From NCBI GenBank assembly GCA_964459085.1, contig CAYWND010000001.1:1-37844 (forward strand): a DNA stretch of 37,844 nucleotides, written 5' to 3'. The position numbers and the translations under genes are program-made. Source of the DNA: an uncultured Oceanibium sp. (GTDB lineage Bacteria; Pseudomonadota; Alphaproteobacteria; Rhodobacterales; Rhodobacteraceae). Of this stretch, positions 1-37,844 are shown one piece after another (position 1 is the first letter of the stretch; each line of letters opens with the position of its first letter). A model generated the notes under the pieces. The model saw nothing but the letters and a program-made list of their open reading frames with translations, searched no databases and was not told the DNA's origin.

Positions 1-51
1 TGATCGTCCTGCAACCCGCTTAGCGAAGAACATCCGCAAAGGAAGACCCGC

Positions 52-357
52 ATGAGTACCTACGACCATATCATCGCATGGATCTACGCCACGATCGGCC
101 CGACCATTTTCGGCGCCTTTCTGGGTTCGCTTTCCATGACGATCTTCCGTCGCCATTCCTGGCGCGAGGCCGTGCCGTCGGTGATCGCGGCTTTGGCTCT
201 GGCCATGGTGTTCGGGCCGCTGCTGGCCGTGGGTGTATCCAAATGGACAGGCGTCGAGGGCGACGTCGCGCTTTCAGCCGCTGCTGCTGTGATCGCGCTC
301 CTGGGGCGCGATGGGGTCCTGGCGCTTGTCCACAAGTATATAGGGCTCAAGAAATGA
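52..357 (+). CDS. Putative holin (about 3 TM helices)
   Basis: 101 aa, three hydrophobic segments, basic C-terminus (GLKK), first gene upstream of the endolysin. Confidence 0.65.
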   Translation: MSTYDHIIAWIYATIGPTIFGAFLGSLSMTIFRRHSWREAVPSVIAALALAMVFGPLLAVGVSKWTGVEGDVALSAAAAVIALLGRDGVLALVHKYIGLKK

Positions 358-608
358 TCGAAATCCTGGTTGATGGATCTCGCCTGTTGCTGCTGGGGGC
401 CTCCCTCGCCGGCGTGATCGTATTGGCATCTGAGCGTCGCTTCGCAGCCATCTTTCATGCGGCGACGTTCCTCGGGCTTTTGGGGTTCCTGGTCTTCGGC
501 TTCCAGTCATCCGGAACCCCGGCCTTTGTCCTGCTGGCAAACATCGGCACGACCGGCGTCATCGGGTCGGTGCTCGCACAAGAGTTCAAGAAGGAGAGAC
601 TGAAATGA
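354..608 (+). CDS. Small membrane protein of the lysis cassette (second holin/antiholin candidate)
   Basis: ATG at 354 overlaps the previous stop (ATGA); MIEILVDGS..., 84 aa, about 3 hydrophobic segments, KKERLK tail; its stop overlaps the amidase start. Confidence 0.6.
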   Translation: MIEILVDGSRLLLLGASLAGVIVLASERRFAAIFHAATFLGLLGFLVFGFQSSGTPAFVLLANIGTTGVIGSVLAQEFKKERLK

Positions 609-1159
609 AGATCGCGATCGTCGTCGGGCACAACAGCGTTAGCAAGGGGGCATATCGATCGATCGACGGTGTGCCCGAATTCACCTGGAACGCTGATCTG
701 GCGGAAATGATCCGGGACCACGACCCGGCGCGCATCAAAGTGTTTCATCGCTTGCGGATCCGAGGCGGCTACAGCGCCGAGGTTGACCGCGTCTATGGCC
801 AGGTCAACGACTGGAATGCGACATGCTCGATCGAGCTGCACTTCAACGGGTTCGCCGGACCCGCAGAAGGGTGCCTTACGCTGAGCTCGGGCACGCCAAG
901 GTCGTTCGCTTTGGCACGCGAGGTCCAGCGTCGAATGCTCGCGGTGATGGGAAACGAAGATGATGGCATCGAGGTCCGTCGCCGTCACGATCGTGGCGGG
1001 CGTTCGCTCTGGCAGGGCAGATCGCCCGCGATCATGACCGAACCTTACTTCGCCGGGAACGACCGTTATTGCCAGATCGCGGACCACTACAAGGACGAGC
1101 TGGCCGAGGCCATCTATCGCGGCGCTGTTGCGTTTCACAAGAAGGAGGAGAGCAGATGA
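605..1159 (+). CDS. Endolysin, N-acetylmuramoyl-L-alanine amidase (Amidase_3)
   Basis: IAIVVGH...E...SIELHFNG...IMTEPYF zinc-amidase motifs; GGAGAG RBS; position after holin-like genes. Confidence 0.9.
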   Translation: MKIAIVVGHNSVSKGAYRSIDGVPEFTWNADLAEMIRDHDPARIKVFHRLRIRGGYSAEVDRVYGQVNDWNATCSIELHFNGFAGPAEGCLTLSSGTPRSFALAREVQRRMLAVMGNEDDGIEVRRRHDRGGRSLWQGRSPAIMTEPYFAGNDRYCQIADHYKDELAEAIYRGAVAFHKKEESR

Positions 1160-1644
1160 ACACGACTATCAATAAGGCCATCGTATCCATTATCGGGGGC
1201 ATTCTGACCTTGCTTGGGGAATTCGGGATTGATCCCAATATCCCCGATGGACTGGTGTCGGCCGCCGGCACGATGCTGACCGCTGTCTTTGTCTATTTGG
1301 TTCCGAACAAGAAGCCAGAGGAACCGCCCGCGACGACCATGTCGCCCTGGCCGATCGGGATCCTTGCCGGACTATTATTTTTCCTGGGCGCGTGTTCGAG
1401 CCTGGAAGATCTGACGCCCGACGAACAGGCGTTGGTCGAGCAGGAGATCGCGTTTGCCGTAGGGGAGATCCAGGAGGTCACCGACGGAGCGGTTTCGCTG
1501 GGGCCGAAAGGGAGAAGGAACCTGCGGATCGCCTGTTCGGTCACCCGGACCGGCGCCATCCTGACTGGCAACGTCGCGGTTCTGGAGCCGATCAGCACTG
1601 CCTGCGACTTCGCGGATCTGTTTGACGATACAAAAGTCCCCTAG
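1156..1644 (+). CDS. Lysis-associated membrane protein with internal lipobox (holin-like N-terminus + lipoprotein-like C-terminus)
   Basis: Strong AGGAGGAG RBS, ATG 1156; two N-terminal TM segments; later GILAGLLFFLGAC with Cys80. Confidence 0.6.
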   Translation: MNTTINKAIVSIIGGILTLLGEFGIDPNIPDGLVSAAGTMLTAVFVYLVPNKKPEEPPATTMSPWPIGILAGLLFFLGACSSLEDLTPDEQALVEQEIAFAVGEIQEVTDGAVSLGPKGRRNLRIACSVTRTGAILTGNVAVLEPISTACDFADLFDDTKVP

Positions 1645-1699
1645 CTCACTACGGTGTAATGAAATTTTGCTAACTCGTTGAAATTACTCGTCTTGATCT

Positions 1700-1747
1700 T
1701 GACTTCTAATCAGCAGGCTGAGGGTTCGAGTCCTTCCGGGGTCGCCA
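1700..1747 (+). other. attP core: 3' half of tRNA-Arg(UCU)
   Basis: TGA-CTTCTAA-TCA anticodon arm (TCT), GAGGG-TTCGAGT-CCTTC T-arm, ends GTCGCCA; no 5' acceptor/D-arm upstream; tyrosine integrase encoded in the same genome. Confidence 0.88.
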
Positions 1748-1775
1748 CCTTTACAACGGGTTAGCTTCTTTTTGG

Positions 1776-1816
1776 GTCCGACGTCCGACTGCCGTCCGAC
1801 TGCGTCCGAGTCGGAC
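1776..1816. repeat. Cluster of GTCCGAC repeats next to attP (candidate integrase arm-type sites)
   Basis: GTCCGAC at 1776, 1783, 1794; GTCCGAG at 1804; inverted GTCGGAC at 1810; IHF-like motifs at 1671-1683 and 1751-1763 flank the core. Confidence 0.7.
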
Positions 1817-1880
1817 GCTGTCACTGGCCTGATCTGCAGTAGCTGGGCGAGTTTCGCCTGAGATAGGTAGCCTGGAGGGA

Positions 1881-2117
1881 TCATTGGGCTGCCTCGTCTG
1901 CCGCAACCACCACGTCATAGGCCACCCGGTACTGCATTCGGTTGTAGAGGGCGCATAACAGTTTTCGCATCGGCAGATCTGCAAGGGTTTCTTTGACGAT
2001 CTCTGGACGCTCGCCGCGATTATAGTTGCGCTTGCGAAATGCCCGTGCTTCCGACAGCGTTGGGAATGCGTTCTTCTCGCCCAGGTAGGTGTCTCTGATA
2101 GTGTAAATAACCGGCAT
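1881..2117 (-). CDS. Hypothetical phage protein
   Basis: Last ORF of the leftward operon; GGGGA RBS before ATG 2117 (alternative TTG 2138). Confidence 0.6.
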   Translation of the reverse strand: MPVIYTIRDTYLGEKNAFPTLSEARAFRKRNYNRGERPEIVKETLADLPMRKLLCALYNRMQYRVAYDVVVAADEAAQ

Positions 2118-2134
2118 CTTGGCGTCCCCTAAAT

Positions 2135-2503
2135 TCAATCTCTATCCCTACACGCTTCGCCGAAGGCGGCGCCGCAGACCATGCATTCCATATTTTGGGG
2201 ATCCCCGTCGCCACTCTCACAGCGTTTGCGGTGAAACCAAGGGTCGTACTCAGCCAGCGGCCCTTTTTCATCCTTGTCGCTAGTGATGCGCCATCCCTCC
2301 TGGGCCACGGTCTCCGAGATCGGAACCTGCCCAAACCTGGTCGGCCGACCCTTTGACTGATCTAGCAAGTGCGAGTTGGCACTCATCTCAATCATTAGGT
2401 CATTCAGCCGATCTGGGTGGATGATCAGGCGCAGGTCATCAAAGTTTTCGCCGGCCTCCTGCTGGTGCATAATCTCCGTGCAAATGTCTTCGTACATCGA
2501 CAT
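2135..2503 (-). CDS. Hypothetical protein with C-terminal Cys motif (C..CMVC..C)
   Basis: GGAGG RBS before ATG 2503 (MSMYEDIC); tightly packed in operon. Confidence 0.6.
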   Translation of the reverse strand: MSMYEDICTEIMHQQEAGENFDDLRLIIHPDRLNDLMIEMSANSHLLDQSKGRPTRFGQVPISETVAQEGWRITSDKDEKGPLAEYDPWFHRKRCESGDGDPQNMECMVCGAAFGEACRDRD

Positions 2504-2508
2504 TCGTT

Positions 2509-2751
2509 TCAGGCCTCCTCTTGCTCCTTCGCCTTCGTTATATCCACGCGAATGATCTTTCCTGCGCCGCCCGTGGCGTTCAGAAACATCCGTTCGATGT
2601 CTTCTTTGCTCATGCCTCTGGTCGGGATCACGTTGTTGTATGTCGCAACAGCAATCGCATTGACCTTCGCGCCGATCTCGGTCGGGCAAACCGTCCCAAC
2701 CACGATCTGGCCTTCATCATCAGCGTAAGCGTATCCGGTTGCTGATTTCAT
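2509..2751 (-). CDS. Hypothetical phage protein
   Basis: ATG 2751 (MKSATGY) overlaps the stop of the upstream gene (ATGA coupling). Confidence 0.6.
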   Translation of the reverse strand: MKSATGYAYADDEGQIVVGTVCPTEIGAKVNAIAVATYNNVIPTRGMSKEDIERMFLNATGGAGKIIRVDITKAKEQEEA

Positions 2752-3065
2752 GGCCGGAACGCCCGCTTTTTCTTGAGGCTGGGCAGCCCTTTGGTGTCGT
2801 CGCGGATCAGCCCACCTTTCTCGAGATGCTGCTGAATGCCTGGTGGGAACCTCCCCCACGTCGATTTCTTCGGCCGGATCCAGCGCACAGCTGGTGTTCC
2901 GAGCAGCTGCTGGGGGATGTTGTACATCATGGATTTTGCCAGCGCCCCACAGTTCAGGCATCCGGTCATGAAAGGCGTAACGCCTTCTTCGCAATCCAGG
3001 GTCACAAAGCCGTGTCCGCAGTGCTCGCAGATGTAAACGTTCTTCTTGCCATTAAACCCCTGCAT
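2748..3065 (-). CDS. Zinc-ribbon protein
   Basis: CEHC...CLNC pairs; coupled overlaps with both neighbours. Confidence 0.65.
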   Translation of the reverse strand: MQGFNGKKNVYICEHCGHGFVTLDCEEGVTPFMTGCLNCGALAKSMMYNIPQQLLGTPAVRWIRPKKSTWGRFPPGIQQHLEKGGLIRDDTKGLPSLKKKRAFRP

Positions 3066-3360
3066 CGCGCGCCTCCGCCCGCTTTGCCCGGCGATCCATC
3101 CGCTCGATCTCGGCGACGATCAGCGCCCCTGCGCGAATCAGATCCCGCCGTCGGGTCTTTGGCTTCCACCAGGCGTACCTGTCCCAGCTGGCCGGAAAGA
3201 TGTATTCGAGCAAGTTCACCGAGTGACGGGGCGGCATCGCGTACAGCGCAGCGACTGTGGCCATTTCTCCACGGATGTGCTGATCGTCATGGTCTGTCGT
3301 CCAGCCTTCCTCCTGGATCTGCCGGCGTCGTTCCGCGGCGATTTCGTCGATTGGTGTCAA
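3052..3360 (-). CDS. Conserved phage accessory protein
   Basis: IAAERRRQ..EGWT..HDD..H...WWKP...RRDLIRAGALIVAEIER pattern seen in many temperate-phage early genes. Confidence 0.7.
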   Translation of the reverse strand: MTPIDEIAAERRRQIQEEGWTTDHDDQHIRGEMATVAALYAMPPRHSVNLLEYIFPASWDRYAWWKPKTRRRDLIRAGALIVAEIERMDRRAKRAEARDAGV

Positions 3361-3662
3361 GTACTACTCTCCTCTACTCGGCCGCTATATGCCGCCATCA
3401 CCATTTTTGCTGTCACGCCAAAGCGCGCGCCGGTTTCGGTCCTTGTCACGACCACTGTTCCTCGGTCGGTATGTTGGTGGACGGTTCCGGTGTGAACCTG
3501 GTCGCCGGAATAGACCCACTTGATCGTCGAGCCCGAGGGGAACGCAGCGGCAAGGGCGCCCGCGATGTCCCGTTCAGCGTCCAGCTTCGCGTGCACGGCA
3601 TTGTCCCAATCGGCGATCGCGTCTCGCAGCTGCGTCAGCTTCGCGTCGATCGATGTCTGCAT
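3357..3662 (-). CDS. Hypothetical phage protein
   Basis: AAGGA RBS; 101 aa; stop overlaps next start. Confidence 0.6.
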   Translation of the reverse strand: MQTSIDAKLTQLRDAIADWDNAVHAKLDAERDIAGALAAAFPSGSTIKWVYSGDQVHTGTVHQHTDRGTVVVTRTETGARFGVTAKMVMAAYSGRVEESST

Positions 3663-3819
3663 CGATCCATTCCTTTCCTTCTGAAACCGTGGCCACCTCA
3701 GCCACCTTGATGCCGTCGTCGATCACGACCCAGCGGCCCTTGCGCTCGCAATCGGGGTCGATGAAGTACCCGCGGTACTCCCAGCTGCCCATGGCCGCTT
3801 TGTGCGCTGTGTGCTTCAT
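3574..3819 (-). CDS. Hypothetical phage protein
   Basis: ATGA coupling with upstream gene; plausible composition, although it overlaps the next gene by 89 nt. Confidence 0.5.
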   Translation of the reverse strand: MKHTAHKAAMGSWEYRGYFIDPDCERKGRWVVIDDGIKVAEVATVSEGKEWIDADIDRREADAAARRDRRLGQCRAREAGR

Positions 3820-4184
3820 CGTGTGGTCCAGATCGCCAGGGCGTCTGCGTTTTTCTCAGCCGAGCTTTGGAGGCGCATGCGGCGGCGGGCATCCGGATCG
3901 GGTGTTTCCCCCTCTATGAGCGCGTCGCATCCATAGCCTGCTCCAACCAGGTGGGCTGCCGCATTTCGTGCGGCGTTGACGCCGTGCTTGCCGGTGACTT
4001 CTGGCGCGAACCTTTCGGGATCGGCGACCATTCCGCATTTGTGGCCCGGCCGTGCCGGGAGTAGCGCCGGACACGGTCCGTCCGGACCACGTCCCAGCAC
4101 CATTTGTCCTAGCGGGCAAATCTGATCCATGCAGCAGAGCCCGCAATTGTTGCAGGGGCTGCCGTATGGTGGCTTCACGATCAT
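3816..4184 (-). CDS. Cys-rich protein (CxxCxxCC, zinc/Fe-S binding, YkgJ-like)
   Basis: MIVKPPYGSPCNNCGLCCMDQIC...CPAL...C; ATG 4184 overlaps the integrase stop. Confidence 0.65.
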   Translation of the reverse strand: MIVKPPYGSPCNNCGLCCMDQICPLGQMVLGRGPDGPCPALLPARPGHKCGMVADPERFAPEVTGKHGVNAARNAAAHLVGAGYGCDALIEGETPDPDARRRMRLQSSAEKNADALAIWTTR

Positions 4185-5311
4185 CCTGCCCCCCGCTTTT
4201 TCGGCCGCTGCACGGCATCGATCGCCCAATCGGCTGTCTCGGCCGTGGGCGGGTTGTAGACCTGGCTTAGCTCGTCGCTGCGGTCAGAGATGTTGCCGAG
4301 CGCGTCGGCCCGGGCGCGCGCGTCAGCGCCGCCCAGACGGGCGTTGTGGCTGAATGTGCGTCGGAGATCCCGAAACTGCGCCGAGGCTGCTGACGGGCGC
4401 TGTGCGGCCGCCTGTGCGCGCACCTGGCCATACGCCTTGGCGAACATATCCGCGGTATAGGGCCGGCCGGTCCGCTCATAGAGCAGCAGCCAATCCTCGC
4501 CTTCGGCGGGGACGCGCTCGACAAACTGGCGGATCACCAGGAGCGTTTCGTCGCGCAGCTTGAGGTTCATGACCGTGCCGCGTTTCGACTGCTGGAAGAT
4601 CCAGCGGCCTGGCACCCTGTGGAAGTCGCGGATCCGCGCGCTGATGATGTCTTCTTTGCGCTGGCCCTGGAACATTGCCAGCATCAGGCCGGCGTGGACC
4701 GAGGGCAGCTGCAGATCGATCGCGGCGCGCTCGAGGGCGTCGAATTCTTCCCAGCTGACCAGGCGCTGCCGACGTGGCGGGCTCTGGACCCGGACCGCCT
4801 GGCAGGGATTGGCCTCGATCCATTCGCGGCGGGCGGCATAACTCAGCAGGATCGACATGTGCCGAAGCCGCGCGGACGCCACAAACAGCGAGTGTTCGCG
4901 GTACAGGCTTTCATACCATTCCACCATCATCCCGCGGGTCAGGTCGATCACCAGGGCGTCGCCCCACTTGTCATCGATCTGTTTGAAGAACCCGCGATAG
5001 GTGCGTTTGGTGTTTGGTTTCAGCTTCGCGAAGTCCGGGCTGGCAGTGAACAGGTCGATCAGCGCGGAAATGGTACGGCCGCCTGGGCGCGACGCTTTGA
5101 CGGTCTCGCCGTCCCTCGCCAGCGCCACACGCTTGTTCAGCTTTTCGGCTTCGCGTAGCGACCAGGTCGGCTTGCTTGGGGCCAGCTCGACCGGCTCGAA
5201 CCCCAGGGCGCGCACGGCGGTTTCGGGTTCCCACCAGATCCGCCAGGTGCCGTTCTTGCGTCGCCTTTGGCGCAGCCGCGGGATCTTGTCGCTGATCGGT
5301 GGCCGGCTCAT
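4181..5311 (-). CDS. int: Tyrosine recombinase / phage integrase
   Basis: 376 aa; N-terminal arm-binding-like basic beta region, WIEANPC, GQRKEDI (R), QSKRG (K), FRDLRRT, LGN, QVY (Y). Confidence 0.92.
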   Translation of the reverse strand: MSRPPISDKIPRLRQRRRKNGTWRIWWEPETAVRALGFEPVELAPSKPTWSLREAEKLNKRVALARDGETVKASRPGGRTISALIDLFTASPDFAKLKPNTKRTYRGFFKQIDDKWGDALVIDLTRGMMVEWYESLYREHSLFVASARLRHMSILLSYAARREWIEANPCQAVRVQSPPRRQRLVSWEEFDALERAAIDLQLPSVHAGLMLAMFQGQRKEDIISARIRDFHRVPGRWIFQQSKRGTVMNLKLRDETLLVIRQFVERVPAEGEDWLLLYERTGRPYTADMFAKAYGQVRAQAAAQRPSAASAQFRDLRRTFSHNARLGGADARARADALGNISDRSDELSQVYNPPTAETADWAIDAVQRPKKRGAG

Positions 5312-5598
5312 GCGGATTGCGCCCGCTTCATCAAGGCGGCGCGCCGCGCGGAGGCCTCGGCCGAGGTGCTGGCCATGGCCTCGGGCGCCTGATCGTCAGT
5401 CTGATAGCCGCTGAGATTGTCGCGCCAGCGGGTTACTTCATCCCGGCGCCAATAACGGGCCTGGCGCATCAGCGGAACCGGTGGCGGGAAGCCGTGTTCC
5501 GTCTCGAGGCGATGGCGCTGGCGGGAAAACTCGAGCGGGTCGCCGTATCCGAGTTCTTTCGCGACCTGGTCGCGTGTGATGAAAATGCTATCGGACAT
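5308..5598 (-). CDS. AlpA-like / excisionase winged-helix protein
   Basis: FITRDQVAKELG...HGFPPPVP...RYWRRDEVTRW pattern; translationally coupled upstream of int. Confidence 0.75.
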   Translation of the reverse strand: MSDSIFITRDQVAKELGYGDPLEFSRQRHRLETEHGFPPPVPLMRQARYWRRDEVTRWRDNLSGYQTDDQAPEAMASTSAEASARRAALMKRAQSA

Positions 5599-5610
5599 GG
5601 AGAGATCTTT

Positions 5611-6435
5611 CTATGACTTGCTGCAGCCGACACACATCGGCATGAAAAGGTCCGGTTGTTTAGGGTTCTTACGAGGCGCTGATTGGCCCCAGCCAAAGCC
5701 GTGCAGGCTGAATGCTTCCGCCTCGAGATCGTCCAGGCGCTTACCCCAACCGGGGTCGTAGGCCGCCGCCTCAAGTCTCTCAGCAGCAGTCTGCATGGTG
5801 CCACACATGCATTCACCGGATCGACACAAAGCCTGGGCAACTGGACTGAGCGGCACGTTGCGCGTGCGCAAGTATTCGTCGCGCATTTCTGCCGACCAAT
5901 CGTGCATCAGGTTGAACCAGATATTCATTGGCGCGGCAGGATCTTGTCTGGCGCGGCGCAGGTGTGTTTTCCGGTTGGTGCTCTCGGCTTTGAATGCGCC
6001 GTTCAATAGCAGCACTGGCGTATTACGCTTGCCCCTTCTTAGCTCAGACGAGATCACCTTGCGAAAGGGCTGTGCTTTTAGGATGCGGTAGGCAAAACTG
6101 TGCGCGTCGATGCCCTTTCCGAAGAAGCCTTTGCGCAGCACGTAGTCCTGATATGCGTCGCCCGCGTCGGCAACAGCCAGCGGGGCGTCAGTGCCATAAT
6201 TTGCTGTAACGTAGTCCGTCGCTCCTTGCAGGCCGCAGCCAGTTCTCCCGTGGATTGTTAGTGTGATAGGAAGGCCAAGCTCCAATGCTAGAGCGTGACA
6301 AGCGGCACTATCATGCCCGCCCGAAACCATCGTTACGATTGCCTTTGGCTGATACCATTCAATCGCAGTTCGCGCGTAGAACGCTGATTGCGAGATCGCT
6401 TGTTCGAGCGTGTCTGGCGGACGGTCAAAGTTCAT
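5611..6435 (-). CDS. PAPS reductase family (adenine nucleotide alpha-hydrolase) protein
   Basis: PP-loop VSGGHDS, HDWS...YL, RSGECMC and terminal CVGC cysteines. Confidence 0.8.
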   Translation of the reverse strand: MNFDRPPDTLEQAISQSAFYARTAIEWYQPKAIVTMVSGGHDSAACHALALELGLPITLTIHGRTGCGLQGATDYVTANYGTDAPLAVADAGDAYQDYVLRKGFFGKGIDAHSFAYRILKAQPFRKVISSELRRGKRNTPVLLLNGAFKAESTNRKTHLRRARQDPAAPMNIWFNLMHDWSAEMRDEYLRTRNVPLSPVAQALCRSGECMCGTMQTAAERLEAAAYDPGWGKRLDDLEAEAFSLHGFGWGQSAPRKNPKQPDLFMPMCVGCSKS

Positions 6436-6453
6436 TCATACGACCCCAAGTTG

Positions 6454-6533
6454 GCGCACGGGCTGCCGTCGTGCGCTGATGTCTGAGGATGGCCGGCGCG
6501 TCAGTGTGGCAAGAGAGACGGGCAGCCGCCGGC
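6454..6533. ncRNA. Candidate structured RNA element (two hairpins with bulge-loop pseudoknot)
   Basis: Stem 6454-6460/6470-6476; stem 6492-6502/6517-6533 with 6-nt bulge GGCAGC complementary to loop GCTGCC (6462-6467). Confidence 0.45.
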
Positions 6534-6541
6534 GTTCGAAT

Positions 6542-6772
6542 TCAGATCTTTGGGGCCGCGTCCATCAGGCTGCGGGCCAGATCGACCATCAGCTCGCCGC
6601 GATGTTGCATTTCGGAATGGAACGTCGCGCCTCGATGTGGAGGGCGGGGTGTCATACGCCCGGCGTGGATCATCGCCAGGCCAGCTTGTGCGACCTGGGC
6701 GCACGCGAGGTTGTAGCCCCGCAGCTCGGCAGCGGTCATGCCCTGGAGCATGTCGAGTTCTGTGCGGCTCAT
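6542..6772 (-). CDS. Hypothetical phage protein
   Basis: GGAGGGG RBS, ATGA coupling, 76 aa. Confidence 0.6.
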   Translation of the reverse strand: MSRTELDMLQGMTAAELRGYNLACAQVAQAGLAMIHAGRMTPRPPHRGATFHSEMQHRGELMVDLARSLMDAAPKI

Positions 6773-7044
6773 GATGCCCCTCCACCGAAATCGATCTGGA
6801 GCACATTCGGTCCGGAAATTTCAGGCGGAAGTGCGCCGTTCTCGAGGACCTCGCGCACATAGCGCCGCAGCGCCAGCAATTCCTCCATCAGAGGTGCGCC
6901 GCACATGAAAACCAGTCGGGCACCTTCATCAGTAAGGCGCCCGTACCTGGCCTCGAGGAAAATTTCGAACAGGTGCTCGACATCGCAATCCGTGATTTCC
7001 GATGTGTGGGCGGCAGGTGGCGGATCCTTCTTTGCGGCCATCAT
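6769..7044 (-). CDS. Hypothetical phage protein
   Basis: MMAAKKDPP start at 7044 overlaps the upstream stop. Confidence 0.6.
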   Translation of the reverse strand: MMAAKKDPPPAAHTSEITDCDVEHLFEIFLEARYGRLTDEGARLVFMCGAPLMEELLALRRYVREVLENGALPPEISGPNVLQIDFGGGAS

Positions 7045-7418
7045 GCGGCAGCCCCAGTATTCGCTTCTGCGGAAAGGGCTGACTGAAACAGGGCGCGCCG
7101 CGCGGCAGCATCCATGCGCGATATGCGCCGCGCGGCGGCCAGGCACTCCCGGTCGAGTGTGGCAAGTTCAGGGGGTAGGTAGCGGTTTTCGCCCACGATC
7201 CCGTCGAACATGACGCGGATGTCGAGATCTAGATAGATCGCGGCACGGACTATCTGTGCCGCTGTGAAATCAATCGCGTCTTCGGGCAGGTACCTAAGCG
7301 GTTGCGGGATGTCCAGTGCGACGTAGAAGTCCTGCCGGTTTCGCCCTAACAGCTCGCGCAAGGTCCCCAATCTGCGACCAATTGCGCGTGACAAGGCATG
7401 TTTCGAATGGGTTTGCAT
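7041..7418 (-). CDS. XRE-like HTH protein, first gene of the early-left transcript
   Basis: GGAG RBS before ATG 7418; IGRRLGTLRELLGRNRQDFYVALDI resembles XRE helices 1-2. Confidence 0.6.
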   Translation of the reverse strand: MQTHSKHALSRAIGRRLGTLRELLGRNRQDFYVALDIPQPLRYLPEDAIDFTAAQIVRAAIYLDLDIRVMFDGIVGENRYLPPELATLDRECLAAARRISRMDAAARRALFQSALSAEANTGAAA

Positions 7419-7444
7419 CACGGTTCTCCATTGCTTCACATGGA

Positions 7445-7479
7445 ACAATGGTACCGTTTATCGGTATCGTCAAGCGGTA
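7445..7479 (-). promoter_or_regulatory. Leftward early promoter (PL-like) with two repressor operators
   Basis: Minus-strand TTGACG (7473-7468)-N17-CATTGT (7450-7445); inverted repeats TACCG-TTTAT-CGGTA (7452-7466) and TATCG-TCAAG-CGGTA (7465-7479). Confidence 0.7.
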
Positions 7480-7490
7480 TGCGCTAAATT

Positions 7491-7700
7491 TTAGCTATCC
7501 TTGAGCAGTAAGACCAGCAGTCGCTTTCCAAGATAGGTGTAGATAAACTGCCCGGCGATCGCGACACCAAGGGTCAGCTCATTCACCTCGAGGCTGGGCA
7601 GGGCCACCTTTGTGGTGACATATATCAGCGGAATGTAACTCAGCCAGATCCAGATCGCGGCGCGGTCGGCAAGCTCATAATTGGTCGTGTTCTTCGACAT
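7491..7700 (-). CDS. Small two-TM membrane protein downstream of cI (superinfection exclusion candidate)
   Basis: GGAGGG RBS, ATG 7700, 69 aa, two hydrophobic helices; overlaps the cI 3' end. Confidence 0.6.
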   Translation of the reverse strand: MSKNTTNYELADRAAIWIWLSYIPLIYVTTKVALPSLEVNELTLGVAIAGQFIYTYLGKRLLVLLLKDS

Positions 7701-8304
7701 CTGCACGTTCCCTCCAACTCCTGAGAACAACGCCCTTTATGACGACGCGCTCATTGTCGACAATCTCTGGCTTGCTGCGCCTGTGCGTTGCTGCCGCAGT
7801 AAGAAGATATGGCGGTTCGAACTGACGGAAGACTGTTTGAGCTGTTCCGGATTTCCAGTCGTATATTTGCGCGATGACTGCATCTCCACCCTTAGGGGTT
7901 GCCGAGCCATCAAGCAGAAAATAGTCCCCTGGTTTGTATCCCGCCAGAACCATTTCGGTGGTCTCAACGCACCATGTCGTCTGGTTACTGTCTTCTATAG
8001 CCTTTGTGGGGAACTCGATTTCGACCGGCCGCACTTCATATGCCGCCTGGCCCTCGCCAAGACCTGCTTGGTGAATAGGATCCGTCTCGCCTTCCAGCGG
8101 CGCGGCCATACCAGCCCTTCGAAGAAGCTCGCCAGGCGGCACACGAAGCACCTTCGCCAAGATGCGCGCCTCGGCGATCCGCAGTTCTTGCGTTCCCGCG
8201 TAGACGCGGGTCATGAATGTCGGGGACTTTCCAAGAAGGGCGGCAGCCTCGGCTTGTGTGACACCTATTTCGCGGTGCCGATTTTTGAACCATTCGCTAT
8301 CCAT
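7675..8304 (-). CDS. cI: CI-like repressor (HTH + S24-like C-terminal domain)
   Basis: HTH GVTQAEAAALLGKSPTFMTR; C-terminal AGYKPGD...PKGGDAVIA...IKGVV; divergent from cro-like gene; start 8304 preferred over 8397. Confidence 0.85.
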   Translation of the reverse strand: MDSEWFKNRHREIGVTQAEAAALLGKSPTFMTRVYAGTQELRIAEARILAKVLRVPPGELLRRAGMAAPLEGETDPIHQAGLGEGQAAYEVRPVEIEFPTKAIEDSNQTTWCVETTEMVLAGYKPGDYFLLDGSATPKGGDAVIAQIYDWKSGTAQTVFRQFEPPYLLTAAATHRRSKPEIVDNERVVIKGVVLRSWRERADVEEHDQL

Positions 8305-8393
8305 GACCAGTATCTGGTCATTTTGACCACCGTTAGGAATAGCCAATATCGTGTGTTTCGGTATTGACAGATACCGATATATGGTAGTAGTGC
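8303..8393. promoter_or_regulatory. cI/cro divergent control region with rightward promoter and palindromic operators
   Basis: TTGACA 8364-8369; TCGGTAT-N6-ATACCGA 8358-8377; TACCG-ATATA-TGGTA 8372-8386; perfect ATGACCAG-TAT-CTGGTCAT 8303-8321 over the cI start. Confidence 0.7.
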
Positions 8394-8399
8394 GCAATT

Positions 8400-8648
8400 A
8401 TGGCTCAAGTTGCGCTTACCCCCGTCGATCTGCTGAAACTGGTTTTCGGATCAGAAGCTGAAATTGCCGAGATTTGCGGCCTGTCCAGGGCCCAAACGCC
8501 GCGGCGCTGGGATCGTGTCCCACAGGCGTATTTCGAGGTCCTTGTCGAGGCCAGCCGCACGAAAGGCAGCTTTCCGATCACATATGAAATGCTGGTCCGC
8601 GGGGCGACGATTACTGTGTCTGCCCCCGTCGAGATTGCTGCGCAATGA
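8400..8648 (+). CDS. cro: Cro-like small HTH regulator
   Basis: 82 aa, LVFGSEAEIAEICGLSRAQTPRRW..VP pattern; divergent from cI; probably leaderless. Confidence 0.75.
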   Translation: MAQVALTPVDLLKLVFGSEAEIAEICGLSRAQTPRRWDRVPQAYFEVLVEASRTKGSFPITYEMLVRGATITVSAPVEIAAQ

Positions 8649-8721
8649 CCTGGCTTTCCCTCAATCCGTGCATTGCCCAACTGCTTGCGGGCGTTCCTGC
8701 CTGGATCGCACGGATCAAACT

Positions 8722-8942
8722 GCGCGCGCCCAACCCGCGCGCGCCCTTTTATTCGGTTTCGCTCGCCCTTGATCTGCCTCACACTCAGGTCGGCCCGAGC
8801 GAAACGCGGGATCCCGTTGATCGGTTCGGGATCCCGCATCCAGCCACCCTGGATTTTGCTGCATTCATCCAGGGTGGTTTTGCCGCACCCCGCCGTCCGG
8901 TCCCCCCACCGGATCGGCCGACATCCTTGGCGGGGTGCGGCA
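8722..8942 (+). ncRNA. Candidate structured RNA / regulatory leader after cro (five tandem hairpins)
   Basis: Stems 8722-8742, 8756-8805, 8806-8837, 8842-8879, 8881-8942 packed nearly end to end. Confidence 0.55.
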
Positions 8943-8943
8943 T

Positions 8944-9234
8944 ATGAAATCCGACGCATCATTCGCCCTGGCCCAGGCCATCGCCTGCGCGCGCAACGCG
9001 CGGATCGGCCGGTGCCGCGACATCGATGTTGTCCAGCTGCTGTCATCCGTCCTGGCCTATGCCCCGGAACACCAGGCCTTGCGCCTGGCTGTTCTCGATT
9101 TCGTGCATGGGCGCGAGCGCGATGCCGCCGCGGCCGGCGCCCAGCTCGAGACCCGTGTCCTGGATCTCTGGCCGGGCGCCAGTGACGCCGTACCCCAAAC
9201 CCACGACTGGCAGGAAAGGGCCGATCTGCGATGA
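8944..9234 (+). CDS. Hypothetical phage protein
   Basis: MKSDAS..., ends DWQERADLR; stop overlaps next start. Confidence 0.6.
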   Translation: MKSDASFALAQAIACARNARIGRCRDIDVVQLLSSVLAYAPEHQALRLAVLDFVHGRERDAAAAGAQLETRVLDLWPGASDAVPQTHDWQERADLR

Positions 9235-9605
9235 CGGAAGTATCGAAGATCACGACCAGCATGTTTGACCAGGCACTGCTTGCGATCGCGCAGCGCATGG
9301 CCGCCGACTACACGTTTCAGGCCGACCTGGTGCGCATGGAGCTGGATCTGCTGCGCGACATCCTCCCACGGGTTTCGCGGGACAATCGCTATATCGGCCC
9401 GATCGCCGACGCCTGCGATTGGCTGCTGGAAAACCCGTCTCGCAAGGCTGACAGCACCGGCTTCAACGGCTGGGCGCGAGGCATGTACGAGCTGCGCGCC
9501 GCGGTTGTTGTGCACGCCCAGGCGCGGGCTGCCAACGTGATCGATCAATTGCAATCGACTGGCGAGCTGCCATCGCCGGTCCCGGAAACAGGAGATGCGG
9601 CATGA
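9231..9605 (+). CDS. Hypothetical phage protein
   Basis: 124 aa, ATGA-coupled in the rightward operon. Confidence 0.65.
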   Translation: MTEVSKITTSMFDQALLAIAQRMAADYTFQADLVRMELDLLRDILPRVSRDNRYIGPIADACDWLLENPSRKADSTGFNGWARGMYELRAAVVVHAQARAANVIDQLQSTGELPSPVPETGDAA

Positions 9606-10330
9606 ACAAGGGAATTGCCCGGGCGATCGACATTCTGAAATCCGAACGCCAGACGCTGAGTGATGCGATCGACGCAATGATGATTGATCTCGATGGGCTG
9701 GATCGTGCGATTGGCGCCCTGTCGTATCTGTCACCGAATGAGGACAGCCCCGACCAGGTCGAGGATGGCGAGGAGGCGGCGAATGGGACCGCCGATGGCT
9801 GCAACACGGGGATGGAAGATGCCCCCGTCACGTCAGATGAGGGGGATACCGAGGATGCAGACGACATCCTGGACTTGCCGCGATGTGAGCAGCTGTCAGA
9901 CCTGGGCGAGGCAGAGTGGGAAGCGTGTTACGAGGCCTGGCAGACCGGCGCTAGCGTATCCTGGATCTGCGAGCGGGTTCTGCCCGGCCGCTACAATCAG
10001 TTTTCGGTGGCCTTCAAGGTCTACCGCGAAACGCGCGGCGAAGATCCTGATCCGGAACAGTCCGAAAAGCCTGCAGTCAAGGATCCGGATCGCAATCGCG
10101 AAGACAGCGGCTGGACCTTCGCCGATGACATCCACCTGCTTGATCAGACAAAGCGGGGTGTTCGCGCCGGCAGGATCGCCGGCGACCTGGGCGGTGTCTC
10201 TGCTGAGGATGTGATGGCGCGGTTGACGCTGCTTGCTGGACCGCACCCCAAGGCTTCGTTGCTAGACAAGGTTCTCGCGGAACTCCGATTGCTGCTGGAC
10301 CGCGAGAACGCGGCGATGGCCGCCGAATGA
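9602..10330 (+). CDS. Acidic protein with C-terminal GcrA-like HTH
   Basis: GWTFADDIHLLDQTKRGVRAGRIAGDLGGVSAEDVMARL resembles the GcrA N-terminal motif WT......L......G..A..IA..LGGVT...V. Confidence 0.55.
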   Translation: MNKGIARAIDILKSERQTLSDAIDAMMIDLDGLDRAIGALSYLSPNEDSPDQVEDGEEAANGTADGCNTGMEDAPVTSDEGDTEDADDILDLPRCEQLSDLGEAEWEACYEAWQTGASVSWICERVLPGRYNQFSVAFKVYRETRGEDPDPEQSEKPAVKDPDRNREDSGWTFADDIHLLDQTKRGVRAGRIAGDLGGVSAEDVMARLTLLAGPHPKASLLDKVLAELRLLLDRENAAMAAE

Positions 10331-11475
10331 GCGATCTTGTCGCCTTCGATGAAATCGTCGAAGCGCTGAAAGCGCGGGCGCTGGATGTCGCCGAGCGCTA
10401 CGCGCCTGGCGGGTATGTCGATGGCGACAAATACTGGGCCCGCAATCCCGGCCGTGACGATCGATCGATCGGCAGCTTCTGCGTCAACCTGGCCGGGGCC
10501 TACGCCGGCCGGTACCAGGATTTCGCGACCCACACCTCGGGCCTGGTTCAGAAGGGCGACATGCTCGATCTGATCCAGATCGGGCTGAACACCGACCGCA
10601 GGGGCGCGCTCGAGGAGGCCCGGGCGTTCCTGGGCCTGGCAGAGGAAACGCCGGCACAGCGACGTCTGCGCCAGCGCGAGATCGCCCGGGCCCGGGCCGA
10701 TGCAGATCGCCGAAAGCGGGACCTGGCTGAAACCAAGCGCAAGCACCGTGGGCACGCACACAGGCTTTGGCTGCAGTGCCGCGCCGAGCTGCAGGATACG
10801 CCGGTCGCGGGCTACCTCGAGGGGCGCGGCCTGGTCTTCGATTGGCTGGGCCGCTTCCCGCGCTCGATCCGCTATCACCCCAGCCTGCCCTACAGTCACA
10901 CCGACAAGGATACCGGTGAGATCCTCGAGGGCGAGTATCCCTGCATGGTCACCTGTTTTTACGGCCCCCCTGCAGCTGACGGCCGCCCGCAATTCTACGG
11001 TGTGCATCGGACCTGGCTGGCCCAGGATGATGCCGGTGTCTGGCGCAAGGCGCCGGTGCCCAAGCCCAAGAAGATCCTGGGCAGCCAGAAAGGCGGGTTC
11101 ATTCGTCTGTGGTCCGGCATCGGCAAGCGGGGCGGCAAGGGTCCTGCCCTGGCCAAGGCTGCGATGGGTAGCCGGGTCTACATCACCGAGGGCATCGAGG
11201 ACGGGCTGAGCGTCGCCCTGATCTCGCCTGCGGCCCGTGTCCTGGTCGGCATCACACTGGGCAACCTGGCCGAGATCAAGCTGCCGCCAGCGATCACCGA
11301 GGTCTACCTGGTTGCGGACAATGATCCAGGCAAGCAGGCGCAGAAGGCCCTGGCTGCGGCCGAGATGCATTTCGTGAAGCGCGGGCGCGATGTGCGCACC
11401 TGGCGCGCGCCCGCGCCCTTCAAAGACATGAACGAGTACCTGATCCACACGCTGAAATCCCAGGGGGCAGCATGA
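10327..11475 (+). CDS. Toprim-domain DNA primase
   Basis: NPGRDDRSIGSF N-terminal domain, GDMLDLI, GVHRTWL, ITEGIEDGLS, LVADND, FKDMNE. Confidence 0.88.
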   Translation: MSDLVAFDEIVEALKARALDVAERYAPGGYVDGDKYWARNPGRDDRSIGSFCVNLAGAYAGRYQDFATHTSGLVQKGDMLDLIQIGLNTDRRGALEEARAFLGLAEETPAQRRLRQREIARARADADRRKRDLAETKRKHRGHAHRLWLQCRAELQDTPVAGYLEGRGLVFDWLGRFPRSIRYHPSLPYSHTDKDTGEILEGEYPCMVTCFYGPPAADGRPQFYGVHRTWLAQDDAGVWRKAPVPKPKKILGSQKGGFIRLWSGIGKRGGKGPALAKAAMGSRVYITEGIEDGLSVALISPAARVLVGITLGNLAEIKLPPAITEVYLVADNDPGKQAQKALAAAEMHFVKRGRDVRTWRAPAPFKDMNEYLIHTLKSQGAA

Positions 11476-11888
11476 CCAAGCGCAAACCAATCCTGTGTCT
11501 CGATTTTGATGGAGTGATCCACAGCTACACGAGCGGCTGGAAGGGTATTTCCACAATTCCCGATGATCCCGTGCCCGGGGCCATGGAGTTCATACTGGCG
11601 GCCCGGGAGGAGTTCACCGTCCAGATCTTCTCGTCGAGATCGGCCAGCGCCGAAGGCATTCTGGCGATGCAAGGCTGGTTGATGACGGCAATGCTTCGGC
11701 ATTCCCTCGAGGGCGGCGGCCCCCATGATTTCGGCGATGAAACGATCGCGCAGGTGGTGGACAGTATCGGATTTCCAGTCACCAAGCCCCCCGCCTTTCT
11801 CACGATCGATGACCGCGCCATTCAGTTTGAAGGCACGTTCCCGGCCATCGAGAAGCTGATGATGTTCAAGCCTTGGAACAAGGCGTAG
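11472..11888 (+). CDS. HAD-superfamily hydrolase
   Basis: LCLDFDGVIHSY (DxD), IFSSR, TKPP, IDDRA motifs. Confidence 0.82.
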   Translation: MTKRKPILCLDFDGVIHSYTSGWKGISTIPDDPVPGAMEFILAAREEFTVQIFSSRSASAEGILAMQGWLMTAMLRHSLEGGGPHDFGDETIAQVVDSIGFPVTKPPAFLTIDDRAIQFEGTFPAIEKLMMFKPWNKA

Positions 11889-11892
11889 GGCG

Positions 11893-12306
11893 ATGAACGG
11901 AACCCAGCCTGCGCCATTCCTGCTGCGACCCACCGCGGTCGAGCGGTATTTCGTGGTCCGGACCAACGTCAGCTACGCCATTGATGCCCGGCACCCGATC
12001 CATGGATCGTTTGCCATCTTCAATCCCGATCAGTGGGGCGTGATCCGCGAGATCAGCATGCATCCGGGCCTGACCCATGAGCACATCAAGCGCGACCGCG
12101 AGATCCTGCACCATGTGATCGACGCGCTGGTGCCCCAGGAAAAGCGGTTCAAGTGGTTTTCCGAGCCCCTGGGCGACATGCGGGTCAAAACCCTCGAGCA
12201 GATCGTGGGACTGGCCAACGATGCGGTGATGTCTGGCGATGCCGAAAAAGAGATCGAGCGTCGCCGGTCGAAGACCACAATGCGGCCTGTCGGAGTGATC
12301 CAATGA
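11893..12306 (+). CDS. Hypothetical phage protein
   Basis: 137 aa in operon, coupled to next gene. Confidence 0.6.
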   Translation: MNGTQPAPFLLRPTAVERYFVVRTNVSYAIDARHPIHGSFAIFNPDQWGVIREISMHPGLTHEHIKRDREILHHVIDALVPQEKRFKWFSEPLGDMRVKTLEQIVGLANDAVMSGDAEKEIERRRSKTTMRPVGVIQ

Positions 12307-12509
12307 AGATCTATCTCGTCATCTGGACGATCAGCGGCCAGCTCGCGATCGGGCCTTTTGAACAGATGGCGATCTGCGAGGGGGCGCGGGCGAATATCGC
12401 CACCGCACTGGTCGGTGCCCGCGCCTACGCGCCCGGCATCGAGATGCCGGATCTGCGGTGCTACCCGGTGTCCCCGCCCACATTTCCACAACCCAAGGAG
12501 AAAAGCTGA
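12303..12509 (+). CDS. Hypothetical small protein
   Basis: GGAG RBS, ATG 12303 (MKIYLVIW), overlaps both neighbours. Confidence 0.55.
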   Translation: MKIYLVIWTISGQLAIGPFEQMAICEGARANIATALVGARAYAPGIEMPDLRCYPVSPPTFPQPKEKS

Positions 12510-12832
12510 TGAAGGATGGAAAGCGCGCGCTGTTGCGGGAGCGATACGAGCGCGCTGCTCACCGGGTACAAACCGCCATAGCGTGTGTTCCGGAGCATCC
12601 CAACCAGACCCCGAAGCACATGCGGACGGGGATCGACATGACTAAGTCTGACATCGGCGGTTTGGCTGGGCTCTTAATTGAGAAGGGTGTTTTCACCGAA
12701 GAAGAATACGTGACCGCGTTGTGCGAAGCCGCCGAAAAGGAAGCAGACGGCTACGAGAACGAGCTGTCGATCCGGTTCGGCCGGAACATCAGGACGCGGA
12801 CCTTTTACGGCAACGGAAAAGCGAACGACTGA
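12509..12832 (+). CDS. Hypothetical phage protein
   Basis: AAGGAG RBS, ATG 12509; LLIEKGVFTEEEY motif. Confidence 0.65.
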   Translation: MKDGKRALLRERYERAAHRVQTAIACVPEHPNQTPKHMRTGIDMTKSDIGGLAGLLIEKGVFTEEEYVTALCEAAEKEADGYENELSIRFGRNIRTRTFYGNGKAND

Positions 12833-12834
12833 GC

Positions 12835-12867
12835 AAAGAAAACCCCCGGCGGGATGGTCCGCCGGGG
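12835..12867 (-). terminator. Rho-independent terminator oriented antisense to the rightward operon
   Basis: 9-bp stem CCCCGGCGG/CCGCCGGGG followed on the minus strand by TTTTCTTT. Confidence 0.65.
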
Positions 12868-13005
12868 CAGGATTTCACAAGGGGGCGAGACGGTGCAAAG
12901 CCGCAGGCCTATCGAGCAAGTGAAAGGATCAGGTTCCCGGCCAGTCCGGGGGCCTGGTCCCTTGTTCGATCGAGCGCGTCGCCAAGCATGCGATCGGGTT
13001 GAGAC

Positions 13006-14892
13006 ATGAGCGACAACGACAACAAACCAGGCCGCCCGGACCTGCGCGTGATCCGGGATGAACTCGAGAACGCTCCACCCGTCGGCGGGCCAGATGCGCC
13101 CGACGATCCACCCCCACCCCCACCCCCGCAGGATGGGCCAAAACGCGACACGCGCGGGCGCTTCGGGGATCTCGAACGCACGCCTGGCGAGATCTATCCG
13201 GGCTGCCCTGTCAAGGCGCTCGGAGTGTCCGGTAAAGCCTGCTATTACCTCGATTATCTCAAGCGGGTGTTCGATCTTTCGAACCACACCAAGAACGACA
13301 TCAGCCTGATTTTTGGCGGTCGCGAGGATCTGCTGATCGATTGGTTCCCTGCCTACGGCAAGGACGCGAAACAGCCCAACGGCTGGAAGCAGGACCACGC
13401 CCGGGCGGCGATGATATCCGCCTGCCGCGAAATGGGTGTCTGGGATCCGTTCGAACGGGTCCGGGACGTGGGTGCCTGGCCCGACAGCGATGGCGGTGCA
13501 ATCCTCAACTGCGGGGATGCTGTTTGGTACCGTGGCCAGTGGCGTCAGACGGGCGAGCTCGATGGGTATATCTACCCGTCCGCGCCGCCCGTACCGCGTC
13601 CAATCCTGCCCAACGATCCGGAGGCGCCACCACGCGAGGCCGGCAGCGTCGGCCACGACGTGCTGGAGACCCTGGAAACCTGGCGCTGGCTGCGTCCGGA
13701 CATCGATCCTTACCTGGCGTTCGGGTGGACCTGTGCGGCCCAGCTGGGCGGCGCGCTGGGGTGGCGGCCGATGATCTGGATCAGCGGCGACAAGGGCACT
13801 GGCAAATCGACCCTGCAGGAGCTGCTGAAATCGCTCATGGGCGGATCGTCGGCGGTCCTAGCCACATCGAACACGACCGAAGCCGGTTTGCGCCAGTATC
13901 TCGGGCACAGATCGATCCCGGTGGAGCTCGATGAGATGGAGCCAGACAGCCGGTCGGATCGCATCAAGCATATTATCCACCTGGCGCGCCAGGCGGCGTC
14001 TGGCGGCCTGGCGCTGCGCGGTGGAGCGGATCACAAGGGGCAGACCTTCGTCGTTCGGTCCTGTTTCATGTTCTCCTCGATCCTGGTGCCGCCGATGCTG
14101 GACCAGGACATCAGCCGCATGGCGCTGCTGTCGCTGTTGCCGCTCGAGCGCGGCCAGACCGCCCCAAACCCGAACCCCGAACACTGGATGAAGATCGGCC
14201 AGCTCCTGCGCGGCCGGATGCTCGACCAGTGGCACCGCCTGCACGAGACGCTGGAGCGGTACCGCGCCGCCTTGTCGGGCGTCGGTCACAGTGCGCGCAG
14301 CTGCGACCAGTTCGGCACGCTCCTGGCGATGGCGGATCTCGGGCTTTACGACGATGTGCCCGAGGTCGAGACCTGCGAGGCCTGGGCCGAAAAGCTACGC
14401 GCCGAGGTGATCCAGGAGGCCAGCGACGAGCGTTCGGATTGGGAGCGGATGCTGTGGCACCTGTTGACCCAGCCGCTGGATGTGTTCCGGTCTGGCGAGC
14501 GCAAGACGGTCAACACCTGGATCCGCGAGGCGGCGCGCCTGATCGACAGCGATACCACGGCCGAGACGGCAGACCGCGCGCTTGGCAACATCGGTTTGCG
14601 AGTGCTGGGACGCGGCGAGGAGGCACAGCTTGCCGTGGCCAATGTCAACACCGGCCTGGCTGACCTCTTTCGGGACACGCACTGGTATGCCAGCGGTGGC
14701 CAAACTGGCACCTGGTCACAGTCGGCCGCGCGCATCCCTGGCGCACGCAAGGGCAATACCCGCTTTCTCATGATGGGGTCGCGATGCACGATCTTTCCGC
14801 TGCGCTCGATCCCCGAATTTTTGGCGTCAGACGACGCGTCGCAGGGCGATAGCCCGGCGACACTTTCTCACCCCGACCCAATCGAAACTTGA
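13006..14892 (+). CDS. Replicative helicase (SF3-like P-loop NTPase)
   Basis: Walker A GDKGTGKST, Walker B ELDEME; lies between primase and iteron region. Confidence 0.8.
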   Translation: MSDNDNKPGRPDLRVIRDELENAPPVGGPDAPDDPPPPPPPQDGPKRDTRGRFGDLERTPGEIYPGCPVKALGVSGKACYYLDYLKRVFDLSNHTKNDISLIFGGREDLLIDWFPAYGKDAKQPNGWKQDHARAAMISACREMGVWDPFERVRDVGAWPDSDGGAILNCGDAVWYRGQWRQTGELDGYIYPSAPPVPRPILPNDPEAPPREAGSVGHDVLETLETWRWLRPDIDPYLAFGWTCAAQLGGALGWRPMIWISGDKGTGKSTLQELLKSLMGGSSAVLATSNTTEAGLRQYLGHRSIPVELDEMEPDSRSDRIKHIIHLARQAASGGLALRGGADHKGQTFVVRSCFMFSSILVPPMLDQDISRMALLSLLPLERGQTAPNPNPEHWMKIGQLLRGRMLDQWHRLHETLERYRAALSGVGHSARSCDQFGTLLAMADLGLYDDVPEVETCEAWAEKLRAEVIQEASDERSDWERMLWHLLTQPLDVFRSGERKTVNTWIREAARLIDSDTTAETADRALGNIGLRVLGRGEEAQLAVANVNTGLADLFRDTHWYASGGQTGTWSQSAARIPGARKGNTRFLMMGSRCTIFPLRSIPEFLASDDASQGDSPATLSHPDPIET

Positions 14893-15009
14893 CCTGAGCC
14901 CGGCTATGGATCACGCTCTTTCGCCACAACCCGCGCCCCGCACCCCGCACCCCAGCGCGTATGCCAAAAAGCGCGCACGGGTCAGGGGTTTCAACTCAAG
15001 GGCGAAAAG

Positions 15010-15285
15010 GTGCAACGGTTTTGGACACCGTTGCACCTGTGTTGCACCTACCGTTGCAGTGATTTCGCTGCAAGATCAACGGGTTACGGGGAGGTGCAAC
15101 GGTGCAACGCAAAATAGGGGGTTCTCGCGTATGCGTGCGCCTACGCGCGCGCGCGCGCACGGACCTACCTACCGTTGCACCGTTGCACCGTTGCACTTAA
15201 CCTTTAACCCATTGATATATATCAAAAAAGAGGTGCAACGGTGGTGCAACGGTCACCGTCCGACCGTTGCACCTGACCGTTGCAC
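15010..15285. repeat. Putative replication origin: GTTGCAC iterons in both orientations
   Basis: 12 exact GTTGCAC/GTGCAAC copies (15010, 15030, 15041, 15094, 15102, 15174, 15182, 15190, 15233, 15244, 15266, 15279), AT-rich tract near 15197-15229, IHF-like sites 15074-15086 and 15205-15217. Confidence 0.75.
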
Positions 15286-15341
15286 CTCCCCGTCGATCCT
15301 GCCTAACACCCTGAAAACAATAAACAATCGGGGTTCAATCC

Positions 15342-15968
15342 ATGCCTGAGCGGGATCAGAACCAGTTTGCGGCCATGGCGGCCGAGATTGCGGACCGTGT
15401 CGACGAGGCGCGCACCGTCGGTGAACAGCTGACATTCCTGCCCGATGCCGATGGCCAGGGCGGCAAGGTCGTGCCCGACGAAAAGCGCGGTCCTGGGCGG
15501 CCGAGCGGGTCGAAGAACAAGACCGACAGCGCGCTGCGCGCCTGGCTGGCGCACAACGGCTACCGGATGCCCGAAGATCAGCTGGTTCGGATCGCTGGCC
15601 TGGCCAGCTCGGACGATGTGCTGATCCAGGCGATGGCCGAGACCGAGCAGGTCCTGGCCTGGGCGACCGGCAGCGCCAATCGCGGCGGCGATGCCCTGGG
15701 CAAGCGGCTCGAGACCTTCTTCCGGATCTACACATCGAAGATCCGTGCGCTCGAGGCGCTGCTGCCCTACGGCATGGTCAAGGCGACGCCCGACGTCCAG
15801 GTCAACCAGGCTGTCCAGGTCGTGGTGCCGCAGGTTCAGCCGATGCCTGGCGCGCCTCGGATGGCGTCCGATTTCGCGCCGCCGCCGATGCCCGGAGAAA
15901 CGCTGCAAAATCAACAGGTTATCGACGCGCCGCCAGCGCAGTCGGACGATGAAAGTCGGACGGAATGA
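15342..15968 (+). CDS. terS: Putative terminase small subunit
   Basis: KRGPGRPSGSKNK motif and ALEALLPY, directly upstream of TerL. Confidence 0.7.
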   Translation: MPERDQNQFAAMAAEIADRVDEARTVGEQLTFLPDADGQGGKVVPDEKRGPGRPSGSKNKTDSALRAWLAHNGYRMPEDQLVRIAGLASSDDVLIQAMAETEQVLAWATGSANRGGDALGKRLETFFRIYTSKIRALEALLPYGMVKATPDVQVNQAVQVVVPQVQPMPGAPRMASDFAPPPMPGETLQNQQVIDAPPAQSDDESRTE

Positions 15969-16239
15969 CTAAGCCATTGATACAACAGGGCAAAATCACT
16001 GTCGGTCTGCTGATCGGAAATCAGTTGCCCCACCCCCCCAAATCGCGCCTGGCAGGCTGTCTCGCGCGAGGGACAGGGGGGGGGACCGATCGGGCCTCGC
16101 CCCCTCTGCCCCCCGCACAGAGGCCATACCGACTTTTGGGGAGGGCCTGCTGATGGCCAGTTGGGCGCCGCAACTGGGTTCCGCCGTCTGGGGTTGGGGG
16201 TTTGGGCTGGCAGTTGCCCTAAGCGCCCCGCGTCAGGGT

Positions 16240-17916
16240 ATGGGTGGTGGTGCTGTCGAACAGGTCTATGCCACCCATGAGGCGGGGCATGTGTTCGATC
16301 TCCAGAGTTCGGATTTCGCGACCGGTGATGATCTGCCCCACGAGGAAAGCCTAAGCTTCCCGGGTCCGGTTTCGCAAGCGTTTTATCTGGACGATGCCCG
16401 GATCTGCGGGATCCAGGGGCCGGTGGGCGGTGGGAAAACAACCACCCTGCTCTACAAGGCGCTGCGTCGGGCGCGCATGATGCCCAGGTCGGTGATCGAC
16501 GGCCGGCGGCACTACAAGCTGGTGGCCGTGCGCCACACCTATCGGCAGCTGTGGACCACGACGATCCCGTCCTACCTCAAGGTCTTCTCGCGCGAGCTCG
16601 GGGATTGGTCGGGCGGGCGCGGAAACCCGGTCACGCACACCATCATCTTCAACGATGACTATGGCGAGATCGTCTTCACGGTCGAGTTTCTGGCCTTCGG
16701 CGACGATGTCGTCAATTCGATGCGCGGGATCGAGTGCACGGACATGTGGCTGAGCGAGGCCGATACGATGCCCAGCGAGGTCGTGACCAACGGCATTACC
16801 AGGGTCAACCGCTGGCCGGACAAGAAGCACTGGGTCGGCTATCCGATCGCGCTGCAGAGCTACAGCCAGATCATGTGCGATTTCAACGCGCCCGAAGACG
16901 AGGACAACTATACCTATCGGGTGTTCCATGACGCTGAGGAGCGAAAAAAAGTCGAGCGCGAGATCAACCGGCAAATGCCCGAAGGGGCCGAGCCGATCCG
17001 GATTACCTTCCACAATCAGCCAGGCGCGCGCGAACCAGGCGCTGAAAACCTGCACAACCTGAAACCGGGCTACTACGAGGCCCAGGTCGCGCTGATGAAG
17101 CTTGAAGGCCGCGGCGATCAGATCGCGCGCCTGGTCGATAACAAGATCACCCCGCAGAAGGTCGGGGATCCCGTGTTCCGGCGGGAGTGGAACCGGGCGA
17201 TCCATGTGGCTGGCGCTGATTTCGCGCCGGATCCGGCGCGATCGCTGCTGATCGGGCTGGATCAGGGGCTGTTGGGCGCGGCTGTGATCGCCCAGTTCGA
17301 GCCTCCGATGCACTGGTCGATATTTGCCGAGATGATGTTCCCGTCCGAGCGGCTGCTGGCGCGGGAATTTGGGGCCCGGCTGTCAGATCTGCTGGATGAG
17401 CTCTTTCCGGGGTTTCATGTCGAGGGTGCCTGGGCGGACATGGCCGGCGAGCATGGATCGTCCACCTCTGCCGACGAAAACGATACCTGGAACCGGCTGG
17501 TGGCCAAGACGGCCGGGATCCGGGTGCGGCCGCAGCGGATCGGCACGAACCGGATCCAGCCGCGCCTTGAGGCGGTGCGCGCGCCGCTCGAGTACATCCA
17601 TGCCGGCAAGCCCGGGTTCCAGGTGCACCCGCGCTGCAAGTATCTGATCCGCGGGATGGAAGCCCGGTACGTCTGGACCGAGGAGATCAACCGCCGCGGC
17701 GACAAGGTGAAAGTCCCCGAAAAGCAGTATGTCGAGGCGAACGTCCTCGATGCCACCCAGTATCTGCTGCTGAGCAAGGTGCGCGGCGACGGCACCAGCC
17801 CGGGCAGCTTCACCCGACCTGTAATTTCGGCGCCCCGTGGCGCGCCGCCGGCCAAGCTGCCGGATCCCTACCGCCACGACATCCTGAACCCCTATGGAGG
17901 ACAACATGACTGGTAA
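16240..17916 (+). CDS. terL: Terminase large subunit (start uncertain: 16153, 16240 or GTG 16291)
   Basis: GPVGGGKTT Walker A, RHTYRQL..TTIPS, MWLSEA Walker B, DFNAP, IGLDQG nuclease Asp, NVLDATQY. Confidence 0.9.
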   Translation: MGGGAVEQVYATHEAGHVFDLQSSDFATGDDLPHEESLSFPGPVSQAFYLDDARICGIQGPVGGGKTTTLLYKALRRARMMPRSVIDGRRHYKLVAVRHTYRQLWTTTIPSYLKVFSRELGDWSGGRGNPVTHTIIFNDDYGEIVFTVEFLAFGDDVVNSMRGIECTDMWLSEADTMPSEVVTNGITRVNRWPDKKHWVGYPIALQSYSQIMCDFNAPEDEDNYTYRVFHDAEERKKVEREINRQMPEGAEPIRITFHNQPGAREPGAENLHNLKPGYYEAQVALMKLEGRGDQIARLVDNKITPQKVGDPVFRREWNRAIHVAGADFAPDPARSLLIGLDQGLLGAAVIAQFEPPMHWSIFAEMMFPSERLLAREFGARLSDLLDELFPGFHVEGAWADMAGEHGSSTSADENDTWNRLVAKTAGIRVRPQRIGTNRIQPRLEAVRAPLEYIHAGKPGFQVHPRCKYLIRGMEARYVWTEEINRRGDKVKVPEKQYVEANVLDATQYLLLSKVRGDGTSPGSFTRPVISAPRGAPPAKLPDPYRHDILNPYGGQHDW

Positions 17917-18292
17917 AAAACACACCGTGGCATCCCTGGCGGCGCGTATCGCTATGATGGAAGCGCAGCTGGAGAGCATAGGCGCACCGTCGGTGGCCGT
18001 TGAGGCCGCACCCGCCGTCGGCGAGCTCGAGGAGTATGACCCGGGCAAACTCGAGGCGGCAATCCAGGTGATCGATGCGGGGATCCATGGCAACATCGAT
18101 GCGCTGGCAGAGCAGCTGCAAGGCGATTTCGGCCTCGAGCATGACTTCAACCCGGAAACGGGCCAGGCCGATAACCCGTGGATCACAGTCAAGATGCTGG
18201 GGCTCGAGGCGCAGGGGCTGAAAACGCTCTATGGCGCGATCGACAACTGGCGGAAGTGCGCCCGTCGGACCCTTTCGGCGATCGCGGCTTAG
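17906..18292 (+). CDS. Hypothetical protein
   Basis: GGAGG RBS, ATG 17906, 128 aa. Confidence 0.65.
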   Translation: MTGKKHTVASLAARIAMMEAQLESIGAPSVAVEAAPAVGELEEYDPGKLEAAIQVIDAGIHGNIDALAEQLQGDFGLEHDFNPETGQADNPWITVKMLGLEAQGLKTLYGAIDNWRKCARRTLSAIAA

Positions 18293-18299
18293 CCAACGG

Positions 18300-18824
18300 A
18301 TGCGCGACAGGATCTATATCGGCCGGTTCGACCAGAGCGACGCGCTGCGCATCTTTCGCAACCTCGATCATGAAGACATGATGGAGGTGATCGTGATGCG
18401 CGGCGAGCCGTATGACCCGTTGGGTCAGCTGGTCGAATGGTCGCTGGCCGCACAGGTGTCGATCTCCAGCCATGTCGCATCCATTCAGCGCGGCGGCCGG
18501 CTGGTGCCCTTCGCGGTCATGAACCTGGCGCGCACTGGCCATCCCGCTGTCGCTGAGGCGGCGTTTCTGAGCTGTTCGCACCGGGCTTTTGCATGGCCGC
18601 TGCGGCGCCTGGCGCTGCAGATCCGGGACGAGCTGCCCGGGCTGGCCGAACGGCAAGGGCTTACACGCATCGAGGCGCGCTGCGCCATGCATCACCCCAC
18701 GGCCGAGCGGTTGCTGTCGGCCCTGGGATTTCGCCGCGAGGCCGAGTTGCCCGGGTACCGGCGAGAGACCTGCCTTCAATACGCCTGGACAGCCCAGGCC
18801 ACCCCCAGTTCAGAGGACAATTGA
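18300..18824 (+). CDS. GNAT-fold (acetyltransferase-like) phage protein
   Basis: GLTRIEARC...HPTAERLLSALGFRREAELPGY C-terminal GNAT signature. Confidence 0.7.
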   Translation: MRDRIYIGRFDQSDALRIFRNLDHEDMMEVIVMRGEPYDPLGQLVEWSLAAQVSISSHVASIQRGGRLVPFAVMNLARTGHPAVAEAAFLSCSHRAFAWPLRRLALQIRDELPGLAERQGLTRIEARCAMHHPTAERLLSALGFRREAELPGYRRETCLQYAWTAQATPSSEDN

Positions 18825-18825
18825 C

Positions 18826-19011
18826 ATGGGAGTTTTTAGCAAACCCAAGGCGCAGCCTGCGGCGCTGATCCCTGCCGGTGACGCAGGTCAAGCGCAGCGC
18901 CAGGCGGGCCTTGAGGCCGCACTGCGCCGCCGGCGGCGCGGTGTTGCCGCCGACATCCTGACATCGCCTGTCGGGATCCCTGCGCAGTCCAAGATGGGGG
19001 AGACGTCCTGA
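18826..19011 (+). CDS. Small virion/assembly protein preceding portal
   Basis: GAGG RBS; MG.FSKPK..P...RRRG.AADILTS pattern typical of the pre-portal gene in T7/BPP-1-like podoviruses. Confidence 0.7.
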   Translation: MGVFSKPKAQPAALIPAGDAGQAQRQAGLEAALRRRRRGVAADILTSPVGIPAQSKMGETS

Positions 19012-20648
19012 TGCCCGCGCTCCTGCAACACGAGGCCGCGAAGCTGGCGCAGGAGCGCTGGCAGGACGGCAAGAACGAACGATCCCACCATGAGCAGGAC
19101 TGGGAGGAGCTGGCCGTCTACATGCGCGGTCCCAGCCGCGGCGGCTTTGTCTCGGCCGAGCCTGGGCGGGATCGAAACATCAAGGCTCTGACCAGTGCGC
19201 CGATCATCGCCCAGATGAACTTTTCGGCCGGCCTCTATGGCACGCTGGTCAATCCGGCCAACAAATGGATGGGCCTCGAGCTGGGCGGCTATGGGTCCGA
19301 CAAATCGCAGGACGTGCGCGAATGGGAGGCCCTGGCCTCGCGGGTGATCCTGAACAGCTTCAAGCCGGCGATCTCGCCCTTCTACAGCCAGGTGATGCCG
19401 CTTTTTCACGACATCTCGACCTTTGGTAACGCCTGCGACTATGACGAGCTCGAGCCCGGAACGCGTCGGATCATGGATGTGACGCTGAGCTTGGCCGAGG
19501 TGGTGTATTTCATCGATGCCTTTGGCCGGGTGGTCGAGCTGGTGCGCCGCATGATGCTGAAACCGGCCCAGGCGGCCGATTGGATGGGTTACGAGAACCT
19601 GCCGCCCAAGCTGCAGGAGAAGGCCCAGGCCCGATCGCAGGACAAGCACGCGTTTTTCCAGCATGTCGGCCGCAATCGCGAGTACGAAGCGCGCGCCCTG
19701 GGGCCTAATGGTCGGCGCTATTTCAGCCGGATCTGCACCGAGGTCGAGAACGCCCTGATCCGGACACGGGGTTATGACGAAATGCCGTTCCGGACGCCGC
19801 GCTGGGACGTCGATACCGGCCAGACCTATGGCTATGGACCCGGGTCGGTCGCCCTGCCCGATGGGCGGATCGCGACGCGGATGGACGATGCCGTGATCCG
19901 CAGCGCGCAGTTCAATGCGGATCCCGTAAAGCTGGCCCCCGATCGCGAGGTTTGGCCGCATACCGGCGTCTGGCGCCCGGGCTCGACCATTTATGGCGCG
20001 GTCAACGCCCAGGGCAACGCGATGATCCGCACGATCGAGAAATCGCCAGGGGTCGGGCTGACCCAGGAGCAGTATGCGCAGCGGATCGAGAACGTGAAGG
20101 ATGCGTTTTTCTCGAACCTCATGCAGCTGGCCGGCCGGTCAGGCATGTCAGCCACGGAAGTGATCGAACGGCAGGAGGAAAAGCTGCGCCTGATGGCCCC
20201 CAATATCGGGCGGATCCAGGACGAGTACCTATCGCCCAAGATCGCGCGACGGTTCCAGCTGCTGTGGCGTGCCGGGCAGATCCCGCCACCACCCGAGGGG
20301 GCGAAGGGCCGGCCGATGAACATCGTTTATCAATCCGGCGCGTCGATGGCACAGAAATCGGCCGAGGGTGCCGCCCTGTCGCGTCTGCTGCAGGATGTGA
20401 CGCCGCTGGTGCAGATGGATCCCGAAGGCAAGGGGCGCAGGATCCTGGATCGGATCAACGCAGACGACATGCTCGAGGCCTTCCAGGAGGCGCGTGGCGC
20501 GGATCCACGTGTCCTGCGATCGCGCCAGGACGCCGACCAGGCCGCCGAGGCGCGCCAGCCGCAGCAAGATCTGGCGGCCGGCATCGATCTGGCCCAGGGC
20601 GGTGCCCGGGCGCTGCGCGATGTGGCGGCTGCGGAGGCGGCGGCATGA
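19011..20648 (+). CDS. Portal protein (T7 gp8-like head-tail connector)
   Basis: 545 aa; WEELA.Y, FGNAC, PRW....GQTYGYGPG..ALPD, MSATEVIERQEEK. Confidence 0.92.
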   Translation: MPALLQHEAAKLAQERWQDGKNERSHHEQDWEELAVYMRGPSRGGFVSAEPGRDRNIKALTSAPIIAQMNFSAGLYGTLVNPANKWMGLELGGYGSDKSQDVREWEALASRVILNSFKPAISPFYSQVMPLFHDISTFGNACDYDELEPGTRRIMDVTLSLAEVVYFIDAFGRVVELVRRMMLKPAQAADWMGYENLPPKLQEKAQARSQDKHAFFQHVGRNREYEARALGPNGRRYFSRICTEVENALIRTRGYDEMPFRTPRWDVDTGQTYGYGPGSVALPDGRIATRMDDAVIRSAQFNADPVKLAPDREVWPHTGVWRPGSTIYGAVNAQGNAMIRTIEKSPGVGLTQEQYAQRIENVKDAFFSNLMQLAGRSGMSATEVIERQEEKLRLMAPNIGRIQDEYLSPKIARRFQLLWRAGQIPPPPEGAKGRPMNIVYQSGASMAQKSAEGAALSRLLQDVTPLVQMDPEGKGRRILDRINADDMLEAFQEARGADPRVLRSRQDADQAAEARQPQQDLAAGIDLAQGGARALRDVAAAEAAA

Positions 20649-20899
20649 CAGTCGATCCGTTTGAGCGCTATGGCCAGGCCCTGCGGGAAAAGTTTGGGCT
20701 GCCTGCGGGTTGGCTTGCCGTGGCTTTCCATGTGGTGCCCGGCAAGGGGCTGGTCATTCGTGGAGCGGTCTGTCCCACAATTCAGATTGGGGTTCGGACG
20801 GGTCAGCCCAACTGGGATGCCCGGGATCGATCCACGGAATTTCTGGGCGCACTGAACAGGCAAGATCTGCAGAAACTGATGACGGAGGTGCCGGCATGA
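20645..20899 (+). CDS. Hypothetical protein inserted after portal
   Basis: GGAGG RBS, ATG 20645, ATGA coupling at both ends, 84 aa. Confidence 0.6.
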   Translation: MTVDPFERYGQALREKFGLPAGWLAVAFHVVPGKGLVIRGAVCPTIQIGVRTGQPNWDARDRSTEFLGALNRQDLQKLMTEVPA

Positions 20900-21204
20900 T
20901 CTTTGCCCGGGCGGGCATCGTGTTTCGCCGGGCGACGGACCGTGGTGTCCGCCGCCTGGCATCGAAGCGAGCGCGGCGCTGGAACAAGGCAGTGGCGGCC
21001 GAACCGCTGCTTGCCGAGGATCTGATCGAAATGGGCAATGTGCTGAGCATGGCGCCCGTGGATCAGACCGACCGCGTGCAGATGACAGAAATCCAGATGG
21101 CCTATGACATGGGCCGTCGCGACCTGGCGCTGGAGATCCTGGCGCATATGAAGATCAGCGTTTTCGAGCTGAGCAATATGATGGAGAACGACGATGACGA
21201 TTGA
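20896..21204 (+). CDS. Bbp19-like head morphogenesis-region protein
   Basis: GGAGG RBS; MAYDMGRRDLALEI motif; position between portal and scaffold. Confidence 0.65.
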   Translation: MIFARAGIVFRRATDRGVRRLASKRARRWNKAVAAEPLLAEDLIEMGNVLSMAPVDQTDRVQMTEIQMAYDMGRRDLALEILAHMKISVFELSNMMENDDDD

Positions 21205-22177
21205 GCAGTATCTGTGGCAGTTTCGGCCGTTTTGGGCCCCAGCCGGCGACCCGCCGCCTGCAGACCCGCCGCCTGCAGATCCTCCCGCGGATCCGCCGCC
21301 TGCGGACCCCCCTGCAGACCCGCCGCCTGCTGATCCGCCGGCTGGTGCCTGGTGGGACGGCGAGGCCTTCAAGGAGGTGCGCGATCATGTCGTCAAATCC
21401 GGGCTGACCACCGAAGACCGGGACGATGCGCTCCTGAAAGCCATCACAATGCACAAGGGCGCCGAGACCATGCTGGGCGGCAAGGCCGAGGGCCTACTGC
21501 AGAAGCCTAAGGATGGCCAGGATCTGGGCGAGTATTTGCGCGCGAATGCTGAGACCTTTGGGATCCCTGAAAGTGCCGAGGCCTATGATCTGGGGATCGA
21601 CACTGAAAACCTGCCTGCGGGTGTCGGGTACGATGCCAAGCTGGACGGTGCGGTGCGCGAGGTTGCCTTCCAGCACGGGATTGGAAATTCCGCGCTGAAA
21701 GCGCTTGCCGGCGCATATACCGAGCACCTGGCCAAAGTCGAGGACGGGATCAACACCGAATATTCCAATGCCAAAGCCGAGCTTGACCAGAAGCTGCAGG
21801 CCGATTGGGGCGATCAGTACAACGCCAAGGTCAACCTGGCACAGCGCGCGGCCCAGTTCATCGGTGAGAAGGCGGGCCTGGATAGTGCTGGGCTCGAGTT
21901 GGCGTCGCAAGCCCTGGCCGCCAAGGGGGGCGATGCCTCGACGCTGCGGATGTTCGCGGCGATCGGCGAGATGCTGGGCGAGGACACGCTGATTACCGGC
22001 GGCGCACCCCAGCACTTGGGTGGCATGACACCGGCCGAAGCCAAGGCCGAGCTGGAGCGCTTCATCAGCGCCGATGGCGACTACGGCAAGGCCGCGGCGC
22101 GAAACGACAAGAAAGAGTTGGCGCGCCTCGATCCCAAACGCGAGCAGTTGATCCGGCTGGCATCACAGGCGGCGTAG
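21194..22177 (+). CDS. Capsid scaffolding/assembly protein
   Basis: Pro-rich N-terminus, PESAEAY, LQADWGDQY, IGEMLGED, TPAEAKAE; upstream of capsid gene. Confidence 0.8.
   Translation: MTIEQYLWQFRPFWAPAGDPPPADPPPADPPADPPPADPPADPPPADPPAGAWWDGEAFKEVRDHVVKSGLTTEDRDDALLKAITMHKGAETMLGGKAEGLLQKPKDGQDLGEYLRANAETFGIPESAEAYDLGIDTENLPAGVGYDAKLDGAVREVAFQHGIGNSALKALAGAYTEHLAKVEDGINTEYSNAKAELDQKLQADWGDQYNAKVNLAQRAAQFIGEKAGLDSAGLELASQALAAKGGDASTLRMFAAIGEMLGEDTLITGGAPQHLGGMTPAEAKAELERFISADGDYGKAAARNDKKELARLDPKREQLIRLASQAA
21248..21343 (+). repeat. Coding tandem repeat (DPPPA/DPPA) x7
   Basis: 12/15-bp degenerate units in the scaffold N-terminus. Confidence 0.85.
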
Positions 22178-22210
22178 CGCCGCCGGCCTTACCGCTCAGG
22201 CAGAACGGGA

Positions 22211-22237
22211 AGTGCGCGGTCCAGGCCGCGCATTTTT
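22211..22237 (+). terminator. Rho-independent terminator after scaffold gene
   Basis: AGTGCGCGGT-CCAG-GCCGCGCATT stem running into TTTTT. Confidence 0.7.
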
Positions 22238-22271
22238 CGTGGTGGTATCGGGATCCGCCAGTGAAAGTCCC

Positions 22272-22418
22272 CTAATCGGGGTCCTTGGGAGGCCGCCTGT
22301 CCGCTTGGTCCTTTTTGACCTGGCAGTAAATCAGATAGGACACGGCCAGCGCTGCTAGAGCGGCGACCATTTCGAAGAAGTTGGTGAGGACGGGGAGGTG
22401 TTCAAAGATCCACTGCAT
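22272..22418 (-). CDS. 48-aa single-TM small protein (moron; not in the ORF track)
   Basis: MQWIFEHLPVLTNFFEMVAALAALAVSYLIYCQVKKDQADRRPPKDPD*; GAGAAGG upstream; fills an otherwise empty intergenic gap. Confidence 0.6.
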   Translation of the reverse strand: MQWIFEHLPVLTNFFEMVAALAALAVSYLIYCQVKKDQADRRPPKDPD

Positions 22419-22604
22419 CGGGTGCGGTGCCTTCTCTTGCTAGGGTTGTGTGGTGATTTCATCGAGCTTCTCCAGAGTTATGGTATGTACGCATGAATGC
22501 ATGGTAGGGGATGTACGCATGTTCTGGCTTGCCTGCTGGCCGGCCGTTTAGTGGGTAAAATATAGGGGCCGCGGCGGTCCTGCTCAAGAGCGACCCAAAT
22601 TTTC

Positions 22605-22633
22605 TTGACAAGATCTAGCGGCGCGCCCATCCT
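22605..22633 (+). promoter_or_regulatory. Sigma70-type promoter for the capsid gene
   Basis: TTGACA-N17-CATCCT preceded by an A/T tract. Confidence 0.6.
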
Positions 22634-22643
22634 GCCGCGCAAC

Positions 22644-22780
22644 ACCGGGTAGTCCGACATAGGGTCCGGTTGACCGCCCGAACAGGGGGCCGTTTAGCTG
22701 GCGTAACCAGCAGGGCGGGTCCGGCTCGAGCGGGTAGTCCTTCCGAAAACTCATCGACATCGTTGTTTTTTCTGGAGGGC
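22644..22780 (+). ncRNA. Candidate cis-regulatory RNA in the capsid 5' leader
   Basis: Two copies of a GGG-UAG-UCC/GGGUCC bulged helix and an anti-SD stem 22737-22749/22768-22780. Confidence 0.6.
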
Positions 22781-22783
22781 ATA

Positions 22784-23695
22784 ATGCTCGACGTCCTGGT
22801 GGAACAGCACCACAAACTGTCCTTTTCGGCATCCGTCGATCTGGCAAACCAGCAGCTTGGATCCAAGCTGCGCATGTACTTCGATGAAAAGGCCTGCAGC
22901 GGCGAAGCGCAGACCGCATCGGAGATCATCGAAACGATCGAGGCGCAGCGGTCCACGGGCCGGCCGCGGTCGAACATCGAAAACGTGGCCAAGCGCACGC
23001 GGCGCTGGCTGATCTGGCGCGACGAGATCAAGTCGGGTCAGTATTTCGACAAGGAAGACAGCTTCCGGCAGATCGATCGCCACGACAGCGAGGTCGTCCG
23101 CGGCCACACGGCAGGCGTCAATCGTTGGGTCGATCGGATCTGCCTCGGCATGGATGCTGACGGCAACATCGATGCCGGCGGACTGCTGGGTCCGGTCAGC
23201 GAGGGCAAGCGGCCCGAGACCGGCACCGTTGCATTGCCGGCCGCCAACACGACTGACCATGGCGGCACCGGCATGACGATCGCGAAGCTGCGCGCTGCGC
23301 GCCTCAAGCTGGCAACGGATGAAAACGACCTGGACCGCATGACGGTCAACGTCGCCATCACCCCGAACCAGACCGACGACATCCTGGCGATCGTCGAGGC
23401 CGCGGGTAGCAACATCAACCTCCTGGATCAAGACGCCCTGAAATCGGGCCGGATCCCTGGCCTGATCGGGTTCCGGTTTGTGGAAACCAACCTGCTCTAC
23501 AAGGACGGGAACATCCGCTCCTGTCCGGTCTGGACGCAGGACCACGTCTGCCTGGGCGTCTGGGAAGACGTCAACGGCAAGATCTGGAACGACGGCAGCG
23601 CCGACAACCTGCCCTACGCCAAGGTCTGCGCGACCATGGATGCCACCCGCAAGAAGGATGAGGGCGTCCACATCCTCGAGTGCGACGAAAGCTGA
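22784..23695 (+). CDS. Major capsid protein (BPP-1 Bbp17-like)
   Basis: GGAGGG RBS, ATG 22784; QQLGSKLR, RRW, GFRFVETNLL, ATR..DEGV..LECDE; position after scaffold. Confidence 0.88.
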   Translation: MLDVLVEQHHKLSFSASVDLANQQLGSKLRMYFDEKACSGEAQTASEIIETIEAQRSTGRPRSNIENVAKRTRRWLIWRDEIKSGQYFDKEDSFRQIDRHDSEVVRGHTAGVNRWVDRICLGMDADGNIDAGGLLGPVSEGKRPETGTVALPAANTTDHGGTGMTIAKLRAARLKLATDENDLDRMTVNVAITPNQTDDILAIVEAAGSNINLLDQDALKSGRIPGLIGFRFVETNLLYKDGNIRSCPVWTQDHVCLGVWEDVNGKIWNDGSADNLPYAKVCATMDATRKKDEGVHILECDES

Positions 23696-23721
23696 TCTGA
23701 CAGCAGAAAGGAGGTCACATC

Positions 23722-24174
23722 ATGGCCATCGTCAACCAAACGTCGGATCTCTATCGCGACGAATACGGCGCGGGGCGGGTGCTGGATAGCGCCAAGGTCC
23801 GCGGCCGCAGCCGGCAGGCGACGGGGTCCGTCACCCATGCCGCAACCGACAGCGCGGGATCCAAGTATCTGCTGGCCGAGCTGCCGTCGGGCGCGATCAT
23901 GGGCGCGGCCACCGCCTTCGACGTCACCAGTCTCGGCTTTGCTGATGTGCGCATCGGGACCCACGATGATCCCGCAGCCCTGGTCAGCCAGCTGCAATCG
24001 GCCGGCAACACGATCTCGCCCTTCGCCCAGTTCGATGCCAACCACGGCAAAGAGCTGTGGGAAGTGCTGGGCCTGGCGGCAAATCCAGGCGGCATGATCC
24101 GCCTCTACTTCCACGCCAACGCGAATGCGACCGGCGCGGGATCGCTGCTGTTCGAGCTGCACTGGCTCGAGTGA
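23722..24174 (+). CDS. Capsid decoration/cement-like protein
   Basis: AGGAGG RBS; 150 aa beta-rich protein immediately after capsid gene. Confidence 0.65.
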   Translation: MAIVNQTSDLYRDEYGAGRVLDSAKVRGRSRQATGSVTHAATDSAGSKYLLAELPSGAIMGAATAFDVTSLGFADVRIGTHDDPAALVSQLQSAGNTISPFAQFDANHGKELWEVLGLAANPGGMIRLYFHANANATGAGSLLFELHWLE

Positions 24175-24182
24175 CGACGTTG

Positions 24183-24204
24183 CCGGGGCGGTACGCCGCC
24201 CCGG
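24183..24204 (+). promoter_or_regulatory. Strong UACG-tetraloop hairpin between head and tail genes
   Basis: CCGGGGCGG-TACG-CCGCCCCGG, no U-tract; attenuator or mRNA stabiliser candidate. Confidence 0.5.
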
Positions 24205-24233
24205 TCCCCGATCGGTGACGGGAGAGTTGCGCT

Positions 24234-24830
24234 GTGGCGCTGGAAGTTAGCGAAAGCACGATAATCGCCCAGGCGTTCCGGTTGCTGGCCCAGGCCGGCA
24301 TCAGTTCGTTTTCGGACACGTCGCAACAGGCGGCCGACGCGGCCGAGCAATACGGCGAGGCCCTGGGCATCTGTCTCGAGCATTCGGACTGGTCCTTTGC
24401 CCGGAATTTCGCCGAGCTTCCCGAAGTCACAACCCCTGCCCTAACCGATCCCAATCTGCCTTACGCCTACCAGCTGCCCGGCGATTGCGTGAAGCTGCGG
24501 TTCGTCTATCCCGACGGCACCAAATGGCGGGTCGATGAAACCCACCTCTGGGCCGATAGCCCGGCGCCGCTGCTGATCTTCTACACCCGAAACCTCGACA
24601 GTGAGGCAGGCATGCCGAAAAGCTTCCGCTTTGCTGTCTCGGCCAAGCTGGCCTGGGATCTGGCGCCCAAGGATGGGAAATCGTCCGCGGCGACCCAGCG
24701 GCTGGAGAAGACGTTCGAAACGGCCCTGCAGAATGCGGCCCGGAAGGACGCGCCGTTGCAATCTGCGGCGCGCTATGACGGTCAGGACATTGCCGTCAGC
24801 TCGGACTGGGCGACGGGGGCGACAGCATGA
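24234..24830 (+). CDS. Tail tubular protein A / adaptor (T7 gp11-like)
   Basis: DWSFARN..L, YAYQLPGDCVKL motifs; gene order. Confidence 0.8.
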   Translation: MALEVSESTIIAQAFRLLAQAGISSFSDTSQQAADAAEQYGEALGICLEHSDWSFARNFAELPEVTTPALTDPNLPYAYQLPGDCVKLRFVYPDGTKWRVDETHLWADSPAPLLIFYTRNLDSEAGMPKSFRFAVSAKLAWDLAPKDGKSSAATQRLEKTFETALQNAARKDAPLQSAARYDGQDIAVSSDWATGATA

Positions 24831-27040
24831 GGGCGTCGCCAGGACAGCGCGCGTTTTCCTCTGGCGAGATCTCGCCGCTGTTGCATGACCGGCCCGGATA
24901 CACCCGCCACAAAACAGGGCTCGAGGCCGCGGCGGGGTTCCTGCCATTGCGCCAGGGGCCGCTTACCCGCCAGCCAGGTACGCTGCACCGGGGATCGACC
25001 GACGGCAATGCGCAATGCGTCCTGGTCCCGTTCGTCTTTGCGGAAAACGACGCGGTCGTGCTCGAGTTCACCAACTTGAAAATGCGCGTCTGGCGGTATG
25101 GCGCCTTGGTCCTGGACGGGCCCAGCCCCTACGAGCTGGTCACGCCCTATGATCTGGCCGCGCTCGGGCGCATGCAGTTCGTGCAGTCAGCCGATGTCAT
25201 CTACATGGTCGATGGGCAGCTGCCCGTTCAGCGGCTGGCGCGCCTGGCCCTGGACAACTGGACGATCGGCGATGCGAGTTTCACAAACGGGCCATTTGCT
25301 GCCGGCAACACCGACAAGGCCCTGACGATCACGCCATCCGCTGAGACGGGAAGTGTGACGCTGACGGCCAGCGGCAATGTCTTCGAGGCCGGGCATGTTG
25401 GCGGACTGTTCATGCTGCAGACGCTGGATGATGACGTGCCAGGCTGGGCTGGTGGGGCTGGCGTCAGCCTTGGCGAACGGGTCCGCTATGACGGGCAAAT
25501 CTATGAGCTGGTGAGCGGAAACAACACCGGCGAAAACCCCCCGATCCACGCCGAGGGCGAGATCGCCTATGGCGGGACCGGAGATCCGGTCTGGCGATAT
25601 CTTTCAGACGATCTTGGGATCGTCCAGATCGACACGGTCTCCAGCCCAACGAGTGCGACAGCTACGGTGGTCAAGCGGATCCCGCCAGGTGTCGCCAGCA
25701 ATGGAACCTATGTCTGGGCCGAGGGGGCCTGGTCGACGAAAAACGGCTATCCATCCGCGATCGAGATCCACGATCAGCGGCATGTTCTAGCCGCAACCCC
25801 TGCCGAGCCGCGGACTGTCTGGTTTTCGACCGCGGGGGATCTGCTGGATTTTCAGCCAGGCACGCTGGACGACAGCGCATTCGCCTACACGATCGGCGGC
25901 AACAGATCCGTCAACCAGGTGCTGTGGCTACTTTCGGGTGCTCGCGGCCTGCACATCGGCGCGCTTGGCGAGGAGTATTCGTCGCGGTCAACGGTTGAGA
26001 GCCAATCGCTTGGTCCGCGGACCGCGCGGTTTCTGACTGACGCGACAATCGGATCCAAAGCGGCGCAGCCGATCGCGCCGGATGGGCGGCCGGTCTTCAT
26101 CAGCCGAGATGGTCGGCGTGTGTTCGAGCTGCGCTATCAGTTTTCCGAAGACAGCAACGCCCCGATCGAAATGAGCCTGCCGGCCGAGCATCTGGGCGTT
26201 GCCGGGTTTGAGCAGATCGAGTGGCAATCAGCGCCTCTGCGCCAGGCCTGGCTGCGACGTGCCAATGGCGAGCTGGCGGTGTTGGTGCACGAGCCGGCCG
26301 AGGAAGTTTTGGGCTGGGCCCCGCTTCCCGTGGCGGATGGCTTTGTCGAGACGATGTGTGTCACGCCGGCCGCCGATGGCAGTCGGGATATCCTGACGCT
26401 TTGCGTGCGCCGTGAAATCGATGGTCAAACCGTTCGCTATATCGAGGACCTGGCCCCGATCTACGGGATCGCTGCGGCCGGCACCGATATCGCTGATGCG
26501 GTACATCTCTTTGCCAGTGCCCAGGGCACGTTTGCAGATCCGGGCAATGCCACGATCACTGGTCTCGATCATCTCGAGGGCGAGGAAGTGTTCGTCTGGA
26601 CAGATCTCGGCGAGCTCGGGCCGCTGACTGTATCGGGCGGGCAGATCACCGTCGAACAGCCGGTCACAAAGTACGTCGTCGGCTTGTTCGATGCGAGCCA
26701 CCGCGGGGTTACGCTGGACCCCGTCACCGAAGCGCCGGATGGCTCGACGCTTGGCCGGAACAAGCGCCTGGTATCTGCAGCGATCTCGATCAGAAACACG
26801 GTCGATCTCGAGCTGGTGACAATCCAGCGGGAGGCTGGCGAGCCGGACATTTACGGCAAGCCGCTTCGCCTATCCGACCGCGCAGTCCCCAGCGACCTGG
26901 TTTCCGGTTACGCCGGCAAACTGCAGCTGCCCCTGACCACCGGGATGGCCGATCAGGTCCATGTCGAGTTTCGACCCGTCGGAGGCGCGCCAGCAACACT
27001 GACCGGGTTCACCCCAAATACCGACATCGGGGGGGTGTGA
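24827..27040 (+). CDS. Tail tubular protein B / nozzle (T7 gp12-like)
   Basis: FSSGEISPLL, LVPFVF, QSADV, GYPS......QR, VWFS..GD..DF. Confidence 0.87.
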   Translation: MRASPGQRAFSSGEISPLLHDRPGYTRHKTGLEAAAGFLPLRQGPLTRQPGTLHRGSTDGNAQCVLVPFVFAENDAVVLEFTNLKMRVWRYGALVLDGPSPYELVTPYDLAALGRMQFVQSADVIYMVDGQLPVQRLARLALDNWTIGDASFTNGPFAAGNTDKALTITPSAETGSVTLTASGNVFEAGHVGGLFMLQTLDDDVPGWAGGAGVSLGERVRYDGQIYELVSGNNTGENPPIHAEGEIAYGGTGDPVWRYLSDDLGIVQIDTVSSPTSATATVVKRIPPGVASNGTYVWAEGAWSTKNGYPSAIEIHDQRHVLAATPAEPRTVWFSTAGDLLDFQPGTLDDSAFAYTIGGNRSVNQVLWLLSGARGLHIGALGEEYSSRSTVESQSLGPRTARFLTDATIGSKAAQPIAPDGRPVFISRDGRRVFELRYQFSEDSNAPIEMSLPAEHLGVAGFEQIEWQSAPLRQAWLRRANGELAVLVHEPAEEVLGWAPLPVADGFVETMCVTPAADGSRDILTLCVRREIDGQTVRYIEDLAPIYGIAAAGTDIADAVHLFASAQGTFADPGNATITGLDHLEGEEVFVWTDLGELGPLTVSGGQITVEQPVTKYVVGLFDASHRGVTLDPVTEAPDGSTLGRNKRLVSAAISIRNTVDLELVTIQREAGEPDIYGKPLRLSDRAVPSDLVSGYAGKLQLPLTTGMADQVHVEFRPVGGAPATLTGFTPNTDIGGV

Positions 27041-27043
27041 GCC

Positions 27044-27544
27044 ATGGGAACGCTTGTTGCCGCAGGATTGAAAGGCCTCGCATCGTCGGGCGTCGGTGTC
27101 GGATTGAGCACGGCTGCGATGCTCTATACGGGCTATTCGACCTATCAGACGTCCAAGCAAAACACGGCCCATATCGCCGAGCAACGCGAGACGGAACGGC
27201 GGTTGAACTTCATCCGCGACCAGCGCACGCGCGACAAGGTGCGGCAGCAGCTGGCCACGCAGCGCGCCGAGTTGGCCAGCCGGGGGATCCAGCTCGACAG
27301 TCCCACGGCGATCATGCTGGGCCGCGATGCGGCCGAGGAGCTGGAGTTTCAGTCGGCCGCCGTCCGCCGCGGCGGCGAAGCGCGCGACCAGGAGCTATCG
27401 GCCGAACAGCGCATGGTGCAGGCGCGGGGCAAGCAAGCGCTCTTTGGGCAGGGCCTGAGCGCCGCTGGCTTTGTTCTGCAGCAGGCGCCGGATCTGTGGC
27501 CAGGCCTCTATGATGATAGTCCGCCGCAGGGGGTTTTGGCATGA
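27044..27544 (+). CDS. Internal virion/ejection protein (gp14-like)
   Basis: Gly/Ala-rich hydrophobic N-terminus, QRAELASRGIQL.SPT motif. Confidence 0.7.
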   Translation: MGTLVAAGLKGLASSGVGVGLSTAAMLYTGYSTYQTSKQNTAHIAEQRETERRLNFIRDQRTRDKVRQQLATQRAELASRGIQLDSPTAIMLGRDAAEELEFQSAAVRRGGEARDQELSAEQRMVQARGKQALFGQGLSAAGFVLQQAPDLWPGLYDDSPPQGVLA

Positions 27545-29694
27545 CCTTGCTGACGGTCCCTCAAGGTGGAACAGATCCAGGGCGCGCCGCCCGTGTCCGG
27601 GAAGTTCCCAGCGGCCTCGGACAGGCTGTCGAGCAGGTTGGCAACGCCATGATGCAGGCGGCCGACCGGATCAAGCAGGATCGCCACCGGTCGCAGCAAG
27701 CCCAGGCGCAAATCTCCATGACGTCGCAGCTGAACGATCTTCGGCTGGAGCTCGAGCAATCCGGTGATCCGGACTTCATCGATGCCGAATACGCGCGGCG
27801 CGCCGGCGAGATCCGCGAGACGGTCGTCGCCGGCGTCGATGAGCAGATCCGGGAAAATGTCGGGTTCGCCTTCGATGATCTCTCCAATCGCCACGGCTAC
27901 CAGCTGGGGCGCGCGTCGATCGGCTTGCGTCAGTCGCGTGGGCGCGCCGAGCTGGATCGCTACGCCACAACGCTCCAGCAGGCCGCGCCGGGGGCCGGCG
28001 TTGATGCCAAGGCTGGCATGCTCGCACAGTACGAGGCGCAGCTTGCTCAGGCGCAGGCCCTGGGGATCATCACGCCCGAGGATGCAGAGGCGCGCCTGCA
28101 GGGGGTTCGATCAACCACAGACGAGATCGAGGCCCGGCGCCTATTGGCCGAGAACCCGGCCGGCCTTGCGGTCGCGCTCGAGGACAACGCGCGTTTTGCC
28201 AACATCCCGGGAACGACGCGCGAAGTTTTGCGACGATCGGCCTTGTCCGCAGTCGCGTCGATCGAGAGCAAAGCGGCAGCCGAAGCTGAGCGCCAGGCGG
28301 GCGAGCGCCAGGCGCAGGTTGGTGAAGATCTGCGCAACATGGTTTCGATCGCGCGCGCCGGTCGAGTGAGCGGTGACGAACATCTGCTGGAGGATCCGGA
28401 ATACCAGGATCACCCGGGCTATGCCGAGGCCGCGGCCGCGGTGAAATTGCGCAACGCCCTGCCCGAGTTTGCCAGCCTTCCTGTTGGTCAGATGGACGAT
28501 CTGATCCGCCAGGAGGAGGCGCGGAAAGTCACCGAAAAATTCGAGCCGCGGATCCTGGATGCCATGCGATCGGCCAGAGATGGCGCGGCCGAGGCCTGGG
28601 CGGACGACCCGATCGCAAAAGCGGCGGATATGTTTGGCGACATCGAGGGCGCAGCCCTGCCGCCCGAGCTGCCCGAATTCGATGCGTCCGACCCGACGGC
28701 CTTTGGTCAGGCTTTGGCTGCCCGCAGGCGCTATGCGCAATCGCTTGAGGTTGCCGGCTATGTGCCGCGCTCGGTGTATTTCACGAAGGCCGAGCGTCAG
28801 TCCCTGGCCGAGCTCGCGGCGATCGATGCCGCGCCGGCCGATCGCGCGGCGCTGGCCGGAACCCTGGTTTCCGTTTTTGGCCCGCAGGCCGGCGCGGTAT
28901 TTCGCGAGCTCGAGGTCGATCCAGTGTTCGCGCATATGGGCGGCATGATGGTTGCCGGCGGCGATCCTCGCGTGATCCAGGAGGCCTTCGCAGGTCAGCA
29001 GGCCCTTGCCGAGAAAACCGTCGAGCTGCCCACCACCGCCAGGCGGCGTGAAACCTCCTTTGATACGCTGAACACGATCTTCGCGCCGCGTCAGACCCAG
29101 GATGGCAGGATCGTTCCAAGCGAAAAATCGGCAAGTGCGGTGCGCGCGGCTGCAGCTGCGATCTACGCGGCCCGGGCCCGCGGGATCGAGCCGGACAGCG
29201 AGGATGCAGCCGAGCTCTACGAGCAAGCCCTGCAGCAGGCTATGGGGGCGCGGCTGGGTTCGAATGGCAGTGTCATCTCGGGCGGGATCCAGACTGTCCA
29301 GGGCGTGCCGACGATCCTGCCGCCAATGGCGACTGCCGCCGCGGCCGAGCGGGCGCTGGATCTCGCTGCGACGGTCAATTCCGAGTTTCTGCGGTCGCCT
29401 GAACGCGGGGCGATGCGTCGGGGCGAACCAATGCCAAAAGTCCCAAATCCGCTGTTTGGGCAGCCGGTCTGGCAGACTGCATCGCGGACCGGGGGCGAGC
29501 CGCAGTTTCGGGGGCAGGCGATCACAGCCGATCAGATGGCCCGGATCGAGTTGCGCGCCGTTGGCAGCGATCACTACGAAATCGTGCTGCCAATCCAGGG
29601 CACAAACTACATCGCCGCCGATAGCGAAACCGGCACAGCGTTCCGGTTCAGCCTCGAGGCATTGATCGCTGAGACGGGGGCATATCTCGAATGA
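27541..29694 (+). CDS. Internal virion/ejection protein (gp15-like)
   Basis: 717 aa Ala-rich helical protein in the ejectosome block. Confidence 0.65.
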   Translation: MTLLTVPQGGTDPGRAARVREVPSGLGQAVEQVGNAMMQAADRIKQDRHRSQQAQAQISMTSQLNDLRLELEQSGDPDFIDAEYARRAGEIRETVVAGVDEQIRENVGFAFDDLSNRHGYQLGRASIGLRQSRGRAELDRYATTLQQAAPGAGVDAKAGMLAQYEAQLAQAQALGIITPEDAEARLQGVRSTTDEIEARRLLAENPAGLAVALEDNARFANIPGTTREVLRRSALSAVASIESKAAAEAERQAGERQAQVGEDLRNMVSIARAGRVSGDEHLLEDPEYQDHPGYAEAAAAVKLRNALPEFASLPVGQMDDLIRQEEARKVTEKFEPRILDAMRSARDGAAEAWADDPIAKAADMFGDIEGAALPPELPEFDASDPTAFGQALAARRRYAQSLEVAGYVPRSVYFTKAERQSLAELAAIDAAPADRAALAGTLVSVFGPQAGAVFRELEVDPVFAHMGGMMVAGGDPRVIQEAFAGQQALAEKTVELPTTARRRETSFDTLNTIFAPRQTQDGRIVPSEKSASAVRAAAAAIYAARARGIEPDSEDAAELYEQALQQAMGARLGSNGSVISGGIQTVQGVPTILPPMATAAAAERALDLAATVNSEFLRSPERGAMRRGEPMPKVPNPLFGQPVWQTASRTGGEPQFRGQAITADQMARIELRAVGSDHYEIVLPIQGTNYIAADSETGTAFRFSLEALIAETGAYLE

Positions 29695-32585
29695 CCTTCT
29701 TTCTCGATCAATCGCCGCTGCCCGAACCGCCCAACGATTTGCCAGGGGATCAGGATCCTGGCCTGGTCGATGGCCTGGGGGCAGCCTGGACTGCAGAGGC
29801 GATCGAAACTGACGCCTGGCACCGCCAAAACCAGGCAACCTTGGACGTGCTCGAGGAGATCGAGGCGCAGATCCCGACGCCGCTGCGGGTCGAAGATACG
29901 AGGCCTCCGAAGGTACAAGCGCGGCATGGCGGCCTCAGCGACGATCGCATCGATCGCGCACTCGAGGGCGCCGGCCTGGCCGCCGCGCGGGATCCAGGCG
30001 CATGGGGAAATTTGCCGCTCGATCGCGATCAGCTCGAGGCGGAAGTCAATCGCCGCCAGCAGGCCGAATGGGAAGACGCAATGCAAACCCTCGGCCTTTT
30101 GGGATGGGGGCGCGGCCTGGTCGAATTTACGGGTCGTGGTGCCAGGGCGATGACTGATGAAGTGTCCCTGTTGACCGCCCCGCTTGGCGGGCCCGGCAAG
30201 TCGATCCTTGGGACAGTTGTCCGCGGTGGTGTTGCCGGTGGTGCAGCTGAAAGCATGATCCTGCCGAAAATGTATGAAGTGTCCGATCGGCTCGATGTCC
30301 CAGAGCCCAATCCGCTTGCGCAGCTCGGCATGGGGATCGCCTTCGGTGGCGCCTTGGCTGGGATCTTCGATGGTGGCGCGCGGTATCTTCAGTACCTGCG
30401 CGGGCGAAAGCTCCAGGACGATGACGTCCCTGCGGGATCCGACGCGATCGAGGCCGAGGCGCAGGTTACAGCAGTTGAACGCGCGCTAGAGGACGGTGCG
30501 CCGATCTCGGCCGTCGCAGGCGGCGTGGCGGAAGTGAACCTGGTCAAGGATATCACGGCCGCGATCGATGCGGGCGAGGCCGGCGGCGACTATCGCGCGC
30601 TTTTTAATTTTTCCAACAGATCCGGTGGACCGTTTGGCGGCATCGATGTCACAACCATGACCATTGACGAGCTCCTGGCGTTTGCGGATCCGCGCGGGGC
30701 CTATGGTCAGTACGTGAAGCGGAACAACCCCCGGGGCGAGGTCGCGACCCCAATGGGGCGCTACCAGATCGTCGGATCGACGTTGCGCCGTCTCAAGAAC
30801 CGATTGGGCCTGACCGGGACAGAGGTGTTCGATCGCGCCATGCAGGATCGCCTTGGTCGCGTTCTCATGGCCGATGCCGGCCTGGATCTTCACTTGTCCG
30901 GGGCAATGTCGCGTGCGGATCTGGATCGCAATCTGCGCGGTGTCTGGGCGGGCTACCGGGCAGGCGCCCGAGGGGCCGCCGGCAATGTCGATGCGCCCTA
31001 CATTCCGACGCGTGCCGGGTATACCCTGCCCGACCAGGTGGGAACCGGCACCGGCCGTCGCGTCGATGTTTCCTACGAGGTTGTGGACGCGTCTTTGCTG
31101 CAGCGGGCAACCGGGGATCTGCAGCCGCGTGATCGGGGCCGTGTCACGAGCGACGAGCAGATCGCCGAGATCGCGGCGCGATTGGATCCCGCGCGCCTTA
31201 TGCCGACGGCCGAGGCGGATCGCGGGGCCCCGATCGTCGGTCCTGACAACATCATCGAAAGCGGCAATGGCCGCGTCCAGGCCATCGTGCGCGCAAACGA
31301 GCTTTATCCGGACCGCGCCCAGGCCTATCGAAATGCAATCGAGGCGGCCGGCTTCGACGTTCCCGAGGGCGTAGACGCGCCCGTCCTGGTTGCCCGGCGG
31401 ACCAGCGATCTATCGGATGCCGATCGTGCAGCGTTTGCGCGCGAGGCGAACGCATCCGAGATCTCACGCATGAGCGCGACCGAACAGGCCCGCGTGGATG
31501 CCGCAGCGCTGACACCGGACGCGCTGTCCCTTTATCGGCCCGACCGCGACCTGTTCTCGCCTGAAAATGACACTTTCGTGCGCCAGGTTCTGCGAGGGAT
31601 CCCGCGAAACGAGCGGGCGGCGCTGATCGGTCGGTCGGGCAGGCTAAATGTCGATGGCCAGCGCAGGGTGCGCCAGGCGCTCTTTGCGCGCGCATTCGGT
31701 GATACGCGCCTATTGGAGATCATTGCCGAGACTGGCGATCGGACGATGTCCGGTATCCTGCAGGCGCTGGAGGATGCGGCACCTTCCTGGGCCCAGCTGC
31801 GCGCGGCAATCGATGCTGGCGATGTCAGTCCGGACCTCGATGCTGTTCCGCACCTGGTCGATGCGGTTGATCTGATATCCAAGGCCCGCGGTGAAGCGGG
31901 CGGCACGGTGCGTGCCCGCATCGACGATGCCCTGGGCTCGCCAGACCTGATCGACGGCGCACTGGATCCGGCAGTTGCCGCATTTGTCGAAATTTTCTAC
32001 AATGGACCCCGCGCCCGGAACGCCTCGGACGTTGCAGAAATTCTTAAAGCCTATGCCTCTGAGGCGTTGATTATCCGCGGCGGCCCCGATCTTTTCGGGG
32101 ATGCGCTCAGCGTCGGACCAAGGGAGATCCTGAATGCCGCAAATCGCGAACGCGACATCTTCGCCGGCGCTGCGCCGGACACTGGGCCGCGTAATGATGG
32201 ATCATGGGGCGGACAGCTCGGACAAGGCGCTGATGGCGGCGGGCCGGAAGTTGGTCAACTCGAGCTCGACCCCAGGATCTTCGACCCCGAGCCGTTCCAA
32301 GACGGCGCGGCGTCGGAAGGGGCGCAAAGGGCCGCCGACGAACTAGAGGCCGAGCTTCGGTCAGATATACCCAGCGAGAGCGCGAGGGGCGGGGGAAGCG
32401 ATGGGGCTTCTCCCGCCGACGGCGAGTTTGCCGCGCGTGACCTGGCGCCGGGGTCGATCGATGATCTGGAAGTGGAAGACGCGGCCGGCAACGTGATCCG
32501 TGCGCGGGATCTACTGGACGATCTCGAAAACGAGGATGCTGCTGTCCAGGTGATCGAGGCCTGCAACCCGAAAGGGGGTGCATGA
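29691..32585 (+). CDS. Polyvalent ejection protein: lysozyme-fold muramidase + DdrB-like ParB domain
   Basis: AGEAGGDY...MTIDEL...PMGRYQIVGSTL...FDRAMQDRL; LQPRDR...IAARLDPARL...GAPIVGPDNIIESGNGR. Confidence 0.75.
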   Translation: MTFFLDQSPLPEPPNDLPGDQDPGLVDGLGAAWTAEAIETDAWHRQNQATLDVLEEIEAQIPTPLRVEDTRPPKVQARHGGLSDDRIDRALEGAGLAAARDPGAWGNLPLDRDQLEAEVNRRQQAEWEDAMQTLGLLGWGRGLVEFTGRGARAMTDEVSLLTAPLGGPGKSILGTVVRGGVAGGAAESMILPKMYEVSDRLDVPEPNPLAQLGMGIAFGGALAGIFDGGARYLQYLRGRKLQDDDVPAGSDAIEAEAQVTAVERALEDGAPISAVAGGVAEVNLVKDITAAIDAGEAGGDYRALFNFSNRSGGPFGGIDVTTMTIDELLAFADPRGAYGQYVKRNNPRGEVATPMGRYQIVGSTLRRLKNRLGLTGTEVFDRAMQDRLGRVLMADAGLDLHLSGAMSRADLDRNLRGVWAGYRAGARGAAGNVDAPYIPTRAGYTLPDQVGTGTGRRVDVSYEVVDASLLQRATGDLQPRDRGRVTSDEQIAEIAARLDPARLMPTAEADRGAPIVGPDNIIESGNGRVQAIVRANELYPDRAQAYRNAIEAAGFDVPEGVDAPVLVARRTSDLSDADRAAFAREANASEISRMSATEQARVDAAALTPDALSLYRPDRDLFSPENDTFVRQVLRGIPRNERAALIGRSGRLNVDGQRRVRQALFARAFGDTRLLEIIAETGDRTMSGILQALEDAAPSWAQLRAAIDAGDVSPDLDAVPHLVDAVDLISKARGEAGGTVRARIDDALGSPDLIDGALDPAVAAFVEIFYNGPRARNASDVAEILKAYASEALIIRGGPDLFGDALSVGPREILNAANRERDIFAGAAPDTGPRNDGSWGGQLGQGADGGGPEVGQLELDPRIFDPEPFQDGAASEGAQRAADELEAELRSDIPSESARGGGSDGASPADGEFAARDLAPGSIDDLEVEDAAGNVIRARDLLDDLENEDAAVQVIEACNPKGGA

Positions 32586-35077
32586 TGGCCACGATGTTCG
32601 ACTGCGTCCAGTCCGCCTTTGACCAGGGTGCAATCGGGCAATCCCAGGCGCAGCGCTACCAGCAGGATTTTCAGGATCTGTCTGATCGCTATGCACGCAC
32701 CATGCCGCGCGCGGCAGCTGATGCGGCCGCGGCCGAAGACCTGAAACAGGCCGCGCGCAAATCGCTGACGACACGGCGGCACGTGGTGTTGAACCAGCTT
32801 GCGACCATGCGGGCAAATGCGGACAGGATCGCGGCCAGTGAGGATCCATCGAAATCCCTGATGCACGCGCTTAACCCGGTCGAAGGGTTCCGGGACGGCG
32901 GCGAAAGCGTAGAGAGCCTGCGGCGCGGGCTGGCGCGTGAATTTCACGGCATGATCGGGGATTTCCTGGCCGCAACCAGCCGCGACCTGGTCGGCCGCGT
33001 CCGCGACAAGGCCCTGGTCAAAGACATCGTGCGCGAGCTGCATGGGCAGGCTTCGAACAGCCCGCGCGCGAAGGCCATGGCGGATGGGATCCGAAACGCC
33101 CAGGAGCGCGCCCGCACCCTGTTTAACGCCCATGGCGGCGACATCGGCAAGCTCAACGATTATGGGGTCCAGCACAGCCACGACCTGGTGAAGATCCGAA
33201 ACGCCGGCTTTCAATCCTGGGCAGACGAAATCACAGAGCGGCTGGATTGGGATCGGATCGAGGATAAAGCAACCAGCCGGCCCTTTGCCGTCAACGGTCA
33301 GCTGGTGGATCCAGCTGCAGCGCGGTCTTTCCTGCGCGATGTCTATGACGGGATCACGACCCGTGATTGGGACACCCGCGCGCCCAAGATGTCAGGCGGT
33401 GGCCAGGCGCTCTACAATCGCCGCGGCGAGGCGCGGATCCTGCACTTCAAAAATGCAGATGAATGGCTGACCTATAACGACGCCTTCGGGCACGCAAACC
33501 CCTTCGATGCAATCGTCTCGACCTTTGAGGGCTATGCCCGAGATATCGCACTGATGCGGGTGCTTGGTCCAAATCCCAAGTTGGGCCTCGAGCATCTGAT
33601 CCAAAGCGCGCAGAAGCGGGTGCAGAACGACCCATCGCTGGATGCGGCCGCCCGCGGAAAGGCCGAGGACGCGATCGCTGCCCGGGCGAACCGCGCGAAG
33701 GCCATGCTGGCCCACATCACCGGCAGCGCGAACGTCCCCGCCAGCCGCGCCTGGGCATCGTTCTATGCCGGCACGCGCCAGGTGCTGACATCCGCCCAGC
33801 TGGGCGGCGCAATCCTCAGCTCAGTCACAGATCTGCATACCGTGCGGCTCGCCTCGAAATCGGTGGGAATGAGCCCCAACAACGTGATGGCTCGGCAGGC
33901 GCAGCTGCTGGCATCGGCCGCCACACGGCAGACGGCCGCTCAAATGGGATATGTGGCCGACACGTTGGCTGATGCCGGATCCGCGGCCGCGCGGTTTTTG
34001 GGTGATGTCTGGTCGCCTCAGATCACGCAGACCCTGTCGAGTTTCGTGATGCGCGCCAGCGGCCTTGCGCATTGGACCGACATGACCCGCACGGCCTTCC
34101 TGATGGAGTTCTCCGGCTACCTGGCCGAGAACGCCGGCCGGCGGCTTCGGGATGTCGATCCGCTCCTGCGCGATCTCCTGGTCAGTCGCGGGTTCTCGGC
34201 CGAAGACTGGGACAAGCTGCGAACACCAGGTGCGATGTTCACTGCCCCGAATGGTGCGAAGTTCATCTCACCGATGCATTGGCGCGAGGTCAGCGGTCTG
34301 CCGAGGGCAGAGGCCGAGGGCCTGGCGCTGCGGCTGTCGGCAATGATGGAGGAACAGCTCGAGTTCGCAGTCCCAAGCGTCAACATCGAGGCGCGCACGG
34401 CGCTGATCGGCGATGCCGCGCCGGGCACCTTCGCCGGCGAGCTGCTGCGATCGACGGCGATGTACAAGAATTTCGCGCTGTCGCTGACCCTCAACCAGTA
34501 TCGACGGATCATGGCCCAGCCGACCGGCATGTCGCGGGCGCGTTATGCGGCAAGCCTGGTTGCCGGCATGACGATCCTGGGCGGCGTCGCGGTGCAGCTG
34601 AAAGAGCTGGCCAAGGGGCGTGATCCGCGGCCGATGGATACTCCGGTGTTTTGGGCCGCTGCGATGTTTCAGGGGGGCGGCCTGGGGATCTTTGGCGACT
34701 TCTTCCATTCCGAGACCAGTCGCGCCGGCGGTGGTATCGCAGAGACGCTGGCTGGCCCCGTGGCGGGCTTTGGCGGCGATGCGCTGCGGATGGTGTCGTC
34801 GAACACTCAACGCGTCCTGGAGGGCCGTGAGCCGCTGCTGGGGCGCGATGTGGTCAACATGGCGCGGCGATACACGCCCGGAACCAGCCTTTGGCAGATC
34901 CGCACCGCACTGGATCGCCTGGTCTGGGATCAGCTGCAGGTGTTCCTCGATCCCGAAGCTGAGCGGCAGTTTCGCCGGCAGATGTCCCGACAACGCAATC
35001 GCGCCGGCAATGACTACTGGTGGGATGAAGGCGAAACCGCGCCCGATCGAGGGCCGTCATTGAGCGAGGTGTTCTAA
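32582..35077 (+). CDS. Large internal virion/ejection protein (gp16-like)
   Basis: 831 aa; GGDIGKL.DY..QHSHD, R.LHFK.ADEW..Y, KGRDPRPM, GGGLGIFGDF. Confidence 0.75.
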   Translation: MMATMFDCVQSAFDQGAIGQSQAQRYQQDFQDLSDRYARTMPRAAADAAAAEDLKQAARKSLTTRRHVVLNQLATMRANADRIAASEDPSKSLMHALNPVEGFRDGGESVESLRRGLAREFHGMIGDFLAATSRDLVGRVRDKALVKDIVRELHGQASNSPRAKAMADGIRNAQERARTLFNAHGGDIGKLNDYGVQHSHDLVKIRNAGFQSWADEITERLDWDRIEDKATSRPFAVNGQLVDPAAARSFLRDVYDGITTRDWDTRAPKMSGGGQALYNRRGEARILHFKNADEWLTYNDAFGHANPFDAIVSTFEGYARDIALMRVLGPNPKLGLEHLIQSAQKRVQNDPSLDAAARGKAEDAIAARANRAKAMLAHITGSANVPASRAWASFYAGTRQVLTSAQLGGAILSSVTDLHTVRLASKSVGMSPNNVMARQAQLLASAATRQTAAQMGYVADTLADAGSAAARFLGDVWSPQITQTLSSFVMRASGLAHWTDMTRTAFLMEFSGYLAENAGRRLRDVDPLLRDLLVSRGFSAEDWDKLRTPGAMFTAPNGAKFISPMHWREVSGLPRAEAEGLALRLSAMMEEQLEFAVPSVNIEARTALIGDAAPGTFAGELLRSTAMYKNFALSLTLNQYRRIMAQPTGMSRARYAASLVAGMTILGGVAVQLKELAKGRDPRPMDTPVFWAAAMFQGGGLGIFGDFFHSETSRAGGGIAETLAGPVAGFGGDALRMVSSNTQRVLEGREPLLGRDVVNMARRYTPGTSLWQIRTALDRLVWDQLQVFLDPEAERQFRRQMSRQRNRAGNDYWWDEGETAPDRGPSLSEVF

Positions 35078-36570
35078 TGGTCACGAGCGTCGAAATCGCC
35101 CAGCCGTCCTATACGATCTCGGGTACCGGCCCCTACGCCATCGTGAACCCATATGGCGAGAACGAAATCACGGTGGTGGTGACCGATGCGGGCGAAATCA
35201 CGCCGCTGGTCAGCCCGACGGATTTTACGGTCGCGCCGACGAGCTCGGAAACTGCTGGTGATGTGACGTTGTCGGCTGCAGCAGCGACAGCCCATGATGG
35301 CAAAACGCTGGTCATCGATCGGGTCACCGTTGCCCAGATGCTCTGGGCGGGGAAAAACCCCCGCGAGATCGGCCTGGAAGCCGCGCTCGATCGTATGACA
35401 CGCGTCACCCAGGACATCCTGCGCAGCCAGGTTGCAGCGCTTAAAGTCAGCACCGGCATTGGCGGTATCATCGGCGCGATCGCCGAGGGCTACACGATCG
35501 TCCGCGATGCGTCAGGTAACTGGGTCCAGGGTCCGAACGCCTCGGACATCTCAGATGCTCAGGCCAATGCCGCGGCGGCGACTGCCGCGGCGGCCGCAGC
35601 CGCCACGTCTCAGACCAACGCTGCCGCATCTGCCTCGGCCGCAGCGACTGCCGCGACGCAGTCCACCAGGCGGCTGAATAACGAGGCTGGGGCCGTCCTG
35701 ACCGACGGGACCGGCGCCGCCTACACGATCGCCGCCGAAAACACGATCGCCGCCTATGAAGATCTCCAGGGTTTCACGATCCGCATCCATACCAACAACA
35801 CGGGCGCAGCCACGCTGAACGTTGATGGCCTGGGTGCAATGGCCATCCAGCGATATGACCTGTCCGGCGCATTGGTCGCGCTCGCTGCTGGTGATCTTCG
35901 TCAGGGCCAGATCCATCGCGTTGTCTATGACGGCACACGGTTCATTCTGGTTTCGCCGTTGGTGAACGCGTTCGCCGTCACGGATGCGGCGGCCGGCCTT
36001 TCGGGAAACAACTTTGACGACAGGTTCCCCACCAATGCTGCAGTTATCGCCCATGCGAGTATCGCCGAGCGGGTGCTGGTTCGGATCAGCACGCAAGTTG
36101 CAGATGGCTCTGGCAACACGGTCGGGTTTCTCGACTTCAACGATCCAACTCGGTTCATCGGGTACGTTCTCAGTTTTTGGAATGTTGATCTCGCTGCTGA
36201 CGCCCTGATGGGTATCCGGTTTGCTGAGGCTGGGACGTACAAGGTTGGTCTGACCGACTATGGATGGGGCGTCGGGTGGAACGGCGGCACCGCCAATGCC
36301 AACGACAACACATCCGAGTACATGCGGGCCAGCTTCTACCAGATCGCGTCCGATCAGCCCTGCCAGGGGCAGGTCTTCTTTGACAATGTGGACAGCGCGA
36401 CAAAGCGAACTTCGATGCGAGCGCAGCTGCTCACTAACACCTCGCATCCCACAAATGACAATGCCGCCGGTCGTGCGGCAACAGCCTACGTCACCAATGG
36501 CATTCGTGCCTTCACCATCGGGGGCGCGCTCTTTTCCGGCGTCTTCACACTGGACGGAGTAGTTGGATGA
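35077..36570 (+). CDS. Tail fibre protein
   Basis: T7-like N-terminal attachment region (EAALDRMT), Ala-rich linker, NTGAATLNVDGLGA...GDL...VYDGTRF fibre domain. Confidence 0.8.
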   Translation: MVTSVEIAQPSYTISGTGPYAIVNPYGENEITVVVTDAGEITPLVSPTDFTVAPTSSETAGDVTLSAAAATAHDGKTLVIDRVTVAQMLWAGKNPREIGLEAALDRMTRVTQDILRSQVAALKVSTGIGGIIGAIAEGYTIVRDASGNWVQGPNASDISDAQANAAAATAAAAAAATSQTNAAASASAAATAATQSTRRLNNEAGAVLTDGTGAAYTIAAENTIAAYEDLQGFTIRIHTNNTGAATLNVDGLGAMAIQRYDLSGALVALAAGDLRQGQIHRVVYDGTRFILVSPLVNAFAVTDAAAGLSGNNFDDRFPTNAAVIAHASIAERVLVRISTQVADGSGNTVGFLDFNDPTRFIGYVLSFWNVDLAADALMGIRFAEAGTYKVGLTDYGWGVGWNGGTANANDNTSEYMRASFYQIASDQPCQGQVFFDNVDSATKRTSMRAQLLTNTSHPTNDNAAGRAATAYVTNGIRAFTIGGALFSGVFTLDGVVG

Positions 36571-36827
36571 GCAGCACCAAATCAGAATATTTCCGCGATC
36601 TGACCCCCGGCGCTGCCCCAACCATGGATGACGATGCCGAGGCCATGGTCAAGGTCATGTTCGATGACGATCCCGGCACGAAGGCCTTGCTGCGCCTCAT
36701 GTTCGAGCTGGGCGAGGCAATTAGGGCCGTGGATCCCTCTTTCTGGCCCGACGGCGCGACACCCGCAGGTTTCAGAACCATGCTTCGCCAGGAAGTGCGT
36801 CGCCAGCTATCGGCGAAATCCAGATGA
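36567..36827 (+). CDS. Hypothetical protein (possible fibre chaperone)
   Basis: GGAG RBS, ATGA coupling with the fibre gene. Confidence 0.55.
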   Translation: MSSTKSEYFRDLTPGAAPTMDDDAEAMVKVMFDDDPGTKALLRLMFELGEAIRAVDPSFWPDGATPAGFRTMLRQEVRRQLSAKSR

Positions 36828-36866
36828 TCCAACCCTTTCGCACACACACACACTAGGAGGCAAATC

Positions 36867-37214
36867 ATGGCAGAGATAAGTCCGGCGCTCGAGCCGCAGC
36901 AAAAGCCCAAGGTCGGCAAGAACATTGTGACCTGGGCGATGCAGGACGGGGACACATCCGTCGCCTGGGAGGCCGGCATCATGGCGATGAAGGCCGCTCT
37001 GCAGGTTACGGGCGCGATTGGCGGGGCGTCCATAGCGCTGGAAGGGTCGCTCGACGGGTCCAACTTTTTCCCGATCAAAGATCTTGCCGGCACGGAAATC
37101 GCGCTGACCCAGGCGGGCTTGGTTGACTTTGCGACCGCTGCTGTCTGGATCCGGCCGGTCGTCAATGGGGGCGCGTCAACGAGCGTCACAATCAGCCTGG
37201 TGGTCTGGCAGTGA
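36867..37214 (+). CDS. Small beta-rich virion protein
   Basis: AGGAGG RBS; LQVTG..GGASIALEGSLDGSNF...WIRP pattern of tail-associated proteins. Confidence 0.65.
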   Translation: MAEISPALEPQQKPKVGKNIVTWAMQDGDTSVAWEAGIMAMKAALQVTGAIGGASIALEGSLDGSNFFPIKDLAGTEIALTQAGLVDFATAAVWIRPVVNGGASTSVTISLVVWQ

Positions 37215-37844
37215 AACACGATCCGGCGTTGCTTCGGCGCATTCGTCGCCGCATGTCGCTGCTTTCGGCGCCGGCCCTACCTGTGTTGTTCACCCAGGCC
37301 GAGGACAGCGGGCCGAAAGACTATGACCTGACCCTGGCGCTCGAGGGCCGCACGATCACGTCTGTGACGGCCGTCGGGAACGGCACGCTGACGATCATCA
37401 ATGCCGGCACTGGCCTGCGGTTCACCCCGGACCCGAACGTCAACGGGTCCGAAGGCTTCACCTACACGCTCAGCGATGCAACGCCGGTCGTCTCGACCTG
37501 GACGATCACCGGCATCACCGATCCAATCTCCGTGACCACGCCGCCTGCACTGGCCGCGCCAAAGATCAATTCGGCGGTGTCCAGCTTCTTCACGCCCGGC
37601 GTCTACAGCTCGACCCTCACGCCGATCAATACGACTGTCGAGTACCGGGTGAACGGCCTGATCGTGGCATCGTCGTATGTGCTTCAGGCTGGCGACGATC
37701 TGACCACCCTGCAAGTCACCGAAACCCCCAGCAACGCCGACGGGCCTGGCACTCCGCAGGTCGTCAGTGACACGATCACCTATACCGCCCCGACAGCCAA
37801 CGAAGAACTGGTGGCGCAGACCTTCTACACCGGCACAGGCGTCC
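37211..37844 (+). CDS. Ig-like/cadherin-like domain virion protein (truncated at window end; not in the ORF track)
   Basis: GTG at 37211 overlaps the previous stop; frame open to the end; GNGTLT...LRFTPDPNVNGSEGFTYTLSD signature. Confidence 0.7.
   Translation, partial: MKHDPALLRRIRRRMSLLSAPALPVLFTQAEDSGPKDYDLTLALEGRTITSVTAVGNGTLTIINAGTGLRFTPDPNVNGSEGFTYTLSDATPVVSTWTITGITDPISVTTPPALAAPKINSAVSSFFTPGVYSSTLTPINTTVEYRVNGLIVASSYVLQAGDDLTTLQVTETPSNADGPGTPQVVSDTITYTAPTANEELVAQTFYTGTGV

Follow-up and report, generated by a model that had tools for sequence, protein, structure and literature searches.

Comparative sequence evidence for a five-helix capsid leader RNA whose twin bulges co-vary with a predicted scaffold protein in podophages

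Background

How a tailed phage matches capsid protein to scaffold protein if each gene is transcribed from a promoter of its own is, as far as could be searched, an open question. It is raised by a 37,844-nucleotide stretch of DNA from an uncultured Oceanibium sp. (GenBank assembly GCA_964459085.1, contig CAYWND010000001.1), called the window below. This 37.8-kb contig belongs to a temperate podophage and encodes an integrase, a repressor, terminase, portal, tail tube and internal virion proteins. A sequence-only reading of this DNA had proposed that the capsid gene has its own promoter and a leader in which two UAG-bulged hairpins are wired to a switch that occludes the Shine-Dalgarno (SD) sequence. 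A leader read by the scaffold protein would, if true, provide a direct mechanism and name the residues and bases involved.

Results

Setting of the capsid gene

The features of the locus are collected in Table 1. The capsid protein of the window is 24-33 % identical to HTVC010P-like capsids. The predicted scaffold gene sits between the portal and capsid genes; the genes at the same position in HTVC100P, HTVC028P and Lederberg carry the annotation 'capsid assembly protein', and the product in the window is presumed to be the scaffold.

Table 1. Features of the capsid locus in the window
Feature	Position	Strand	Remarks
Predicted scaffold (capsid assembly) gene, 327 aa	21194-22177	+	phrog_3742, weakly phrog_458; proposed ligand
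Scaffold N-block, residues ~51-100	21344-21493	+	holds S69, T85, M86, H87 and E91, which co-vary with the bulge
Predicted sigma-70-type promoter	22605-22633	+	TTGACA 22605-22610, 17-nt spacer, CATCCT 22628-22633
P1, bulged helix, site 1	22644-22670	+	bulge UAG 22650-22652
YGA linker, P2, CG, P3	22671-22711	+	P2 hairpin 22676-22690, P3 hairpin 22697-22711; covariation
P4, ON helix, bulged, site 2	22712-22745	+	bulge UAG 22735-22737; takes up the anti-SD
Switch segment (anti-SD)	22738-22744	+	ON partner 22713-22719, OFF partner the SD
P5, GAAAA/UUUUC stem	22745-22772	+	compatible with ON and OFF states
Shine-Dalgarno GGAGGG	22774-22779	+	sequence; predicted paired in the free leader
Major capsid protein gene	22784-23695	+	PF19821/phrog_3437, HTVC010P-like; proposed regulated gene

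The promoter TTGACA-N17-CATCCT claimed for the capsid gene is exact in sequence and finds support in the homologs, where 61 of 98 leaders have TTGAC at 37-42 nt upstream of P1, compared with 89 of 2661 background windows (3.3 %). TTGAC-17-TATAAT was also seen by eye upstream of the modules in VP2, ZP6 and K227; the promoter scan did not list the TTGACA-CATCCT site on the + strand. The gap between scaffold and leader varies from about 50 to more than 2000 nt across homolog loci, and this variable gap together with the fixed TTGAC spacing fits a capsid transcript that begins at P1. Its start is predicted near 22640, just before that helix.

Several further observations were made in and around this region. 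A word resembling the NrdR box (pattern adapted by eye from the consensus) is present at about 22608-22620 in the window and in homolog promoter regions. At a distance of up to 85 nt from P1 it was found in 53 of 98 leaders, whereas shuffles would give 16.4 and it occurs in 88 of 558 windows of capsid coding sequence; it is a lead for host control of the capsid promoter. The scaffold-leader gap in loci L005-L125 is an insertion hot spot, and matches to C4 antisense RNA lie inside it in L110 (1467-1552) and L007 (1052-1135). In the window a moron-like 48-aa ORF with a hydrophobic middle (22272-22418, - strand) lies between the scaffold and capsid genes on the opposite strand, with its own promoter-like site (22587-22559, - strand); its leader contains a direct repeat of 10 nt. 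Elsewhere, a phosphoadenosine phosphosulfate reductase-like gene (5611-6435, - strand) adjoins the integrase gene, and the replication module has two separate primase-family genes, 10327-11475 and 13006-14892 (phrog_510, phrog_35358).

A leader RNA conserved upstream of related capsid genes

Capsid homologs gathered from viral, metagenome and genome contigs gave 84 distinct upstream regions including that of the window. A covariance model built on 52 upstream regions, which match by construction, matched exactly once in every one of the 100 loci given, and each match ended where the capsid gene starts; loci L002 and L003 were without a match. In the fitted alignment 27 of the 34 modelled pairs showed changes on both sides and 90.3 % of cells were paired, a level reached by 0 of 500 shuffles, slid registers being much lower. 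Both-sided changes were still found in 26 of the 34 pairs on a MAFFT alignment not fitted to the model. The folding stability of the window leader alone is no better than that of shuffles (z = -1.1), and the fold is accepted as real because of comparative covariation, not single-sequence stability. On this comparative evidence the capsid leader is a conserved five-helix RNA family composed of bulged P1, P2, P3, bulged P4 and P5, and the bulged-hairpin pairing proposed earlier from a single sequence is borne out upstream of homologous capsid genes.

The two bulged hairpins of the sequence-only reading (22644-22670 and 22717-22740, GGG-UAG-UCC versus GGGUCC with the strands swapped) were placed exactly and are contained in P1 and P4. 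The G-C, G.U and C-G pairs flanking the P1 bulge are nearly invariant. All 9 modelled pairs of the P2/P3 region showed both-sided changes, with G22672, C22691 and A22696 as conserved unpaired bases, as did 6 of the 7 pairs of P5. The P4 extension pairs G22713-C22744 and G22714-C22743 are each formed in 99 of 100 leaders, the latter with replacements (GC 90, AU 8, CG 1), one pair surfacing as an MI pair; the A22712/G22745 juxtaposition is invariant (100/100). Conservation of unpaired CG letter pairs (22691-22692, 22702-22703, 22744-22745) and of the YGA linker (22671-22673) suggests tertiary contacts outside the model.

When viral contigs were scanned independently with a pattern, there were 102 matches, of which 81 lie directly before a capsid homolog recognized by HMM, plus 1 more; 2 are full leaders before other genes and 18 were, by eye, without the other elements. 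A single-protein scan of viral contigs found nothing. Among 18 distant phage records examined, the bulged module occurs twice in nine (HTVC010P, C22, 1.182.O, MW202898, MW202742, ZP6, YeP6, VP2 and K227), one copy being read by eye in three of them; 4 were partial or unclear and 5 had little or no intergenic leader. Bulges in distant records were assigned by eye because a generic bulge detector gives false positives. A G-UAG/U loop identical to that of the window is present twice each in VP2, K227 and ZP6. An element of the host chromosome was considered and rejected: the window's own genome has one strong match, and 150 genomes of the same order gave 4 weak ones (21-27 bits).

Full leaders were also observed away from capsid genes. 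A second one in locus L418 (G241:C1:35850-36001, - strand) carries CAA/CAA, the same type as the capsid leader of that phage, and precedes ORFs labelled from sequence as a 95-aa membrane protein and a 334-aa endolysin-like protein, a possible second target. Another, with UAG/CAG bulges, in locus L323/L195 (G240:C1:14153-14298), lies before an ORF resembling a tail fibre; the contig is a fragment without a scaffold match.

The motif had not been recognized as a named family, which agrees with the searches made. Rfam 15 gave 0 matches in the window at gathering score, and the leader stayed without a match when E values up to 10 were allowed; none was found at the leader in 20 homolog loci, nor in 14 distant loci with an E limit of 0.5. 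In a kink-turn, tandem G.A and A.G pairs follow a bulge of 3 nt, and here G.U and C-G flank both bulges. A C-loop has a C-A-A/C strand closed by U-A on one side and G-C on the other; the closing pairs found are C-G (99/100) and G.U, and the loop has seven states of its RN letters. CsrA/RsmA sites are described as GGA in hairpin loops (PMC4347634); the hairpin loops of the leader are variable and its conserved sites are bulges. A hammerhead-like reading was discarded by eye, its core sequence not being conserved. A small-molecule riboswitch would combine an expression platform with an invariant pocket for its ligand; the leader has an expression platform and invariant unpaired bases, but its two sites vary in step with a protein. 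The leader is a real RNA family for which no catalogued match was found, and a protein partner is strongly indicated.

Exclusive pairings of the switch segment

The segment 22738-22744 has two mutually exclusive partners, as the sequence-only reading had supposed for its anti-SD. In 86 of 100 leaders 6 or all 7 of its pairs with the SD region can form, and the resulting OFF fold is predicted to be favoured in 93 of 100, by a mean of 6.3 kcal/mol. Forcing the ON fold raised the predicted accessibility of the SD in 87 leaders of the 100, the median going from 0.02 to 0.39. The two middle bases of the anti-SD are mostly unpaired in ON (paired in 25 and 47 of 100), and both are paired in OFF in 91. 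The helix between anti-SD and SD is conserved and hardly covaries, own tails giving 6.30 pairs versus 6.23 for foreign tails (tails one base short for L021 and L111); the CCC of the anti-SD is required for P4 regardless.

In the window the longer anti-SD 22737-22749 pairs at 12 of 13 positions with 22768-22780, two of the pairs being G.U, just as claimed. A helix CCGCCC/GGGCGG, assumed to break hairpin 2, fared only partly so well: the strands are complementary and paired in the window's own MFE structure, but the helix is not conserved (39.7 % of cells paired, equal to shuffles) and is not the switch. By comparison of the leaders the conserved competing helix is 22713-22719 with 22738-22744. 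The two sites differ in this respect, site 1 having a G-C closing pair and no competing partner, whereas the closing pair of site 2 (100/100) exists only in the ON fold.

The models of the window leader itself favour OFF by about 12 kcal/mol. With a bonus of 12 kcal the SD was caught in a hairpin with the coding start and remained largely paired, and with ON forced its accessibility was only 0.34. This modelled behaviour speaks against the window leader being a plain two-state switch; such models take no account of non-canonical contacts.

Identity of the two bulges

The consensus of the bulge site is GGG-Y-R-N-C opposite G-U-C-C. Its RN letters (bulge positions 2 and 3) are AC in 38 leaders, AA in 26, GA in 11, AG in 7, GC in 7, AU in 6 and GG in 5. 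Whatever these letters are, the two copies share them in all 100 leaders, with chance values of 65 and 36 for the two positions, which bears out the notion of two equivalent sites. UAG as such did not survive as the motif: the first copy is UAG in 4 of 100 leaders, and the window is the only UAG/UAG leader among them. On a tree of 94 capsids, from which 6 short or misframed rows were left out, the RN letters change at least 27 times and always together in both copies. By MI, the position-3 letters of the two copies form the strongest pair in the whole RNA, exceeding all Watson-Crick pairs, and those of position 2 come tenth; the variable positions neighbouring the bulge letters have MI at or near chance. 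In distant records the first bulge letter may differ between copies (HTVC010P, ACAA/AGAA) and the last two match.

Gene conversion between the copies was rejected as an explanation, position 1 matching in only 72 of 100 leaders and nearby stem positions being at or near chance. A third partner in cis was also sought, and none was found among the model columns. On either strand of the window there is no third exact copy or complement of the bulge site, nor any C4 match of the kind that a C4-type antisense RNA acting in trans would bring; this search covered exact copies, and short partial complements could escape it.

Co-variation with the predicted scaffold protein

A screen of the capsid protein, the scaffold and two neighbouring genes pointed to the N-terminal block of the scaffold. 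Among couplings of 579 protein with 132 RNA columns, the top six join M86, S69 and H87 to the four bulge letters (z 9.8-13.1), and the co-variation maps to scaffold residues 65-91. In a nearest-neighbour test on 69 loci the best scaffold window predicted the bulge in 55, chance being 25 %, as against no more than 35 for capsid windows, no more than 32 for windows further along the scaffold, and 36 for the leader itself. No strong column was found in the downstream 150-aa gene or in the gene before the scaffold gene. Of the two ligands proposed earlier, the scaffold is therefore the probable one, and the capsid protein, of which no window or column tracks the bulge, finds no support.

Two rules describe the relation. 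Column 219 (M86) is Gly or Ala in 35 of 36 loci with a pyrimidine at position 3 versus 0 of 33 with a purine (rule 1), and column 220 (H87) is Glu in 16 of 16 loci with G at position 2 versus 0 of 53 with A (rule 2). On the capsid tree rule 1 has 10 independent pairs, 9.7 going the same way and 0 the opposite (p ~0.002 for a column chosen post hoc), and rule 2 rests for Glu on 4 independent pairs (p 0.125). Fixed beforehand, the rules held in 19 and 22, respectively, of 22 held-out scaffolds (Fisher p 0.0015 and 1.3e-5), which are less than 90 % identical to the training blocks yet are kin of them (48-75 % block identity), two of them being near-identical, and whose loops were read from printed leaders. 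Exceptions to rule 1 amount to 3 of these 22, 1 of 69 training loci and 2 of 8 distant phages (C22 and YeP6). M86, H87 and S69 of the window agree with its AG bulge type.

The RN letters change 14 times on the N-block tree versus 25 times on the tree of the scaffold C-part and 24 on the capsid tree, yet the C-part and the capsid gene are physically nearer to the leader. Loci L372 and L373 have capsids that are 91 % identical, CAA versus CAC bulges, and I-Y versus G-H in their scaffolds. In distant phages the N-block, read mostly by eye, was visible in 8 of 8 with leader and scaffold read and absent from 2 of 3 leaderless ones, Vibrio 1.257.O keeping a short N-block without a leader; an HMM finds it clearly in only 2-3 of the 8 scaffolds, and the scaffold alignment is too variable for a locus scan. 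A site-like word, judged as a sequence word only, occurs near the scaffold start in 5 of 47 cases versus 7 of 144 background windows. Taken together, the couplings make it very probable that the scaffold reads the bulge letters.

The N-block is accordingly a predicted RNA-binding domain. In the AF2 model the scaffold is all-helical, with a long helix at 165-226, and the N-block has pLDDT of about 90 and a helix at 76-94. A homodimer model of residues 50-230 scored 0.61 versus 0.32 for the best control, the runs agreeing in at least 87 % of contacts, with pLDDT of at least 79; of 30 solved homodimers 20 reach the mark for this score, as does 1 of 23 single chains. The model places residues 65-66, 69, 83-88 and 90-91 at the interface, where the co-varying residues may form a composite RNA surface or be partly buried. 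Fold and sequence searches with the scaffold found no solved relative, BFVD matches at E <=0.001 were unnamed or uncharacterised save for one CARD label, and the Atlas neighbours of the N-block share no Pfam family. A PPAD-type proline repeat of low model confidence begins the scaffold (21251-21340), ahead of the N-block.

Discussion

The proposed mechanism is that the N-terminal domain of the scaffold binds the twin bulges, holds the leader in the fold that frees the SD and so activates capsid translation; its probability is put at roughly 0.6. Under its own promoter the capsid gene would not be tied to the scaffold gene by co-transcription. The unbound leader would relax to the SD-paired OFF fold, in which the closing pair of site 2 breaks. 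Free scaffold, probably as a dimer, would bind sites 1 and 2 in the same shape, keep P4 extended and open the SD, which would restrict capsid synthesis to the time during which unassembled scaffold is available. The free leader is predicted to be OFF, and only the ON fold gives site 2 the shape of site 1, so binding of the scaffold likely activates; given the scaffold as the reader, the models make activation the probable sign.

The best of the other explanations, itself unlikely, is that the scaffold binds both bulges and does not activate, either repressing or being anchored on the capsid mRNA so as to capture coat protein as it is translated, while the SD stem only dampens initiation. Co-variation does not tell the direction of the effect, and the SD of the window opens poorly in the models. 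This reading is opposed by the G-C closing pair of the read shape, which site 2 has only in ON, and by the free leaders that are already predicted to be OFF in 93 of 100 cases, which leaves little for a repressor to do.

It is improbable that the bulges contact each other by like-with-like pairs, or that another factor reads them, the link to the scaffold being mere linkage. Strict identity of the copies would then need two changes per switch and not three, all four like pairs are seen at position 3, and the screen covered the scaffold, the capsid and two neighbouring genes only. Linkage, however, should not confine the signal to three residues of one block and spare the nearer part of the scaffold and the capsid, nor should scaffold rules predict held-out cases, and the window is without a third exact copy or complement of the site.

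Very improbable is an action of the leader, with or without scaffold, on transcription or mRNA stability through pausing, processing or 5' protection. P5 does end in a U-rich strand and the structure begins at the predicted start, but no terminator was called in the leader, the U-run is paired and covaries with GAAAA, and the switch segment is complementary to the SD. Autoregulation by the capsid protein or silencing of the capsid gene in the lysogen, both suggested earlier, has in its favour the integrase and repressor genes of the window and the adjoining capsid gene, but it is extremely improbable in view of the poor prediction of the bulge from capsid windows and of the duplicated module before the capsid genes of VP2, ZP6 and HTVC010P, presumably lytic phages.

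A broader form of the activation by scaffold is offered only tentatively. The reading of two bulge letters by residues 69, 86 and 87 would be a family-wide RNA-protein code in which each scaffold activates only its own capsid leader, forming orthogonal groups among co-resident relatives, and the chaperone would license its client from Rhodobacteraceae prophages to HTVC010P-/VP2-like phages, in some also a lysis or tail-fibre gene. If true, translation of the client would be switched on by its own assembly chaperone, in a family to which HTVC010P-like marine phages belong. The at least seven natural pairs of an RNA site and a small domain with a readable code would be useful in studies of RNA recognition and are candidate orthogonal switches.

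A literature search, mostly without subscription papers, found no account of this leader RNA or of scaffold-activated capsid translation. Other leaders are found at phage head genes, Mu-gpT-DE being a candidate one and GP20-a/b (Rfam RF02991, RF03003) being likewise covarying leaders upstream of phage head genes. Covarying csRNA leaders upstream of capsid genes were described by Fremin et al. 2023 (PMC10690425), whose Table 3 covers HK97, N4, T7-like (PHA00201, capsid_maj_Podo) and DUF5309 capsids and contains none of the labels tried for the present capsid family; the accessible text names no ligand for them. These csRNAs are set apart from the leader by table labels and descriptions, and an overlap with a fragment is possible. 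The descriptions from Weinberg 2017 (PMC5737381) that were compared do not include the leader.

With phage P22 gp8 the present scaffold may share a connection between its N-terminus and translational control, the co-variation here mapping to N-terminal residues. P22 gp8 represses its own gene, a translational autoregulation that was reportedly described by Wyckoff and Casjens in 1985. The accessible part of a preprint implicates the N-terminal part of gp8 in translational control tied to head assembly (bioRxiv 10.1101/2022.12.13.520362). Unlike gp8, which acts on its own gene, the scaffold here would target the capsid gene through two sites and an SD switch, with predicted activation.

A phage protein that binds a leader to open the initiation region is also known from phage Mu. 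Com is a zinc-finger activator that binds the mom leader at one site and opens its blocked initiation region. It is a dedicated activator, whereas the protein proposed here is a structural assembly protein with two sites and a variable code. In ribosomal-protein leaders a protein represses its own operon via mRNA structure, and T4 gp32 is described as being under autogenous control by repression of its own operon. The likeness is that a protein senses a structure in an mRNA and so keeps the components of an assembly in proportion; those proteins repress their own operons, while the scaffold would license a separately transcribed partner gene.
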